A stretch of DNA of 64,000 bases from the IMG/VR virus record IMGVR_UViG_3300037067_012889, positions 96,001-160,000 of that record. One strand, written 5' to 3'. Positions within the stretch are counted from its first letter, which is position 1, and the number at the start of each line of letters is the position of its first letter. The translations under genes and the position numbers were made by a program. Below are positions 1-64,000 of this stretch, piece after piece. The stretch is from a virus. Its lineage: Duplodnaviria; Caudoviricetes. The notes beneath the pieces are model-generated. The model was not told the DNA's origin, made no database searches, and saw only the letters and a list, made by a program, of their open reading frames with translations.

Positions 1-61
1 ACCACATACAAGACTGCCACCAAAGGGTTCCAGGAGAATTAGATTGAAATTGGATTACCAT
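1..61 (-). CDS. 5' end of a gene that runs off the left edge (MVIQFQSNSPGTLWWQSCMW...)
   Basis: ATG at 61-59 on the minus strand, GAGGAG just upstream, frame open to position 1. Confidence 0.45.
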   Translation of the reverse strand, partial: MVIQFQSNSPGTLWWQSCMW

Positions 62-189
62 CAAACTCCTCAAAATTATTGCGGGGGTTAGCTATGGCAA
101 CAGACTATATAATACCCGGTGTAACGAGACTCATAAGATAGAATCTATTGTTTACGAATCGCTACGCTTCCTCTCGAAAACCGCTAGAG

Positions 190-570
190 TCATTTAGTGT
201 CCTTGCAATTATCGCACTTCCACATACATGGCAATTCGACAGCAATAAGATCACTAGATTCACACCACATTTTACAGAATGGGCATTGTTCTATGTGTGA
301 GTCCAATGCCGCTGCTCGAAATTCTTCCAAAGTCCATCCCATCTTCTTCTGAATTCTGTCGGCTCCGTCCAGGAAGTATAGGATGAGTTCCTTCTGCTGT
401 TCGGTGAGTTTGTGGCTCTCCTTCTCCTTATTAATGATGTCATCGACCTCTTGAAGAATCGATGCAGCACCGCAAGAGCAGTCGGGGTGATAATAACATT
501 CGTCAGTATGACGAACATATTCCTTCATCTTAGCCAGGAGCCTTATCATTTTCTTTTCTAGCTCTGTCAT
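190..570 (-). CDS. Cys/His-rich putative Zn-binding protein, paralogue of 974..1348
   Basis: HxxxC...CxCG, LDG, GWT and CPxCKxWC...CxxC all align with 974..1348. Confidence 0.75.
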   Translation of the reverse strand: MTELEKKMIRLLAKMKEYVRHTDECYYHPDCSCGAASILQEVDDIINKEKESHKLTEQQKELILYFLDGADRIQKKMGWTLEEFRAAALDSHIEQCPFCKMWCESSDLIAVELPCMWKCDNCKDTK

Positions 571-967
571 AATCTTCCCCCTTGGCAGTACGTTCCTGAT
601 ATTGCCAAATCATTTTCTGGCCGATAGACATAATGCCCAGGGCACTACGTCCACATCCCTTATTGTGCTCGTTAGCGTAGGATTGTTGCTGGATTTGAAA
701 ATCGATAGGAAGGCCCGTCATCTTCTGGCCGAGAGTGGCATAGGCAAGACACAAAGAGACCCATTTGGGATTTCGCTCATCGGGCTTTCCGAATTCCATC
801 CTCTCCCATTCCTCGTCACCGAGAATGACGCGAACATCAACGTCGCGCCACGTCTTACCCTCTAATGCGGAGCCTACTAGATAGGGATATTCCCCGAATG
901 CGTGATAGACAAGCAAACCAAACTCGTCCAACCACAACGATGCAGGCATACCAGTTCCAACAGGCAT
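530..967 (-). CDS. Minimal Pol-beta-superfamily nucleotidyltransferase
   Basis: YLVGSA...RDVDVR (GS plus DxD) and a distal IDF Asp. Confidence 0.7.
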   Translation of the reverse strand: MPVGTGMPASLWLDEFGLLVYHAFGEYPYLVGSALEGKTWRDVDVRVILGDEEWERMEFGKPDERNPKWVSLCLAYATLGQKMTGLPIDFQIQQQSYANEHNKGCGRSALGIMSIGQKMIWQYQERTAKGEDYDRARKENDKAPG

Positions 968-973
968 ATAAAC

Positions 974-1348
974 CTACCTACACTTATTGCAGCGACCATC
1001 ATACTCGCCTTCGCTGATAAGATCGTCATCGTCGCACCATATCTTACAGTTCGGACATTGTCCTAAATGTGCTTCAGACACGGCCGCATTAAATTCGTCG
1101 ATGGTCCACCCTGTTTGTGTCATAACTTTAGAAGGACCATCTAAATAAGATATGAGGAGGTTCTTATGATCCTCGGTGAGCTTATAGCTGTCTTTAATCT
1201 CCTCAACAAGACCCGCCATGTCTTGAAGAAGATCGGAGACGCCACAGGTACATTTAGAGGGATTCGAGCAGGGGCACGTTTCTGAATGGCGAACATGTGC
1301 CGCCGACTTTCTGACCATATCAGATATTCTATCTAGTAAAGATGTCAT
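974..1348 (-). CDS. Cys/His-rich putative Zn-binding protein, paralogue of 190..570
   Basis: Colinear motif conservation with 190..570. Confidence 0.75.
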   Translation of the reverse strand: MTSLLDRISDMVRKSAAHVRHSETCPCSNPSKCTCGVSDLLQDMAGLVEEIKDSYKLTEDHKNLLISYLDGPSKVMTQTGWTIDEFNAAVSEAHLGQCPNCKIWCDDDDLISEGEYDGRCNKCR

Positions 1349-1354
1349 AATCTT

Positions 1355-1771
1355 CTATTCCTCCACATGGTTGCTATTGTTATCTATTTTACCGTGCTCC
1401 GCATACTTCATTTCGACACCATTCTCATACCGCGCTGCCCTTATTACCCCTATCCCTGCTCTCTCGGCTTGTCGAATCATGTCGGCCGTACCCCTACCTC
1501 CTGGAAAAGCCATAACGAGGTCTGGCTTTTCTTCAAGCATCTCCCTATTCCTTATTGGTCCGGCCGACCTTCCATATTTATCCCATTTAGCAAGATGGAT
1601 AGAAATATGAATATTATTATCTCGTGCCCACTTATCAGCTAGAGAATCTGCTCCTCGTGCACCGCCATGTATGAGAGTGTCGATAGGATTTTCCTTATGT
1701 AAACCGTCCAAGACGGTCTTAAGCATCTCGTAGTCATCAAAATCTCTACCACCAGTCACGAGGATCTTCAT
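1355..1771 (-). CDS. SLOG-family (YspA-like, DUF2493) nucleotide-binding protein
   Basis: ILVTGGRDF, IHGGARGADSLA, AGPIRNREML, AFPGGRGTADM. Confidence 0.85.
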   Translation of the reverse strand: MKILVTGGRDFDDYEMLKTVLDGLHKENPIDTLIHGGARGADSLADKWARDNNIHISIHLAKWDKYGRSAGPIRNREMLEEKPDLVMAFPGGRGTADMIRQAERAGIGVIRAARYENGVEMKYAEHGKIDNNSNHVEE

Positions 1772-1783
1772 AATCTCACACCA

Positions 1784-2065
1784 TTACGATTCGTCATTCC
1801 TGAAACCATCGTCGTCTTCTCCATGCCCTTCCAGCGTTTTCCTTGCTATTTCCACGGCCCTCTCTGCTATCAGACGGTAAGAGGAGCAAGCACGCTCAAA
1901 ATGCCCTTCTCTTGAAAAGGAAGCGGCTTTCTTTAAGTCTACCTCAAAAGAGGCAATCTGCCCCAAATAATGTCGAAATCTTCTATCTTCTTCCTGAAGA
2001 CCAGTAGTAACAAGGCGCAATCTCGCAAGTTCTGCCTGACTATATGCTTTTCTCTTTCCGTTCAT
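1784..2065 (-). CDS. Hypothetical protein
   Basis: ORF in a tightly packed minus-strand gene run. Confidence 0.55.
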   Translation of the reverse strand: MNGKRKAYSQAELARLRLVTTGLQEEDRRFRHYLGQIASFEVDLKKAASFSREGHFERACSSYRLIAERAVEIARKTLEGHGEDDDGFRNDES

Positions 2066-2074
2066 ATAATAATC

Positions 2075-2272
2075 CTAATTAAGCTCGATACGCCTCTGCA
2101 ATTCTCTTCGCACGCTGTCAAAGAATGAGGATATTATATAGTCGGGAGAAATCCCTTCCTCCACTGCTTTTCGCGCTTTCTCTTTTTCACCTATCAGCTG
2201 ATCCCGGTGCTTTGCAAATGCAGGATTTGCAATAATCTTATCGAATAGCTGACACATCTCTTCTAGTGTCAT
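2075..2272 (-). CDS. Hypothetical protein
   Basis: ORF in a packed run. Confidence 0.5.
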   Translation of the reverse strand: MTLEEMCQLFDKIIANPAFAKHRDQLIGEKEKARKAVEEGISPDYIISSFFDSVRRELQRRIELN

Positions 2273-2471
2273 CTTCCATCTCCACTAGTTCGACTAATGC
2301 AATAGATTTAGGAAGACTCATGTAATATTGGTGAAAGACCTTTATAGCTACCAATCTATCCATAGCATATTTATCTGTGTTATTAATGTCGCCCAATAAG
2401 AGTGTGGCTAATTCAACGTCCTCGTCTTCAAATGCGTAATTTTCGTGTGACTTCATATACTTATTTCTCAC
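2238..2471 (-). CDS. Hypothetical protein
   Basis: ORF in a packed run, GTGA overlap with the upstream gene. Confidence 0.5.
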   Translation of the reverse strand: MRNKYMKSHENYAFEDEDVELATLLLGDINNTDKYAMDRLVAIKVFHQYYMSLPKSIALVELVEMEDDTRRDVSAIR

Positions 2472-2686
2472 ACTTGTGCAGTATCGTCAGTACGTTTAAT
2501 TCCCAAATCGTCGGCAATAGTATCTCTCATGCCGCGAAGTCTTTCAATAAGCCTGCCCTCACGACGTGGAATACTAGAGAGGTCGAAAGGTTGTGATATA
2601 CTATACTTATTTGCTATATAACCCTCAATCTCAAGTAATATGTCTTCTATCGCCTTGTATGTCCTTGTGGCGTCTGCTTTCTTCAC
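2468..2686 (-). CDS. Hypothetical protein
   Basis: ORF with a GGAGAGG RBS. Confidence 0.55.
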   Translation of the reverse strand: MKKADATRTYKAIEDILLEIEGYIANKYSISQPFDLSSIPRREGRLIERLRGMRDTIADDLGIKRTDDTAQV

Positions 2687-2697
2687 GCATCCTCTCC

Positions 2698-2958
2698 CTA
2701 TTCTACTAATGGATCTATGGCATCAACAATCTGCCAGTCAGCATACTCTACACCTTTGCATTCTCTCAGTATCGCCTTTATAGCATAGTGATCACCAGAT
2801 CTAGCTCTTTCAAGTGCATTCGTAAACGATATATCGTCGAAACAGCTTAACTCATCGAGGGTTTTGAAAAGCTGTTGCATAGCCGCTCTTTGCTGCTCTG
2901 GCGAATCGGCAAGCCAATACTCATTATCATTTTTCGCGTGATAGACAAGTATCTTCAT
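2698..2958 (-). CDS. Hypothetical protein
   Basis: ORF in a packed run. Confidence 0.55.
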   Translation of the reverse strand: MKILVYHAKNDNEYWLADSPEQQRAAMQQLFKTLDELSCFDDISFTNALERARSGDHYAIKAILRECKGVEYADWQIVDAIDPLVE

Positions 2959-2967
2959 TATCTTATC

Positions 2968-3177
2968 CTACGAATGTTCAACCACTTCCCATATAGAATA
3001 TGGGATAAGAGTAACGACATCACACTCTACGACGGCTATTTCTTCTATTGGGAAATATACGGCGCACATATTATAGCCAAATACGGCATAAGTATCGTCC
3101 GACCTGATAAAGAATCCTACATATGAAACGCCAGCATATAGAATTCTATACAATTGTCCCCGTTGTAATTCATCCAT
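2968..3177 (-). CDS. Hypothetical protein
   Basis: ORF in a packed run. Confidence 0.5.
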   Translation of the reverse strand: MDELQRGQLYRILYAGVSYVGFFIRSDDTYAVFGYNMCAVYFPIEEIAVVECDVVTLIPYSIWEVVEHS

Positions 3178-3442
3178 CTTTATGTTCTTTGATTCTCTTC
3201 TCTGCCTGTTCTCTGGAACTCACTTCGATAGCCCCAAGTCTCACGGCTTTTAGTCTTCGCCCATTAGTAAGATCGTAATGTGGATGGCGTCGGTGATCCT
3301 GAAACCATGAACGACTTAATCCTATACTTATGGCGAATTCGTGTAGTTCTTCAAGCGTATCGGCTGTCAAATGACACGCTTGAAGATATGGCCACTTGCG
3401 AGATTTCTCTGTGTTAAAAAGTTCATCAACATATACAGCCAT
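3170..3442 (-). CDS. DUF4031 family protein
   Basis: MAVYVD...CHLTADTLEELHEFA.SIGL.R.WFQ...HYDL. Confidence 0.85.
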   Translation of the reverse strand: MAVYVDELFNTEKSRKWPYLQACHLTADTLEELHEFAISIGLSRSWFQDHRRHPHYDLTNGRRLKAVRLGAIEVSSREQAEKRIKEHKDG

Positions 3443-3475
3443 ATTCTGACTTATTACTCCAAAAAGATGATTCGC

Positions 3476-3724
3476 TCACCATAAAAATTCCTCTATTTCG
3501 TCCAATACATTGCCATTAGGAACGATTAATCCTTCGTCCTTCTTAATGGCTATGCATTCGTCGCATAGACAGAATATGAATTTATATGTGTCGAATTTGC
3601 TACCATAATTGCATGTGACTTCCCATGAATTACCACCACCAAGCAACCCCATCCATGGTTGCTTGGTATTGTTTCCAAATTCGACTTCTAATTCTTTTCC
3701 ACAAATAAGACATCTTGCCATTCT
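3476..3724 (-). CDS. Zn-finger protein (CxxC...CxxC); likely start MARCLICG
   Basis: CLICG and CLCDEC; ATG abuts the upstream stop at 3723. Confidence 0.55.
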   Translation of the reverse strand, partial: RMARCLICGKELEVEFGNNTKQPWMGLLGGGNSWEVTCNYGSKFDTYKFIFCLCDECIAIKKDEGLIVPNGNVLDEIEEFLW

Positions 3725-3986
3725 ATTGCTTAAACGGTTTGAGAGGAGGTGGTACAGGACTATCATTCGACCGAGCAGCTTCGCCACAGGATAGATGAGG
3801 AGAACCTGGGATACTCTTACATCCATACCATTGTTCTCTCGCACACACTGCTTCATTAAAAGCGGAGAGACACTTATGTATATAGATAGCTAGTATGAAA
3901 TCTGGCGTGTTACTGCCATTCTCAATCGAATATTTGTTAATAAGATGCTCTAACTCTTTGACAAATCCTGGCTCTTCTGAAACCAT
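3723..3986 (-). CDS. Conserved phage hypothetical protein
   Basis: ELEHLINKYSIENGSNTPDFILA motif, recalled from phage proteins. Confidence 0.7.
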   Translation of the reverse strand: MVSEEPGFVKELEHLINKYSIENGSNTPDFILAIYIHKCLSAFNEAVCAREQWYGCKSIPGSPHLSCGEAARSNDSPVPPPLKPFKQ

Positions 3987-4376
3987 TTATTCTGTCTCCT
4001 GCTTTGTCTGATAACATCTTGCTAATGGGACATCTGGAGCAAGATGCATAGGTGCGTGATTCCAAACACTTTGTGTCTCATTTCTAGCACTCGCTGTAGT
4101 TTGTCGGATGACGCATTCGAGATCGTAGGCAACTTTGAAATTGGTCCTGACATTCTCACTAGAAATACCGTGAGACCCATTATGTGGATGGCCAAGGATC
4201 TTCTTAATATCCCTACAACATTTGGTTATACAATCATTCTGATCGCAAGTAGTATCCCCGTCCGACAGAAGATGGCCAACCTCTTCAATCTGCCCGATGC
4301 CAACCCTAACATAGAGATCCAGCGCGGCTGTTAAGATCCTTATCTGATCGTCACTCATCTCTAAGTTGTACATCAT
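3987..4376 (-). CDS. Hypothetical phage protein
   Basis: ALDLYVRVGIGQ motif, packed run. Confidence 0.6.
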   Translation of the reverse strand: MMYNLEMSDDQIRILTAALDLYVRVGIGQIEEVGHLLSDGDTTCDQNDCITKCCRDIKKILGHPHNGSHGISSENVRTNFKVAYDLECVIRQTTASARNETQSVWNHAPMHLAPDVPLARCYQTKQETE

Positions 4377-4530
4377 TATCTCCGTCTAGAAGAATAATAC
4401 GCTCAGTAGTGGCTATATCGGCCACTCTAGCTGTGGGTGTGGGAATGATATGGGTACTTACGACTTCCCCATTTCTGATGTGCTCAATAGTGAAGACGCC
4501 CGCAAACTTATAGCACGAAGAGTCGTCCAT
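4351..4530 (-). CDS. 59-aa protein absent from the ORF track (MDDSSCYKFAGVFTIEHIRNGEVV...)
   Basis: Translated by hand; fills the gap between 4376 and 4537. Confidence 0.55.
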   Translation of the reverse strand: MDDSSCYKFAGVFTIEHIRNGEVVSTHIIPTPTARVADIATTERIILLDGDNDVQLRDE

Positions 4531-4536
4531 TTGAAT

Positions 4537-4809
4537 TTATTCTGATACATCTCCGACGTAATGGTCTATAAACTGATCCGATTGCCACTTTGCTATGACT
4601 ATCTCTGCCATAGTCGGATGTAATCGGAACATGTGATGTAAATGTGCAACCTCATACTCTGGCTGAACATGCATCAGCACATTCGTACCTTCTGATGTAG
4701 ATGTGTTTTTATCGTTGGCGTATGTTTTCTGCGGTGTATGTATAAGTTCTGCCGGATACTCTACAATAGAATCTTCATTTTCAGAAACATAATACCTCTT
4801 CTCGCTCAT
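4537..4809 (-). CDS. Hypothetical protein
   Basis: ATGA overlap with the upstream gene. Confidence 0.55.
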   Translation of the reverse strand: MSEKRYYVSENEDSIVEYPAELIHTPQKTYANDKNTSTSEGTNVLMHVQPEYEVAHLHHMFRLHPTMAEIVIAKWQSDQFIDHYVGDVSE

Positions 4810-4991
4810 CGTCGTCTCCTATCAACTATTAACGTCCATATCAGCATAATTATGCCGACAGGATAACCAAGAAATTCTAGCCACTTACTCGGAACTGCTG
4901 TCGGAGTTAGGGTGTACCAAACAACAGCAATAATAGATGCTAATAAATAAACTACAAGAATCGCAAGTATCAGCAAGGTCCAAAACATCAT
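4806..4991 (-). CDS. Small two-TM membrane protein
   Basis: Two hydrophobic stretches and a basic C-terminus. Confidence 0.6.
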   Translation of the reverse strand: MMFWTLLILAILVVYLLASIIAVVWYTLTPTAVPSKWLEFLGYPVGIIMLIWTLIVDRRRR

Positions 4992-5239
4992 GTACTCTGC
5001 AATAATTGGTTTATGCCAACTTCGTCAATCAAGATCTGGTTAAGACATATCAAATCCAAACCGATAAAATTCTTACGAACGCAATCGAAACAGTCAACCA
5101 TATTTACGTCACTATTTCCCTTCAATGTCAGGTATAATTCTCTAAGTAGTTGAACTTTGCAGTCATCACGTCCATCGCGTGCCTTGATATGCAAACCAAG
5201 AAGAATTATTCTGTGAAGAGTGTATTCTCTTGGCGTCAT
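4988..5239 (-). CDS. Hypothetical protein
   Basis: ATGA overlap. Confidence 0.5.
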   Translation of the reverse strand: MTPREYTLHRIILLGLHIKARDGRDDCKVQLLRELYLTLKGNSDVNMVDCFDCVRKNFIGLDLICLNQILIDEVGINQLLQST

Positions 5240-5321
5240 AACGACTTCCTAAGACCGCTGGAGTCTACTGGATCGACATGATATTCACCAATAGTCACGA
5301 CAAACCCTCTGGAGTTGTTCT

Positions 5322-5630
5322 TTACTTATCTTGATGACATTCACATTTGACCCAGGCTCTCTGAGCGATACGTTTAAGATTTCTTTTGTATTCTCTTTTA
5401 TGAGCTTTGCGTCTTCTTATTCGCAAATCGTGAAAATATAGAAACAATTCTTCCTTTGTCATTACCAGCATTGCTTCAAGATCTGAATCGAGCGATGTGT
5501 GAAATTCGTCTCTCCTAATGTATAGCCTGTGCCACCACAATTTGATGCGTTTATTCCAAATTCTTCTTCGTAGGTCTGTGAAGAATTCTCGCATATTTTC
5601 TGAAATACTGTCGATGCAGTATTTAAGCAC
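5322..5630 (-). CDS. Basic hypothetical protein
   Basis: ORF; start uncertain. Confidence 0.5.
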   Translation of the reverse strand: MLKYCIDSISENMREFFTDLRRRIWNKRIKLWWHRLYIRRDEFHTSLDSDLEAMLVMTKEELFLYFHDLRIRRRKAHKREYKRNLKRIAQRAWVKCECHQDK

Positions 5631-5633
5631 ACC

Positions 5634-6494
5634 ATGAATAAAGAAGCGGAAAAATACTATGAAGCTATGAAAAGATACTACGATAGTAAACGTCTCTCAA
5701 ACGATGTTGAATTCAAACAGGAATATCTTGGTGAATTCATAGAACCAGAACCAATAGAACCAAGAAAAATATGGGCCGCTCGCCCAAATATACTAAATCA
5801 AAGACGCATTGGAGAAAATGATATGCATCTAGTACAATTATCAGAGGGTATGTCGAAGGCTCCGCGTAGTAGATTATGGAAGTTAGAACAAGAGCTGAAA
5901 CAAGCTAATGGACGATGCTGCATACATAGTGGCCAGGGTGAGCGATATTTCATGTATGCTATGAAGAGAATGCGAATATTAGAACAAATAGCAAAATACA
6001 GACCGCTTAATAAGACCGAACAATATGCAGTAGAGCAAGGGCACAAGATAATAGATAAATATTATTCAAAGCCAATAAGAGAATCGAATGACTCCAAAAT
6101 ATTGGCGTCAGCATTGCAGAAATTGGATGCCAGTCCAGAGCAGATGCCATATAATACAATATGGACAGATATGTATCCAGTCATCAAACGATTCGGACTC
6201 ACCCCAGAGGAAGGATTAGCACTGCGAACTAGTAAAGCTTGGAGAAAAGCACATAACGGACATGAAATAGACAGAGATGTTCTGAAATTAAGTTCTCAAC
6301 GTCCAGATGTACCCGTCCTAAAGAAGAGTAAAAGCCTAGATAGAAGAGAAAGCGGCCCATACTTCGAAGAAGAAGAAAAGCCAACATGCGTTGCATGTGG
6401 TGGAACCGGCAAATCGAGTACTGGAAGGCCATATGTTCCTTGCCAAATACGCAAGCAGAGAGAAGCTAAGCGCAAGCCGCAAGATAAGAAATAG
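5634..6494 (+). CDS. Hypothetical protein with an N-terminal FKQEYLGEF motif and a C-terminal CxxCxGxG Zn-finger-like motif
   Basis: 286-aa ORF; CVACGGTGK. Confidence 0.65.
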   Translation: MNKEAEKYYEAMKRYYDSKRLSNDVEFKQEYLGEFIEPEPIEPRKIWAARPNILNQRRIGENDMHLVQLSEGMSKAPRSRLWKLEQELKQANGRCCIHSGQGERYFMYAMKRMRILEQIAKYRPLNKTEQYAVEQGHKIIDKYYSKPIRESNDSKILASALQKLDASPEQMPYNTIWTDMYPVIKRFGLTPEEGLALRTSKAWRKAHNGHEIDRDVLKLSSQRPDVPVLKKSKSLDRRESGPYFEEEEKPTCVACGGTGKSSTGRPYVPCQIRKQREAKRKPQDKK

Positions 6495-6548
6495 TATTTT
6501 ATATCTATTAAGTGATTGCCACTTCTAATTAACCATTGTTACGTTTTG

Positions 6549-6557
6549 TGCTATAAT
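6549..6557 (+). promoter_or_regulatory. Sigma70-type extended -10 (TGCTATAAT)
   Basis: Perfect TGnTATAAT 17 nt before ATG 6574, with an AAGGA RBS. Confidence 0.6.
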
Positions 6558-6573
6558 CGTATAAAGGATAATT

Positions 6574-6834
6574 ATGTTGGAAATTCTCGTATCTGCTATT
6601 AGTATAGGCCAAATCGTTGGCCTATTTGTTATTATGGAGATGTTCCATAGCAGAAGAAAGTCCAGGTACATAGGTACTGTTCTGATATTGGCAGGCGTTC
6701 TTCCAATTATCAAAATATTGATTGTGAAGCCGGGCCAAACTAATCTACCATACTTAGCAATGTGGAGCGGGATCGCTATGGTTATAATGGGTATCTTGTG
6801 GATTATTTTCGGTGAGGTATACAGAAATAAATGA
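6574..6834 (+). CDS. Three-TM membrane protein
   Basis: Three hydrophobic segments. Confidence 0.6.
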   Translation: MLEILVSAISIGQIVGLFVIMEMFHSRRKSRYIGTVLILAGVLPIIKILIVKPGQTNLPYLAMWSGIAMVIMGILWIIFGEVYRNK

Positions 6835-7148
6835 ATTGGCATTTTTATGAGTCAGAGTTGCAAGACGGAAAACAAGTGCAGTTCCGACCTCACGGCAATT
6901 CGATGGAGCCGAAAATCCACAGCGGCAATCTCGTTACTATAAATCCAATTACAGAAGCGGATTCGTTGATCTCAAAAGGCGACATCGTTTTCTGCAAGGT
7001 GCATGGAACGTATTATGTCCACCTTGTAGAATCAGTACATCTGACATCTGGCGGCTATCGCTATCAGATTCGCAACAACAAGGGGCATATCAACGGAGTC
7101 ATCGGTCAAGACAGCATCTTCGGGAAGGTTGTAAAGATCGATGATTAG
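6831..7148 (+). CDS. S24/S26-fold peptidase-like protein
   Basis: GNSMEP serine motif, GDIVF, YVHLV (Ser-His type). Confidence 0.65.
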   Translation: MNWHFYESELQDGKQVQFRPHGNSMEPKIHSGNLVTINPITEADSLISKGDIVFCKVHGTYYVHLVESVHLTSGGYRYQIRNNKGHINGVIGQDSIFGKVVKIDD

Positions 7149-7641
7149 GAAGAGATTGAGCGAGCGTGCCGTTCTATGGTACAAGGATCCAAAATGCTAC
7201 TGGTGTAGGAAGCCTACGAGGTTACTGCCAGAGATAACGGGAGGCAAAGCACCAGATGATATGGCAACGATCGACCATCTTTATAACAAGCTCGACAAGA
7301 ACCGCCAAGACATAGATCTTGGGATTATCAAGAAAAATCGAAGAGGCAAGACAGTAGTCAGGCGGCATGTACTAGCCTGTTATGCTTGCAATCAGAAACG
7401 CGGATTACTAGATTGCCAAGCTGCGAAATCTGGAATAGAATTCACTGTATCTGAAACATGTGCGACTAGACTACCGCAGAAAGAAATTGTAGAAGAGCCA
7501 ATCGATCCAGATATGACTCCGATTGAAGCTGATTGGTATTTAGACAGACATTACCGACTAAGAGATTGGAAAAGGCAAGTTGAAGAAAGTTTGGATGGCC
7601 TAGTGTCTGTCATGGGTTTGCCATTGAAAGGCGGCAAGTAA
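7141..7641 (+). CDS. HNH endonuclease
   Basis: CYWC...ATIDHL...VLACYACNQKRG. Confidence 0.8.
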   Translation: MIRKRLSERAVLWYKDPKCYWCRKPTRLLPEITGGKAPDDMATIDHLYNKLDKNRQDIDLGIIKKNRRGKTVVRRHVLACYACNQKRGLLDCQAAKSGIEFTVSETCATRLPQKEIVEEPIDPDMTPIEADWYLDRHYRLRDWKRQVEESLDGLVSVMGLPLKGGK

Positions 7642-8699
7642 TGCATTATGAAGAAGCTATCAAGCACTGCATTTTTCTGTACACGTCCGGATCGCATCAA
7701 TATGGTACAAATCGCCCTGATAGCGATGTTGATAGGCGTGGTGTATTCATCGCTCCACTTGAATGTGCATTCAACATATTCCAATCCAGCTTCGTCGGTT
7801 CTGGAAGCATCAAGAGCGATCTTCACATAGCACTCGATGCTATCGAATATGGCGACTCGATCAAAGCGAAGCATGCTATCGAATCGGCATTACAAACAGA
7901 TAGGGGCGATTTAACATTATCTGTCGAAACTGTGCACAAAACTGGTGAAGATACAGAGCTTCAAGAGTTAAGGAAATTCATGAAGCTGGCCTCAGATTGC
8001 AACCCGAACATCATCGAATTTCTCTATGTCGAACATCTCATCGACATTTGCAAACCAGAATGGGATATGATTAGAGAGCATAGAGATTTTTTCTTATCGC
8101 AAAAAGCTAGATGGACTTTTGCCGGATACGCAATCCAACAACTTAAGCGCATCAAAATTCATCGCGGCTATTTGTTGAATCCACCTACACATCAGCCGAC
8201 AAGGAAAGAATTCGGACTTCCAGAAAACAGCAAGATTCCAAAAGAGCACCAAAACGCCATTCTGTCTCTCCCAGACGAGTGGATTATTGAAGGCTCAAAA
8301 GATCAGGTTATCCAAGAAAAACGGTACGCATCGGCATTGCAAGCGTGGAATGCATATCATAAATGGGATAAGGAGCGCAATCCTGCTCGAAAAGAATTAG
8401 AGAGAAAATACGGTTATGACGTTAAGCACAGTATGCATCTCGTCAGACTGTGCAGGATGGCCGAGGAGATTATCAGAGATCAAAAAGTTCTGGTTAAAAG
8501 ACCAGATGCTGAAGAATTGCGTGGCATCTTGAGGGGCGAGTGGAAATATGAAGAGATTGAAGCTGTCGCCGACAACTTAGATGCAAAACTTGACGCCTTC
8601 TGTAAAACCTCAACACTTAGGAAAGTGCCGGACAGGAAGCGAATTGCCGCTTTATATCAAACAATCTGCGAATTTCGATATGGGATAAAACTGCCGTGA
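7641..8699 (+). CDS. RlaP/YcgL-like (T4 NrdC.11-like) Pol-beta nucleotidyltransferase
   Basis: GSHQYGTNRPDSDVDRRGVF, NPNIIEFL, GYAIQQL, YGYDVKHSMHLVRL. Confidence 0.85.
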   Translation: MHYEEAIKHCIFLYTSGSHQYGTNRPDSDVDRRGVFIAPLECAFNIFQSSFVGSGSIKSDLHIALDAIEYGDSIKAKHAIESALQTDRGDLTLSVETVHKTGEDTELQELRKFMKLASDCNPNIIEFLYVEHLIDICKPEWDMIREHRDFFLSQKARWTFAGYAIQQLKRIKIHRGYLLNPPTHQPTRKEFGLPENSKIPKEHQNAILSLPDEWIIEGSKDQVIQEKRYASALQAWNAYHKWDKERNPARKELERKYGYDVKHSMHLVRLCRMAEEIIRDQKVLVKRPDAEELRGILRGEWKYEEIEAVADNLDAKLDAFCKTSTLRKVPDRKRIAALYQTICEFRYGIKLP

Positions 8700-9004
8700 A
8701 CAAGCTCAGAGTTTGGTGGATGATACCAGCGCCCGGTAAGCAACATATATTTTATGTCCCTGTAGCTGGGTTGGCAGAGGCTAAGAAAATTCTCGAAGTG
8801 CTTGCAGACCACACAAATTTTCTTATTGCACATGACTTGTGTAATGATTACGCAAATGTGAATGGTCTTGAAGAATTTGATCCAGATGACCCTATTGATG
8901 ATCCGGAAGGGTCATGGTGTGAATGGGAATCGGATGATGGTGATGACATTCACCAAATAAACATTGTCCAAGCAAAAACAAAAGACCGTTTAGCAAAGGG
9001 CTAG
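8696..9004 (+). CDS. P22 gp17-like (superinfection-exclusion-annotated) protein
   Basis: KLRVWW.P....FYVPV...EA..IL.VLAD...DYANVNGLE...W.EW pattern, recalled. Confidence 0.6.
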   Translation: MNKLRVWWMIPAPGKQHIFYVPVAGLAEAKKILEVLADHTNFLIAHDLCNDYANVNGLEEFDPDDPIDDPEGSWCEWESDDGDDIHQINIVQAKTKDRLAKG

Positions 9005-9005
9005 T

Positions 9006-9251
9006 ATGCCGAGTCATATTTCAGAGACCAGGGTTGTTTGCCCGTATTGCAAAGTGTCCGATTGCAGATCTGAGAGATTTGATGCAGTCCCTGGCGAAGA
9101 TCCGACCGACGATTTCGATGTGAAATGTGGTAATTGCGGCAAGACATTCTATGTCGAGAGACATATACAAATTATATATGTATCGACAAAGCGAAAAGGT
9201 AAAACAAGGAAGAGCGGCACTCTTTGGGCTTGTAGTACGGAGAATTTATAA
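9006..9251 (+). CDS. Zn-ribbon protein
   Basis: CPYC...CGNCGKTF. Confidence 0.65.
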   Translation: MPSHISETRVVCPYCKVSDCRSERFDAVPGEDPTDDFDVKCGNCGKTFYVERHIQIIYVSTKRKGKTRKSGTLWACSTENL

Positions 9252-9254
9252 TTC

Positions 9255-9455
9255 ATGATTACATTCTATCGTCGAATTCGAATTTGGTCACGCTTCTTAC
9301 GATTTTGGCATGCGCTATTACACTTTCACTGCATGATTGATATCGTTCACAAAGACGGCACAATCATCGCTTGCTCGTGCGGTAAGATGTGGGGCAAACC
9401 CGATATAATTCCAGCAGAAATAATGGTTTTACTTAATCATGGCAGGAAAAAGTAA
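9255..9455 (+). CDS. Hypothetical protein
   Basis: ORF in a packed run. Confidence 0.5.
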   Translation: MITFYRRIRIWSRFLRFWHALLHFHCMIDIVHKDGTIIACSCGKMWGKPDIIPAEIMVLLNHGRKK

Positions 9456-9666
9456 AGAATTGTGCGTTTTATGCAGCAACAACTACTATAACTATGCGGC
9501 GGCTAGCGGTTGTTGGTCCTTTGATAGCGCCAAAGTAGTTACAAGAACTCTTGTTGGCGTGTGGCAAAATCCGCCATATAAATGGAATCCGCAAGACACT
9601 TTATCATGTTGCACACCAGATGGTCAGCGATTCATTAGCAAGGACGATCCAAGGGTTATTGATTGA
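9439..9666 (+). CDS. Cys-rich hypothetical protein
   Basis: CxxCxNNYYN...GCWSF. Confidence 0.55.
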   Translation: MAGKSKELCVLCSNNYYNYAAASGCWSFDSAKVVTRTLVGVWQNPPYKWNPQDTLSCCTPDGQRFISKDDPRVID

Positions 9667-9692
9667 AGTGTCGAAAGTTAATAGGTGATTAT

Positions 9693-10364
9693 ATGTCATA
9701 TTCAGATTATGGTGGGTTGTGTTGGAAGTTCAAAGACGGCGAGGGACCAGAACGTTATGCCGCAGCCGAGGATGCTAGCCTTCATTCAGTAGGTCCAGGT
9801 GATGATAGGCCGTTGGAGAAAGCGACCGGCTTCAAATTCGACGCCTTATTAAAAGCAGATCCGGAATATATGACGCCGAAAGCAAAAGGTGAGAATGATT
9901 GGCTTACAATCCATGCTCATCATGTTGTAATCGGAACGCTTTCCGGCATCGGCCTTATCAATCACAAAGGCTCTGTATGGATCACTATCAATGGTGAAAC
10001 CATATTTGAATATTCATGGGATGACGAAACATTTGCAAGATTCGAGTTCGAGGGACATGAGTGGGCTGTCGAATTTAAAAAAGATCCGTATGTTTCTTAC
10101 AACTGGATTCGCTATCCAGATGGTACAAATTACTTGGCGGTCGGCGGTTATGGTGTTGGAGAGCACTGGTGGCTCGATGACGACAACAAAGTCGTAAATT
10201 CGATTGGAGATGGATATAGTGAGCAATATCCAACAATACAAGAGTGGTTTAACGAATTGATTTCCTGGTACGATAGTCTGAAAAAAGATACCAAGGATAT
10301 GCAATCGAAACCACAAGCCACTGGGGTGCAGAATGAGCAAGGAGACGAAAAAATGCCCGGATAG
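9693..10364 (+). CDS. Hypothetical protein (likely start MSYSDYGG)
   Basis: AGGTGA RBS before ATG 9693. Confidence 0.65.
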   Translation: MSYSDYGGLCWKFKDGEGPERYAAAEDASLHSVGPGDDRPLEKATGFKFDALLKADPEYMTPKAKGENDWLTIHAHHVVIGTLSGIGLINHKGSVWITINGETIFEYSWDDETFARFEFEGHEWAVEFKKDPYVSYNWIRYPDGTNYLAVGGYGVGEHWWLDDDNKVVNSIGDGYSEQYPTIQEWFNELISWYDSLKKDTKDMQSKPQATGVQNEQGDEKMPG

Positions 10365-10716
10365 ATATGTTCCGGACATAACATGCCAAACATGCAAACT
10401 GTGGGATAGAATTGATAAAGGCTGCCCTGTTGAACATCCGGGAGTAAATTTTTCTTGCTCGAAACATCAAAACTTCGCAGTCTTTACTGAAATGGCTATT
10501 AAAGCTATGGTGTTGAGCAATCAAGCTCGCACAGAAAGTGGACATTGTTACGGGTGCCAAACGACAATATGGAGTGATGAAGCATTTGTAAAGAAAGGCG
10601 AGAACCTTTACCACCTCACATGTCTTATTACCCAAAGAGCGCAAATGGCAGAATCAGAGGTTGAGAGATTAACTAGCGTTAACAAGACTTTAGGAAAGCT
10701 TATCAAGAGTAGATGA
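10333..10716 (+). CDS. Cys-rich hypothetical protein
   Basis: Several CxxC/HxxC motifs. Confidence 0.55.
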   Translation: MSKETKKCPDRYVPDITCQTCKLWDRIDKGCPVEHPGVNFSCSKHQNFAVFTEMAIKAMVLSNQARTESGHCYGCQTTIWSDEAFVKKGENLYHLTCLITQRAQMAESEVERLTSVNKTLGKLIKSR

Positions 10717-10991
10717 ATCCGGCTGACAGATTAGACGACTATCTTTTAGCCTATTACCTCAACCCACATTCCAAAAGGTGGAGCGTTGGCGTAGGGCAAG
10801 TCATATTAGGTGCATCTGAGCAGGATCGAGAACAATTTCGACAGCTACGATCTAAGGATATATCTGATTTTGTGGATAACGAGTTAGCTGCGGCCAAAGC
10901 TATGAGCGAATCAGATAGAAGACGTAATCAATTCAGATTGGAAAATAAAAGATTAGCTAGCCTCTTAATGGTGGGAAAAGATGAACGATGA
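10713..10991 (+). CDS. Hypothetical protein
   Basis: ATGA overlap. Confidence 0.55.
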   Translation: MNPADRLDDYLLAYYLNPHSKRWSVGVGQVILGASEQDREQFRQLRSKDISDFVDNELAAAKAMSESDRRRNQFRLENKRLASLLMVGKDER

Positions 10992-11161
10992 CTATATGAC
11001 AGAATGGTTTTATGTCGACGACTGGAGTGACTGGGGTGACGACCCATATCAAGATTGCAGAGCCAGCACCAGTTCGCGAACAAGATGTTCGCGTCATCTG
11101 TCTAGACTAGCTATAGTAACCTTGGATCCCATAGGGACTCCCAAACGTTAAAATATGTAGA

Positions 11162-11650
11162 CTAGACATCCAACCTTAACGACCAAGGCGTACGTCTTAT
11201 CGTTAGAATACCCCTATCGATCGCGTGTTGGAAGCGGCTATATAGCGCAGAGCACAACTCTTTAGCTTCCAATTCTGTACAATGGCAACCAAGATGCCAA
11301 CTTCCACAACCACCACCAGAATCTGTCAGATCCCAATTTGACATAAAGAGTCTGACTTCGGATGGCAATGCACCGAATCTTTCCACATATTTGTGACCAA
11401 AATCTTCCATTTCAGCAACAAGTGATGGTGAGACATCACATTCTGTCTGATACCCTATGGCATCAACCATCCAACATTTAACATGCTCAAAAGATCTAGG
11501 ATGTCCGAGGACGGCTTGTGCTTTGCGTTTCAAATTGACCTGCAACTCGTCAATTTTCGGATCTGGTTTAGCAGGCCCTTGTGTTGGCTGTATTGCATTT
11601 AATGCTTGGCGTGCATCTTCATATTCCTGCCAAATAGTTTCAAACGTCAT
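11162..11650 (-). CDS. Hypothetical protein (likely start MTFETIW)
   Basis: ORF with GGGAAG upstream of ATG 11650. Confidence 0.55.
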   Translation of the reverse strand: MTFETIWQEYEDARQALNAIQPTQGPAKPDPKIDELQVNLKRKAQAVLGHPRSFEHVKCWMVDAIGYQTECDVSPSLVAEMEDFGHKYVERFGALPSEVRLFMSNWDLTDSGGGCGSWHLGCHCTELEAKELCSALYSRFQHAIDRGILTIRRTPWSLRLDV

Positions 11651-11658
11651 GGTCTTCC

Positions 11659-12294
11659 CTAATCTATGACCATCGCTGCACGTTGATAACAAACATCAAG
11701 AGTCCCAAATGAAACATTACGGCAAAGAAAGTTGATCGCTACCGAAATTTGTTCGGCATCATCTGACTTTTGAGCCATCTCACTTTTTAACTCGCCCTTC
11801 GCAAAGTGGTATCCAGCGAGATACCAAATTTCCCAGAATCGACCGTCGTGTCCTCGCCGTGATCGAAGGCATTCAAAGCCATAAGATTGAAGTTTTCTAG
11901 CCTCGTATTCATATGGCGTATTGTTGTAGCCGCAGAGGTATTTCACTATGAAAGCTGGACTGCTATATTTTGGATCTGGCTCTTCCGGCAGCGGCGGTAT
12001 AGGATTAGAAAGAAACGGAGCTTCTTTAGTCCAATCGATTAATGGTATCCATTTAGGCGGTTGATATGGATCTTCAACCGGATCAGGCATTTTAACAAAA
12101 CGTTCTCGCCTCTCTAGGCGACCATCTTCTGAAACTCTTATCCAGCAAGACCCAAGAGTAAACGCCTCCATTGATTCCATTTCTTCGGCAGTCAATTCAC
12201 CGATTGTAACCTCACCCTGATTGCACTTGCGATGAGATATACCGGCTACTCTGATCTTTTTTAATTTCGGTTCTTCCATAGGATTTCTAGTCAA
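11659..12294 (-). CDS. Hypothetical protein
   Basis: 211-aa ORF in a packed run. Confidence 0.6.
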   Translation of the reverse strand: MTRNPMEEPKLKKIRVAGISHRKCNQGEVTIGELTAEEMESMEAFTLGSCWIRVSEDGRLERRERFVKMPDPVEDPYQPPKWIPLIDWTKEAPFLSNPIPPLPEEPDPKYSSPAFIVKYLCGYNNTPYEYEARKLQSYGFECLRSRRGHDGRFWEIWYLAGYHFAKGELKSEMAQKSDDAEQISVAINFLCRNVSFGTLDVCYQRAAMVID

Positions 12295-12505
12295 TTAGTT
12301 CGAGGACTTTTTTAATTTGTATAGTCTTTAAATTCTTTCCCATCATAACAAGGCTATGTAATGCATTGACGTCAGTGGTGTGGTTTGCCTTTCTAGCAAA
12401 GAAGATCATAACAGCACTATCAGCAGATGTCACCTCAATCGATTTGTCATAAACTAAGTACTTAATATCATCTCGAATGATAATAGCAGCTGCGGCCATG
12501 TTCAC
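12287..12505 (-). CDS. Hypothetical protein
   Basis: ORF in a packed run. Confidence 0.5.
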   Translation of the reverse strand: MNMAAAAIIIRDDIKYLVYDKSIEVTSADSAVMIFFARKANHTTDVNALHSLVMMGKNLKTIQIKKVLELID

Positions 12506-13035
12506 GCTCCAATGTCACTCGTAGTATATGTGTCGATCATGAATTTGATTGCTTTATAACAGTCTAAGCATAATATCTCTTTCCAATGCTCTTCTGGGAC
12601 ATATTTTCTCCAATCGGATGTTGGTACCATGAAGAGATTTGGCCATAACTTACCACAGCGACAACAGATATTAGGGTAAACAATATATGGTATCAAGCCT
12701 TTTTCATCGAGTATCTTATCCCATTGCTCTTGTTGTGCAACAGTAAGCCCGTTAGAATAAGCCCATGTTCCTTCACTACAGTCAATGTTAAGAAGTTTAT
12801 AACAGCATCTACACGAAATCAACTGCCTGCCACAGAACGGGCAACGCTCTACATCACATCCATGCCTGTGAAATTGTCCCTCGTATACACCACAATCATG
12901 ACAAATATGTCTATCGACCTTGGGTGGATCAATCTTTATAGATTCGGCGATAGCAGCCGCTGTAGGCTCTCTTTCTTTCTCTACTATAGCCTGTATCTTA
13001 GCTCGATCAGACGCCGTCAACTCTAGCTCGTACAT
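12502..13035 (-). CDS. Multi-Zn-finger phage protein (likely start MYELELT)
   Basis: CHDCGV..GQFH..GCDVERCPFCG.QLISCRC plus CCRCG and CLDC. Confidence 0.7.
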   Translation of the reverse strand: MYELELTASDRAKIQAIVEKEREPTAAAIAESIKIDPPKVDRHICHDCGVYEGQFHRHGCDVERCPFCGRQLISCRCCYKLLNIDCSEGTWAYSNGLTVAQQEQWDKILDEKGLIPYIVYPNICCRCGKLWPNLFMVPTSDWRKYVPEEHWKEILCLDCYKAIKFMIDTYTTSDIGA

Positions 13036-13489
13036 TTTGTAGTTTCCAAGAATGGTCACAATCTGACCATCGATATAAGACAGTTTCGCTGCCATCAAGG
13101 TTAAATCTGATAATGCAAGGGTTTATACCGCATGGAACAGATTCTAGGACATCAAGAAGACGTGGAGTTGGGCCATCGAACATACCAAATGAGCCTGGCT
13201 CTTCTTCATACCCAGCACCATAAACGACTTCGTTTCTCTTTTCTATTTCTGGCGGGCCATATGCCGATGGAGTATAGCTCTCAGGCGGCGTATTGTTTTC
13301 GTCCGTTATAACATCTATTGGGACAATCGCTACTGTTGGGCTTTCTATAAATCCGACAACGGCGGTGCGGAATCTATCTAATCGTTCTTTAGCTATGTTT
13401 TCTGTAGAATAAACTACTGGACTATAAATCTTGCGCTGAGTACCTGTTGAGTCATTACCAATAGCTCGTAATTGAAAGACTCGTCCCAT
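13007..13489 (-). CDS. Hypothetical protein
   Basis: ORF in a packed run. Confidence 0.55.
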   Translation of the reverse strand: MGRVFQLRAIGNDSTGTQRKIYSPVVYSTENIAKERLDRFRTAVVGFIESPTVAIVPIDVITDENNTPPESYTPSAYGPPEIEKRNEVVYGAGYEEEPGSFGMFDGPTPRLLDVLESVPCGINPCIIRFNLDGSETVLYRWSDCDHSWKLQNVRARVDGV

Positions 13490-13495
13490 ATCAGT

Positions 13496-13921
13496 TTACT
13501 CGTTAGCAACGGTTGTGGTCGTGTTTTGGTCTATAGAAACATTCTTCATCGGTTGTTTCGGTTTATCTAATTCTTGCTCCAACTCAGTGAGAACTTTTTC
13601 CGTTTCTATACTTTCTTCTCGAAATTCTGGTTCATCGTCTGGCACTATTTCTACGAAATAGAAATTTGCCCAGTTAATGTTGAGATCGATCTTAACACCG
13701 ATGCCACTCATAGATGGTAGAATCTCGTACACCCTATGCCAAAATAAATATTTCGGTAACCTCTTGTGAAGGTTCTTTTTCTTCATCATGTCATCATAAA
13801 GTCTGATGATCTCTTCAGTATGCTCCTCTGGCACTCTCCAACGTTTTGGGTCCCGTTTCTTCTTAGAAGCTTTTGGAGCTTCTACTTTCTTCCTAAATAG
13901 TTTCGTGATTATACTAAACAT
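13496..13921 (-). CDS. Hypothetical protein
   Basis: ORF in a packed run. Confidence 0.55.
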   Translation of the reverse strand: MFSIITKLFRKKVEAPKASKKKRDPKRWRVPEEHTEEIIRLYDDMMKKKNLHKRLPKYLFWHRVYEILPSMSGIGVKIDLNINWANFYFVEIVPDDEPEFREESIETEKVLTELEQELDKPKQPMKNVSIDQNTTTTVANE

Positions 13922-13924
13922 AGT

Positions 13925-14734
13925 TCAATATCCTGATAAGTTTTCTCTACCAAGAACAGGACCAGTCGTTGATCGTATAAATTTCGGGACGTGTTGTCTT
14001 ACAATTGGATTAGCTTTAAAGCTACCAACAAAAGCAGTGCCTTGGCATCTACCTGTCAACTGTATTGTCCTCGCTCGCTCAGTCTCTACATCTGCGAAAG
14101 CATTTCGAAGCATTTCTTCTGTGAGAGTATGCAAATGATAAGTGTCGACCGGGGTATTCAGCCATTCGAAAATACGAATTCTTCTTCCTATTTTCTTTGC
14201 ATTCTCTAATATTTTAACTGGATCTTCTACGTGCTGTAGGCAATTATAGATCCAAACCTCGTCGGCCATAGGCAAGTCGCCGACATCTTCACCACCTTTG
14301 TTGATAAATCCAATACCATATGTCTTGTATCGTCTAAATACTGACGGTGGCCAAGGTACAGGATCTACCGCAATAAGCTTGCCAGTGTTGTAACATCGCA
14401 ACAGCAACGACCATGGGCCAGATCCGATATCGATAACCGATGCACCATCGAGATCGATATCGCAGTTTTCATCACCATACTCATCAAAAATACCCATCTC
14501 ATAGGCATACGTCGTCTGCTTGACGATTTCACCTAGGGCATTCATGTCGTAGCAATTACCCCAAAACTCTGCTTCCGCTGCACGTCGTTTAGCTATATCG
14601 GCTTCACTTGCCATTTTCTTTTGTTCTGCCTCTAGACATATGTTACAAATCCATTTGCTTTTTGGATCAGTTTTATCTCGTGATAACTCTTTGGCGTACT
14701 TGCCACATTCTTCACAATGTCCTATTGTAGTCAT
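13925..14734 (-). CDS. Class I SAM-dependent methyltransferase with an N-terminal Zn finger
   Basis: VIDIGSGP motif I, AVDP, YNCLQHVEDP; CEECG...CNIC. Confidence 0.8.
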   Translation of the reverse strand: MTTIGHCEECGKYAKELSRDKTDPKSKWICNICLEAEQKKMASEADIAKRRAAEAEFWGNCYDMNALGEIVKQTTYAYEMGIFDEYGDENCDIDLDGASVIDIGSGPWSLLLRCYNTGKLIAVDPVPWPPSVFRRYKTYGIGFINKGGEDVGDLPMADEVWIYNCLQHVEDPVKILENAKKIGRRIRIFEWLNTPVDTYHLHTLTEEMLRNAFADVETERARTIQLTGRCQGTAFVGSFKANPIVRQHVPKFIRSTTGPVLGRENLSGY

Positions 14735-15063
14735 TCTGGTTTCTTGTGCTCTTGTGGTACATGTTCCCGAATTGCCTTAAGTTCTGGCACAAACGCTTTG
14801 TCTTCTGGACCCCATTCCCACTCGGTTTCTATTTCGGGAAGCTCCATAGAACGAAATATGCCATTCAACAGGCCAACGACACTGACGCGATTTCCTGACA
14901 TTGTCTTAAAAGCGCCAACTTCAATAGTTGGGTGATTTGCGAGACAGGCGTTGCAAGGAATGCGTACGCTTAGTAATGTGCTCATCGCTACAGGATCGTC
15001 TTCGACAGCTAGCCGTAGGCAATCAAGAGCCTTCTGGTATTTTTCTCGATATATGTCGTCCAT
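14731..15063 (-). CDS. Conserved phage hypothetical protein
   Basis: DP.AM..L...RIPCN..LA.HPTI.V...VGLLNG. Confidence 0.65.
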   Translation of the reverse strand: MDDIYREKYQKALDCLRLAVEDDPVAMSTLLSVRIPCNACLANHPTIEVGAFKTMSGNRVSVVGLLNGIFRSMELPEIETEWEWGPEDKAFVPELKAIREHVPQEHKKPE

Positions 15064-15254
15064 TATCTATCGACCTTCTTTGGTGGCCCGATCATGTGAA
15101 ATGATTCTATTTTAACAAGCAAGTTATCAAAAGCTTGATCTCTTGCTTTTTCTGTTAAATACCAATGGAAATTTGTATCTGAATGCTGTATTCCGAAAGG
15201 CTTCTTCTTCACCGATTTTTTACGATGCCGTGGAACATCATCTTCTTCACACAT
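15063..15254 (-). CDS. Hypothetical protein
   Basis: WY.TEKARDQA motif, packed run. Confidence 0.55.
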   Translation of the reverse strand: MCEEDDVPRHRKKSVKKKPFGIQHSDTNFHWYLTEKARDQAFDNLLVKIESFHMIGPPKKVDR

Positions 15255-15756
15255 GACATATCCTTTTTAGAAACGCTGTCGTTCCGATTATATCGTCTAT
15301 ACCATAATCGTCAGACTTACAAAAGTCTTCTACAGCACGTACAACTGCTCTGGCTATTGTGCGCCTAAGCGTCCCCTTGGCAAAATCGTGCACAGCAAAC
15401 AACCCATTGGGCTTTATTAGCGTCGAACTTACTTCGAGATCGCGATGACATGAATTATATGAATGATCCCCATCAACAATAATTGCGTCGAATTTTGTAG
15501 ACACACCCAATTCGATTAAATCATCTACAGTGCCAGTGAGCAATCTCATGTTCGGTTTTCGATTCTCATACCATTTAAGCCCCGCACGTCTCCATAGTAA
15601 CGGATCAACACTATAGAAAGTGACGCCCGGCCGTGCCATGGCCCATAACGAAACAGTAACACCGTGAAATGTACCGATTTCTAAGACCTTACCAGTATTA
15701 GGTAATCTTTCTAGAATAGCTTCATATTCTTCGACAAGCATTAATGACTTACTCAT
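15247..15756 (-). CDS. Class I SAM-dependent methyltransferase (Methyltransf_24-like)
   Basis: VLEIGTFHG, YSVDP, FDAIIVDGDHSY, KPNGLFAVHDF. Confidence 0.85.
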   Translation of the reverse strand: MSKSLMLVEEYEAILERLPNTGKVLEIGTFHGVTVSLWAMARPGVTFYSVDPLLWRRAGLKWYENRKPNMRLLTGTVDDLIELGVSTKFDAIIVDGDHSYNSCHRDLEVSSTLIKPNGLFAVHDFAKGTLRRTIARAVVRAVEDFCKSDDYGIDDIIGTTAFLKRICHV

Positions 15757-15757
15757 C

Positions 15758-15934
15758 TTAATCCTTTATATGCCGAAACCTACTATATTTCGGAGCACTT
15801 GTAACTGCACGTTGATACGTACTTTTCGGTTTTGCGGAACTACTACGCATATCGGCTATATGCTTCTTTTTTATTTTCTTCTTTAAAGCTGCGATTTCTT
15901 CTAGGCTTGGCAAATATTTTGGCTCTTCTTTCAT
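15758..15934 (-). CDS. 58-aa basic protein absent from the ORF track (MKEEPKYLPSLEEIAALKKK...)
   Basis: Translated by hand; GGAGA RBS; stop abuts the next ATG. Confidence 0.55.
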   Translation of the reverse strand: MKEEPKYLPSLEEIAALKKKIKKKHIADMRSSSAKPKSTYQRAVTSAPKYSRFRHIKD

Positions 15935-15998
15935 GTTGTCTCCAAATCACGGTTTATATACTCAAATAATATTGCTACAAGTATGTCAATAGTATCTA

Positions 15999-16778
15999 AT
16001 GAAAAATGACAATTTAATCGAGTGCTCAATGTACAAATTGATAAATGCTAATTGCTTAGATTATTTGAAGTCATACCCAGATTTACAGTGGGATACGATT
16101 ATGGCCGATCCTCCGGACGGGATAGACCTAAAATATGACACATATTCAGATAAGATTACAAGCGATGATTATATGTCGATGATGCGCAAATGGTTAAGCA
16201 TTTTTGTCATGCGTGCTAAAACAGTATGGGTATCATATAATGCGATATGGACGTTCGAAATAGGCAAAATCGTAACTGATTTGGTTGGCTTAAGAGCGGG
16301 AGTGCTAGAAGCCAAACCGTGCGTACAAGCATTCACATTTGGCCAGCACAATCAAAATGATTTGGGCAACAACTTCAGACCATTGTTACGACTACGTTGG
16401 CATGATGCTCCGCTACGACCAGATAATATAAGAATTCCGTCGTGGCGTCTATTAAATGGAGACAAACGTGCCGATCCGCGTGGTAGAGTTCCTGGTGACG
16501 TGTTCCATTTTCCGCGTGTCACTGGCAATTCAAAACAGAGACGTAGATGGTGCCCCACACAACTCAATGAGGGTCTTGTTGAGCGATGTCTTAAGATGAC
16601 AACACCGGATGGGGGAACGGTTCTTGATCCGTTTTGTGGCACTGGAACTACATTAAGAGTATGTAAGGTTCTCGGATATTCATGCACGCTCATAGACGTA
16701 GAAACTTTGTATTGCGACGAAATCGCAAAAGAACATAATATAAAAATCGAATATCTGCATGAATCAGAAACCAAATAA
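15999..16778 (+). CDS. Beta-class N6A/N4C DNA methyltransferase with a variant DPPD motif IV
   Basis: MADPPD in the N-terminal half, VLDPFCGTGTT SAM motif in the C-terminal half. Confidence 0.8.
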   Translation: MKNDNLIECSMYKLINANCLDYLKSYPDLQWDTIMADPPDGIDLKYDTYSDKITSDDYMSMMRKWLSIFVMRAKTVWVSYNAIWTFEIGKIVTDLVGLRAGVLEAKPCVQAFTFGQHNQNDLGNNFRPLLRLRWHDAPLRPDNIRIPSWRLLNGDKRADPRGRVPGDVFHFPRVTGNSKQRRRWCPTQLNEGLVERCLKMTTPDGGTVLDPFCGTGTTLRVCKVLGYSCTLIDVETLYCDEIAKEHNIKIEYLHESETK

Positions 16779-17139
16779 ATGCCCGTATTGCGGGCAGGAT
16801 GTAGTTTGTAAGGATTCTTCCATCATCTATGGTAGATCTTATGGTATGGTGTGGATATGCTCTGGATGGCCGAAATGTGATGCGTATGTTGGTTGTAAAA
16901 AAGGCACGAGCCAACCACTAGGTAGACTGGCAAATCCGGAACTTAGATATTGGAAGAAGCATGCGCACGACACATTTGATAAGCTCTGGAATCACGGAAA
17001 GATGACACGATCAGACGCCTATACTTGGCTATCCAGAGAATTATCAATTCCACCAGCAAAATGCCATATCGGGATGTTCGATGTAGACCAGTGTAAAGCT
17101 GTTTGTAACGCTATAACCGAATTCAACAAACAATTTTGA
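16759..17139 (+). CDS. DUF3268-like zinc-finger protein
   Basis: CPYCG...IYGR...WIC...CDAYVGC..GT..PLG.LAN..LR...AH..FD.LW...HIGMFD. Confidence 0.85.
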   Translation: MNQKPNKCPYCGQDVVCKDSSIIYGRSYGMVWICSGWPKCDAYVGCKKGTSQPLGRLANPELRYWKKHAHDTFDKLWNHGKMTRSDAYTWLSRELSIPPAKCHIGMFDVDQCKAVCNAITEFNKQF

Positions 17140-17402
17140 GTAGAAAAATGAGTCGAGGAGATTTGGGACCCACCGAACCACATCCAGCAGCACGCGCAGC
17201 ACAAGAATATCTTGCGGCCATGGCGGGCCGAGGAGAGTTGTCTGTGTGGGTCGAATCATTTGCATCGTGTGCTATTGAAGGTAACCGTCTCGCCGAGGTA
17301 TGTAGTGAAACTCTTGACAGACTTTTACATGGCCAGCCGGTGAGTGATCGTTACATTCTCGGGTTAGCATTCACAATCATCAATAGCAAGACATCTGAGT
17401 GA
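17136..17402 (+). CDS. Hypothetical protein
   Basis: ORF in a packed run. Confidence 0.55.
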   Translation: MSRKMSRGDLGPTEPHPAARAAQEYLAAMAGRGELSVWVESFASCAIEGNRLAEVCSETLDRLLHGQPVSDRYILGLAFTIINSKTSE

Positions 17403-17725
17403 TTATGTCTTTAATAGCTAGCATTAGTATCTCAGGGGCTCCAGAACACTATCTTTCGGTAAGTGATGTCCTGTATACTCTTGAAATCGCCCTATTCCTT
17501 TGTAGCACATATTTGTTCTTTAGGATTTTTAAGATATCAAGGTTTAGGATCAATTTAATAGGTGAAGACTACATAGCATATTTAAATCTACCGAGCTTTG
17601 AGAACATGTTATTACATTTCTGGATTTGGCCGCTATCCAGGTTTATAACAAGACGTAAAAAATCGGACGAAGAAGAATTGGAAGCCTTGGTAAAAACATA
17701 TAAATCCTGGCAAAATACCAATTAA
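17399..17725 (+). CDS. Membrane-associated hypothetical protein
   Basis: One TM; LPSF..ML..FW.WPL motif. Confidence 0.55.
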   Translation: MIMSLIASISISGAPEHYLSVSDVLYTLEIALFLCSTYLFFRIFKISRFRINLIGEDYIAYLNLPSFENMLLHFWIWPLSRFITRRKKSDEEELEALVKTYKSWQNTN

Positions 17726-17767
17726 AACTTCATCTCAATCGTGCCATAACAATAAAGGATTCAGGCT

Positions 17768-18556
17768 ATGCAGAGATCTATACTTAAAGATTCGTTGTGG
17801 CTCGTAACTTCCGGTGGCACAAAAGTGCCTATCGATACCGTCCGCGACATCACCAATATGAGCAAAGGCACATTCGGTTGTAAGATTATGACCGAAGCTC
17901 TAAAACGTGGCAATAGGGTCCATGGGTTGATAGCAACCGGTAGTAAGTCGCCCTTCGATTTCTGTATGAACTTCTGGCGACAAGAAGATGCAGAAATAGC
18001 GGCCATGATTGAAATGGGGGAAATGGCTAAATTCGCTCTCGAATATAGAAGATGCTATGTAGAGAACGAATACCGCAACTTCAATGACTATGAAAAGTCA
18101 TTAGCACAGATTATGGAGACTCGTGTTCCAGATGTAGTGATCTTGGCCGCAGCCGTCAGCGATTATGGAGTGAAGCCGATGGCTGGCAAGATTAGATCTG
18201 GTAGCGACATGACAATCGAGCTTAGGCCATTGCCAAAATTGATTTCACGTATCAAGGCTGCTCATCCGAATTGTTATCTTGTTGGATTCAAACTTCTTGT
18301 CAATTCTACCGACGAGGAGTTGGAAGCCGCAGTTCGACATAGTATAGAAACAAACCTTTGCGATCTTGTAGTCGGAAACGATCTTCGTGATATCAAAGCT
18401 GGTAAACATCGGCTGTTGCTTGGTAAAACGGATGGTAAATCGATAACGATTACATCACATTGTGCTGATCCGAAAGATCCGAGCTATTTGGCCGAAGTAG
18501 TCGTTGACACTATCACGGAGCAACAGCGGTGGCCCCTAAATACAACATCTTATTAG
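17768..18556 (+). CDS. coaB: Phosphopantothenate-cysteine ligase (monofunctional CoaB)
   Basis: VTSGGT.VPID.VR.ITNMSKGTFG, LAAAVSDY, GKIRSG, LVGFKL, VVGND. Confidence 0.85.
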   Translation: MQRSILKDSLWLVTSGGTKVPIDTVRDITNMSKGTFGCKIMTEALKRGNRVHGLIATGSKSPFDFCMNFWRQEDAEIAAMIEMGEMAKFALEYRRCYVENEYRNFNDYEKSLAQIMETRVPDVVILAAAVSDYGVKPMAGKIRSGSDMTIELRPLPKLISRIKAAHPNCYLVGFKLLVNSTDEELEAAVRHSIETNLCDLVVGNDLRDIKAGKHRLLLGKTDGKSITITSHCADPKDPSYLAEVVVDTITEQQRWPLNTTSY

Positions 18557-19725
18557 GTCTGACAGGTAGTGTTGCAACAAGGCTTGCACCAAAGCTGTTA
18601 AAATCTCTATCAGAACATGGTAACGTCAAGGTCATAATGACCGAAGCGGCAACACATTTCTGTACTCACGACCAATTAAGCGCGGTTATCCCATCAATTG
18701 AAGTATATCGCGACGACCACGAATGGTCGATTTGGGAAGGCAGTATCCGATTCAGAGAATATTGCAAAGCAGTGAAGCTAGAATCGGATGTTCCCGATGA
18801 GTTGATTCCGCATATCGATTTGCGGCGATGGGCTAGTGTATTTGTCATTGCCCCACTATCGGCAAATACGTTGGCTAAAGCGGCAAATGGATTGTGCGAT
18901 AATTTGTTGACTTCGACCCTGCGTGCCTGGGATACGAATCGCCCAATCATTCTCGCACCCGCAATGAACACATTGATGTGGGAGCATGCCGCAACACAGC
19001 ATCATTTAAGCCAATTTAACGTCTGGTATCAAAATGCACATGTAGTAAACCCTATTGCAAAAAAGCTGGCATGTAATCAAATCGGCATTGGTGCAATGGC
19101 TATGGTCGATGATATTGTACAGGCAATGCTTGACTCTCTACAATGGCGATTCCCGTTAATGAATAGCTGTGTCCAGGATTGGTATGGGCGTCCTTCAACG
19201 CCGAACAACTGTCCCGGAATTCCAATCGATGACCATCCTGGTGCATTTGGTGTCAAACGCAATCATGATATACATAGTGGTATAGATCTTTATTGCAGCA
19301 AAGACAGCTATGTGACACCTGTAGAGTCTGGTACTGTTGTTTGTATTGAACCATTCACAGGACCAAGCGATGATACACCATGGTGGAATGATACATCTTG
19401 CATTATGGTTGAGGGAGCGTCGGGTGTAGTTAATTATGGCGAACTCTCGCCATCGTCGAACATCAAACTTGGTATGACAGTGCGAGTTGGTGATGTTATT
19501 GGTAAAATAATACCAGTTTTACCAGAAGAGAAATTAAGATCTGATATACCGGGACACAGCACATCGATGCTACATATTGAATTATATAAGCATGGCGTAT
19601 ATTCGCCATCAAAAATTTGGCCACACAATGAAAATCCGCCTTGTAGCTTAATCGACCCAACGCCATATCTATTAGGCAATATCGACGGTCCTTCGAACAC
19701 TTTAAGTGTGCTATCAACTACTTAA
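18529..19725 (+). CDS. coaC: Hal3/PPCDC-type phosphopantothenoylcysteine decarboxylase fused to a C-terminal M23-like peptidase domain
   Basis: ILLGLTGSVA, HIDLRRWA, APLSANTLAK...GLCDNLLT, PAMNTLMW, KKLAC...GAMA; then in frame WRFPL...HSGIDLY...LHIELY...IDPTPYL. Confidence 0.85.
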   Translation: MAPKYNILLGLTGSVATRLAPKLLKSLSEHGNVKVIMTEAATHFCTHDQLSAVIPSIEVYRDDHEWSIWEGSIRFREYCKAVKLESDVPDELIPHIDLRRWASVFVIAPLSANTLAKAANGLCDNLLTSTLRAWDTNRPIILAPAMNTLMWEHAATQHHLSQFNVWYQNAHVVNPIAKKLACNQIGIGAMAMVDDIVQAMLDSLQWRFPLMNSCVQDWYGRPSTPNNCPGIPIDDHPGAFGVKRNHDIHSGIDLYCSKDSYVTPVESGTVVCIEPFTGPSDDTPWWNDTSCIMVEGASGVVNYGELSPSSNIKLGMTVRVGDVIGKIIPVLPEEKLRSDIPGHSTSMLHIELYKHGVYSPSKIWPHNENPPCSLIDPTPYLLGNIDGPSNTLSVLSTT

Positions 19726-19752
19726 CCGCTATCTCTAATTACGGAGAATGCT

Positions 19753-20799
19753 ATGACTCTCACTACTAGTGAGTGGATTAATTTGTATCAATCTACGAGT
19801 AATTCAGATCGAATCAAGGCCGGTAAGGTCGTAGTTGGTATGTCGCCAGAACAGATCGCCGATATAAAAAAAGAACTTGAACATCGCAAAATCCCAATCA
19901 AAGGCAAGCTTGCTGCTATGATTAAGTTTCCAGAGCAAGCAAAGGCTACGAGCAACAACACATCGAAAGTCTTTTGGGGTGAAGACGAGTGGGATTTCTT
20001 AGTTTCAAAAGTTTCTGCTCTCGCTCTCAAAGAACCAACGACTGGTCTCGCTTGTTTAGCCGGTCGAATCATGGAGCAAATGCCTGTTCATCAAAGAAGA
20101 CCTACACACGCAGGTCTTGTATCTGATCTAAACAAGCGATTGATCGAATACAATCGAGAACATTGGCTCGAAGTAGAGCAAGAATTAAGAACAGCGAAGG
20201 ATGAACTTACACGACGAAAAGAAGCATTGTCGAGGGAAGAGGTGATCGCTTCTCTCACCGATGAAGAGATCGGGCAATTCACACAACGAATCATCGACAA
20301 TCTATCACCAGACGATCTGTGCTCTCAATTCTCAGAACAAACCGTTCTAGATTGTATATCTCAGGAAGCTGTCGTAGCACATGCGATTGCTAAATCTTTT
20401 GCCAGATTTGGAGAGCACACGAGAATACTTGAAGAAAATCTGACGATGCTTTCGCGTCTACTCTCAGAATTACCACAGGAGAAGATTCGGAGACAACTTC
20501 AAGAAAAGGCGGCTGCTCCTGCCAGATTACCGCAGGTAGCATTTGTCGGATTCAAAGCTGAACAAATCGCAATCGTGGCCGATTCGTTACGTGGGCGAAT
20601 TAGAATTGACGTGATCGACAAGAATCGCAGCAGATTCGACTCATCAGCAGAAATCATCATCATATGGACGAAATTTATATCTCACTCTTTTGAAGCGCAA
20701 GTAATCCAGAACATGAAGAAAGGTGCACGCCTAATTCGCTTCAGTGGCGGATTAGAAGCAGCATCTAGAGAAATCGATCGTGCCATTAGGATGGTATAA
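19753..20799 (+). CDS. Hypothetical protein with a C-terminal DUF2325-like domain
   Basis: VAFVG...[11 protein letters not shown]...GG, preceded by a coiled coil. Confidence 0.6.
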
Positions 20800-23700
20800 C
20801 CCAACTCAGCACGCCACTGACTACTCTTAATACGTAGTCTCCATCCAATGTCGGTGCGGCTGGGTAACCTGAAATTCCAGATGCACCAGCAGCACCAGCT
20901 GGACCAGTTGCACCACCAATGCCAGCTGGACCAGTTGCACCAGGATCTCCGCCACCCGGTCCCGTTGCACCAGTAGGTCCAACCGGGCCTGATGCTCCAC
21001 CGGTATCTCCCTGAGGCCCAGTAGCACCAGAAGCACCAATGCCAGTCGCACCGGTCAAACCAGTCGCACCGGTCAAACCGGTTGCACCGATACCGGTCGC
21101 ACCTAGCGGACCAGTAGAGCCGGTTGCACCAGTAAAGCCAATAACACCAGTTGATCCCGCTATTCCAGTAGAACCAGTAGAACCCTTGGTGCCAGATGCA
21201 CCAGTAACAGACGTTCCACTAGCACCAGCAATACCCGTGGAACCAGTAGAACCAGCAATACCTGTAGAACCAGTAGCACCAGTAGGCCCAGCGGGGCCAG
21301 ATGCACCGCCCGTATCTCCTTGAGGCCCAGTAGCACCAGATGCTCCTACACCAGTAGCACCAGCAGTACCAGTAGCACCGGCAATACCAGTAGCACCGAC
21401 CCCCGTAGCACCTATAGGGCCTGTAGGGCCTGTAGAACCAGTGGCACCAGCACTACCAGAAAGCCCAGTTGCTCCTGTTGCACCAGCCGGACCAGAAGGA
21501 CCAGAAGCACCGCCAGTATCTCCCTGAGGACCTTGTGGTCCAGTGGATCCAGTAGCACCAGTAGGACCAGAAGCACCACCTGTTGGTCCTTGTGCTCCGG
21601 TTGCACCAGAAGCACCCAATCCTGTAGCACCAGTGGCACCTCCATATCCCGTTATTCCAGTAGCACCAGTAGGACCTGTGTATCCAGTAGCACCAGAAGG
21701 ACCGGAAGCACCACCAGTTGGACCTTGTGCTCCTGATGCCCCAACCACGCCAGTGGAACCAGTAGCACCAGCAACCCCGGCACCGGTAGCACCACCTAAA
21801 CCAGAAGCACCAGTAGGTCCAACAACACCGGTGGAACCGGTGGCACCAGCAACCCCGGCACCTGTAGCACCGGTTAAACCAGTAGCACCATCAACACCGA
21901 TTGTGCCAGATGCACCGATTGGACCTGTTGAACCTGTAGCACCTGTTAAGCCAGTAGCACCAGTGGCACCTGTTAAACCGGTAGCACCATCGACACCGAT
22001 TGTACCGGACGCACCGATTGGACCTGTCGAACCAAGACCAGTGGCACCAGTGGCACCAGTTAAACCGACAGAGCCTGTGGCACCAGATGCACCGTCAATA
22101 CCAGCACCGGCAGGTCCGGTTGCACCAGTTGCACCAAGGCCAGTAGCACCAACGAGACCACTTGCGCCTTGAATGCCAGTAGAACCAGTTGCACCACTAA
22201 TACCCGTAGCACCAGTAAGACCAGCACCAGAAGCACCCTGTACGCCCGTTGCACCTTGAACACCAGTAGATCCAGTTGCACCAGAAGGACCAGAAGAACC
22301 ACCAGTTGGTCCTTGTGCTCCGGTCGAACCAGAAGCACCTTGAACACCCATTGGACCGGTCGCACCGACAGGACCACCAAATGGGCCAGATGCACCGGTT
22401 AAACCGGTAGATCCAGGTGCACCGGAAGCACCAATGCCACTTGCACCTTGAACGCCAGTTGCACCGATACCAGTAGCACCGGATGCCCCAAGACCAGTCG
22501 CACCGGTCAAACCAGTTGCGCCACCAGTGCCAGTAGCACCATCAAGCCCAGTGGCACCTACAGTACCAATACCAGTCGCACCAGTGGCACCTATCGGACC
22601 ACCAGCAGGCCCGGTGGCTCCGTCGATACCGGGTGTTCCGGTTGCACCAATCACACTTAAACCAGGTACACCGCTTGCGCCAGTCGGACCAACTGCACCA
22701 GTAGAGCCAGTGGCACCAATTGGACCGCCAGAAGGCCCTGTGGCACCAGTATATCCAGTAGCACCAGAAGCACCAATCCCTGTAGCACCGGCTATTCCAA
22801 GACCAGTTGCACCAGTTGCACCACCTACTCCAAAGCCAGTGGCACCAGTTGCACCTGCCTGACCAGTGGCACCAACAGGACCACCAGAAGGCCCAGTTGA
22901 CCCTTCTTGTCCAGCAGGACCTGTAGCACCTGTCAGACCAATACCGCTCGCACCTTGTACGCCGGTCGCACCAGAAGAACCAGCAGGACCAGATGCACCA
23001 GTAGGACCACCAGCAGGGCCAGATGCGCCTGTTTCACCTGTTGCACCAGAAGCGCCGGCTATACCTGTTGCACCAGATGCACCAAGACCGGTGGCACCAG
23101 TAGCACCGATAGGACCGCCCGCAGGACCAGTAGCACCAATCTGGCCTATACCCGTTGCACCTGTTGCTCCGGTTGGACCGCCACTTGGACCGGTGGCACC
23201 AGCTATACCAGTCGATCCTGTTGCACCTGTGAGTCCAGTACCTGTTGCTCCTCTGGGACCAGAAACACCAGTAGAACCAGTAGCACCAGACTCTCCGGTT
23301 GCACCTGTAGGTCCTCCTAAAGGACCAGTAGCACCGGTCAAGCCCGTAGAGCCAGTTGCACCGGGACCAGTTGCACCAATTGGACCGATGGGGCCAACAG
23401 AACCTTGAGCACCAGTGGAACCAGTAGCACCTGTTGGGCCACCACCGGGACCAGTTGCACCAGCAGGACCGGCCGCACCCGATGCCCCCGTAATGCCACT
23501 TGAAGTCCACGACAAATGCTTCAATCCATCTGTGACTAGGACTTGGCCAACCGTGCCATCGACATTAGGGAATTGCAAATTGCTAATAATAACATGCTTA
23601 CCGCTGCCCCATGCAGAAACCTCCAAATCAGTCCCGGTAACTGAATGAACAACAGATGTCTGCAAGCCATCGGTGCTACTATATGATAAACCAGCATTAT

Positions 23701-26700
23701 CAACAAGACGACCGTTCGTACCAGCAAATGGAATTCTGTTTGGTGTCAGCGCAACACCATCGTTCAAGACAAAACCTTTCCTGGCGTTATCTGTAGTGAT
23801 GGTGAAATAAATATCGTCGGTTGTAAATTCAAAAGCACCGGCTTCCGGAATAGCAAGAACAACACCACTAGCGAATTTTAGTAACGCCGTTCCTGGTGCT
23901 GCACTACCAGCCTTTATATGTAGTCTTGCTGTTGGATTATAGAGGCCGATACCAATAGCTTCGCCATTTATAGTGACATTTTCACTATTTCTATCACGTT
24001 CAATTAGATTATAAAAATTAGTTAAACGTTCTGCATCGTATGCAGGAACACCAGCGCTTTCAGTAAGAGTAACAGTGCCGAGCCATCTATATCCCTTATT
24101 ACTACCGGTAGTGGCGTAGACCGGAATACCGTCTAACGTAGCTAGGCCATCAGAATCGACTTGCGACCAATAACCAGCAGCCAAATCATCGGCAAACACA
24201 CCAGCTATGTGATCTACTATACATGCATAAACGTTAACGTTCGAAACACGGGTACCAACACCATACGATGTCCCAGTAACCCATTCTTCTATGCGACTTG
24301 TCGATTCTGGTGAATACTCTACAAACTTAATTTCACCGATCATGCAATACCAGAAAATCGTGCTATACCACAAAGCCTGATATGGCATCGTGCATGCCGT
24401 GGCATCTATTCTATAATAACGATATGCTACAGTGTTGTTAAATGTGAAATAACTCGACCAAATCCCAACACCGGCTGGTGGATCTATACCTACTTTCGTA
24501 TCGAGAACCGACCAGTTCACATTATCATTTGATCCAGATAATGTGAAATCTCGCGGTAGCGAAGGATAATACATCTTCGCTTTAAACGCATATTTATTTA
24601 TAACCTTCTCATTGTGCTCACCGAAATCGTATGTAATCCATACGGGAGATTCAAAGGGATCTCCTGGGGTATAGGTATTGCCACCGATTCGTACGCCCCA
24701 CCCAGGATTGCTTGGCGTGAGGTCTTGGTTAAATGCATACCAACCATACAAATAGATATCAAGTGTTTCCCCATATATAACACCGGTATCGCTGGTAATG
24801 ACGACATTCGGAATAGGTGTCGTGAACGACGTCATTGCGGTAGTACATGTGGTAGTTCCAGGGTTGTACTTACCATCTGATGGTATAAACTTCCAAGGTG
24901 CAAATTCTATATCAAAAGATGTCGGTGTACTGTAAGATGCAAATACGTCGTAAGTTCGGTATGAAATGAGCGGAGCCGCGTCCATGTCGTTGACAATATT
25001 CGACACCGATGGTGCCACGGCCGTATTAACGATATCCCATGTAGATGTGGAATTGTTATAAAGCCGAATCTGGTTAGACTCGACAAAATTCCACACTAGA
25101 TTAGTAGCACTAATGACCTTTAAGTTACCATCGACAACGTCCGTTGGTGCCACACCCGCACCGTTATTTGCCCAAGATAAAGTACCAGTTCCATCTGTGG
25201 CGAGTACCTGCCCAGATAAACCATTTGTTCTTGGAAAATCAAGAGAACCAAGGAAAATATTGCCAATGCTACCAGTATCGATTACGACATCGCCAGTATC
25301 TTTCTTTTTCTCGACAGTGTTGTAGAAATTACCAATCAAGGCGTTACTAAAATTAGCAACGCCGTTAACTGAGTATAACGAGACTGTACCAAGCCATCTA
25401 TAGCCCTTGTAGAGGCCAGAGTTAGCATAAATCGGAACACCATCGAAAATACCCAGTCCATCTGGATCTGATAATATCCACCTACCACTAGCCAAATCAA
25501 CATCAAAATCGTTTGATGTATGAGCAGAAATACATGCATATTTGCTGCTCTCGTGCAATACCCGATCGCCGATTTTGTAGCCAGTTGCTGTAATCCAATA
25601 TCCAGCTCTTGTGTTGGCCGACACTCCACGAACTAACTTTACAGCCCCAAGCTCTACATAGTATTGTGCTGTGCCTGCATCAGCTGGACAGTTAGTTACT
25701 AATCTATAATAACGATAAGCTGTCCCATTGCTAAATGTGTAATATGCGCTCCATGTCTGATCACCAGGGCCTGTTATACCCGTTCTAGTATCAAGCAGTA
25801 TAAAAGTCGTTCCATTATGCGATCCATATAAACTGAACGCTGTTGGAAACGCAATATTGCTGTATGCTTGCAAAGCATACTTATTTATAATCGTTGGTAC
25901 ATTAAAATCGTATTCTATCCATGCAGATGTGGCCAGAGGTGTTGGGACCGACGACCAATATTTAGTGATATCACCACTAAATGCATTCCATGCACCGTAC
26001 AATTCACTGCTCGCACTTGCAACTTGCGGTGCTGGTATGCTGTTCGCAGTCATTGTAGTTGTGCATGTAGTAGTACCAGGATTAGCACTACCATTAATCG
26101 ACGCAACAACCCAAGGCGCAAACGTGAGATCGAATGACGTAAGTGAATCATATGTAGCGAAAACGTCATATACTAGATCATATGTTAAAGCATCACCACC
26201 CATATCGGTGGCTGTATTCGACGCTGTTGGTTCTGTCGCAACATCGACTATAGCCCATGCTACAGAGGTTGCATTATATAGTCGTATATGGTTTGATGAA
26301 TAAAAGCTCCAAACCAATGTGCTTCCAGCACTCGATCGCAATCGGCCACCAAGAGTATCGCTACTTTCTACTCCTGGCGTTATGACACTATTGACGTATT
26401 GGATTGTCGCAACGTCATATGGCAATGCTGGTGCAGTAGCGTGATTGTTTATGAATTGATTACCAGTACCAAGATCAGTAGCTGGTATCCTGAAAGTATT
26501 ATGGTTGATCGTATTGTCTGTAGAGGTGGCGTCTAAAGAAAACGATGAGCCAACCAGACGTTCAACAAGTGTATTGTTCTCTATGGTATTAGAATCGGAA
26601 TCAACGAGCTTAACAGAGTCTAGATTGTCGATAATCCTATTATTGTAAATCGAATTGGTATCGGAGTTTTGGACATAAAATCCAGTATTGTTGGATTGGG

Positions 26701-27343
26701 ACAAACTCTCGGTAACAGTGCATTTTGTAGCATATACCAGAGAGTATCCAGTACTCACATTCAATGAGCTATTATTCTCTTCACAATTATTTCCTGTAGA
26801 ATTAAATATCCCGAGACCATCTGCATTATTTGTAGTAACATTATCATGTAAAATGTTATTATCAGATGAATCTCGTAACAAAATACCAAATTCAGTATTG
26901 TTATCAGCGGTATTGTTGACTACGATATTATTACTACTGGCTGCAAGCTCAATGCCATTCTTGTTACCAGTACAAACACATAAATCGATTTTATAGGTAT
27001 CAACACTACCCGAATTATCAAGTAAGATACCTGATTGATTAGGGGCCGTCGCTGTTACTTTGAATCTGCTAAAAGATCCAGCAGCAGCCGTTATATGGAC
27101 AGCTGGTGTCACACCATTACCAGTCAATGTCGTTGTGTCGCTGTCATCAGTATAGATATCGAGAACTTTATTAATTACTAGGTTCTCAGTATAGGCACCT
27201 GGCCTTACATAGATCACATCTTTTTCAGCTGATGCATCAATAGCGGCTTGGATTGTTGTATATTCTGAATCAACAGCACCAACGGTTGTGGTATAATCCG
27301 CTGCAGCTTTTGTGACTATCCTATCAGTATTTGTTAACATCAT
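20786..27343 (-). CDS. Giant virion fibre/adhesin (~2185 aa): right-handed beta-helix, 2x discoidin(F5/8C) plus CBM-like modules, ~880-aa collagen-like stalk
   Basis: [21 protein letters not shown]-like start and GI.L..S.NN.I..N repeats; WI.YDF...INKY...P..F.L.GS.D...W..LD...AYRYYR twice; Gly-X-Y (mostly GAT); ATG 27343 overlaps the upstream TGA. Confidence 0.85.
20867..23497 (-). repeat. Collagen-like Gly-X-Y repeat (GAT/GAS/GPT/GST) with periodic interruptions
   Basis: Direct translation; internal duplications such as [26 protein letters not shown] twice. Confidence 0.95.
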
Positions 27344-27624
27344 TCTCCCTCTGCCGTTATATGAACGACAACGTCGTTGGCTGCACACTCACTGAAAAGA
27401 AGATCGCTAAGATTTGCCAGTGTTACTTTATAAACTTTAATAACGACCGACGTAGAAGTCAGACTAATGATTTTGTGAGACAATGGATAAATACTATCTG
27501 CTAGACCACCGTCCTTTAGCTGAATTCCTACACATACTACAGGCGGTTGGCTGAACGGAACATCGAAGTTCCAGACAGCACCACCAACAGCATAATTTAT
27601 CCTGGCGTCAAGTATTGTATTCAT
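27340..27624 (-). CDS. Small beta-sandwich (H-lectin-like) virion protein, homologous to an internal domain of 36614..40891
   Basis: F..PP.V.VGI.LK.G..D.IY.LS.KII..T....VIKVYK......FSECA..DV.VH. Confidence 0.75.
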
Positions 27625-27725
27625 ATATTCTTTCCATTATTTTTGCGGAATCGACAAAAGCCAAGACAAATTAAAACCACCACTTAATTTTGATGGTTTC
27701 ATTTGTAGATACCAAGGAGAACATC

Positions 27726-28025
27726 ATGGAACACGGACCCAATGTTCGTGAATTGATTTGTAGGCGGATGACGGCACTAATGGTGTCGAACAATGAGCCG
27801 GGTAATTCGCGAGATAGCCTGCTATCTCGTGTCGAGCAACTTTCGTCGATCGCAAAGAGTGCAACTAACTGGGTAGAATATGCATTGCAACTGATAAAGA
27901 CCGCCAAAGATAATCCATATCTAGACGATGATGAGAAAATAGCAGAAGCGATTTTGCATGCAATAGATGAGAGTAAAAAATCAAAATTAGAATTAGAATA
28001 TCCTAATCATTGGAAGAGAACATAA
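27726..28025 (+). CDS. Hypothetical protein (likely start MEHGPNV)
   Basis: AAGGAG RBS. Confidence 0.6.
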   Translation: MEHGPNVRELICRRMTALMVSNNEPGNSRDSLLSRVEQLSSIAKSATNWVEYALQLIKTAKDNPYLDDDEKIAEAILHAIDESKKSKLELEYPNHWKRT

Positions 28026-28279
28026 TGGCGACACCAATCCATGTAGCACGTATCGCACTAATGTCGGTCAATGACCTTGGCGCAGTAGTGAATAAGAATA
28101 CTGCAACAATAGGTCAGATGATGCATACATCATCTGAGGAGCGGGTTATAGCAGACCCGACGCTACCTCATACGGCTTCAAATCCGACACCAAAAGCATA
28201 TTTGGAATTGGAAGCGGCAGATGACTTCCTTTTATACCATATCGATCAGACTTACATCATAACATATCTGTTGCTGTAA
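28025..28279 (+). CDS. Small putative virion protein (likely start MATPIHV)
   Basis: CAAAATTA motif at 27982; composition. Confidence 0.55.
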   Translation: MATPIHVARIALMSVNDLGAVVNKNTATIGQMMHTSSEERVIADPTLPHTASNPTPKAYLELEAADDFLLYHIDQTYIITYLLL

Positions 28280-28480
28280 TTAGATAGTCTTGATACGGCT
28301 ATCATCTAGTGGAGCTATTAGCGACAGATAAACTGTGAATTCTTCACTAATTAATGCGTCATAATCAACAGCACACCCTATATCATCGCCAAAATCGCAT
28401 ACGACAAGGATGACATTTGTCATGCTCACCGCTTTTTCGATTATTACACGCTCATCACCGGTTAGTTGATAAATTTTCAT
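28280..28480 (-). CDS. Hypothetical protein
   Basis: AGGAGA RBS. Confidence 0.6.
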   Translation of the reverse strand: MKIYQLTGDERVIIEKAVSMTNVILVVCDFGDDIGCAVDYDALISEEFTVYLSLIAPLDDSRIKTI

Positions 28481-28505
28481 ATCGTTCTCCTAGTCTATAT
28501 ACGAC

Positions 28506-28536
28506 AGTGGCGTACGAAGTAGTTTCGTACGCCACT
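28506..28536. other. Perfect 13-bp inverted repeat (AGTGGCGTACGAA-GTAGT-TTCGTACGCCACT)
   Basis: Read directly; no U-tract on either strand. Confidence 0.8.
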
Positions 28537-28567
28537 TACTAGGTGACTTCGAGATAAGATTCCCGAA

Positions 28568-29164
28568 TTATCTGCGTCTATTTTTCTGCTTCGCCTGATC
28601 CGGTTTGGCTTGGTCTGGCTTCGCCTGATCCGGTTTGGCTTGGTCTGGCTTCACCTGATCCGGTTTGGCTTGGTCTGGCTTCACCTGATCCGGTTTGGCT
28701 TGGTCTGGCTTCGCTTGGTCTGGCTTCGCTTGGTCTGGCTTCGCTTGGTCCGGTTTGGCCTGATCCGGTTTGGCCTGATCCGGTTTGGCCTGATCCGGTT
28801 TGGCCTGATCCGGCTTCGCTTGGTCTGGCTTCGCTTGGTCTGGCTTCGCTCGCCGAATACCAACAACATTAACATCGGTGCTTTGCCAAATTGACGCTTG
28901 AGCTTTTCCGGCTGGAGCACAGGCGGCTGGCATAGTTGACTTCGGAGAGCATGACCTTGCAGTCTGGCGTGCAGAACGTCGAGACTCGCGAGATTTCGCG
29001 ATAGCTGACGCAAGACCGCGAACGGGTCGGCATGCGACCAATTTTCGAACCGGCTTGCGAGTATGTGCGGCGGCAGTTTTGGTTGCAGGTGCAGCCGCTG
29101 CACATGTAGATGGCATACAAGGACCACCACACAACATCACAGACAACAAAATAGAACTCATCAT
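28568..29164 (-). CDS. Putative exported basic protein with 17 (A/V)KPDQ repeats
   Basis: Hydrophobic N-terminus, RKPVR/RPVR motifs, GGAGGA RBS. Confidence 0.75.
   Translation of the reverse strand: MMSSILLSVMLCGGPCMPSTCAAAAPATKTAAAHTRKPVRKLVACRPVRGLASAIAKSRESRRSARQTARSCSPKSTMPAACAPAGKAQASIWQSTDVNVVGIRRAKPDQAKPDQAKPDQAKPDQAKPDQAKPDQAKPDQAKPDQAKPDQAKPDQAKPDQVKPDQAKPDQVKPDQAKPDQAKPDQAKPDQAKQKNRRR
28595..28849 (-). repeat. 17 x 15-bp tandem repeat (AKPDQ)
   Basis: Main units GCGAAGCCAGACCAA and GCCAAACCGGATCAG. Confidence 0.95.
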
Positions 29165-29243
29165 GACAAGATTCCTCCAAGGTTATTGCAATATTGGGCC
29201 ACTTAGACCAATAAAATTAAAATACACAGACATCCACTGTGCA

Positions 29244-29252
29244 ATTATACCA
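29244..29252 (-). promoter_or_regulatory. Extended -10 (TGGTATAAT), divergent from a TGGTATTAT at ~29294 on the plus strand
   Basis: Lies in the divergent intergenic gap. Confidence 0.5.
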
Positions 29253-29310
29253 TAGTTTTGTTTAAAACCGCAGCGCGTCTAGAAATCTCCTTCTGGTATT
29301 ATAAATCCTT

Positions 29311-29787
29311 ATGGATATAATCACCTCCGATACTTTTGGTAACCCTGTAAAATTAATCCCGCAGAAAATTCACAGCGTTTTACATCAACCATGTGAGGGG
29401 TCTGCACATGTTTATGCACATTACCCTAAGATGGTTGTTATTAGTCGTCTGAAAGAGAAGAATATTTGGTCTATAATAGTTGAAGAATTGTGGGATGATA
29501 ACCCAGATAAGATGAAACTTACATCGGTTTACTGCGTTCATTTCAAAGACGAAGAAATAGATGCCGCGATAGAATTGTTCTTGTCCCTGATAAAATCGCC
29601 GCGTAAGGATTTTGTACAGTACATGCACAAGAAACTAGGAAGATGGATAATAATCCCTAGGCTCGAAATCACAAATATATCAGATGTGCAAAGTTATTTG
29701 TATGAGAAACTTCGAGAAGACATTAGGAATAATTCTGGCAGAAGACGACTTCGATCTACTACCAGAAAAGCAAAAGCGTGCGGTTAA
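29311..29787 (+). CDS. Hypothetical protein
   Basis: 158-aa ORF. Confidence 0.55.
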   Translation: MDIITSDTFGNPVKLIPQKIHSVLHQPCEGSAHVYAHYPKMVVISRLKEKNIWSIIVEELWDDNPDKMKLTSVYCVHFKDEEIDAAIELFLSLIKSPRKDFVQYMHKKLGRWIIIPRLEITNISDVQSYLYEKLREDIRNNSGRRRLRSTTRKAKACG

Positions 29788-29875
29788 AACGGCCAAAAAA
29801 CTTGGCACAGATAAGCTGGATGATAGAGAGCAGGATGAAATAGAACACGAATATTATGCTGGCGATTCTGACTAA
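29702..29875 (+). CDS. Small charged protein (MRNFEKTLGIILAEDD...), possible head/internal protein
   Basis: CAAATATA motif at 29672 upstream. Confidence 0.5.
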   Translation: MRNFEKTLGIILAEDDFDLLPEKQKRAVKTAKKLGTDKLDDREQDEIEHEYYAGDSD

Positions 29876-29910
29876 TCTCCTATCAAAGCTACTATAACAG
29901 GAGATCCAAT

Positions 29911-30138
29911 ATGAAGACGCCAGTATACATTCTTGGAAATAATTCCAATCAACCAACTAGTGTCAACTACCAAGCAGGCACTGCAGCTGCTGTTGGTGAC
30001 GTGGCGCAGACAGCTCATGGTTTATTGACCATCTTGCCCGGCAAAAAGGTCACGATCGAGCAAAATCGCGTCAACTTCGGTCAACTCCATACTCTAGCTG
30101 CCTCGAATTTGCTCACAATGACGGATACCTATATCTAA
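29911..30138 (+). CDS. Small putative virion protein
   Basis: AGGAG RBS, CAAAGCTA upstream. Confidence 0.6.
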   Translation: MKTPVYILGNNSNQPTSVNYQAGTAAAVGDVAQTAHGLLTILPGKKVTIEQNRVNFGQLHTLAASNLLTMTDTYI

Positions 30139-30150
30139 TAGAGGTGGATT

Positions 30151-30468
30151 ATGAGTCTTGAGACGATTAGTATCATAAGGCAGTGCCCTATTATAAACGG
30201 TTTCTGCCAACTACTCAATAATAATCCATCTGGAAAGACATCCGTACCAGTAGCTGCATTTATAGCTCTAACTGGCGGAGTCGTCAATCGATTATCTCAG
30301 GACAGTGGTATGGGTAGAGGTGGCAGACGATTTGGTCCACAAGAGTGGGTCGAATTTACAGAGCCACATGCATGCTGCCAGGAAGATGCTGCATTAGAAG
30401 CTGGCAAGACAGCATATGGCACGAATACGAGAACAGATATCGACGTCGCATGGAATGCTCAGAGATAA
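30151..30468 (+). CDS. Small putative virion protein
   Basis: GAGGTGG RBS. Confidence 0.6.
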   Translation: MSLETISIIRQCPIINGFCQLLNNNPSGKTSVPVAAFIALTGGVVNRLSQDSGMGRGGRRFGPQEWVEFTEPHACCQEDAALEAGKTAYGTNTRTDIDVAWNAQR

Positions 30469-31017
30469 TTATTTCACTTGCGTTGCTTCTGCTGCTATAT
30501 CATATTGCTGTCTGATATAGTTCGACGCCATAATCAATAGCGTATTGAGATTTAGGATGATCTTGGAATTGGCGTCTGAGTCCTTAGAAGGACATTCAAG
30601 ATGCACCAAAAGTTCATCGTTTATCTTCCGACTACCTGCTAACTCAACGGCACCGACATCATTTCCAAGCATACGACCAGTAACATATGCGACAACACCG
30701 TGCCCACACGGATCTGCCCAATCGTTTGATAGTCCAGCATTCTCCATGAACTCTAAAAGATTTATGCATTCTGGGGATCTAGCCAAACTCGACGCCATGC
30801 CGTAATTGGGTAGGCGAACCACTATATCTCGCGGGACAGGCATATCGTCATCTTCGAATTTGACTAACCATGTCTCGTATGGTTGTTTAGCTGTATGGCA
30901 CCTACGAACCAACTTGACCAGTGTGGCTCTGCCTTCAAGAACAATAGGAAAATCTCCTGCTTCTAAAGCTGGTCGATAAATGTTTTCCTGTTGTCCGGCC
31001 TTCAAGATTGTTTTCAT
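30469..31017 (-). CDS. Hypothetical protein
   Basis: 182-aa ORF. Confidence 0.6.
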   Translation of the reverse strand: MKTILKAGQQENIYRPALEAGDFPIVLEGRATLVKLVRRCHTAKQPYETWLVKFEDDDMPVPRDIVVRLPNYGMASSLARSPECINLLEFMENAGLSNDWADPCGHGVVAYVTGRMLGNDVGAVELAGSRKINDELLVHLECPSKDSDANSKIILNLNTLLIMASNYIRQQYDIAAEATQVK

Positions 31018-31289
31018 GATGTCTCTTTCACAAGTTGCGACAAATCTGGTAGTGCTGGTTGAATTATCTTCTGGAAATAGCCTTCTCCGCCTTCCGATTT
31101 GTATAAAAAGCCGCCATTCGTAGTAAAACTCATGCTACCTTTTTCTACACTACCAAGCCAAAGAGCTTTTACCAATTCTAATTTTGGCTCTTTATCAAGC
31201 TTCCGGCCATATATCCATCCATAGAACCAATATAAACCCTCTTCGATCGGCCATTCTGTCGTCCATTCTCCAACTTCTATTCCAGTCAT
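31014..31289 (-). CDS. Hypothetical protein (WT.EWP.EEG.YWFYG)
   Basis: GGAGA RBS; TGCTATAAT at 31325-31317. Confidence 0.6.
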   Translation of the reverse strand: MTGIEVGEWTTEWPIEEGLYWFYGWIYGRKLDKEPKLELVKALWLGSVEKGSMSFTTNGGFLYKSEGGEGYFQKIIQPALPDLSQLVKETS

Positions 31290-31341
31290 ATTATCTCCAT
31301 ATGTTGTTCTTATTGTATTATAGCACCACAAACACACACGA

Positions 31342-31788
31342 TTAACTACACTTGCGTTCTGAAACTTGTTCTATGATCTTGAACGCTTCGTAATATGATG
31401 AGAAAAAATAGTCAGCATTCACTGGTGCCGTATGCCATTCTCCATCACGACACAAGTAATTGCACCAGCCATCATGGATATACCAACCACGCGCATTGGG
31501 TGCTGGTTCTTTAACAATGTGCATCTGATTTTCAAATCCAGCACCAAAAGACTGGTTGGACGTATTATTAACCTTTGTTTGGCCGGACAAGAATACTACA
31601 GTATATTCAAAGATTTCTTTCCAATCAGCCAGCGAGCACCAAATATGTGAGTTAGTAGTTCTATATTCTACCTCCCCATTAGATATACCTATTATTACTG
31701 CATCGTCATAACGCCCGTTCCATAATTTTATCTTTATTACATCACCAACACGCGGGTCAATACCCGGATTTCTAAATGCGTGGTCCAT
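31342..31788 (-). CDS. Hypothetical protein
   Basis: RNP..DPRVGDV motif; AAGGA RBS. Confidence 0.6.
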   Translation of the reverse strand: MDHAFRNPGIDPRVGDVIKIKLWNGRYDDAVIIGISNGEVEYRTTNSHIWCSLADWKEIFEYTVVFLSGQTKVNNTSNQSFGAGFENQMHIVKEPAPNARGWYIHDGWCNYLCRDGEWHTAPVNADYFFSSYYEAFKIIEQVSERKCS

Positions 31789-31833
31789 AATGGTTCCTTA
31801 ATAGGTATGACGATTAAATACTTCTGTTCGTCG

Positions 31834-31842
31834 TGCTATAAT
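31834..31842 (+). promoter_or_regulatory. Extended -10 (TGCTATAAT)
   Basis: 20 nt before ATG 31862. Confidence 0.6.
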
Positions 31843-31861
31843 TAGTTATAAGGAAATCACA

Positions 31862-32575
31862 ATGAAACTCACAAAACGCTACATTTTTCCACCCCGACCA
31901 TTACACGACCCGGTCCCCTTCGACAAAATCGGGATGTATGCCAAATATGGTTGGCACACAATGTTGAAGTTCAACGACAAGCGCACGGAATTTTCCGTTA
32001 GTAATAACTCCGTTGAAATCTTCAATCGCCACAAGAGCACCCATAAGACTTTCACGCTCAGCAAAGAACTCCATGACGAGCTACTGATTGTCTTCAGAGA
32101 CATATTTGGTCTTGACTCCGCCGATTGGTCATATGCCGATGGTGGGATTCTCGATGGCAAAAGCAAGCATATCTCTGGTCTTGTAGTTATTTGGGACATT
32201 TTGGTGCGTAATGGTGATTGGCTGCTTGGCTCGACCTACCAAGAACGCTACAACTGGCTGCTCGAAAAAGCGGCCGCCGCTGGCGGCAAACCGTTCATCG
32301 TCACCATCAACGGGCAGGAGTTCGATTTTGGCATCAAACTAAGCGAGCATGTCTTCCTGCCACGATTCTTCAATGATCTCAGCACTGCCTGGGAACTCAC
32401 ACAAGTGGTCAACAAAGCCGCTGGATGGAGTACAGAGGGAGGCGGAGAGCCTGTATTAGAAGGCGTAATTCTAAAAGATCCACATGGCACGCTGAAACCA
32501 GACAACGGCAAAGCAGAAAACAATAACGACTGGAGCGCAAGAAGTCGTGTCAGGACCGGTCGCCATCGTAACTAG
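31862..32575 (+). CDS. ATP-dependent ligase-like nucleotidyltransferase, adenylation domain only
   Basis: KFNDKR (motif I variant), ADGG (III variant), WDIL (IIIa), EGVILK (IV). Confidence 0.7.
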   Translation: MKLTKRYIFPPRPLHDPVPFDKIGMYAKYGWHTMLKFNDKRTEFSVSNNSVEIFNRHKSTHKTFTLSKELHDELLIVFRDIFGLDSADWSYADGGILDGKSKHISGLVVIWDILVRNGDWLLGSTYQERYNWLLEKAAAAGGKPFIVTINGQEFDFGIKLSEHVFLPRFFNDLSTAWELTQVVNKAAGWSTEGGGEPVLEGVILKDPHGTLKPDNGKAENNNDWSARSRVRTGRHRN

Positions 32576-32600
32576 GACATATCCATCGCCAGGATGAATC

Positions 32601-32801
32601 ATGCAAGTAAAGAAAATCACAATCGGCTTCGTTACACAGGTCTTCGACACGGACCTCAAACGATTTATAAGCCAGAAATTCACAACGGGCGATGAATGCA
32701 ATTACGAAGGCGAGAAAGGTGAGGCCATTGAACCCGACTTATTAGAAGTCGATGGGCGGAGAGCATATCTGCCCTATGATATGGTGCAACCAGAGGCATA
32801 G
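32601..32801 (+). CDS. Hypothetical protein
   Basis: KIT.GFV.QVFD...SQ.F..GD...YLPYDMVQP. Confidence 0.6.
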   Translation: MQVKKITIGFVTQVFDTDLKRFISQKFTTGDECNYEGEKGEAIEPDLLEVDGRRAYLPYDMVQPEA

Positions 32802-32804
32802 TTA

Positions 32805-33302
32805 ATGACTGAATATGAAGTAGCGCTAAAAAACTACATCGAGCAGTTGGCTGCTCTACAACGTAGCATATCCAGAAACAACTGGATATATCACAGTGTA
32901 GAGGAAATTGTTCTAGAAATCGGGCAGTTTGATATTGTCCGGCCACTTCCAAAGAGTATTAAACGTGGAAGGATGGGGTTGTGCTTCCAAAATGCCTTTA
33001 GATTGATGGAACAAGGCTTCATTTATGTCGAAGGTATCGCAGTTCCGGGAGGCACCGGATTTCCCGTACATCATGGGTGGTGTGTCGATCAATTCAACAA
33101 TGTACTAGATCCAACTTGGAAGGACGGTGTTGCATATCTTGGTATCCATCTAAACAAGATGTTCATATACCAACGAATCTTGCAGAGACGTAAATATGGC
33201 GTCTTTGACAACATAGAAGCGCGAGATCTGTATGAAAATGGCTTACCAGCAGATGCATTGGCAAAGAATGAAGCCTGTGTAATTTCAGGACCATCTAAAT
33301 GA
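32805..33302 (+). CDS. Transglutaminase/papain-like fold protein
   Basis: CFQNA...YVEG...HHGW...DPT, a putative Cys-His-Asp triad. Confidence 0.6.
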   Translation: MTEYEVALKNYIEQLAALQRSISRNNWIYHSVEEIVLEIGQFDIVRPLPKSIKRGRMGLCFQNAFRLMEQGFIYVEGIAVPGGTGFPVHHGWCVDQFNNVLDPTWKDGVAYLGIHLNKMFIYQRILQRRKYGVFDNIEARDLYENGLPADALAKNEACVISGPSK

Positions 33303-33676
33303 GAACTATTTATCAAAGCAGTTACGACAAATCACACGCCGATGTGTTTGAGGCCAAGATCTCGGAAATCAAATTCGGACCCATTGATCCAAATTTCAAA
33401 TATGACGACTGGACAAAACACATCATCAATATGTTCGACAAGATCGAACTAGAAGAAGGCGATTTGTGTATCAAAGAATCGTCTACGAACGCATCACCAC
33501 CAAGTAGAATATTCAGGATCAAAAAACCAGAGTGCTTATTCTGGTATGTCGATGTTATACCAGCCACACGACAATTCTTATTCATCAAAGACAAAGCACA
33601 TACACAATGTCTTAGCCCAGAAGAAGGCATTGCTAATCTGACCCGTGAGATATCTAAAATAGTCTTTGGACAATAA
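33299..33676 (+). CDS. Hypothetical protein
   Basis: ATGA overlap. Confidence 0.55.
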   Translation: MRTIYQSSYDKSHADVFEAKISEIKFGPIDPNFKYDDWTKHIINMFDKIELEEGDLCIKESSTNASPPSRIFRIKKPECLFWYVDVIPATRQFLFIKDKAHTQCLSPEEGIANLTREISKIVFGQ

Positions 33677-33678
33677 TA

Positions 33679-33936
33679 ATGGACGCACGAGACAGGGCAT
33701 GCATTTGCGGCGAATTTGAAAATGAAGTATTGTCATGCAGAGACATGCTACAACCGATAATAGACGGTCAAATTACACGTGGGCATTGTATAGCAGGACA
33801 ACGAGAAGCATATGGTGGTGTTCCTGGAAAACGAAAAACAACATTCGCAGATGCTAGACAGATTGCAAAAACCATTATATGTAGGCTCGATCGTGCTGTG
33901 AATAAATTCAACGAGCGCATGGAAGATGACAAATAG
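33679..33936 (+). CDS. Hypothetical protein
   Basis: Packed run. Confidence 0.55.
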   Translation: MDARDRACICGEFENEVLSCRDMLQPIIDGQITRGHCIAGQREAYGGVPGKRKTTFADARQIAKTIICRLDRAVNKFNERMEDDK

Positions 33937-34039
33937 CGAAGGCTAGCACTGGTGCTCAGTGGGTTTGCCCGATCCATAATCCCACAGTTTGGGGCTTCAC
34001 GGGACGAATGATGCGTGTGAGGTCCATTTTGAGAAAACA

Positions 34040-34231
34040 ATGTCAACTTTAGATATCAAAACCGAAGAGTTCCAACGAAACGAACTTGCAAAGCTACTAG
34101 CTCTTTGCACTATCGAACAACAAAAACTATTCCGTGAACGTGTGTTCCCGAACGGAGTTCCTACAGATAAGCTTGTATCGGCATATGACCTTTGTGAACG
34201 AACATTAAAGAAGAACTCCGATAGACGATAA
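34040..34231 (+). CDS. Hypothetical protein (likely start MSTLDIK)
   Basis: LL..CT.EQQ.LF...CERTLKKN. Confidence 0.55.
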   Translation: MSTLDIKTEEFQRNELAKLLALCTIEQQKLFRERVFPNGVPTDKLVSAYDLCERTLKKNSDRR

Positions 34232-34302
34232 GTTATATTGCTGCGATTTAGGATGGCAGCGATTCACATTATACGGATCTGCTCAAATAGCTAGAGGCTA
34301 TC

Positions 34303-34830
34303 ATGGACCTTAGTTTCCTTGAAGACGAAAAACCTACTCTGCCAATTCCCAGAACTAAGCTATCTTTTGGATTCGTCGGTTGGATATTCGGATTTGTTTG
34401 TCTAGTACTCTTATGTGCTGTTCTTTATAAAACGAACACATCTACACAGTCAAATATGGCGTCGGCGTTTATTACGCCGGAATCAACACAACAAACTGGT
34501 AGTTCGACAACGATGACAAAGGAAGAGTGGTATGAGAGATATAAAAAACTCAAACCACTCTGTGAAGCCAGGCTCAATAAATTATGTCCTAAGGGCACTT
34601 CTCTGGAAGAGGATATAAAATGTATTCACAAAGACGATCTTTACATGATCTTTGGAAAACCGTTTAAAACACAACGCATAGAAGGATGTGTATTCCTGTA
34701 TTGGCAGTGTACTGACGGAATAGTACAAGTCAAACCATATATCGAACAATGGGTCGGAATTACTGGCAACAAACATCAATTCTTCCTTAATGATGATAAA
34801 ATCATTAAGTGCGAGATAAACGATTTCTGA
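34303..34830 (+). CDS. Single-TM membrane-anchored protein
   Basis: TM at about aa 22-42; FGKP.KTQ. Confidence 0.6.
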   Translation: MDLSFLEDEKPTLPIPRTKLSFGFVGWIFGFVCLVLLCAVLYKTNTSTQSNMASAFITPESTQQTGSSTTMTKEEWYERYKKLKPLCEARLNKLCPKGTSLEEDIKCIHKDDLYMIFGKPFKTQRIEGCVFLYWQCTDGIVQVKPYIEQWVGITGNKHQFFLNDDKIIKCEINDF

Positions 34831-34842
34831 TTCGAGGAACAC

Positions 34843-35046
34843 ATGAAAGTTTATTCAGTATCTGATGTTTCTAGAATCTGCGACGTCAGTCTTGTGACCG
34901 TTATAGCATGGTTTGATAGGGGCTTGCTCAAAGGACACAGAACACCAGGGAACTTAGAACGCCGTATTCCACAAGAGCATCTAGTGGAATTTATGAAAGA
35001 ACATAAACTCACAATCCCAACGGAACTCGAAGAATGTTTGAGTTAG
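34843..35046 (+). CDS. MerR/excisionase-type HTH protein
   Basis: V.RIC.VS..TV..WFD.G.LKG.R.PG..ERRIP...L..FMKEH. Confidence 0.8.
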   Translation: MKVYSVSDVSRICDVSLVTVIAWFDRGLLKGHRTPGNLERRIPQEHLVEFMKEHKLTIPTELEECLS

Positions 35047-35273
35047 ATGCTGAGCAATCGAAAAGGTTGAACGAGTGGTGCAGTGAACAAGATAAGAAAG
35101 TCATGGAATCTCAAAAGGGCACCGAAGTAGAACACTCGGGGGAAGCTTATTATGGGTGTTCTGGTGGCTCTGTAACATATATGTTCACACCAACAACACT
35201 CGGGCTTGTTGTGAAAGTCCAAAATAATATGACTGGTGAGATTATCGATCTCACAGATTACGAATCGTGGTGA
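35034..35273 (+). CDS. Conserved phage hypothetical protein
   Basis: YYG.SGG..TY.FTPT.LG.VVKV...IDLTDYESW. Confidence 0.7.
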   Translation: MFELDAEQSKRLNEWCSEQDKKVMESQKGTEVEHSGEAYYGCSGGSVTYMFTPTTLGLVVKVQNNMTGEIIDLTDYESW

Positions 35274-35435
35274 TAATATGAGTAGATCTGGCAGGGAAGA
35301 GAAAGTAAATCAGGGACATCGCAAATCATATGCGAGGATGAAGTCGTTTGGTCGTCATCGTGCTCGACAATTATCGAAATTGTCAGAAGATGCCACCAAT
35401 AAAGATATCAAGATAGCAAAGCACGTCCAGTAATT

Positions 35436-35744
35436 CTATCGACTCGGATAACCCACTGTGGTATTTTGCGCCGCGCGCCACTGAACATCATGATGGCATC
35501 GATGTCTGCAGTCGTCGATGCATTCTCGATCTGACGGGCTGGGACAAGCGTGATGACTTGTGAAATGGTAATCATCATGCTTGCAATTCGACCAGGGCGA
35601 TTTTCTATTGACACATCTCATTTCTAGCTGTACCTGTTCATTTACAGCCTGTGTCCACGCTGCCTGAATCAGGCTAGTAACTTCATCCGAAGTATATGTC
35701 TGTCCTGGAACGACATATTCCTTAATAAATTCATCGTATGTCAT
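35436..35744 (-). CDS. Cys/His-rich hypothetical protein (likely start MTYDEFI)
   Basis: The shorter start removes the overlap with 35814..36053. Confidence 0.5.
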   Translation of the reverse strand: MTYDEFIKEYVVPGQTYTSDEVTSLIQAAWTQAVNEQVQLEMRCVNRKSPWSNCKHDDYHFTSHHACPSPSDRECIDDCRHRCHHDVQWRAAQNTTVGYPSR

Positions 35745-35813
35745 AGTGGTGTCCCTGTATTTTATTTTCGATGGAGCTATTATATTAGATGCTACAAGAG
35801 GCAACAATCGAAA

Positions 35814-36053
35814 ATGATTCAAGATCATGGCCAAGATGGCATAGTCGTTAGTTATACAACGAGCGAGGCCAAAGTCCATTCTGCTAAAGATTGGGACGGT
35901 ATGATGAGATTCATCATAGATCATAGACCGATTGTGGTTCATCAGTTTTGGATTGATTCTGGCAAACCGGATGCTAATATACCAGATAGTTATAAGATGC
36001 TCTATAGTAAAGTGACACCAGCACCTGATACATACAGTCCTTCAGACATCTAA
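35814..36053 (+). CDS. Hypothetical protein
   Basis: TAATG coupling to the next gene. Confidence 0.5.
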   Translation: MIQDHGQDGIVVSYTTSEAKVHSAKDWDGMMRFIIDHRPIVVHQFWIDSGKPDANIPDSYKMLYSKVTPAPDTYSPSDI

Positions 36054-36286
36054 TGTTCGACGATATAGAGTATTACATATACAACGATTCGGAGGTTGAA
36101 ATGTGCACCGAAGAGAAACTACCAGATAATGATCCAAGAATAATTGCATGGAAAAATTTCAAGAGTACCCATAAATATAAAGATGCCAGATATTGGGTTG
36201 TAAGCGGCGAATCACATATCGAAGGATCGTTATGGGCTGTCTTTTTGGCGGGTTATGAGGCAGCAAAATCAGAAGCCCAACTCTGA
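36053..36286 (+). CDS. Hypothetical protein
   Basis: GSLWAVFLAGY motif. Confidence 0.55.
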   Translation: MFDDIEYYIYNDSEVEMCTEEKLPDNDPRIIAWKNFKSTHKYKDARYWVVSGESHIEGSLWAVFLAGYEAAKSEAQL

Positions 36287-36529
36287 CTCTAAGTTATCTA
36301 AAAGGGTCGGCGTCCAACTATCTTCACTTTCTGTGAATAGATATTTGTCGTTATTGTCTAACATTTCGACAAATATCTCCTTAGTAATATTTATTCCGTG
36401 ATTGGAACAATAATTACTAAACTCTTCAAATCGCACAGTCTCAGAGGCTGTCACATAGCTATTGAGCAGTTCTTGCGGTCTACAATTTACTTGTTCAGAT
36501 ATTGTAATAGCTATTCTTGAGACGTCCAT
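36269..36529 (-). CDS. Acidic protein (likely start MDVSRIAITISE), possible head protein
   Basis: CAAACATA motif 34 nt upstream. Confidence 0.5.
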   Translation of the reverse strand: MDVSRIAITISEQVNCRPQELLNSYVTASETVRFEEFSNYCSNHGINITKEIFVEMLDNNDKYLFTESEDSWTPTLLDNLESELGF

Positions 36530-36613
36530 TGGAACTCTCACTGTTTGTTGTAGTGTTCGCTGTATGTTTGCTTGTGAAAGATAAATAGTAGTATATATGT
36601 TGAAGGAAACATA

Positions 36614-39600
36614 ATGGCCATAAAAACAAATCCGCATATTCCGACTTGGGTCTGCATGCCCGTAAACAATAATCGGACAGCTTACAGACCTTTCTCACTC
36701 CCTATGATCTTGATGGAAACAGACCGTCGAGATTTATCTGGTAATCAAATAGCCAATTCCGATGTAATAGTTCAAAACTGCGATTGCGGAGGTAATACAG
36801 AATGCGATTGTATGGGTGTCCTGACAACCACATGCAACGAATATTGTAGCGGTGCTGCTATACGAATTGTTATCGAAGACGTCCCACATAAAGCCATAGT
36901 TGCGGGACAGATTCCTATCGGTTTAATGTCTCCGGATCACGAGATATTCGCCAAGAATGTTTCTATGTCAGAAATGATTAGCAGGATGATCCATCCTGAA
37001 ATGCAATCATTTTATAGAATAACAGCCGTCAACGCAACGACCGGGGAGCAGACATTAATCCCGATAGATTATTCAGAGGCAGTTGGCGGTGATCTAATGC
37101 AGTATGAAACAGCGTCTGGATCTGTCGGCAATATAACATATTATCCGACCGCTAATTACTATGACTTCAGTGACATCGCTATAGAAACAGAACAATTGCC
37201 GCCAGATTGGTACAATATAAGCTATCAGGCACAATATTATGCAAGAGTAGAAAGTGCATCGACACCTGGACAATTAAACTGTATCGATATAACTCGTAAG
37301 GCAACATCTGTCTATCGTTTCAGAATGAATCATCCTGGTCAGGTGATGGAAGAAACAGTAAGGATGACGCCAGCACCTTACATGACCAGCGATAAGAAGA
37401 GCGAAGATTCGACTATAGAGTTTTATCGCCCATTTACCGATATCTTACAAGATATTTTCGATGAGCAATATTTATTGGGTAGTGTAAATTGGGTTGACTA
37501 TATTACACCACAATTCGTACCATACCTGTGCTATTTACTCGGACTTGACTTACCATATTATCCACAGAGTTTATATAGACTGCGTAAGACAATGCTGCGC
37601 AACGTTGTGCGGCTACAACAGCTCAAAGGATCAAGAAATGCAATTTATGATTTATTCGAGCTGTTCGGATATATCGTCTATGTCAATAAGCTTTATTGGT
37701 CCGCCGATGGAAAGCGATTGATACGCCCCGGCGAAAAATTGCCATCGGCTTATTCTGATCAAGAGATCGTAGTAGAAGAACGATGCCAGGTTGAACCAAT
37801 TTTAGTCGGATATAATACGAGTGGCTTCGGACAGCTAACGATACCACTGCTTTATCGCCCGACTTACACAGAGGTAAATCAAGGCGTCGCTACTGTAACT
37901 CGTCCTGGCGAAATAACAATAGATGCTTATCTTGTAAGGAAGAATGTAATAGGTAATGGCACTGTTTCAATTGCCCAGTCTACAGCAGCAATAGGAACAG
38001 GCACAACATTCTTAACCGATTTTGCTGTCAATGACACAATAACAGTGTCTGGTGAAACAGTAAAAATTATCTCTGCGATTATAGACGACACGCACCTAAC
38101 TGTCACCACTGCTTTTCAGAATATAACCAACAACACAACATATAGTTATGTTAGTAGAACTTATAAGAGGTTGGAAGCGATCGCCTGCGGAATAGGTACT
38201 GCAGCTACAGGATGCAACAACAATCCTAGTGATTTTACCGCATGTGTTGTGCCATCGTTATCAGACGCAGAGACTGATGGTGTCGAAAGCTGGTCGAGAG
38301 TAGTAATTGAACGATCTTCCAACTTTGCCAACCCCGATGAAGATAGCTCAACTGGCGACCAGCCACCTTTTACTCATAATGGCGTCAGTATAGATAGAAA
38401 AGGCAATCTATTACATCTCACGTTCAACGGTGCTATACAATTTGATGATAAATATGCACAACAAGGAACAAACGCACTAAACAGCGAATTGTTACTATAT
38501 GCTTTTGCTATTTATAATCGTGAAGAACTGATTGTACCAGATAAAATAAAGAATTTATATAGCAACAGATTCGATATTCAATTATTAACCCAAGACGGAG
38601 AACAGATAAGTGGTGACATTCTAGAATTCTTAATCGATTATTTATTCAAGATTAAAGCTTTCCATTCGCTACTACATACTCTCATTTACCATGCTAATCT
38701 AAGTGAGACATATCAAGTAACGCCATTCTGTGTTGGGGGCGATCTTGAACAGCGCTATAACATAGATGCTGGCAAATTGCAAGTGCCACCGGCAATTCTG
38801 CCGAAAACACCGATTGATGACTGTTCGGCAGATCCTGGCGATTTAGGATATAAACCAGAAGATATCGCACTTAGAAAGAAAATATTAGACAATCTACCTG
38901 AAGAATTTCAATCGTGGGTTGACGTTAAACAGTATATGTCACAAAAAGCCGTTATTGGTGCAACTGGGCCGGTTTATATCGATAGGACCGTCGAACAAGT
39001 TGGCGACGAACGCTTAGCACCAACACCAGCAAAAGATGACACAGATTGCAGATTCACGTATCGCGGTCAAGATCGATTAATACCTGGAAATGCTACAGAT
39101 CAAGATACTATTGTATATGATCCCACACCATTTTCGAATACACAGAGCCTAGAAAGTCAGTCAACAACTGACTTGTCTCCAATAACGACTGGAATGCACG
39201 GTGTTTTCTACCCGACCGGTGCAGAGGCTTCTACAAACAATGATAGCTCTAAGTATAGCATATTCGATAGAGAGTACTCAACATTCCAAAACACTTTCTG
39301 CGAATTAGACGGAATATCGGATTATTGTTATAAAGGACGTGTAGAAGATGAAGTATTACATAGAATGACATTGATAGGCGATGAACAATACAAAGCTACG
39401 CCATGTAAAGTCACAATGGGTACAGGGATTTATTATACTTTCGCGGCTACGTCAGAATTGACAAATTCCGTTCAAGGATCAGGTTTAAAGCAATCATATA
39501 CAGCACCTCTTACACGTTCAAATAATAGTTTCTTAGGAAGATTGCTGCGAGCATATGATACTGTTCAAAGCGAGAACGTACATTTTACAGATCGACCATA

Positions 39601-40891
39601 TCTGATTAACGGCGTATCTGGTGAACAGAATATGTTGGCATTACAAAGGAAAAGCCTTGGGATCCAAGTACCGCTAATACACTTTCCAGGAACAAGATTC
39701 GCAACAGTCAATAAGTTAGAATTAGACTTCGAGCATCCAACATGGAGAGCCAAACCTTGGGATGACCAATATAGTACAAGCTGCGGCCCTAATAATCAGT
39801 CTTGTAGCAAGCCAACATATTTGAATGCCAAAATAGAAACAGATACGTCAGGCGATCAATACCTTGTATTCGATGATGTACCATTCACAATCATATCTAA
39901 TGGATTATATCCAGACATTCCAAGTTTTGGGTCGCATATTCTCGGTACAAACAAGCGCTTCGATGATAGCGACGTTGTTCATTCGGTCTACTCTACTCAA
40001 CCAGCTGGAAACGGAGCAATTACACTAGATACTACGGTTCCACCGACTAGACTAATACTTACAGACACAGACGATTATGTAAGTGGTGGCGTAACATGGA
40101 CATACGGATACACATTTACTGACGCGCCAACAATTACAATTGGTATAGAATTAAAATCTGGACTTCCGGATAATATTTATACACTATCAGCCAAAATAAT
40201 AACAGTAACTAATTCATATGCAGTAATCAAGGTTTATAAATCAGTTCTTGATGGTGTCGATATTGTGTTTAGCGAGTGTGCGACAGATGATGTAGCAGTG
40301 CATATGAGAGCTTGCTCAGCCGATACTGTCATGAATGCAGGAGATTCGCCGTTATTTTCATCGGCGACTCTATGTAAGGGAGTTGACCCATACTATATCG
40401 ATTACATAGATGGGTATCCAGCTTCATATGGATATCAAGATTATGTTTATGACGATTTCGATAGATCTGGGACTTTGACTGAATTATTTAACGAGCTTGA
40501 AATCGATCGCTCTGTTCCGACAGGTACAAGTATATTATTCTTCTTCATCAGTGGTATACGGTATCAGACGGCATATCGCTTCGATTGTGGATGCTCGGCC
40601 TTATTATGCGATTCTAGCACATCTCCGACGTCGGAAATTGATGTCTTAGATTGTTCTTTAGGCCATTATCAAGACGAGGTTTTGCCTTTTGATTTCGCCG
40701 ATGGTGAAACACGATATGGATATGACTATAATTCAGATAAGGTAGTAACAGATATAACTCTATACGCCGAGGAAAAGATTGGTGTATGTGATGTGGCATT
40801 CGACGGGCAATTGGTCTGGGATGAACAACACAAAACTTACAGACAGATGAACATGTTTGAACTCTGCAATGGATTTCCTACGTGTTTGTAG
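36614..40891 (+). CDS. Baseplate wedge/tail protein with a P2 gpI-like segment
   Basis: FVPYLCYLLGLDL...LRK.MLRN.V.L.QLKGS..AI..LF.LFG; GTGTTF insert; lectin-like insert. Confidence 0.75.
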   Translation: MAIKTNPHIPTWVCMPVNNNRTAYRPFSLPMILMETDRRDLSGNQIANSDVIVQNCDCGGNTECDCMGVLTTTCNEYCSGAAIRIVIEDVPHKAIVAGQIPIGLMSPDHEIFAKNVSMSEMISRMIHPEMQSFYRITAVNATTGEQTLIPIDYSEAVGGDLMQYETASGSVGNITYYPTANYYDFSDIAIETEQLPPDWYNISYQAQYYARVESASTPGQLNCIDITRKATSVYRFRMNHPGQVMEETVRMTPAPYMTSDKKSEDSTIEFYRPFTDILQDIFDEQYLLGSVNWVDYITPQFVPYLCYLLGLDLPYYPQSLYRLRKTMLRNVVRLQQLKGSRNAIYDLFELFGYIVYVNKLYWSADGKRLIRPGEKLPSAYSDQEIVVEERCQVEPILVGYNTSGFGQLTIPLLYRPTYTEVNQGVATVTRPGEITIDAYLVRKNVIGNGTVSIAQSTAAIGTGTTFLTDFAVNDTITVSGETVKIISAIIDDTHLTVTTAFQNITNNTTYSYVSRTYKRLEAIACGIGTAATGCNNNPSDFTACVVPSLSDAETDGVESWSRVVIERSSNFANPDEDSSTGDQPPFTHNGVSIDRKGNLLHLTFNGAIQFDDKYAQQGTNALNSELLLYAFAIYNREELIVPDKIKNLYSNRFDIQLLTQDGEQISGDILEFLIDYLFKIKAFHSLLHTLIYHANLSETYQVTPFCVGGDLEQRYNIDAGKLQVPPAILPKTPIDDCSADPGDLGYKPEDIALRKKILDNLPEEFQSWVDVKQYMSQKAVIGATGPVYIDRTVEQVGDERLAPTPAKDDTDCRFTYRGQDRLIPGNATDQDTIVYDPTPFSNTQSLESQSTTDLSPITTGMHGVFYPTGAEASTNNDSSKYSIFDREYSTFQNTFCELDGISDYCYKGRVEDEVLHRMTLIGDEQYKATPCKVTMGTGIYYTFAATSELTNSVQGSGLKQSYTAPLTRSNNSFLGRLLRAYDTVQSENVHFTDRPYLINGVSGEQNMLALQRKSLGIQVPLIHFPGTRFATVNKLELDFEHPTWRAKPWDDQYSTSCGPNNQSCSKPTYLNAKIETDTSGDQYLVFDDVPFTIISNGLYPDIPSFGSHILGTNKRFDDSDVVHSVYSTQPAGNGAITLDTTVPPTRLILTDTDDYVSGGVTWTYGYTFTDAPTITIGIELKSGLPDNIYTLSAKIITVTNSYAVIKVYKSVLDGVDIVFSECATDDVAVHMRACSADTVMNAGDSPLFSSATLCKGVDPYYIDYIDGYPASYGYQDYVYDDFDRSGTLTELFNELEIDRSVPTGTSILFFFISGIRYQTAYRFDCGCSALLCDSSTSPTSEIDVLDCSLGHYQDEVLPFDFADGETRYGYDYNSDKVVTDITLYAEEKIGVCDVAFDGQLVWDEQHKTYRQMNMFELCNGFPTCL

Positions 40892-40910
40892 TTAGGAACT
40901 AGCACGTAAT

Positions 40911-40918
40911 CAAATTTA
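40911..40918 (+). promoter_or_regulatory. Putative late promoter CAAATTTA (one of ~12 CAAANWTA-type sites)
   Basis: Recurs upstream of structural genes; see findings. Confidence 0.5.
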
Positions 40919-40937
40919 TAATATTGGAGGACATCAA

Positions 40938-41402
40938 ATGGCAGCGGCTAATAGTGTAGTTGGTTTTCTTTCTGGTATAGTGGCCTACGAAAACAACGAT
41001 GTTGGCAGTTTTCACTGTCAAGTCGAGTCACCAGATCTCGTCAACACGCTTGTTTGGAGCGTTGATGAGACTGGTAGCCGAATCGCCACTGGCGAGATGT
41101 ATAATATCGAATGGTATTACCCACTAGCTAATCTAATAGCTGGAATAGAATTATCTGCCGGGTTTACCTGGATGACCAATCCCCCAAGTCCAGTAAAAGC
41201 GATTAACGATGTTGTTATTCACTTAAACTTGACATTCACATTGGACGATGGGACTACCTGCCCGGTCTCGGCTACTTACGAGAATGGTGTCATGACCAAT
41301 CATACGGCAGTGCCGCCAACCTTGCCATCTAATATAACAAGTTTATTGGCGGCACTGACGCTCATGATCGACAAGGCAGTAACAGCGTGCCTGTTCACTT
41401 AA
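40938..41402 (+). CDS. Putative virion protein
   Basis: GGAGG RBS, late motif. Confidence 0.65.
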   Translation: MAAANSVVGFLSGIVAYENNDVGSFHCQVESPDLVNTLVWSVDETGSRIATGEMYNIEWYYPLANLIAGIELSAGFTWMTNPPSPVKAINDVVIHLNLTFTLDDGTTCPVSATYENGVMTNHTAVPPTLPSNITSLLAALTLMIDKAVTACLFT

Positions 41403-41492
41403 CCCTGTAGTCACCTTAGATCCCGCGCTGAATTCCCAAACGTTAATACTGTAATCACCTGGGAACGAGTGGAACTCTCCATTACGCCAATT

Positions 41493-41888
41493 TCAGAACT
41501 TGGCACGTATAATATCGACGTCGTGGCATCCGCCCTTTAGGACGATTTTTGCACCGCTTCCGCCATCGTCTGTGATTTCACATATTGAGTTGATGAACTC
41601 TAGAACCTCGTGCTCGAAATTGAGGTCTGTGTTCATCTTACCATTTCGTAATGGTACTACAAAATGTGGATGACCAGGATGTAATGTCTGCGTCAGCGAA
41701 GCCACAATATCGCGGACTTCATTTGGCGGAAGATTTCCGGTCTCAACATACATTACAGTTCTGATAGGAACACTCATATCATCGACCTCCCTAGATCGTG
41801 GTAATGCTTGAGTCGTCACAATCGGCTCACTCTTCGGTTTTTCGTCCTTAATTGCCGGTGGAATACTGCAACTTCTACATTTTCCCAT
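41493..41888 (-). CDS. Small protein resembling the clip region of T4-type portal gp20
   Basis: RTVMYVETGNLPP...FVVPLRNGK. Confidence 0.55.
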   Translation of the reverse strand: MGKCRSCSIPPAIKDEKPKSEPIVTTQALPRSREVDDMSVPIRTVMYVETGNLPPNEVRDIVASLTQTLHPGHPHFVVPLRNGKMNTDLNFEHEVLEFINSICEITDDGGSGAKIVLKGGCHDVDIIRAKF

Positions 41889-42056
41889 TTTTCTACTCCA
41901 ATAAACAATAGCTTATTACACCTTACTATGAAATACGCTATAATGTATTTGACAAGAACCAGGCAACCAAACCAATGAGGTGTTATTATCGCATCAGCAA
42001 CACAATTCCCAGTCAATCTTGTTATACCACTAGCAACGGCTGAAGAATGCAAGTAT

Positions 42057-42365
42057 ATGGAGTTGCTAATAGCCGATCTAGTTGGACATGAACGACCAGA
42101 GGATCAGAAATGCGACTATGAACATATAGCATTTCTGACAAAGGCGTACTATGAAAATCCAGATGAAGGTCAGCGTGCTCGATTACTCATCAATGGCGAA
42201 GAAGTCAAGAGAGGCACCGTCGAGCAGATGAAAGAAGCCTATAGATTTCAAACCAGCATCAATCAGAAAGCCAATATTTCTGTGCAAGAATGGCAGAAGA
42301 AGCCATTGTCTGATAAACCGGCTGGCTTTGTGACAATAATGTCCAGAGCCGTACGGGTTTGTTAG
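42057..42365 (+). CDS. Hypothetical protein
   Basis: 102-aa ORF. Confidence 0.55.
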   Translation: MELLIADLVGHERPEDQKCDYEHIAFLTKAYYENPDEGQRARLLINGEEVKRGTVEQMKEAYRFQTSINQKANISVQEWQKKPLSDKPAGFVTIMSRAVRVC

Positions 42366-45253
42366 GTTATTTTGAACGATGATGCTGCGTGATAATATGT
42401 ACTAACACTAGTGTCTTCGTTGAAGATATATCCTATCACATAATAAGTACCAGCCGCTATTCCGGTCGTATCCCAATCGAGACTAAATGACCCGTTTTCT
42501 GCCACAATTACGCCAACAGATATCCACGTCGCAGGTGTGTAAACTGACGGGCTTGTAGTTATACCAAGGTTCACTTTACTATTGGCTTGTATACCAGAAG
42601 CAGTCCATGTAACTGGAACATGCGCCCCAGCGACATAACTCCCCGATAACGGAGCTGTGATTACGAATGCTACAGCTGGCAGCGGCGTTCCTACTATTTG
42701 CGAATGCCATACTCCCATTATACCGCCAGATGGTGCAACTCCCTGATACCCACACCATGCCGCGACCCATTTTCCAGTACTATTATTACGTGCAACATCG
42801 GGCCAGTATTGATCATCAATACCACGGTGTGCCAAACCAGGATTATTAACAATATATTCATCTGTTGTCGCCACACCAGCAGCAGTAAAGCTTCTAGCAA
42901 GAATACCATATTTAGAGATATTAGCAATCGGATCGTCTGGAATGTACGGGTTATCCCATATAACTGTGAAGTTACCATCACGATCACATGCGATACGATT
43001 GACATTCTGACCATAGTCACGTTGGGCCGTATTCACTATAGCCGGTACAGCCAATGCTGTGCCAGAACTATTATAACGACGCATCCAGGTAGAATAACCA
43101 CCTATTGTGTTACTATAGGCAGACCATATGACAGTGAAAGCACCAGATGCAGCTACTGCAACGTCAACGCTAGCACTGCCACTACCTATCAACTCGTTTG
43201 CAGTATTAGCCTTAAATTCTGCTGCATACGGAACACCAGTAGATTTATATCTTCGGCACCAAGTAGCGGCGTTGACGTTGTTTGTTTGGTATGACCAAAC
43301 AATAACAAAATCGCCAGTTTCAGCAATGCCAACAGAAGGAAGTGTGCAATACCAATCACTACCAGACGCATTAGATGTAGGAGTATTGACCTCGAAGTTT
43401 ACTGCTACTTTATTACCAGCACTATCATAACGTTGGCATTCGATATCTTGATACCAATTTCCTGGGAACCCTGGTTTATTTTCAAGCCATTGCCTTTCCC
43501 ATACAATGATAAAGCTCTTATCAACTTTATTCATTGATATGGCTGGATTGTAGAACCATGAATATGAAATGTCATTAACGCGGAACTGGTCTCCAAGAGG
43601 TGTACCATCAGCACTATACATTCTTGCTTGAATACCACTACGTACAACAGCGTCTGCTGTGTAATCAATATCTGGTCCTGTCCATATAACCACAAAAGTA
43701 CCGTCATGGCCCATTGCTACATCGGGGAACGAACTTGTTTGATCGCCGTATGATGGCACCACAAATTGGGCTGTTGTAGGATTGCCATCTGACCCGAAAC
43801 ATTGCGCCATTACGACCGGAACGCTGTTATTATCATAATTGGCCCAAGCAATAACAAACCGACCGTCATCGGCCGCATCAGAAACGCGTGTATAAAGGTC
43901 ATTGTGAGTACTGGCCTCTGGCGATGCCGATGGGGATGGTGACAACGATGGGGATGGTGCTATCGACTCCGATGGAGATGGAGATAACGACGGCGATAAT
44001 GACGGTGATGTTGAAGGCGACGGCAGTGATGGCGATGTTGAAGGCGACGGCAGTGACGGTGATGTTGAAGGCGACGGCAGTGACGGCGATGTTGAAGGCG
44101 ACGGCAGTGACGGCGATGTTGAAGGCGATAACGAGCGTGACAATGACGGCGATAACGAGTGTGACAATGACGGTGATAAGCTCATCGACGGTTCACCGCT
44201 TGGCGATATCGATACCGATGGCGACAATGAACGTGATAGCGATGGCGACGGCGACAACATCGATGGCGATCCAGGAGACAACCAAGATGACACAGATGGC
44301 GACGGAGATGGCGACGGGGTTAACGACAAGGACAAGGATAATGATGGCGATGCAGAATATGACGGCGATAATGATGGCGAATTAGATAAACTTGCAGAAG
44401 TAGATGGTGACAGTGAGTGTGATGCTGATAACGACAGAGACAATGACGGACTTAATGAAGGAGACAAGCTGGCTGATAACGATGGCGACAAACTAAGTGA
44501 AGGAGATAGGCTGGCTGATAATGATGGCGACAGTGAGGGCGATAGACAACCCGGTTGGGACGGCAAAATGTCTCGGCCCCAAACATCAACAAACCAAAAA
44601 GATTCTTTACTACATACTGGTACTACTGTTCCGTCCGGCAGCACCCATTGAAAAACACATTCTATACCAGTATCATCTGGGCTCGTGAAGCGTGGGCCAG
44701 ATGATACTGGTGCGGTTTCTATCCCCGATACTGCATTATCCATATGATATTTAAATGGATCTGTCGGACCAGTATTGCAATTGAAACTGGTCTGAAAATA
44801 GCATGTTGATTGTGAGCTATCTTCTGCGATAATATATCCGACATATCCCAAGTCATTGGGTTTTATTATTTGTCGTTCTACTGTACAAATACCACGCCTA
44901 TAGACATTCTTCGTATCCGTATCAACCCTACCATAATCTATTCCCATGTCGACTTCGGTGACTGAAATAATTGTCACCGTAGACATGTAATATCTATCAA
45001 TTATTATTTGTTCTGCCGCAGTTGTATTTTGTGCTTGTAATCTTACTACTCCACACTGACTATTGACACAGAATCTTACATCATAAGTCCTAGCGTCACA
45101 CCATACATACGGCATCTTTGTTATGGTTGTATAATCCAATACGCTTATACCATCAACATCTATCGTTTCCCATTGAGTCCAGTATAATGTACCATAATCA
45201 TCTCTAAAGAATATCGATCCTGTAGCTGGTGTCATTTGGAACTCACTATTCAA
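42362..45253 (-). CDS. Putative virion adhesin: N-domain, Ser/Pro stalk, F.VN-repeat propeller-like domain, C-terminal Ig-like domain
   Basis: About 210 aa of SPS(L/T); about six QF.VN...P.VA...G.FV.VW repeats; WDTT...AGTYY. Confidence 0.75.
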   Translation of the reverse strand: MNSEFQMTPATGSIFFRDDYGTLYWTQWETIDVDGISVLDYTTITKMPYVWCDARTYDVRFCVNSQCGVVRLQAQNTTAAEQIIIDRYYMSTVTIISVTEVDMGIDYGRVDTDTKNVYRRGICTVERQIIKPNDLGYVGYIIAEDSSQSTCYFQTSFNCNTGPTDPFKYHMDNAVSGIETAPVSSGPRFTSPDDTGIECVFQWVLPDGTVVPVCSKESFWFVDVWGRDILPSQPGCLSPSLSPSLSASLSPSLSLSPSLSASLSPSLSPSLSLSLSASHSLSPSTSASLSNSPSLSPSYSASPSLSLSLSLTPSPSPSPSVSSWLSPGSPSMLSPSPSLSRSLSPSVSISPSGEPSMSLSPSLSHSLSPSLSRSLSPSTSPSLPSPSTSPSLPSPSTSPSLPSPSTSPSLPSPSTSPSLSPSLSPSPSESIAPSPSLSPSPSASPEASTHNDLYTRVSDAADDGRFVIAWANYDNNSVPVVMAQCFGSDGNPTTAQFVVPSYGDQTSSFPDVAMGHDGTFVVIWTGPDIDYTADAVVRSGIQARMYSADGTPLGDQFRVNDISYSWFYNPAISMNKVDKSFIIVWERQWLENKPGFPGNWYQDIECQRYDSAGNKVAVNFEVNTPTSNASGSDWYCTLPSVGIAETGDFVIVWSYQTNNVNAATWCRRYKSTGVPYAAEFKANTANELIGSGSASVDVAVAASGAFTVIWSAYSNTIGGYSTWMRRYNSSGTALAVPAIVNTAQRDYGQNVNRIACDRDGNFTVIWDNPYIPDDPIANISKYGILARSFTAAGVATTDEYIVNNPGLAHRGIDDQYWPDVARNNSTGKWVAAWCGYQGVAPSGGIMGVWHSQIVGTPLPAVAFVITAPLSGSYVAGAHVPVTWTASGIQANSKVNLGITTSPSVYTPATWISVGVIVAENGSFSLDWDTTGIAAGTYYVIGYIFNEDTSVSTYYHAASSFKIT
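43915..44545 (-). repeat. Ser/Pro low-complexity repeat, including a 27-bp PSTSPSLPS tandem
   Basis: Direct translation. Confidence 0.9.
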
Positions 45254-45350
45254 GTAATATAATTCATAGAAATGACCTAACCAGTAATGTGATTACATAA
45301 AGTATTTTTGTAGGTGTGTGATTTTAACCTTCGGGTCGAAATCTCTTAGG

Positions 45351-46439
45351 CTACCATAAGAGCAAATAATTACATCCTTTAAACGTCTTCGCTTCTACAG
45401 CATGATCATAAAGCTGAAGTACACTAGTTGGTTTATATTGATCTATCAACTCTTGTTTGTTTCGCCTCGAAGCATAACATATCATTTGCTTGGTTTGACT
45501 AAGTATATCCCCAGAAGGCATTTCAAATCCATCGAAGTTGTTGTCAGAAATTAGTAAGTCAAGTTTCTGACCATCAAGCCATCCAAAATTGCCCTGGACA
45601 AAACTAGCAAACCCTGCTTCTATAGCCTTCTCAAATCTCTCATCTTTAACAGTAAAATATGGAAGGCCCATCATAGCACATGCTATAGCTTTAGAACCAA
45701 AACCGGGATGTAAATCGCCCACTGGACCAGTAATTTTAAGAGCCTTAAATATCGCACAATATACTAATGGACTTATAATCCTGCGACGTGTAAACCATCT
45801 AGTTATTTTGCGAACATTTGACGAATTTATACAAACTTGCTTCTTATTACATATATTTCGCAGTGCTTTCCACAGCATCTTGCCAGCTTGATGAGCACCG
45901 GGATTGAAAAAATGTTCTAGTATTCTAAAATGTGTCGGTGGACGTCCTCTTGGAAAACATGTGACAGCCCCGTTGACAAAGTACTTTTCATATCCTGTTT
46001 CTTGCAACAATTGCCAATCTGATTCCAAGATATTATCAGGATACCAATCAGGTTCTGGTTTTGTGTTCAAAATTTCACGGAACAATCTATGCATAGCAAT
46101 ACGCTGCTCTACTATAGTTGCTTCATTAAATTGAGTACGATTAATACACCAATGATATGTTGGCGAATCGTCTAACGGATCATTGCGAAATTCTTTAAAT
46201 ATCGGTATTTCTTTTCTTATAACAGCCAATTCTGGCGTTAAGAAGAAGCAATTATCGTGACGTTTCTTTCTACGCTTGACTATTCTATAGAAATAATAAT
46301 CACGTATCCCGGTCTTGTAGGCTGCATGCACTGATTGACGTTCTATGTATGCATGCTCTATAATATCAGTCTGTTCTAATTGTGATGCAAGGAGCTTCAC
46401 CCACAGTGGTACTATTCCTGGCCTGGACCTTCGGGGCAT
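45351..46439 (-). CDS. Hypothetical protein with a degenerate SAM-binding-like motif
   Basis: VGDLHPGFGSKAIAC resembles a D...GxGG motif I. Confidence 0.55.
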   Translation of the reverse strand: MPRRSRPGIVPLWVKLLASQLEQTDIIEHAYIERQSVHAAYKTGIRDYYFYRIVKRRKKRHDNCFFLTPELAVIRKEIPIFKEFRNDPLDDSPTYHWCINRTQFNEATIVEQRIAMHRLFREILNTKPEPDWYPDNILESDWQLLQETGYEKYFVNGAVTCFPRGRPPTHFRILEHFFNPGAHQAGKMLWKALRNICNKKQVCINSSNVRKITRWFTRRRIISPLVYCAIFKALKITGPVGDLHPGFGSKAIACAMMGLPYFTVKDERFEKAIEAGFASFVQGNFGWLDGQKLDLLISDNNFDGFEMPSGDILSQTKQMICYASRRNKQELIDQYKPTSVLQLYDHAVEAKTFKGCNYLLLW

Positions 46440-46974
46440 TTCTAGTCTTTACTTGAATCTTAAAGTTATTCAACCAAGTTGTTATGGTGTCTGGCGAAAC
46501 CCCGGCGAGCTTGGCACAGGTAACGACATTTTGATCTAACTCTACATAATGTTTATGTAACCACTCATAATTGCGGCAAGAGTTAGTCGATCGTACGCCG
46601 GTCTTGATGTTATATTTACTCAAACGCCTGCGTACTGTCTTCACGCTAAAATGAGATATACGAGACAAAATATACACACCATGTAGTTGATACTGTCGCC
46701 GCCACCATTCCTCACAATCCCAACCGGGTTCTAGCTCCATATCTAACGGAGTTTTTATTGTCTGCGGCGACGTTTTCCTGCCACGAGTTCTACATATGTC
46801 GGTTCTAGACTTCAGTCGTCTGATATATCTAGAACTCAAAGACAATACTTGTGCTAAATCATTAGTACTAAAGAATTTATAGCGTACAAAGAAATTGCCT
46901 AATTGTTCCGAATTGCGTCTATCGAGTAATTCAAACTCGTCACGCATTATTTGACAATGATCCGACATGTCCAA
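46366..46974 (-). CDS. Multi-HTH DNA-binding protein
   Basis: Three HTH-like units, e.g. EWL.KHY...CAKLAGVSPDTI..WL..F.I. Confidence 0.65.
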   Translation of the reverse strand: MDMSDHCQIMRDEFELLDRRNSEQLGNFFVRYKFFSTNDLAQVLSLSSRYIRRLKSRTDICRTRGRKTSPQTIKTPLDMELEPGWDCEEWWRRQYQLHGVYILSRISHFSVKTVRRRLSKYNIKTGVRSTNSCRNYEWLHKHYVELDQNVVTCAKLAGVSPDTITTWLNNFKIQVKTRNAPKVQARNSTTVGEAPCITIRTD

Positions 46975-47004
46975 TCTATTTTGTGCTTTGCGTTTTTAAC
47001 GAAA

Positions 47005-47229
47005 TTAACCCGTAAAAAGGACTTCATATAGTCTGTTCTCAAATGATTCCTTCTTAACGTGCTTCGGCAAGCCTTTCGTTTTTGTCGAAGCGAACTTATC
47101 GAGTTCCTTGCTACTCATGCCCTTGGCCATTTGTGCGCTTGGAGAACCGGGCTTAAGAGGTGCTCCCGTTTCCTTGGCATGCTTGGCAATTCCTGCCGCC
47201 GCTTGTTGTGCTTTACTTACTGCTGGCAT
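47005..47229 (-). CDS. DUF3008-like small basic protein
   Basis: MPA.SKAQQ.AAG.A...MAK.MS.KEL.KFASTK.KGLP.H. Confidence 0.8.
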   Translation of the reverse strand: MPAVSKAQQAAAGIAKHAKETGAPLKPGSPSAQMAKGMSSKELDKFASTKTKGLPKHVKKESFENRLYEVLFTG

Positions 47230-47264
47230 AATTGATTCCCCTAATATTGTCCTGCTAGACCATC

Positions 47265-47837
47265 TTATATTTGTTCAGATAAGTCGAATACCATATAATA
47301 AGCTCCGTGCCCTTGCATATAGCAATCTCGTATAACACTTGTTGCTATAAATTTCATTTTACGTAGAAATAATTGGGCTGCGACATTATACTCACTAACA
47401 TAAAGAAAGATATATTTCTTCCTCTCCATTTGCAATTTAATTTTCAACATATTTATCATAAGAGATGCCATTTTGTGTTTGCGATGGTCTTCATCAACAG
47501 CTATACTATATAATTCAACACAATCAGGATAATTCTTTATAACGGCATATCCTATTATTAAACCATCACATTCCACGACATAACAGCAAGAACCATTCTC
47601 GTGGAGTACTGAATAAAAATCACAATATAACCATGGATATTCGAAGCTATTGCGTTCTATATCGATGATACGTTTAATGATACGTTTAAAATCATTATCA
47701 GACACCGAACGAATACTGGCTGGCGCTGATTGTATCAGAATCTTATGCCATGACTTCGTACATATCTCTTTCTTCATTACGTTCTTCCATGAATGAAAGA
47801 GTGGCCACATCAGCAATTGCTGATGTGGCCGACACAA
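47265..47837 (-). CDS. RimI-like GNAT N-acetyltransferase (start uncertain)
   Basis: IE..SF..PW, IAV...HR, V.EYN.AAQLF. Confidence 0.75.
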   Translation of the reverse strand: MCRPHQQLLMWPLFHSWKNVMKKEICTKSWHKILIQSAPASIRSVSDNDFKRIIKRIIDIERNSFEYPWLYCDFYSVLHENGSCCYVVECDGLIIGYAVIKNYPDCVELYSIAVDEDHRKHKMASLMINMLKIKLQMERKKYIFLYVSEYNVAAQLFLRKMKFIATSVIRDCYMQGHGAYYMVFDLSEQI

Positions 47838-47851
47838 GCGTATCTGGTACT

Positions 47852-48901
47852 TTATTTACTAATTCTAGATAATTCTGAATATACCATCAATAGATCTTTT
47901 TCTGTTATGATTTTGAAACACTTATGTTTGTTATTTGCCGCTCTGAATTTCGCTTGATTCTTCGGCCAGGTAGTCATCTTCATTGGCTTCACCTCGATCA
48001 GTTCTTCATGGCCGTCTGAATACGATACAAGGAAATCGGGTGTATAATATAATTTTGTCCCTTCAAATTCATATTCTATATTAAAAGGCTCATATTTGAA
48101 TGCGATAACACTGGTGTCTTCTTGCAATATTTCGACATATCTAGTCTCATATGTCGACTTAGTAGTAAATTGACCTCCTTTACTCGTTTTTAGTCGCATT
48201 CCATAGCCACGATGCTTCGTCTTTCCTTGATTCGATAATTCTGATGCTCTTTTAGAAGCTTGTAATCTATATTCATCAGATCGCAGCTTTGCGATAGATT
48301 TCTTTCGTGCGAGAATACCAGCATCTGATTTTAGGTATTCTCGCATCTTAAAAATGCCACTAGACAAATAAACTAATCTCCTACTGCTCTTCTCCTCGTC
48401 AGTCATCTTATGACCAAACCAACCATTACGATCTCCTCTAATCGCTTCGGATATTTTACGCTTCGTATCATCGCTTAATCTGCCGTCTTTATTCCATGGA
48501 GTCTTTCCAATACTTCCATCAGTCGATGCTCTTCGAGCTCTCTGCTTGCCTAACTCTGAAAGTGATATACCATGCTCTTTAATCAAGATGCAGATTGTAT
48601 TATAACTCACTCCAAGCTCAGCGGACAGAGCTCTAATAGATAGAGAATTACGCAATCTCTTCAATTTATTGACTAACTCTGGCGTTCCTTTTGAGAGCGT
48701 TGCGGCTATTTTAGTCTTATGTTCATCAGTTGGGTTATATGATGAGTGCCGCACGCCAAGTTTTCTAGCTCTGGCCCCAATAGTTTTAGGGCTTATGCCC
48801 GGTAGATACCTATTACCAAATTCCTTGATAGTCAAGAATGGTAAATGAGTAATAATGATGTGGTCGTACAACGACCAATCTACAGGCTTTCCAGATGGCA
48901 T
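47852..48901 (-). mobile_element. Free-standing homing-endonuclease-like gene: HTH/NUMOD3-like modules plus a TnsA-type PD-(D/E)xK nuclease
   Basis: PWNK...SDDTKRKISEA..G.RNG.FG; KSTYE; YEP; YTPDFLV...LIEVKP. Confidence 0.7.
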
Positions 48902-48925
48902 AGAGGCATCTCCGCCTCTATTTAC

Positions 48926-49969
48926 TTACCCCATTATAATCGACCATCGTACGACGATCATAAAATCGGAACTTTTCTTGAATGGTATTTTGAGAATGCG
49001 ATGGGAGAATAACCGTAGAGAATCCCTGAATATCCCTATCGATCCAGTGATAGCGGTTCCGTTGGCGTCAACGGGAGTGCGATCTAGGCCAATGTCGCTA
49101 CCGCCAATAAGTTTTGATGTAACCAGGTAATGATCATTTATTTGTGCTAGACTTCCGGTGGCAGTATCGCCAGCATTCACAATTTTGATTTGGTCTCCCT
49201 CTTTGATGACATCGACATATGCGGAATCGACAGAACTTATCGAGATCGTAGAAGTACCACTAGCTGTTGCAGTTATTGCCGTACCATCTGATCTGCCTTC
49301 TAAGAATATCTCTTTTGGATCGCATTCACATGCCCCGACAGTGTCAAGCTCTTTACCTCCGGCCAATGCGACCTCTGTGATAGTAAAATAATCCGTATCT
49401 GTCATTCCAAAGCCATTGTATTCGTCCTTGGTCAACGTAGTCTCAAAGACTACTATGTTATTCATTGCACGAACATCGTTCTGCATCAACGGTGTTCCTG
49501 CTGGCTGATATGTTGGTTGAAAGTATACTGATTCAACCTTCTTTAATGGTCTTCCTGGCTCCGAGATAGGAATCGCATTGATTAGACCTCCTTCATATTC
49601 TGCACCGACACCGAGTGTGATCGGTATCGTCAATCCAGTAATCGGATCTGTAGTATAATATCGAGGATCAGTAGTATCTAATGCTGCACCGTTTTCATCA
49701 AAGGAAGCACCAAATAAGATATATTTAGGTGCATAGTCGGCAGCGCTTAGACCACTAGAAACCCAAGCACCCGCTCCACTTGTTGCATTTGGGTCCCATA
49801 CTTTTTCATATGGCAACCGGTGCGCCAATATCTCCTTAGCACCAATTTTAACGATATTGTGCGTGCGGTTGTGCTCTAATACTCGACCGTTCCTATCTTT
49901 AATGATGATTTCGATCTCACCATCACAAATATGTCCAAGAGATTCATTTAGATTTAAGACATTATTCAT
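48926..49969 (-). CDS. Baseplate/tail structural protein
   Basis: G.IEI...NG......NIV...AKEILA; ITEVAL; LFS...PFKKSSDF.I..RW.I. Confidence 0.65.
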   Translation of the reverse strand: MNNVLNLNESLGHICDGEIEIIIKDRNGRVLEHNRTHNIVKIGAKEILAHRLPYEKVWDPNATSGAGAWVSSGLSAADYAPKYILFGASFDENGAALDTTDPRYYTTDPITGLTIPITLGVGAEYEGGLINAIPISEPGRPLKKVESVYFQPTYQPAGTPLMQNDVRAMNNIVVFETTLTKDEYNGFGMTDTDYFTITEVALAGGKELDTVGACECDPKEIFLEGRSDGTAITATASGTSTISISSVDSAYVDVIKEGDQIKIVNAGDTATGSLAQINDHYLVTSKLIGGSDIGLDRTPVDANGTAITGSIGIFRDSLRLFSHRILKIPFKKSSDFMIVVRWSIIMG

Positions 49970-49984
49970 ATCAAACCCTTTGGC

Positions 49985-50605
49985 TTATTTGAAATCTTTG
50001 AACATCCAATCAGACATTGCTTGGCATATGTGTCTAAATACTTCCAAGCTAAGCAATTCATCAAAAATCCAAACTGTTGGCTTGCGGACAATTAGCCATA
50101 AAGCATTCCATGGCCAAAGTATCGCCCACACGGCCAAACGTGCTTTATTGTTGTAATATTGGGGCGGAGTGATTTTTCCGTCCGATGCGACAGATAATCC
50201 ACTCTGATATCCAAAGTCATGAACTATATCGACCCAGCTTTCAAAAAGATTTTTGTTACTGGGGTTGATGGTCTCAACCTTATTACGTTTCAAAAAATCG
50301 GCTTTGGCCGTAGTCAATTTGTTGAGTAGACCTTTTAAGTAGATCGGCCATCTTATAAATATCGAGAAGATCATACCAATTACAATATAACCGATCGCAT
50401 ACAAAATTGGTGTCATCGGATGTTCTAATAACATCGGACCAATATTTGTGAAAAGTATTGCCAACACAATCGCAACAAACAAGATCGAGCTAGCCCAGCC
50501 AGTACTTGGCTCATCAACAGCAGAAAGAGCAATAAATACAATGCTTAAAATGGCCAATATTATCAAGGCCGCAATACCGTCAATCGCTAACAAAATAGTA
50601 ATCAT
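49985..50605 (-). CDS. Multi-TM membrane protein
   Basis: Three N-terminal TMs; NKARL..W..LWPW. Confidence 0.7.
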   Translation of the reverse strand: MITILLAIDGIAALIILAILSIVFIALSAVDEPSTGWASSILFVAIVLAILFTNIGPMLLEHPMTPILYAIGYIVIGMIFSIFIRWPIYLKGLLNKLTTAKADFLKRNKVETINPSNKNLFESWVDIVHDFGYQSGLSVASDGKITPPQYYNNKARLAVWAILWPWNALWLIVRKPTVWIFDELLSLEVFRHICQAMSDWMFKDFK

Positions 50606-51444
50606 ATTACAACGTCCGGAATTGAGAAGTTTGCCGAAATGATGTTGTTTATGACGACAGTAAACGTATCACCCGCACTAAGAGTAATGCCATTTAATAG
50701 CTTGATCGTCGTGACAGTATAATATTCGCAACTTCTCGGATCGACAAGCAAACCATTGATATAAACAAAAGGTCTCGTTTTTACGAGATCGACATCACCC
50801 TGCAATGTCACGGGAATAGGAATCTCAGTGGCGGTTGTTGAATTCACATAACCACTGAATGTCGATATTGGAGCAGCACCGCTCAGTTTGCTATTCACAG
50901 ATGTGTACCACGAGTCAAGTGTCACGGGCACACCACTAATTATCTCTAATTCAGTAGAAGTAGCAATACTAAGCCATGAACCTGAAATATTTTCAAGACT
51001 GCTACGCCAAATCTTAAGCGTAAGAGTATTCAAATCGAACCATAAAGTACCATCGCGATACTGCATTGGTTCATCATAAGATGACTGATTAGCCAATAAG
51101 CTCATATACCATATCAGCATCCAATCCCATCTTGGCTGCGCGTCTGGATATGGAAATCGTTCGTGATCTTGACCGGTTAAACCAACTTCGGTAGCAAAAT
51201 CGATAAGAGGTGCTGGGAAACGAAGTCTATTATCTGGTATGAGATTAACTGCCGAAAATGTAATAACTGCGGATCCTGCACCACTAATCAGTGTCAGTGT
51301 ACCGCTCGCTTCTGGTGCACCGGTCCCTGTTGTGGTCAGAAGGGTTGCACCTGTGATGGTATCGAGAACAGTGAACACATATCCGTTATTCGTATACGTA
51401 TCACCAGCAGTTGCATTGGCGGCAGTTATTGTGAAATTGTACAT
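50602..51444 (-). CDS. Putative virion structural protein
   Basis: P..YRDGTLWFD, VYINGLL, Thr/Gly-rich N-terminal module. Confidence 0.65.
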   Translation of the reverse strand: MYNFTITAANATAGDTYTNNGYVFTVLDTITGATLLTTTGTGAPEASGTLTLISGAGSAVITFSAVNLIPDNRLRFPAPLIDFATEVGLTGQDHERFPYPDAQPRWDWMLIWYMSLLANQSSYDEPMQYRDGTLWFDLNTLTLKIWRSSLENISGSWLSIATSTELEIISGVPVTLDSWYTSVNSKLSGAAPISTFSGYVNSTTATEIPIPVTLQGDVDLVKTRPFVYINGLLVDPRSCEYYTVTTIKLLNGITLSAGDTFTVVINNIISANFSIPDVVI

Positions 51445-52559
51445 TATTCTCGTTCTGGTTCTTGGGCTGGTGGCGCATACTTACCAGTGATTTGGTCTAC
51501 CAATCCAGAAATCTCCTTCTGGTGGTCGCCTAATTCTTTTGCATGCTGCTTTGCGGCATCAAGCTCAAGTTTTTTGGCATTTGGTGATTTGCCAAGTGCC
51601 ACAGACCAAAGAGCCGCCATGGTCTCTTCAAATACCTTCTTATCCGATAATGTCATGGGCTCAACTCGCCATTTCTCATCTCCACTCTTACCCTTGAAGA
51701 CGATTACATGCGAGCCGGGCTCTGCAACATGCCATGTAACTCCCGCTTTTTTCAATGCATCTTTAAGCGTAATTCCAGATTTTGTTTTGGCACTAAGTGC
51801 TTGCTCCAACATTTCAACGCCAACTTTTGGTTGAGCGGCACCATCAGGGACAGCGATACCTTTTAAAGCTTCGTTTAAGCTCTTATTTAATAGCACTTTA
51901 CGATCTTCATAGAAACGGTCTTTAGCACGTGGTGGCTCGTTTTCGTCCGGCTCCCACTCAGTTTTCCGGCCAGTACCGATCCATCCACCGGCTAATTTAT
52001 CATAACCGCGCTCTGTCGCCTCAGCTTCCTGCGATTTTTCGAACAACGCGCGAACGGCCTTGCCAAATTCTTTATGATCTCGAAATGCCCTCTTGGCGGC
52101 ATCAAAATTGAACCATTCATTTTGAGCTTGCTGCTCGACTTGATCTGGTCGACTGATATGGCCGACTCGTAGGACGCGCTCAAGACCAGATCTAATAATA
52201 TCTGACGTATCGCCCTCAAAAGCCTCATTAAGGTTACGATAGAATCTACCAAATTTACTATCCATAGAGTGAACAACTGACGATATATTGATTTTTGGAT
52301 TTGACGACATAATTACCAGTGTTCCAGATGAAATATTCCTAGATTCAACAATAATATCGTTTACTACCGCAATCTTTCGCAGTTCTTCGAATATTCCCAT
52401 TAATGGTCGTGTCGACAACACAACTCGCAAATTATCTTCACTGATCAGTAATTCTGTATCAATAGCGGCGTCATAGCACGACTGATTAAAATATTTATGT
52501 ACCGTATAAAGTTTATCCACAATCAGCTCCTTGGCGGTATCAGATGATGTACTTAACAT
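51444..52559 (-). CDS. Charged hypothetical protein, possible head-associated protein (start uncertain)
   Basis: Long ORF with LNE motifs. Confidence 0.6.
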   Translation of the reverse strand: MLSTSSDTAKELIVDKLYTVHKYFNQSCYDAAIDTELLISEDNLRVVLSTRPLMGIFEELRKIAVVNDIIVESRNISSGTLVIMSSNPKINISSVVHSMDSKFGRFYRNLNEAFEGDTSDIIRSGLERVLRVGHISRPDQVEQQAQNEWFNFDAAKRAFRDHKEFGKAVRALFEKSQEAEATERGYDKLAGGWIGTGRKTEWEPDENEPPRAKDRFYEDRKVLLNKSLNEALKGIAVPDGAAQPKVGVEMLEQALSAKTKSGITLKDALKKAGVTWHVAEPGSHVIVFKGKSGDEKWRVEPMTLSDKKVFEETMAALWSVALGKSPNAKKLELDAAKQHAKELGDHQKEISGLVDQITGKYAPPAQEPERE

Positions 52560-52578
52560 CCTGAGTATCTTTGACAAT

Positions 52579-53205
52579 ATGATACATTATTTAATTGGAA
52601 TCTTAACCGGCTGGAGAATGGCGTCGCGTAGAGCAAATTGTCTTCGTACATGGTTGCCTGAATGCGATCTATTAAATATACCAGCAGTTTTTGCATTCGG
52701 TTCAAAAGACCTACTAGCACCAGAGCTCTATGGTCGTGCATTATTATTACCATGTCCAGATACATACGAAGAATTACCACAACGAACAAGATGGTTATGT
52801 AAATGGGCGTTGGGCCGTGACGATTGGGATTATTTATTAAAGTGTGATGATGACACTTACGTCTCTGCACTACGACTTTCAGAATATCAACCAAAAGGAG
52901 AGTATGTCGGATGTGACTATGGATCGTTTTGTTCTGGTGGAGCTGGTTATTTGATATCACGAAAATGCGTTGAAATCATAGCTGATAATATGCTAGCTAC
53001 ACGCGGAGCCGAGGATGTTATTGTCGGTAAGACTTTACACTCTCATGGTGTACAATTAACACACGATCCACGATTTATATCATATGGTAGCGATTCATTA
53101 CGACCATCTACTGGGAATGATTTTATAACTGCACATAGAATATCAGATAACACATTAGATATTATCGATAAAGAAATAGGCATTAGATCAAGATTTCACA
53201 TCTAG
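52579..53205 (+). CDS. GT31 (Fringe/beta-1,3-glycosyltransferase-like) glycosyltransferase
   Basis: YEELP..T, LLKCDDDTYV, SGGAGYLIS, EDVIVG, TAH. Confidence 0.85.
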   Translation: MIHYLIGILTGWRMASRRANCLRTWLPECDLLNIPAVFAFGSKDLLAPELYGRALLLPCPDTYEELPQRTRWLCKWALGRDDWDYLLKCDDDTYVSALRLSEYQPKGEYVGCDYGSFCSGGAGYLISRKCVEIIADNMLATRGAEDVIVGKTLHSHGVQLTHDPRFISYGSDSLRPSTGNDFITAHRISDNTLDIIDKEIGIRSRFHI

Positions 53206-53261
53206 AAGATCTGTTTCGTAGATAATCAAAGATAATATATTTCACATGGTGGAGAGCACGC

Positions 53262-54992
53262 ATGCCAACTATCAATCCGTCCCTAGTACCCACAGTAGCG
53301 CCAGGGAATCTATTTGCGGCATTAACTACTGATTCGACACTAAATGTGCGGTGGATCACGCCGACTGACCCTGTCTATTATGAAGCGATGAATCGCCCAA
53401 TGGCTGATATCACCCTTCGGCAGCTTATCCTTGCGAAGACTCTTGATTCGTTGAGCATTAGCATTGGTCACGAAGCAATTTTCCCATTCCTAATCCAGGC
53501 AAGAGTTATCAACTCAACTACAAATGCTCCATTGCCGAATGGATGGATTTGGGATTTACATATGTCAACACCATATAAATGGCAGGATTTCAGACTCGCC
53601 AAAATCAAGCGTATTATAGGCGGCACAAATCCTGGTACTACCGGCACATATACTGGTACGATGCGTTTGATTTTCTCAGCAGTCAACAGCGATTCTCCAA
53701 CAATAGAAACATCGTTATTCACTGCAGATTATATCCTAGATAGTAGTTTAACATATCAAAGGGCAAGGCTGGCAGTCTGTACAGAAGATGACGTCAATAT
53801 TAGCGAAGAAGCCAGTGAGACGATAAAAGGATTTATCACTTTCCGGACATTGCTACAAGACGATCCAATCGTACAAGCATTTTATGATCTGTGTCTGCCA
53901 TCTCCTACGACTACTATAACATACCAGATTGCTGGAACCGGTGCGTCGCCAACAGAAATCGATAGCTACTCAGATTCAGTCGTAAGCCATGGTACAGGAT
54001 TATTGGTCGATAGCTGCAACAATGCTATTCCAAATACCGAGAGTGATGCGTCATCGTGGCTAAGTGCCTTCAATTACCCATTCGACGTCGATGCTAGCAG
54101 AACATCGAATGGGACATTCATAACCACTATCCCATCCGGAATATTCCGCGAATTCAATATCGTAGCACCTGCCGGTGATGAACCAACTGGCGACACAACA
54201 GGAACTTATTTCCCAGTATGGATTAGCAGAATCCAGCCAATCGGAACCACCAATAATCAATTAAGATTCTATTTTGCAACACATAACACCACAAGGCTAA
54301 GTCCATCACCAGACGCCATCGAATTTGCGAGACTTGATTTACTTCGTAGTATGGTTCCCGGCGATATTGTTGCGATAGAGGAAACCAACGACCTGCTACT
54401 TCATTCCGGTACCGACGACGATTTATATTATCAAGGTTTCGGAAAAGGACACGTGGTTCTTAGTAGCTTGTGGGGTTCTACTTCAACAGTAATTGATAAT
54501 TTCTTTGATACTTTCGACTCTCTATTAGCAGATCAATATGCCAGCTTCTTACAGACAGCGACAAGGATAAGTTCTTTTGGTGTTAGTCGAGTTCCCAAAT
54601 TCGCACCAACAGATGGTCAATGTAGAGCGATGGTAGGTTCGACATCTAGTTTATCGACACCGATACCACCATCTGAAACAAACCGATTTGTCGCAGAACT
54701 AGATCAAGGATTGGGAGATACTATTGATCTCGATTCACAGTCTGGAATCACAGCTGTAGATGGCATAAGCAGATATGGTTATACTGGTGGTCTTGTAAGA
54801 AAGTCAGTACAACTCTGTCTTGATTATACAAAACTACCAGAAGATACGGATACGACTGCGAATGCTTTTTATGAAGATTATGTACTACCTAGGCTAACGA
54901 TACTTCTAGGCCGCTCACCAATTTACGGAGATGAATGGTACAATGGTACTGTCTTCCTCCGCTTCAATGGTGATACTTGGCAGAGCCAATAA
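53262..54992 (+). CDS. Putative virion structural protein
   Basis: DPVYYEAMNRP..D; late motif at 53227. Confidence 0.7.
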   Translation: MPTINPSLVPTVAPGNLFAALTTDSTLNVRWITPTDPVYYEAMNRPMADITLRQLILAKTLDSLSISIGHEAIFPFLIQARVINSTTNAPLPNGWIWDLHMSTPYKWQDFRLAKIKRIIGGTNPGTTGTYTGTMRLIFSAVNSDSPTIETSLFTADYILDSSLTYQRARLAVCTEDDVNISEEASETIKGFITFRTLLQDDPIVQAFYDLCLPSPTTTITYQIAGTGASPTEIDSYSDSVVSHGTGLLVDSCNNAIPNTESDASSWLSAFNYPFDVDASRTSNGTFITTIPSGIFREFNIVAPAGDEPTGDTTGTYFPVWISRIQPIGTTNNQLRFYFATHNTTRLSPSPDAIEFARLDLLRSMVPGDIVAIEETNDLLLHSGTDDDLYYQGFGKGHVVLSSLWGSTSTVIDNFFDTFDSLLADQYASFLQTATRISSFGVSRVPKFAPTDGQCRAMVGSTSSLSTPIPPSETNRFVAELDQGLGDTIDLDSQSGITAVDGISRYGYTGGLVRKSVQLCLDYTKLPEDTDTTANAFYEDYVLPRLTILLGRSPIYGDEWYNGTVFLRFNGDTWQSQ

Positions 54993-55077
54993 TGCTAAGT
55001 ATAGGCAGCTGCCTATACGACTTGTAATAATTCAAATTTACAATAGATCGAAAAACACCACTAGCCATCAAAACGTT

Positions 55078-55617
55078 ATGGATTCTCTATACATACGTGG
55101 AAAATTCGCTGTCGAGCATTGGTATCGTGGAAAACTGATTGGGTTACATCCATGTCATAACGATACCACGAACGAGGGCAAAAACAGATTTCTAAATATT
55201 AGTTTTCATAAATATACTGCTATTACAAGCTGGTATATGAGTCTCATTGACAATGTTGGATATACTGCAGTAGCTGCAACAGACACATATGCAAATATCG
55301 GATTGGCTGGCAATACTTGGTCTGAATTCGCCTCATACACCGACACAAATAATGGCGAGAACGCTACGACAAGACCACTTTGGATAACAAGCCCGGCATC
55401 TGGTCCATCTATCGCAAACGCTACTAAGATATTGTTTACTTCAACTGCCATAGGTGTCGTCAGGGGCATCTTTGTAGTTGGCGGATCAGCAAATGCACAA
55501 CTCAAGAGTGATAATTCGTCTAGCAATAGCATCATGTGGGCAACTGCATTATTTGATTTACCTTTTGCCATGTTTGTTGGTAGCATATTAAAAGCGACAT
55601 ACACGATCAACGCGTGA
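55078..55617 (+). CDS. Virion protein, paralogue A of 61265..61795 (likely start MDSLYIRG)
   Basis: GKFAVEHW.RGKL, NEGK, LIDN, WSEF, TRP.W, G.FVVGG, LK.TYT. Confidence 0.75.
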   Translation: MDSLYIRGKFAVEHWYRGKLIGLHPCHNDTTNEGKNRFLNISFHKYTAITSWYMSLIDNVGYTAVAATDTYANIGLAGNTWSEFASYTDTNNGENATTRPLWITSPASGPSIANATKILFTSTAIGVVRGIFVVGGSANAQLKSDNSSSNSIMWATALFDLPFAMFVGSILKATYTINA

Positions 55618-55624
55618 GGTAGTT

Positions 55625-56623
55625 ATGTCTTTACTTTGGGTTGACGGATTTGAAGGATATGGCCCGAGCGGCGATCCAACTACCTTATTGGGATATCGTG
55701 GATATGGAACTAGTCAAACTAATCATTCGTCTATAACTACAGGACGCATAACGGGATATTGCATATCTGCTAATGATATTTATAGCCCAGGATTCTCAAC
55801 ACCATCTTTAACAATTAACCCAACATTGATTGCCGGTATTGCTTTTAAACTAAATAATGGCTATATCACAATACAGTTCATGGATAATACCATAAATGGT
55901 ATAGGCGTCACAATCAATCAGACTTCGATAGTGATAAAATTAGGTACTACAACCATTAGTACCACCAGCCTAACATTGACGACACTCACCTGGTTTTATG
56001 CCGAGGTAAAAGTATTTTGTCACGCTACTGCCGGAACTGTTGAAGTGCGTTTAAATGGCTCGACGATTGTATCATTGACAGGCATAAATACTAAAAACAG
56101 TTATGACGATTACAACAATGTCATCTATACAGAATTACACTATGCATGGTTGGACGACTACTACATTTGCGATGGTTCTGGTTTGACTGTAAATGATTTT
56201 CAGGGATTTTGCAGGGTAGTAGGTTTGTTGCCTAATGCTGATACATTAACAGAACAATGGTCGACGAGTACTGGTACAGATCATTATGCATTAGTAGATG
56301 AGAATCCGCCAAATACAACCGATTATGTTTATAGTGGCACACAAGGCCAAACAGACTTATACATATATCCACCATTGCCTGCTGCTATTGGTCCAATCAT
56401 AGGACTACAAGTTGCTACACAATCCAAAGTATTTTCCGGAACCGGTGCAATTGTAGAAGCACCAATCACATCATATGGCGTTACTGATGCAGGCACAGAT
56501 GCAATAGTTAAAAGTACGACGTACTCTGATATGCGACGTATAAGCATAACAGATCCGAGTACAGGATTGCCATGGACCGCAGCGGGATTATCAGCAGCAC
56601 AAATAGGCATAAAGGTGATGTAA
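55625..56623 (+). CDS. Lectin/ConA-like virion protein, paralogue 1
   Basis: LLWVDGFEG; WFY.EVKV.CH.T.GTVEVR.NG; DD.Y.CDGSG; DP.TGLPWT...AQIGIKVM. Confidence 0.8.
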   Translation: MSLLWVDGFEGYGPSGDPTTLLGYRGYGTSQTNHSSITTGRITGYCISANDIYSPGFSTPSLTINPTLIAGIAFKLNNGYITIQFMDNTINGIGVTINQTSIVIKLGTTTISTTSLTLTTLTWFYAEVKVFCHATAGTVEVRLNGSTIVSLTGINTKNSYDDYNNVIYTELHYAWLDDYYICDGSGLTVNDFQGFCRVVGLLPNADTLTEQWSTSTGTDHYALVDENPPNTTDYVYSGTQGQTDLYIYPPLPAAIGPIIGLQVATQSKVFSGTGAIVEAPITSYGVTDAGTDAIVKSTTYSDMRRISITDPSTGLPWTAAGLSAAQIGIKVM

Positions 56624-56625
56624 AT

Positions 56626-57639
56626 ATGGCCTTACTTTGGATTGACGGGTTCGAAGGATATGGTGCAAGTAGTAATCCTACAACCATATCTGCACGCTAC
56701 CCATATTCCGGAAGTCTAGATCATTCAACGATTATGCCAGGGCGTATTACTGGATATAGTTGGGGAGCGACGGCTAACTATAGCCCATATATTTCTACAC
56801 CAGTTTTAACAACTAATCCAACACTGATATCGGGTTGTGCCTTTTTATTCACTACAGTTGGAAGTTATACTATATTGTCTTTTTATGACAATGCGACATT
56901 AGGTATAAATGTAACATTTACATCGACAGCCCCAAATTCTACAATCGTGGTAAAACTTGGGGCGGCTACACTTGCTACTTATACTAATTTTTTACTTGCA
57001 ACATATACATGGTTTTATGTTGAAATGAAAGTGTTTTGCCATGCCACGAGCGGCACCGTTGAAATTAAACTCAATGGCACAACTGTTATAACATTAACCG
57101 GTATCAATACTAAAGCGGGTTCTGATTCATATCATACTGCTGCCAATATCGCTTTGTGGTATGGATATGTTGATGATTTTTATGTCTGCGATGGTTCTGG
57201 ATCGGCACAAAATGATTTTCTTGGTACGTGCAGAGTACTGGGCATTTTCCCAAACGCAGACACAGATGTAGAGCAATGGACACCAAGTACAATCGGAGCA
57301 CATTATCAACTGGTCGATGAAAACCCGCCAAATACGAGTGATTACGTAGAGAGCCCAACACAAGGACAGATCGATTTATATAGATATCCTAGCTTAATCG
57401 GTTCCGGCACAATTATAGGATTACAAGTAAGTACAACAGTCGAAATAGCTACAGGGACGTCTATGGTCATAGAGGCACCGATCATATCGCATGGTGTCAC
57501 AGACTTAGGACCAGACACAACAGTGACCGGTGCTACATATGTAGATGTACGACATGTAAGCACAACAGATCCATATACTGGACTGCCGTGGACAGTAGCA
57601 AACTTGGCAGCAGCACAAATAGGAATAAGGGTAATGTAA
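56626..57639 (+). CDS. Lectin/ConA-like virion protein, paralogue 2
   Basis: Same motifs; real start MALLWIDG at 56626. Confidence 0.8.
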   Translation: MALLWIDGFEGYGASSNPTTISARYPYSGSLDHSTIMPGRITGYSWGATANYSPYISTPVLTTNPTLISGCAFLFTTVGSYTILSFYDNATLGINVTFTSTAPNSTIVVKLGAATLATYTNFLLATYTWFYVEMKVFCHATSGTVEIKLNGTTVITLTGINTKAGSDSYHTAANIALWYGYVDDFYVCDGSGSAQNDFLGTCRVLGIFPNADTDVEQWTPSTIGAHYQLVDENPPNTSDYVESPTQGQIDLYRYPSLIGSGTIIGLQVSTTVEIATGTSMVIEAPIISHGVTDLGPDTTVTGATYVDVRHVSTTDPYTGLPWTVANLAAAQIGIRVM

Positions 57640-58664
57640 TGGCTCTACTTTGGATCGACGGATTTGATGGATATGCAGTTAGTGGTGGAAATCCATCGGC
57701 TGCGATGGCATTACGATATGGATCTATTGGAGGATCGAGCTATTTCGGTATTTTCGCCGGTCACGTTAGTGGTTATGCTGTAGGAGTAAGCAATGGACTC
57801 TCGGACGTCTATTTCGTAACGCCATCGTTAACAACCAATCCGACATTAATAGCAGGATGTGCTTTTTATTTCACAAGTACTGGCTCTACTGCATTGATAC
57901 GATTTTACGACAATGCGGCCAATGGAATATACGTTTATATGTCTCCGACAGTACCTTCGACCATATCGATAAAATCTTCTACCGATGCAGTATTAGCTAC
58001 TTATACTAATTTCTTGCTCGCACTAAACACATGGTATTATGTTGAAGTTAAAACATATTGTCATGCAACTGCCGGAACTGTCGAAGTACGTGTAAACGGT
58101 GTGACTGTTTTGACATTGACAGGAGCTAATACGAAGGCTGGTGTCGATAATTGGAATACTGCTATTATGTTCGACGGAATTAAAAACGTTTATTTCGACG
58201 ATGTCTATGTTTGCGATGGTTCTGGTTCAACACTAAATGATTTCCTAGGACTTTGCAGAGTTTTTGGATTGTTTCCAAATTCCGACACAGCCACAGAACA
58301 ATGGACACCGAGCGTTGCAGGACCACACTATGCACTAGTTGACGAGAATCCACCAAACACAACTGATTATGTATCGACCAACGTACAAGCAGCTACAGAT
58401 CTATACAAATATCCAAGCCTACTTGGTACAGCGACGGTCCTAGGAGTGCAGGTAAGTACGCAAATGATGTTGTCGTCAGGTGTGTGTGCTATTGTAGAAT
58501 CGCCAATAGTGTCAAATGGCGTCACCGAGACAGGACCAGACACAAATTTTTCAAGTGCTACGTATCTCGATGTACGACATATAAGCACAACAGATCCAAA
58601 TACTGGACTACCATGGACGATATCAAACTTAGCAGCAGCAGAAATTGGGATAAAGGTGATGTAG
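57639..58664 (+). CDS. Lectin/ConA-like virion protein, paralogue 3
   Basis: Same motifs; TAATG coupling at 57637-57641. Confidence 0.8.
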   Translation: MALLWIDGFDGYAVSGGNPSAAMALRYGSIGGSSYFGIFAGHVSGYAVGVSNGLSDVYFVTPSLTTNPTLIAGCAFYFTSTGSTALIRFYDNAANGIYVYMSPTVPSTISIKSSTDAVLATYTNFLLALNTWYYVEVKTYCHATAGTVEVRVNGVTVLTLTGANTKAGVDNWNTAIMFDGIKNVYFDDVYVCDGSGSTLNDFLGLCRVFGLFPNSDTATEQWTPSVAGPHYALVDENPPNTTDYVSTNVQAATDLYKYPSLLGTATVLGVQVSTQMMLSSGVCAIVESPIVSNGVTETGPDTNFSSATYLDVRHISTTDPNTGLPWTISNLAAAEIGIKVM

Positions 58665-58665
58665 T

Positions 58666-60084
58666 ATGGCTGGTACAGCACGCGTATCGCGACAAATAGT
58701 TGAAGTTCTAACGACAAGCAATCTTTTGCCGCCATATACGTATGGAACGATTAAAGCAACAAGGCAAATGATAGATGTCCTGTTGTTAGATGGCACTGCT
58801 CTACCTCCATACACATATGCTACGATATACGTAACAAGACAAATTGTTGAAGTTTTGACTTGGCAAGACTATTATAATGCCAGTGCATCTAATACTTTAA
58901 GTATAACACAGACACTTAATGCTTTCGCGAATACAACGCCACCAACATTTTCAAAAGCACTCATATCTAAATCGAATGCAATAGAACAAATGCCAAACGG
59001 TGACATAATAAACCACGGAGATTTTCCAATATGGACTACAAATAGCTCATCTTGGACGCAAACAAGGCAAGCCTTTTGTGCAAGAGTCGAAGCAAACGCA
59101 GCATGTTTTAATCAAGATACCATTACATTTGGAAGTCTCGGGACTACTACGAAATGCTTGGGAAGTGTTTTGGCTCCAAATGGATGCATTTATGGTCCAC
59201 CACGTACAAGCACATCAATTCTAAAAATCGACACCACAACAGATGCAATTACAACTTTTGGCAGTTTTGGTTCTGGTGCAGATAAATGGGGTGGTGCCGT
59301 CTTAGCTCCCAATGGATACATATATTGCATACCAAATACGATTACGACGATTTTAAAAATTGATCCGGCAACAGATACTACAACCACATTTTCAAGTGGT
59401 TGCACTGGCTCTGCAGATTTTAGCGGCGGCGTTGTTGCACCGAATGGATGCATCTATTGTGCACCATGGAGCTATACTGCCGTCTTAAAAATTGATCCAA
59501 CAACAGATACAGTGACAACATTTGGAGCAGCGGCCGTTGGAGCCGGTACTGTTAAATGGCAATCTGCCGTTCTTGCCCCAAATGGTATGATTTATTGCAT
59601 GGCTGTAAATAGTACAGCAATCTTGAAAATCGATCCAACAACAGATACGGCTACAACATTTGGTAGCGTTGGTGCTGGGACTTATAAATGGGCTGGCGGC
59701 ATATTAGCGCCGAATGGTATGATCTATGCAATACCACAAGACGCAACAACTATCTTGAAAATCGATCCAACAACAGACACAGCAACAACATTTGGCAGTC
59801 TGTCCGGCACAGCCAAATGGGTCGGCGGCGTCTTAGCTCCAAATGGTATGATTTATGGCATACCGTGGTCTAGTACTACAATATTAAAAATCGATCCAAC
59901 AACAGACATAGCAACAACGTTTGGAAGCTTATCTGGCTCTGCCAAATGGGCTGGCGGCACAGTAGCGCCAAATGGCATGATTTATGGCATACCGTGGTCT
60001 AGTGCTACGGTCTTAAAATTTGGTGGTATGTCGGACGATGCGCCACTTGATTACTGTTTGTCAAGATATTTCAATAGATATTAG
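58666..60084 (+). CDS. Seven-repeat beta-propeller protein with three N-terminal RQxxEVL repeats
   Basis: 7 x W.GGVLAPNG.IY..P...ILKIDP.TDT.TTFGS. Confidence 0.8.
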   Translation: MAGTARVSRQIVEVLTTSNLLPPYTYGTIKATRQMIDVLLLDGTALPPYTYATIYVTRQIVEVLTWQDYYNASASNTLSITQTLNAFANTTPPTFSKALISKSNAIEQMPNGDIINHGDFPIWTTNSSSWTQTRQAFCARVEANAACFNQDTITFGSLGTTTKCLGSVLAPNGCIYGPPRTSTSILKIDTTTDAITTFGSFGSGADKWGGAVLAPNGYIYCIPNTITTILKIDPATDTTTTFSSGCTGSADFSGGVVAPNGCIYCAPWSYTAVLKIDPTTDTVTTFGAAAVGAGTVKWQSAVLAPNGMIYCMAVNSTAILKIDPTTDTATTFGSVGAGTYKWAGGILAPNGMIYAIPQDATTILKIDPTTDTATTFGSLSGTAKWVGGVLAPNGMIYGIPWSSTTILKIDPTTDIATTFGSLSGSAKWAGGTVAPNGMIYGIPWSSATVLKFGGMSDDAPLDYCLSRYFNRY

Positions 60085-60108
60085 AGATTGATTGCATTTG
60101 GAGATTGC

Positions 60109-61254
60109 ATGGCTTACCAAAAACCACTGATTAAAAACACAAATTCGATTGGATCTCTGCCCAGTGGAGATTTATTAGCCCACGGCGATTTTCCCTTATG
60201 GTCTGCGAACAAATTGTCGTGGGAGCAAACACAATTAGCATTATGCACGAGGGCAAGTTTAGATCGTGCTTGTTCGCAGTTCACCACAACAATATTTGGT
60301 AGTTTTTCTGGTACGTCGAAATGGACGTGCGGTGTCTTAGCTCCTAACGGTTATATTTATAGTTGTCCATGTTACAGTGGCACAGTTTTAAAAATCGATC
60401 CGACAACAGATACTGGTACAACATTTGGTAGTCTTGGTGACACAACTACATTTAGATGGAGCGGTTGTGTCTTGGCACCAAATGGATACATCTACGGAGT
60501 TCCGAGTGCAAGCACTGAAATAGTAAAAATAGATCCTACGACAGATACAGTGACAACATTTGGAGCCCTGTCGTCTGATGCCGATAAGTGGTTTGGTTGC
60601 GTTTTGTCATCGACAGGTATAATTTACGGCATACCACAAACTGGCACCTCGATCTTAAGAATCGATCCTGCGACAGATACAGCTACCACATTCGGAAGCC
60701 TTGCAGTAGCTAATAACAAATGGTTAGGTGGTGTACTAGCTCCTAATGGATGTATTTATGGCGTTCCATATGCTAGTACGTCAGTTCTAAAAATCGATCC
60801 TAGTACAGATACAGCAACAACATTCGGAAGCTTTACAGGAGCAACAAAATGGCAGGGTGGCGTGTTAGCTCCTAATGGACGCATCTATTGTATTCCGACA
60901 GGTATCGGAACAATTTTGAAAATCGATCCAGCAACTGATACCGGCACGACATTTGGAAGCATATCCGGTACAGCACCGATGAATGTAGGTGGAGTCTTAG
61001 GTGCAGATGGTCTGATTTATGGGGTTCCTTTTAGTGGTACTGCACTTCTAAAAATAGATCCAACGATTGACGTGGCTGCTACTACTACATTTAGCAACTT
61101 AACTGGTTCTAGTAAATGGTATGGCGGAGTTTTGGCCACCAATGGATGTATATATTGCGTACCACACACAGGCACGACTGTTCTAAAGATTGGTACTGCA
61201 CTAGACGACGTACCGCTCAATCGGTGCCTGTCACGACATTTCAACAAACCTTAA
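60109..61254 (+). CDS. Seven-repeat beta-propeller protein (likely start MAYQKPLI)
   Basis: 7 repeats; GGAG RBS before ATG 60109. Confidence 0.8.
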   Translation: MAYQKPLIKNTNSIGSLPSGDLLAHGDFPLWSANKLSWEQTQLALCTRASLDRACSQFTTTIFGSFSGTSKWTCGVLAPNGYIYSCPCYSGTVLKIDPTTDTGTTFGSLGDTTTFRWSGCVLAPNGYIYGVPSASTEIVKIDPTTDTVTTFGALSSDADKWFGCVLSSTGIIYGIPQTGTSILRIDPATDTATTFGSLAVANNKWLGGVLAPNGCIYGVPYASTSVLKIDPSTDTATTFGSFTGATKWQGGVLAPNGRIYCIPTGIGTILKIDPATDTGTTFGSISGTAPMNVGGVLGADGLIYGVPFSGTALLKIDPTIDVAATTTFSNLTGSSKWYGGVLATNGCIYCVPHTGTTVLKIGTALDDVPLNRCLSRHFNKP

Positions 61255-61264
61255 TCATAGCACA

Positions 61265-61795
61265 ATGAATAACGAGACTTACATAAAACCGGCAGGTAGA
61301 TTCGATGTTGAACACTGGCGTAGAGGAAAGCTTCTTACTATACACCATGCACCAAATGGTGTTTCAAATGAAGGTAAGACTGGAATATTAAATGCCAACT
61401 TCTACAATGGCACTAATATTGGATATTGGTGGGTTGGTCTAATTGACAATACTGGTTTTGTGGCACTGGCCTCTACGGATTCTTATCAAAGCATTAATCA
61501 ACCAGGTAACGGATGGTCTGAATTTACAGGATATGTGGATGGCATAAATACTAGCACAAGGCCAACATGGAATAATAACGCAGCTTCGGCACAAACGATA
61601 ACAAATACAGTTAAAACGTTATTCACGATTACCGTCGCAGGCACAGTTGTTGGTGCATTCGTCGTTGGTGGCCCAACATCACAAATCAAAGGTGATTATT
61701 CTTCTGGTAATGTACTATGGGCGGATGCATTATTCCCGGTCACTGACGTATTACCGACAGATCAGTTAAAAATTACGTACACAATATTACTGTAA
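61265..61795 (+). CDS. Virion protein, paralogue B of 55078..55617
   Basis: Colinear motif identity. Confidence 0.75.
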   Translation: MNNETYIKPAGRFDVEHWRRGKLLTIHHAPNGVSNEGKTGILNANFYNGTNIGYWWVGLIDNTGFVALASTDSYQSINQPGNGWSEFTGYVDGINTSTRPTWNNNAASAQTITNTVKTLFTITVAGTVVGAFVVGGPTSQIKGDYSSGNVLWADALFPVTDVLPTDQLKITYTILL

Positions 61796-61806
61796 ATGAG
61801 ATCAAT

Positions 61807-64000
61807 ATGACATATCAAAATCCATTAGTGTCAAAATCGGGCAGGATGCAAGTACTGTCAAACACAGAGATAATAAATCACGGAGACTTTCCACCATGGG
61901 CGACAAATCCGTATGGCCAGACGGCCGTAGCATACACTTCATCGATTTACTATAAAAAACTGATAACGGTCGATCACACTAAAATCGGCAGTACAGATAA
62001 TTTACGAATAGTAATCCCAATTGTAAATGACGCTGACTTGGGAGCACACGCTCAGCTAAATGGCTATGACATATTTCTCGTAGATGCAAATGGAAATTAT
62101 ATGCATCACGACATAATGAGTTACAGTGTTGTATCAGGGCTTGCGAATGGCAACATTGCAACATGTCTAGTCTCACCAAGCACATCAGTCGATACAACTT
62201 TCTATTTGTGTTACGGAATCGCTCAACAATTTTCACTTGCACATCCAAGCGGCGTATGGAACACATACCGATGGGTCTCGCATCTTGAAGAGGCATATTA
62301 TCCATATAAAGATGTCGCAAAAGGTTACAACACTGTAGGCGGAACATATCCAACGCAAGGGACTGGAAAAATCGGGAACGGCCAGACATTCAACGGCTCA
62401 TCTATGTATCTCGATTTTGGTTTACTTGTTGGATGTGCGATAGGAGATTATACTGCGTCTGCCTGGATTAAGCCAGCTGGGCTGGGAGCCGAACGACGTT
62501 TCATGTCTAATATGGGATATGGCAATTATAATGGCTCATTCGATTTCTTGTTAGATGGTTCGAATAAATTAACAATATTACATCAAAGCGGTTCAGCACA
62601 ATCGGTTTATAGGAGCACATCTACTAGCCTCTTCACAAACGGCGTATGGGCGAAGGTTGAAGTATCATGGGCGTCTCCGACTGGCGTACCAACATTATAT
62701 GTAAACGGTTCACCAGTTGCTGGTGCTCTAGATAGTGGCGTTGGCATGGTAACACCAAGATCGATACCAAGTTATGATATGCGAATCGGTTCTACTGGCG
62801 GTGGCACGATAACGACTTGGTGGAGTGGTATGGTAGACGAAGTCAGATTCGCCGACTACATCAAACCAGCAGCTCTAATTGCAACGGAATATACTTTCGA
62901 CACACAGACTTGCGTTACGGTGGGAGCAGAGACTAGTTCATCGTATCTACCACCAGCATATAGCAGCTGGCCACAAACAAGACAAGCTCTAACTTCACGT
63001 ATAGGGACCAATTTAGTTGCTTCCCAGCACTACATCTCATCTACTTTTACTAACGGTAGCCTCACATTAGACGCAAATAAATGGTCTGGTGGCGTCCTAG
63101 CTCCGAGTGGGTCGATTTATTGCGTGCCATATACTGCTACTACAATATTAAAAATCGATCCGACATTAGATACGGCGATTACTTTTGGAAGTCTCGCAGC
63201 AGATGCCACCAAATGGATTGGTGGCGTATTGGCTCCTAACGGATGCATCTATTGCATACCATATACTGCCACTACAATATTGAAAATAGATCCAACATCG
63301 GACACTACGACAACGTTCGGCAGTTTAGTCGGTGATACAAAATGGGTTGGTGGTGTTGTTGGTATGAATGGCATGATTTATGGAGTTCCACATAGTAGTA
63401 CGTCGATACTTAAAATAGACCCAACAACAGACACGGTTACAACATTCGGTGCTGTAGGGGCCGATACCTTAAAATGGCAAGGTGGAGTATTGGCCCCGAA
63501 CGGATGCATCTATTGTGCACCTTTTAATAATACTTATGCTCTAAAAATCGATCCATCAGCAGATACTTACACATTACTATTCGGTAGCCTATCAGGTACT
63601 AGCAAATGGATCGGTGCTGTTCTGGCTCCAAATGGATGTATTTATTGCATACCGTGCTCAAGTACAACCGTTCTAAAAGTCAATCCGTTTTCAGACACAT
63701 TTACAACATTTGGAAGCCTATCTGGTTCTCTAAAATGGAGTGGTGGCGTCTTGGCCCCGGACGGTATGATATATGGGATACCACAAAATTCTACTACAAT
63801 TCTAAAAATAGATCCAACAACAGACGTGGCCACAACTTTTGGCAGTGTTGGTTCTGCATCATCGAGCTGGCTTGGAGGTATCTTGGCTCAAAGCGGAGTA
63901 ATATATGGTGTTCCGCAGAGTTATAATTATGTTTTGAAAATCGGCACACCAGCTATTGATGTTACAACTGATTTCCCACTATCACGCCATTTCAACAAAT
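61807..64000 (+). CDS. DUF2341-like + LamG + seven-repeat beta-propeller protein, absent from the ORF track because its stop lies past the window edge
   Basis: Translated by hand: MTYQNPLV...HGDFPPW, YKKLITVDHTKI...NGYDIF...FYLCYG, GKIGNG..FNG...SAWIK...LYVNG...G.VDEVR, 7 propeller repeats, ends LSRHFNK. Confidence 0.85.
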   Translation, partial: MTYQNPLVSKSGRMQVLSNTEIINHGDFPPWATNPYGQTAVAYTSSIYYKKLITVDHTKIGSTDNLRIVIPIVNDADLGAHAQLNGYDIFLVDANGNYMHHDIMSYSVVSGLANGNIATCLVSPSTSVDTTFYLCYGIAQQFSLAHPSGVWNTYRWVSHLEEAYYPYKDVAKGYNTVGGTYPTQGTGKIGNGQTFNGSSMYLDFGLLVGCAIGDYTASAWIKPAGLGAERRFMSNMGYGNYNGSFDFLLDGSNKLTILHQSGSAQSVYRSTSTSLFTNGVWAKVEVSWASPTGVPTLYVNGSPVAGALDSGVGMVTPRSIPSYDMRIGSTGGGTITTWWSGMVDEVRFADYIKPAALIATEYTFDTQTCVTVGAETSSSYLPPAYSSWPQTRQALTSRIGTNLVASQHYISSTFTNGSLTLDANKWSGGVLAPSGSIYCVPYTATTILKIDPTLDTAITFGSLAADATKWIGGVLAPNGCIYCIPYTATTILKIDPTSDTTTTFGSLVGDTKWVGGVVGMNGMIYGVPHSSTSILKIDPTTDTVTTFGAVGADTLKWQGGVLAPNGCIYCAPFNNTYALKIDPSADTYTLLFGSLSGTSKWIGAVLAPNGCIYCIPCSSTTVLKVNPFSDTFTTFGSLSGSLKWSGGVLAPDGMIYGIPQNSTTILKIDPTTDVATTFGSVGSASSSWLGGILAQSGVIYGVPQSYNYVLKIGTPAIDVTTDFPLSRHFNK

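Follow-up and report, generated by a model that had tools for sequence, protein, structure and literature searches.

Coenzyme A (CoA) synthesis passes through two middle steps, in which CoaB ligates cysteine to 4'-phosphopantothenate and CoaC decarboxylates the product to 4'-phosphopantetheine. In the bifunctional CoaBC (Dfp) of bacteria, e.g., that of M. smegmatis (6tgv), the CoaC part is N-terminal and another domain is attached to its C-terminus, whereas plant and human phosphopantothenoylcysteine (PPC) decarboxylases, such as AtHAL3a (1mvn/1e20) and human PPCDC (1qzu), are stand-alone enzymes, and a monofunctional CoaB is represented by the Streptococcus type (2gk4). The CoaBC step is feedback-inhibited in bacteria by CoA and acyl-CoAs. 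Mycobacterial CoaBC is inhibited by CoA thioesters at physiological levels (PMC7794376). M23 peptidases (LytM, lysostaphin, zoocin A, StM23) employ an HxxxD motif and the last His of HxH as zinc ligands, together with two catalytic histidines (the His of YxHL and the first His of HxH). Degenerate LytM domains of the EnvC/NlpD type (EnvC, 4bh5; also SpoIIQ, 3tuf) have lost peptidase catalytic residues and typically lose the zinc ligands as well, while LECT2 (5b0h) keeps its zinc site and is still non-catalytic. Here, we analysed a locus of a 364-kb jumbo phage which combines elements of these systems, within a 64,000-nucleotide stretch (positions 96,001 to 160,000 of IMG/VR record IMGVR_UViG_3300037067_012889), hereafter the window. 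Positions are those of the window, and the features discussed below are as follows:

17768..18556, plus strand, coaB, predicted monofunctional phosphopantothenate-cysteine ligase (PPCS), 262 aa, ATG start
18529..19725, plus strand, whole fusion ORF, 398 aa, GTG start, translationally coupled to coaB
18529..19140, plus strand, CoaC domain (residues 1-204), predicted FMN-dependent PPC decarboxylase of the plant/human type
18811..18834, plus strand, HIDLRRWA, motif with the catalytic His95 of CoaC
18958..18981, plus strand, PAMNTLMW, the PxMNxxMW motif of PPC decarboxylases
19060..19101, plus strand, KKLACNQIGIGAMA, substrate clamp with Cys182
19141..19722, plus strand, domain of predicted M23/LytM fold (residues 205-398), YGE/MLH subfamily
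19273..19287, plus strand, HSGID, HxxxD zinc-ligand motif (H249, D253)
19435..19446, plus strand, YGEL in place of YxHL, the catalytic His being replaced by Glu305
19567..19575, plus strand, MLH in place of HxH, the first His being replaced by Met347 and the zinc ligand His349 kept

CoaB and the CoaC–M23-like fusion

The original prediction was that coaB and a Hal3-type coaC are separate genes, and that the latter continues in frame into an atypical M23 domain. This observation is confirmed. Both ORFs are present; coaB is preceded by an AAAGGA ribosome binding site (17754-17759), and the fusion starts with a GTG with GGAG 7 nt upstream and overlaps the coaB stop by 28 nt. Scans for promoters and terminators gave results at chance level. 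The motifs DDHEW (62-66), HIDLRRWA (95-102), RAWD (132-135), PAMNTLMW (144-151), KKLAC (178-182), HSGID (249-253), YGEL (303-306) and MLH (347-349) are all in place. The in-frame junction is conserved in hundreds of full-length homologues (97-99% query coverage), and stand-alone M23-like proteins start 1-10 residues before the conserved W206-x-FP motif; a frameshift or assembly artefact is therefore excluded for practical purposes. In total we found about 1,840 homologues, mostly of 340-430 aa and most with both domains, on contigs up to 622 kb.

The CoaB protein matches the DFP domain (PF04127, 6.5e-25, 88.5 bits against a cut-off of 22). NCBIfam models PRK06732 and coaB_strep match at 5e-32 and 1e-28, however, both remain far below the equivalog cut-offs (111 against 265 bits), so this is a divergent phage clade. 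The best PDB relative is 2gk4 (1.4e-18 over 208 residues), with which the motifs SGGT...VR.ITN.S.G, AAVSDY, GKI and FKLL are shared. In an alignment of 29 phage CoaBs, residues T14, G16, D23, V25, R26, N30, G34, D132, Y133, K141, F174-K175-L176 and N204 are invariant. The catalytic residues of E. coli CoaB are N210 and K289, with the AAVxDY nucleotide motif, and the alignment to 1u7u places N30 at the N210 position.

The N-terminal part of the fusion matches the Flavoprotein family of Rossmann-type fold (PF02441, residues 6-203, 8.2e-34, 117 bits against a cut-off of 22.7), in keeping with a PPC decarboxylase of the HFCD flavoproteins (EC 4.1.1.36). An AF2 model of the whole protein reached pLDDT 89.2 and pTM 0.86, with an insertion at residues 70-92 modelled at low confidence. 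By Foldseek the best structural matches are 1mvn and 1e20 (AtHAL3a, 39% identity, TM 0.90/0.84) and 1qzu (human PPCDC, 38%), while the identity to bacterial CoaBC is only 26%. The FMN-binding motif is shared with the plant and human enzymes, which lack the roughly 190-aa C-terminal domain. In contrast to bacterial CoaBC, CoaB is here a separate upstream gene, and the position after CoaC is taken by the M23-like domain. A CoaC trimer or dodecamer core would be expected for the fusion oligomer. The catalytic His (His90 of AtHAL3a, His75 of E. coli Dfp) corresponds to H95, invariant in 25 of 25 aligned sequences; N147, M150, K178, L180, C182, G186 and G188 are also invariant. The PxMNxxMW motif and the clamp with the reducing Cys distinguish PPCDC from EpiD-type enzymes, and both are present. 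Another possibility was a RiPP-like pathway, with a peptidyl-cysteine decarboxylase of the EpiD/MrsD type and the M23 domain as a leader or processing peptidase. M23 domains are indeed peptidases, HFCD enzymes include peptide decarboxylases, and these (SpaF, TvaF, MrsD, EpiD) do appear lower in the fold list, however, only at 19-27% identity, against 38-39% for PPCDC; moreover, the constant partner is a CoaB with all catalytic residues, and no conserved small precursor ORF was found in the neighbourhoods. This reading is very unlikely and was rejected.

An M23-like subfamily with replaced catalytic histidines

The C-terminal domain is only weakly recognized by Pfam (PF01551, residues 248-356, 5.3e-5), its 23.8 bits lying below the gathering score of 28.7, although some relatives pass (e.g., 40.4 bits). 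PHROGs has no dedicated family for it and gave a single weak hit, to an endolysin family. The predicted fold is nevertheless confident: an AF2 model of the domain alone had pLDDT 92.3, Foldseek probability was 1.00, and VIA-align gave Z of 12-13.6 (rmsd 2.6-2.9 over 120-133 residues) to StM23, EnvC LytM, LECT2 and lysostaphin (13.6, 13.3 and 12.8 to 9gy1, 4bh5 and 4lxc). A profile search against the PDB gave 6.5e-6 to zoocin A.

The domain belongs to a large subfamily of 2,233 clusters at 50% identity, nearly all on giant-phage-like contigs. Its signature HxGxD...YGE...MLH is present in 259 of 267 members: HxGxD in 267, YGE in 262 and MLH in 264, with HLH in two. In the fusion alignment Y303, G304 and E305 are invariant, and H249, D253, MLH and its H349 are invariant both there and in the domain alignment. 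Thus, as compared with LytM, lysostaphin, zoocin A and StM23, FGxxR...HxGxD and the final zinc-ligand His are kept, the two catalytic histidines are replaced, and there are extra conserved loops (FTG...PWW, RxDIPGH). Since these replacements are family-wide, the domain is a repurposed subfamily and not an ordinary lysin. The view that a peptidoglycan-degrading lysin merely happens to be fused to CoaC could draw on the weak Pfam and PHROG hits and on the bioinformatic annotation of one relative as a murein hydrolase. However, the domain is fused to a cytoplasmic flavoprotein, with no signal peptide or membrane segment, stand-alone forms begin at the domain boundary, the relative annotated as a murein hydrolase was not detected in virions, and the linkage described below is to CoA genes rather than lysis or tail genes and persists across deep divergence and three fusion orders. 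We consider this view highly improbable and rejected it.

It remains possible, though less likely than an enzymatic role, that the domain is non-catalytic, with a structural zinc site as in LECT2, and serves as a binding module, as EnvC/NlpD/SpoIIQ LytM domains do. It would then recruit, regulate or sense a host CoA-pathway enzyme, ACP, or CoA/acyl-CoA as an allosteric ligand, and CoaB/CoaC would simply boost CoA synthesis. Both histidines that activate water in LytM/lysostaphin are missing, and the closest folds include EnvC (Z 13.3), LECT2 (Z 13.2) and SpoIIQ; none of these three proteins is linked to a metabolic enzyme. The domain also occurs alone in phages without CoaB/CoaC, and CoaB/CoaC occur without it. 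On the other hand, the H/D/H ligands typically lost by degenerate LytM adaptors are retained here in 267 of 267 members, and many additional polar residues (among them H236, R244, R337, D339, H343 and E351) are near-invariant across 26-50% identical sequences, which is more typical of an active site; in addition, the same slot is filled in some loci by a TANGO2-type hydrolase with its nucleophile intact.

Linkage to CoaB/CoaC and its interpretation

In order to test whether the domain is linked to the CoA genes, or whether, as the alternative set beforehand, homologues are always unlinked and the domain an ordinary lysin, we examined its gene neighbourhoods. It is fused or adjacent to CoaB/CoaC in 28 of 42 M23-centred loci and 31 of 43 CoaB-centred viral loci, although the CoaBs of these loci are only 26-48% identical; the alternative thus fails. 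Four arrangements were found: CoaC-M23 fusions, in the hundreds; an M23-CoaC fusion (protein P0166); an M23-CoaC-CoaB triple fusion (protein P0241, on a phage-like 63-kb contig), which is rare and keeps the bacterial C-B order; and separate M23-coaB-coaC genes in many loci. Clustering of neighbours around 44 + 15 loci revealed no further conserved partner gene. The coupling is frequent but not obligatory, as five near-complete phages of 390-580 kb have the domain but no CoaC, and two complete giant phages have coaB and coaC without it. A quick tree of 151 M23 domains was poorly resolved; fused and stand-alone forms intermix, and well-supported branches force at least 4 changes of architecture, however, many short stand-alone or other entries may be gene fragments, so we draw no count of fusion events from it.

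The phage genome has no match to PF03309 (PanK-III), PF01467 (CoaD), PF01121 (CoaE), PF00550 (ACP) or PF05742 (TANGO2), in a search that did not cover type I/II PanK or PPTase, so only the CoaBC step is supplied. Our preferred explanation, held with about even confidence, is a translationally coupled two-gene operon in which CoaB and CoaC would act on host 4'-phosphopantothenate as a feedback-independent bypass of the host CoaBC step, while the C-terminal domain would be a cytoplasmic, zinc-binding derivative of the M23/LytM fold and not a cell-wall lysin. As it is joined to CoaC in three fusion orders or sits beside coaB-coaC, we infer that it acts on a metabolite of this pathway, most likely by hydrolysis of an amide (or thioester) of a 4'-phosphopantothenoyl- or pantetheine-type compound made by CoaC. 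The genomic linkage is demonstrated by our data, whereas the CoaB and CoaC reactions are deduced from motifs and fold, and zinc binding and the chemistry of the M23-like domain are likewise inferred. The loss of both catalytic histidines, the example of LECT2, the presence of coaB and coaC without the domain in two complete giant phages, and the occurrence of the domain without CoaC, which means that it can work without phage CoaB/CoaC, speak against this view, and hydrolysing the pathway's own product looks futile unless the released fragment is the goal. The interpretation accompanying the original prediction, i.e., an M23 domain repurposed to act on a pantetheine-like amide or a peptide, or a pair making a non-CoA cysteamine product, is therefore only partly supported: the repurposing and the Hal3/PPCDC-like nature of CoaC hold, while an amidase role and a cysteamine product remain hypotheses.

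CoA-pathway genes in phages are usually regarded as generic auxiliary metabolic genes. Here, a very large branch of the M23 fold, undescribed so far, is tied to CoaB/CoaC by repeated, permuted gene fusions, and that kind of link is strong evidence of shared function. Literature searches for the fusion, for phage coaBC and for CoA-depleting defence found nothing pertinent. If the domain is an enzyme, it represents a new chemistry for the M23 fold, acting in the cytoplasm on a cofactor intermediate, and giant phages would rewire the CoA/pantetheine node of their hosts and not merely boost it.

TANGO2-type hydrolases and stand-alone members

In three loci a TANGO2-type Cys-Ntn amidohydrolase, with Cys2 and the NRDE motif, takes the slot upstream of coaB instead of the M23 domain, its nucleophile being intact. 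A bacterial lineage, Neomarinimicrobiota, shows the same TANGO2-coaBC adjacency. Pfam scans of genes next to coaB in loci lacking both hydrolases found nothing relevant, only an R2K ATP-grasp at one locus. The alternation also bears on a doubtful alternative, a carrier cycle that does not feed CoA, in which cysteine would be loaded on 4'-phosphopantothenate, decarboxylated and released as cysteamine by the M23-like or TANGO2-like amidase, regenerating phosphopantothenate and giving the phage a free aminothiol for redox control or as a building block. In favour of it, only the two middle steps and a hydrolase-type domain are encoded, in the fusions this domain is always fused to CoaC, the step whose product it would cleave, two unrelated amidohydrolase folds alternate in one slot, and stand-alone forms could run the cycle with host CoaBC. 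However, no cysteamine-using gene was found conserved nearby, CoaB and CoaC exist alone in some complete phages, the cycle costs one CTP per turn, and biochemical evidence is lacking.

A further reading, which we consider unlikely but not excluded, is that the YGE/MLH domain and the phage TANGO2-like proteins are analogous (phospho)pantetheine-directed amidohydrolases which, together with CoaB and CoaC, form either such a cysteamine-releasing cycle or a CoA-salvage loop. If true, this would be the first genomic-context clue to the long-sought substrate class of TANGO2, the human disease gene whose defects are rescued by vitamin B5. The alternation at the same position offers a microbial test system for this human protein of unknown function.

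Stand-alone members, 42-47% identical, occur in cultured jumbo phages, namely Pseudomonas phage PA5oct (gp441, QCG76309) and Stenotrophomonas phages RAS14 and CM1, so genetics is feasible. They are neither fused to nor located next to CoaB/CoaC and are annotated only as peptidase M23 or hypothetical; gp441, the relative annotated as a murein hydrolase, was not detected in virions (PMC7318152) and lies among small early-type genes.

The coaB gene and the fused coaC gene

We first examined the genes themselves and their context. The virus record of 363,885 bp, of which bases 96001-160000 were analysed, is rated 100% complete by CheckV, and its gene content is typical of a giant phage. Two overlapping open reading frames were found in the window:

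17768-18556: a 262-aa ORF with a good RBS, matching the CoaB domain
18529-19725: a 398-aa ORF with a GTG start and GGAG 7 nt upstream, which overlaps the coaB stop by 28 nt

The first product matches PF04127, the CoaB domain, at 6.5e-25, and its closest solved relative is the Streptococcus-type monofunctional CoaB 2gk4 (1.4e-18). In the second, residues 6-203 match PF02441 Flavoprotein (8.2e-34), while residues 248-356 match PF01551 Peptidase_M23 only weakly (5.3e-5, below the gathering score). The original prediction had described a separate coaB gene followed by a Hal3-type coaC fused in frame to an atypical M23 domain, relying on the motifs DDHEW, HIDLRRWA, RAWD and KKLAC in CoaC and HSGID, YGEL and MLH in the M23 part. 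Each of these motifs is present where it was claimed to be, and the observation is confirmed.

In order to assess whether CoaB and CoaC are genuine, we employed structure prediction and alignments of diverse homologues. An AlphaFold2 model of the fusion is confident (pLDDT 89, pTM 0.86). Its N-terminal domain superposes best on the Arabidopsis HAL3a PPC decarboxylase (39% identity, TM 0.90) and on human PPCDC (38%), whereas bacterial CoaBC reaches 26% and peptide decarboxylases such as EpiD/MrsD reach 19-27%; a RiPP-like pathway was considered as a reading of the gene pair, but we regard it as very unlikely. The catalytic His95, the PxMNxxMW motif and the clamp Cys182 are invariant in 25 diverse homologues. 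Cys182 is the residue that separates PPC decarboxylases from EpiD-type enzymes. In 29 phage CoaBs, which are only 25-48% identical to the window protein, the Asn and Lys that align with E. coli N210 and K289 are invariant, as is the AAVSDY motif. We therefore accept both proteins as working enzymes of the CoA pathway, although their activity is inferred from sequence and predicted structure alone. The databases label the fusion protein only as PPC decarboxylase, and we found no publication describing the fusion or the subfamily to which its C-terminal domain belongs.

The M23-like domain

Modelled alone, the C-terminal domain is also predicted with confidence (pLDDT 92). The model is clearly an M23/LytM fold, with Z of 13.6-12 to StM23, the EnvC LytM domain, LECT2 and lysostaphin, while unrelated folds start at Z 5.6. 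A profile search gave E 6.5e-6 to zoocin A. We then searched 1.84 billion representatives with a profile, which returned 2,233 clusters, 479 of them below 1e-30. Among the 267 members collected, all 267 have HxGxD and 259 have the exact combination HxGxD + YGE + MLH. Thus, the three residues inferred to be zinc ligands are kept, and the two histidines that activate water in LytM/lysostaphin are replaced by Glu and Met throughout. Two of the 267 members keep a canonical HLH (HxH) together with YGE, and they may be intermediates between classical M23 peptidases and this subfamily. Further polar residues are near-invariant, namely H236, R244, R337, D339, H343 and E351. A non-catalytic binding domain remains a possible, though less favoured, reading.

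Stand-alone members of the subfamily begin 1-10 residues before the conserved W-x-F-P motif that follows CoaC in the fusion. This places the junction at about residue 205 and shows that there is no export signal. An ordinary lysin is the least likely of the readings considered.

Linkage of the domain to CoaB and CoaC

The fusion has about 1,840 homologues, mostly of 340-430 aa with both domains, on contigs up to 622 kb. In loci retrieved with the fusion as query, three arrangements recur: coaB followed by coaC::M23; M23, coaB and coaC as three adjacent genes; and coaB-coaC without the domain. Two further fusion orders exist. Protein P0166 is M23-CoaC, while protein P0241 (locus L094:8001-9698) is a 565-aa M23-like + CoaC + CoaB triple fusion on a 63-kb phage-like contig, where its neighbours are a seryl-tRNA synthetase, an RNA ligase, a 2OG-Fe(II) oxygenase and a guanylate kinase.

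When loci were centred on the M23-like domain, 28 of 42 viral loci had CoaB and/or CoaC fused or within 3 kb, and when they were centred on CoaB, 31 of 43 had the domain. In genomes of several hundred genes this linkage is far beyond chance, and it persists across CoaB lineages only about 30% identical to each other. However, the linkage has its limits. Five near-complete 390-580 kb phages carry a stand-alone copy and no CoaC, and cultured PA5oct-like and Stenotrophomonas jumbo phages do the same, with the gene among small early-type genes; PA5oct gp441 was not found in virions by mass spectrometry (PMC7318152). Conversely, two complete giant phages have coaB+coaC without the domain. The domain is therefore a frequent but separable partner. 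No other neighbour is conserved in these loci, and this includes the three genes that lie just upstream of coaB in the window, none of which is conserved next to coaB in other phages:

15247-15756 (-): a Methyltransf_24 gene
15999-16778 (+): an N6/N4 DNA methylase
16759-17139 (+): a DUF3268 zinc-finger protein

TANGO2-family genes beside coaB and the inferred role of the domain

In four giant-phage loci that lack the M23-like gene, the gene directly upstream of coaB encodes a TANGO2-family protein (PF05742, 1.3e-22), a Cys-Ntn hydrolase which keeps the N-terminal Met-Cys and the NRDE motif. The genes of this family found directly upstream of coaB or coaBC are:

L017:3016-3741, L022:4468-5322, L031:3624-4334 and L043:4529-5290: the four giant-phage loci, upstream of coaB
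L108:6372-8293 and L104:236-1923: two cellular loci of a Neomarinimicrobiota lineage, upstream of coaBC

The two cellular loci were the only such cases among 25 cellular TANGO2 loci, and since both come from one lineage (85% nucleotide identity), they count as one independent case. Human TANGO2 is now regarded as a probable Cys-Ntn amidohydrolase of unknown substrate; it binds CoA and acyl-CoA, and its deficiency responds to vitamin B5 (PMC13044924; PMC11179719). The adjacency may be a genomic-context clue to the substrate of TANGO2. In one phage that lacks both the M23-like and the TANGO2-like genes, an R2K-clade ATP-grasp gene (L042:3771-4550) lies two genes upstream of coaB.

The sample is small, but the finding of two unrelated hydrolase folds alternating beside CoaB/CoaC is our main reason to favour a catalytic role on a pantetheine-type compound. 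As to why only the middle steps are encoded, the phage has no match to CoaD, CoaE, type III PanK, ACP or TANGO2. Mycobacterial CoaBC is strongly inhibited by CoA and acyl-CoAs at physiological levels (PMC7794376), and a phage-encoded, differently built CoaB/CoaC pair could therefore bypass host feedback. This explains CoaB+CoaC on their own, but not the third domain. The reading that we favour, with moderate confidence, is a feedback-independent CoaB/CoaC step plus a cytoplasmic zinc hydrolase acting on a pantetheine-type metabolite, while a cysteamine-releasing carrier cycle seems doubtful. The interpretation offered in the original prediction is partly supported: that the M23 domain has been repurposed and works with CoaB/CoaC is backed by the comparative evidence. 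However, the enzymatic activities, zinc binding and the specific chemistry of the domain remain inference.

Elsewhere in the window, three further regions drew our attention:

7641-8699 (+): a 352-aa protein with an RlaP-type (RNA-repair pathway) nucleotidyltransferase domain (PF10127, 4.8e-12)
20786-27388 (-): a 2,200-aa protein, probably a fibre
58666-63999 (+): a run of lectin-like proteins with DUF6923/Tachylectin/Laminin_G_3 domains

The 2,200-aa protein has an N-terminal beta-helix-like part, two repeated lectin-like modules and a roughly 1,000-residue collagen-like Gly-X-Y tract rich in GATG/GPTG, which raises local GC to 0.52-0.55. A related long ORF occurs in L045, another of the loci compared.

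Follow-up and report, generated by a model that had tools for sequence, protein, structure and literature searches.

Chaperone-usher pili are built by donor-strand complementation and exchange, in which Ig-fold subunits each carry their own N-terminal donor strand. In the cellulosome, a scaffoldin displays modules through cohesin/dockerin pairs. Rope-and-bead, or chain-like, fibres have been described in the podophages A1002 (gp39 rope, gp40/gp41 beads; PDB 44NX/26LA), GP4 (gp80; PDB 8JOU) and VP1 (PMC13730344). A search of the literature, largely without subscription papers, returned no description of the head family presented here or of its strand docking.

Organization of the head and scaffold locus

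The DNA analysed (64 kb, hereafter the window) belongs to the 364-kb genome of a Gp23-type jumbo phage. The features of the locus, in positions of the whole window, are the following.

55078..55617, plus strand: bead gene 1 (phrog_8123), from a family with homology to the fibre bead A1002 gp41 and with weak Pfam Gp80 matches
55625..56623, plus strand: head A, 332 aa (phrog_2448), ConA-type domain followed by a jelly-roll without its last strand
56626..57639, plus strand: head B, 337 aa, paralogue of head A
57639..58664, plus strand: head C, 341 aa, with a ConA/legume-lectin sandwich (residues 1-200) and an acceptor jelly-roll (205-341)
58251..58661, plus strand: acceptor domain of head C, gap between strands 209-212 and 268-275
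58666..60084, plus strand: scaffold, 472 aa, with three donor strands, one rope-type motif, a segment common to the propeller paralogues and propeller-type repeats
58678..58710, plus strand: donor strand 1, scaffold residues 5-15, PSSM 31.0 bits
58750..58782, plus strand: donor strand 2, scaffold residues 29-39, PSSM 24.4 bits
58825..58857, plus strand: donor strand 3, scaffold residues 54-64, PSSM 29 bits, modelled inside the head C acceptor domain
58879..58917, plus strand: single rope-type motif, scaffold residues 72-84, candidate bead-dimer site, 17.3 bits
60109..61254, plus strand: propeller paralogue that has neither donor strands nor a rope motif
61265..61795, plus strand: bead gene 2 (phrog_8123), homologue of the A1002 gp41 bead family
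61807..64000, plus strand: LamG and propeller paralogue, 732 aa, ending just past the window, lacking donor strands and rope motif

Heads A, B and C are tandem paralogues with pairwise identities of 51-58% and a shared C-terminal end, AA(Q/E)IGI(K/R)VM-stop, and the scaffold starts 2 nt past the head C stop. Its three repeats are separated by LPPYTY linkers and lie upstream of a propeller-type region that has DUF6923/tachylectin matches. A first-pass annotation had described three tandem paralogues with a common abrupt end, followed by a three-repeat gene with a propeller, and both the coordinates and the PSSM confirm this description. A PSSM derived from the survey loci, window included, gives the repeats 31, 24 and 29 bits, whereas no other site among the 303,283 positions of the genome exceeds 9.7; the repeats are thus not due to chance. 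Exactly three heads and three donor peptides are present in the whole genome. In related loci, the PSSM found four matches in the 569,136 residues of the remaining ORFs, and three of these correspond to a second scaffold.

The heads match phrog_2448 (E 1e-35 to 1e-37), a family annotated as of unknown function. Structure comparison assigns their N-terminal domain to the ConA-type β-sandwiches (3zr5, Z 17.3, rmsd 3.1, 174 aligned), with a comparable match to the TM4 gp23 receptor-binding domain (Z 16.0, rmsd 3.0, 176 aligned), and this fold makes glycan binding likely. No solved sequence relatives of the heads, the acceptor domain or the scaffold were found. The fold matches of the completed acceptor domain do not rise beyond those to jelly-rolls in general (best Z 9.4, rmsd 2.9, 121 aligned), which is not evidence of a new fold. 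The acceptor-domain profile retrieves 23,458 clusters, a total that includes both cis and split forms.

The missing strand and its proposed donor

The first-pass annotation had pointed to a final strand that follows the same motif in cis in other phage proteins. Such a strand exists in all 20 of the domain copies that continue past the truncation point, which come from 7 proteins, and about 248 other domain matches end within 3 residues of that point. The scaffold repeat resembles this final cis strand in sequence. Fused versions were also found in the survey, as in the phage protein P0106, whose terminal strand is the same as the free repeats of locus L062. The P0106 contig stops 39 nt beyond the fusion gene. 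A word-index search for longer fused forms returned N-domain repeats only, and the fusions came from other searches.

The effect of the truncation was visible in AF2 models. In truncated head C, residues 205-213 are left without a strand partner and the jelly-roll is incomplete (pLDDT 96), whereas in the natural fusion the same segment forms a strand and the fold is complete (pLDDT 96). In the predicted complex, computed from our own alignments for one site (donor strand 3) and one domain (the head C acceptor), the peptide fills the gap between two strands of the acceptor sheet with an ipSAE of 0.78, against 0.01 for the best control. Contact agreement between runs was at least 89% and partner pLDDT at least 64; the ipSAE mark had been reached by 58 of 80 solved pairs and 2 of 110 mismatched pairs. 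Donor-strand complementation of the heads by the scaffold repeats is thus supported by prediction.

We propose that each head consists of an N-terminal ConA-type sandwich and, at its C-terminus, a CBM-like jelly-roll synthesised without the final strand, which would leave a groove between the first strand and a central strand of the jelly-roll. Each scaffold repeat would enter this groove as an antiparallel strand and complete the jelly-roll, so that one scaffold chain could carry up to three heads.

The repeats might instead form the scaffold's own structure, as a self-paired sheet or a trimeric β-helix, with heads that are complete alone or in oligomers and bind elsewhere. The truncated head is indeed modelled with high confidence without a partner, and a few head loci (L055, L102, L160, L175, L184) have no recognisable donor nearby. 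The repeats nevertheless resemble the cis final strand, the model places the peptide specifically in the gap, and the heads have no free copy of the strand, the donor motif being absent within them in the PSSM scan of the genome. In related loci, donor repeats occur at N-terminal, internal or C-terminal positions and also on mini-adaptors of 50-110 aa, which comprise little besides repeats. We thus regard a purely self-structural role as very improbable. The variable positions and the mini-adaptors suggest that the repeats act as a portable tag that completes the heads; they could additionally pair with one another.

Head and repeat numbers across related loci

A gene encoding the repeat peptides comes after the heads in 67 of 70 clusters. 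The first-pass annotation had taken the 3:3 match of the window as a sign of a plug-in multi-receptor virion appendage, in which gene number might track repeat number. In its strict form this would be a one-to-one code, in which each repeat is specific to one paralogue, the numbers co-evolve and a fixed A-B-C appendage is formed. Equal numbers are found in the window, in L024, L030 and L060 (3:3) and in L047 (4:4). Overall, 11 of 51 loci have as many heads as repeats, where 6.9 are expected by permutation (p 0.036, kinship ignored), and the two numbers are weakly correlated (rho 0.31, p 0.026, without correction for kinship). The other 40 loci are unequal, and we rejected number matching as a rule. 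One head gene against two or three sites is the usual arrangement: the commonest ratio of heads to sites is 1:3 (17 loci), and 28 of the 30 single-head loci have at least two sites. Among close relatives, 6 sites go with 9 heads or with 4. Within the window, repeats 1 and 3 are nearly alike, as are the groove strands of heads A, B and C, which also argues against specific pairs; a strict code seems to us very unlikely.

Since the sites differ very little and are not matched in number to the heads, any head probably fits any site, which would give mixed-head fibres. Taken as a whole, the explanation that we hold with good confidence is that exchangeable lectin heads would dock on a tail-fibre scaffold that supplies the interior strand which they lack, at sites that are probably promiscuous.

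Beads, probable fibre context and relation to known systems

The profile of the bead family flanking the cassette matches A1002 gp41 (PDB 26LA/44NX) with an E-value of 3.6e-12. Weak Pfam Gp80 matches occur in 7 of 31 family members, and hhalign of the family against the GP4 gp80 alignment was not significant; the link to rope-and-bead fibres rests on the gp41 match and these weak Pfam matches. In 57 of 67 loci the gene immediately before the heads encodes a bead homologue. Rope motifs, repeats of 18-20 aa, number 716 in real sequences against 21 in shuffled ones. Siphophage-like relatives have 4-26 of them after the donor strands and the window scaffold has one, scored with a PSSM trained without its phage group (17.3 bits); by PSSM, the two other propeller genes of the window have none. 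The scored scaffolds of bead-less loci have 0-1 rope motifs. No sequence match was found between the scaffold or rope repeats and the solved ropes. The scaffold probably derives from the rope of a rope-and-bead fibre, with one motif left and fused to a propeller, and this motif may bind beads. The bead genes and the rope motif, which tie the cassette to rope-and-bead fibres, had been missed in the first-pass annotation. We also considered the heads themselves as gp80-type beads and rejected this (hhalign probability 0.3%, no HMM match, different fold class).

The location of the complex was considered separately from complementation. The cassette lies about 70 kb from the major capsid gene with mixed genes around it, ConA folds include lyases and hydrolases, and homologues are present also in cellular contigs. 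The complex might thus decorate the capsid or neck, or be glycan-active outside the virion, with no role as a host-recognition fibre. Against this, the cassette lies in the tail operon in siphophage-like relatives, Chi-like phages show a tail-operon location as well, in one relative the cassette is placed between the tape measure and a J-like gene, and the beads are homologous to solved tail-fibre beads. We consider a non-fibre complex unlikely, if less so than the two previous alternatives, and the locus most probably encodes a cassette for a tail fibre or adhesin in a T4-like jumbo phage.

Such a mount would supply a mechanism for the large unannotated family phrog_2448, and the origin of the split can be traced from the complete cis domains. 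A phage could add or swap candidate receptor-binding heads with its fibre unaltered. A tag of 11 residues and the domain of 140 residues that it completes would also be a natural protein-coupling pair. Cultured carriers exist (Chi-like, Brevundimonas, Pam4), which bears on the composition of the Chi tail fibre.

A similar arrangement is seen in Chi-like phages (Casjensviridae), where 4-5 homologues, truncated to the same extent, come after the J-like gene and before a 700-aa protein whose 25-aa repeats are β-strand-like; these repeats differ in falling under the PSSM threshold and are recognised by period and pattern only. The plug-in mount most likely recurs in many phages, Chi-like phages included. 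More speculatively, strand-deficient heads plugging non-selectively into tandem donors might be a widespread mode of receptor display, giving each phage a mixed receptor set and letting host range change by the addition of head genes alone; the same cassette, with four heads and the 700-aa repeat protein, might build the long curly fibre that flagellotropic phages of the Chi-like type carry, so that this fibre would not be made by the J-like protein alone. The published architectures of Avs-1, R4C and A-1(L) differ from the head and scaffold cassette.

Like rope-and-bead fibres, the cassette would form an extended chain with repeated β-strand docking sites and with separately encoded subunits, of which one chain would bear more than one type; the two flanking genes of the window are homologous to A1002 gp41 and related scaffolds have rope repeats of 18-20 aa. 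The solved beads, however, are dimers of 140-170 aa that build an augmented sheet together with the rope, whereas the heads are two-domain proteins of 330-340 aa with no detectable gp80 homology. The donor would here supply an interior strand that the jelly-roll lacks and that complete relatives of the domain have in cis, and the host of the cassette is a Gp23-type jumbo phage in which the rope is reduced to one motif.

Chaperone-usher pili and TasA fibres (PMC9674648) share with this system an incomplete β-sandwich completed by a strand of another chain, but the fold is here a jelly-roll rather than an Ig fold and there is no signal peptide. The analogy to these pili drawn in the first-pass annotation thus holds, by prediction, for complementation and fails for the pilus type, given the jelly-roll and heads without a donor of their own. 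No chaperone or usher genes were found among the ten neighbouring genes scanned. As a separate scaffold bears the tandem donors and the heads have none of their own, the product would be a decorated chain and not a head-to-tail polymer. This recalls the cellulosome, in that repeated, probably non-selective scaffold sites would show variable glycan-directed modules, although docking would here proceed by fold completion with an 11-residue strand and not between two folded domains.

Organization of the cassette and fold of the heads

The virus record comprises 363,885 bp and carries a T4-type Gp23 capsid gene. The three tandem paralogues (the heads), members of phrog_2448, a family of unknown function, and the scaffold gene behind them were seen as described in the first-pass annotation. 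They are the only heads detected in the genome by profile search, and the three donor repeats of the scaffold are the only strong sites found when the genome was scanned with a position-specific matrix (PSSM) trained on survey loci, including the window.

52531-53205: ORF resembling a glycosyltransferase by its CDDD motif, on a reading of its sequence only; two genes upstream of the cassette
55078..55617: bead gene
55625-56623: head A
56626-57639: head B
57639-58664: head C
58666..60084: scaffold (472 residues), with donor repeats 1-3 at residues 5-15, 29-39 and 54-64 and a rope motif at residues 72-84
60109: propeller paralogue
61265..61795: bead gene
61807: propeller paralogue

The three propeller proteins, including the scaffold, have in common an N-terminal segment, KPL...HGDFP.W (58950-59130, 60109-60280 and 61807-61900), and a C-terminal tail, LSR(Y/H)FN; the close relatives L095 and L096 encode at least 6 such paralogues.

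The AlphaFold2 model of the head, from 112 sequences, comprises two domains (pLDDT 96). Residues 1-200 form a ConA/legume-lectin sandwich that resembles 3zr5 (Z 17.3) and the TM4 receptor-binding domain (Z 16.0). The C-terminal jelly-roll (C-domain) contains a conserved segment, residues 205-213, that lacks a strand partner. Identity between the paralogues is lowest at residues 13-60 (32%) and highest in the C-domain (57-61%), and the pattern is alike in a nine-copy relative; such sequence divergence would fit a conserved mount with a variable, putatively ligand-binding end. Head variants include a 90-125 residue insertion within the acceptor domain that retains the truncation-point end (P0095, L043/L120) and a double-length head of 682 residues with a truncated-acceptor-like end, followed by its own three-repeat scaffold (L024:16275-18320).

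The missing strand in cis and its proposed donation in trans

A search with the C-domain profile matched 23,458 clusters. In the retrieved proteins, about 248 domain matches end within 3 residues of the usual stop point. The statement in the first-pass annotation that other phage proteins carry the final strand in cis was borne out in all 20 copies that run past this point, in seven proteins, each with a strand of type R-x-T-Q-x-x-V-E-V; six of the seven are long and contain several domains, among them peptidase, PKD or beta-helix. The full-length homologue P0106 is a fused version and extends beyond the usual stop into the strand ARNSQTVVEVL. In its model (pLDDT 96) both the first and the final strand are formed, and the fold resembles CBM and galactose-binding jelly-rolls (Z 8-9).

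A repeat-bearing gene follows 67 of 70 head clusters on viral contigs; one of the three exceptions has internal repeats and another is preceded by a nine-repeat scaffold. Of 64 metagenome loci, a set that shares some members with the viral one, 43 are PSSM-positive, and in many negative ones the repeats are divergent or the locus ends within another head. Donor repeats are found at N-terminal, internal and C-terminal positions, the last in Brevundimonas phages Fanboy and Bambus, and on adaptors of 50-110 residues with little else. Such mini-adaptors (L062:10010-10225, L063:10019-10177, L075:11042-11356, L159-L170) bear 2-6 repeats and end in a short hydrophobic tail similar to that of P0106, perhaps a shared virion anchor. 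A few loci show no visible donor; in L055, L102, L160, L175 and L184 the gene after the truncated heads has no recognisable one, and these genomes may encode donors at other sites. Truncated heads also occur within cellular contigs of Bdellovibrio (L186, L203) and Saccharibacteria (L188, L190, L194), adjoined by donor-like repeats in L186, L190 and L194. A large prophage-like group, mostly in proteobacterial genomes (L191-L258), has a single truncated head followed by a 500-530 residue protein with several degenerate strand-like repeats at its N-terminus.

Modelling of the head C C-domain with repeat 3 gave an ipSAE of 0.78, against 0.01 for the best control, with at least 89% contact agreement between runs and a partner pLDDT of at least 64. 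The mark used is reached by 58 of 80 solved pairs versus 2 of 110 mismatched pairs, and is only roughly applicable here since custom alignments were used. In the model, scaffold residues 56-64 run antiparallel to both 209-212 and 268-275 of head C; being paired on both sides, the strand is interior rather than added at an edge. A search for sequence relatives with a solved structure found none. The proposed donor-strand reading gains an unpaired segment at 205-213 and a peptide modelled in the gap beside it, which supports binding of repeat 3 to head C but is not proof.

Head number and proposed assembly

The 3:3 match did not hold as a rule. Among 51 non-redundant loci, kinship ignored, head and repeat counts are equal in only 11 (6.9 expected, p 0.036; rho 0.31). 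The most frequent arrangement, in 17 loci, pairs a single head gene with three sites, and at least two sites are present in 28 of the 30 loci with one head. Close jumbo relatives have nine heads, or four, with two three-site scaffolds. Since three is the modal repeat number, the match in the window is probably incidental; the near-identical sites suggest non-selective head loading.

Heads are synthesised without their last jelly-roll strand, and one would be completed per scaffold repeat. A scaffold chain would bear as many as three lectin domains, whose order is probably mixed, as well as its own propeller and possibly one bead dimer. The segment common to the propeller proteins may fix the scaffold to the virion, and segment and tail are a possible common anchor.

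Comparison with known tail fibres

Four cultured Casjensviridae carry Chi-like cassettes (L173:6981-13289, L176:4611-11004, L177, L178), in which four or five equally truncated head homologues follow a J-like gene and precede a 695-709 residue protein. This protein, with relatives in 160 phage records, has seven clear 25-residue, beta-strand-like repeats of V-x-Q-V pattern in two of the four phages; the repeats score below the PSSM threshold. The 220-nm Chi/YSD1 fibre has been attributed to YSD1_29 (PMC12264135, PMC9266447), by position the J-like protein. We hypothesise that the long tail fibre is built from or decorated with products of the cassette, with the ~700-residue repeat protein as a candidate for its core.

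In the A1002 fibre, the rope carries bead dimers of two kinds, of 140-170 residues, joined to it in augmented sheets (PMC13730344). The family of the genes at 55078 and 61265 matches by profile a 171-residue chain in PDB 26LA/44NX (E 3.6e-12), which agrees with A1002 gp41 by entry and length (PMC13730344); its Pfam Gp80 matches are weak. Heads as gp80 homologues were rejected on comparison. In 57 of 67 loci the heads are immediately preceded by a bead-family gene, and one relative has the cassette located between its tape-measure and J-like genes. Close jumbo relatives encode bead-family proteins of about 530 residues, three times the usual length (L023/L095:13882-15477, L024:12461-14089, L096:12527-14122). 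The second, rope-type motif totals 716 copies versus 21 in shuffles; siphophage-like scaffolds have 4-26 copies, spaced by 18-20 residues, after the donor strands, scored scaffolds from bead-less loci have 0 or 1, and the window scaffold has exactly one.

Strand donation is known in pili. In the literature, of which our coverage is incomplete, no description was found of a split jelly-roll completed by an interior strand from tandem donors on a phage scaffold. Strand-deficient heads with donor repeats are a genuine feature. Docking on a rope is already known in three podophages. In A1002, bead dimers form augmented sheets on the rope, whereas repeat 3 of the window is modelled as an interior strand of head C.
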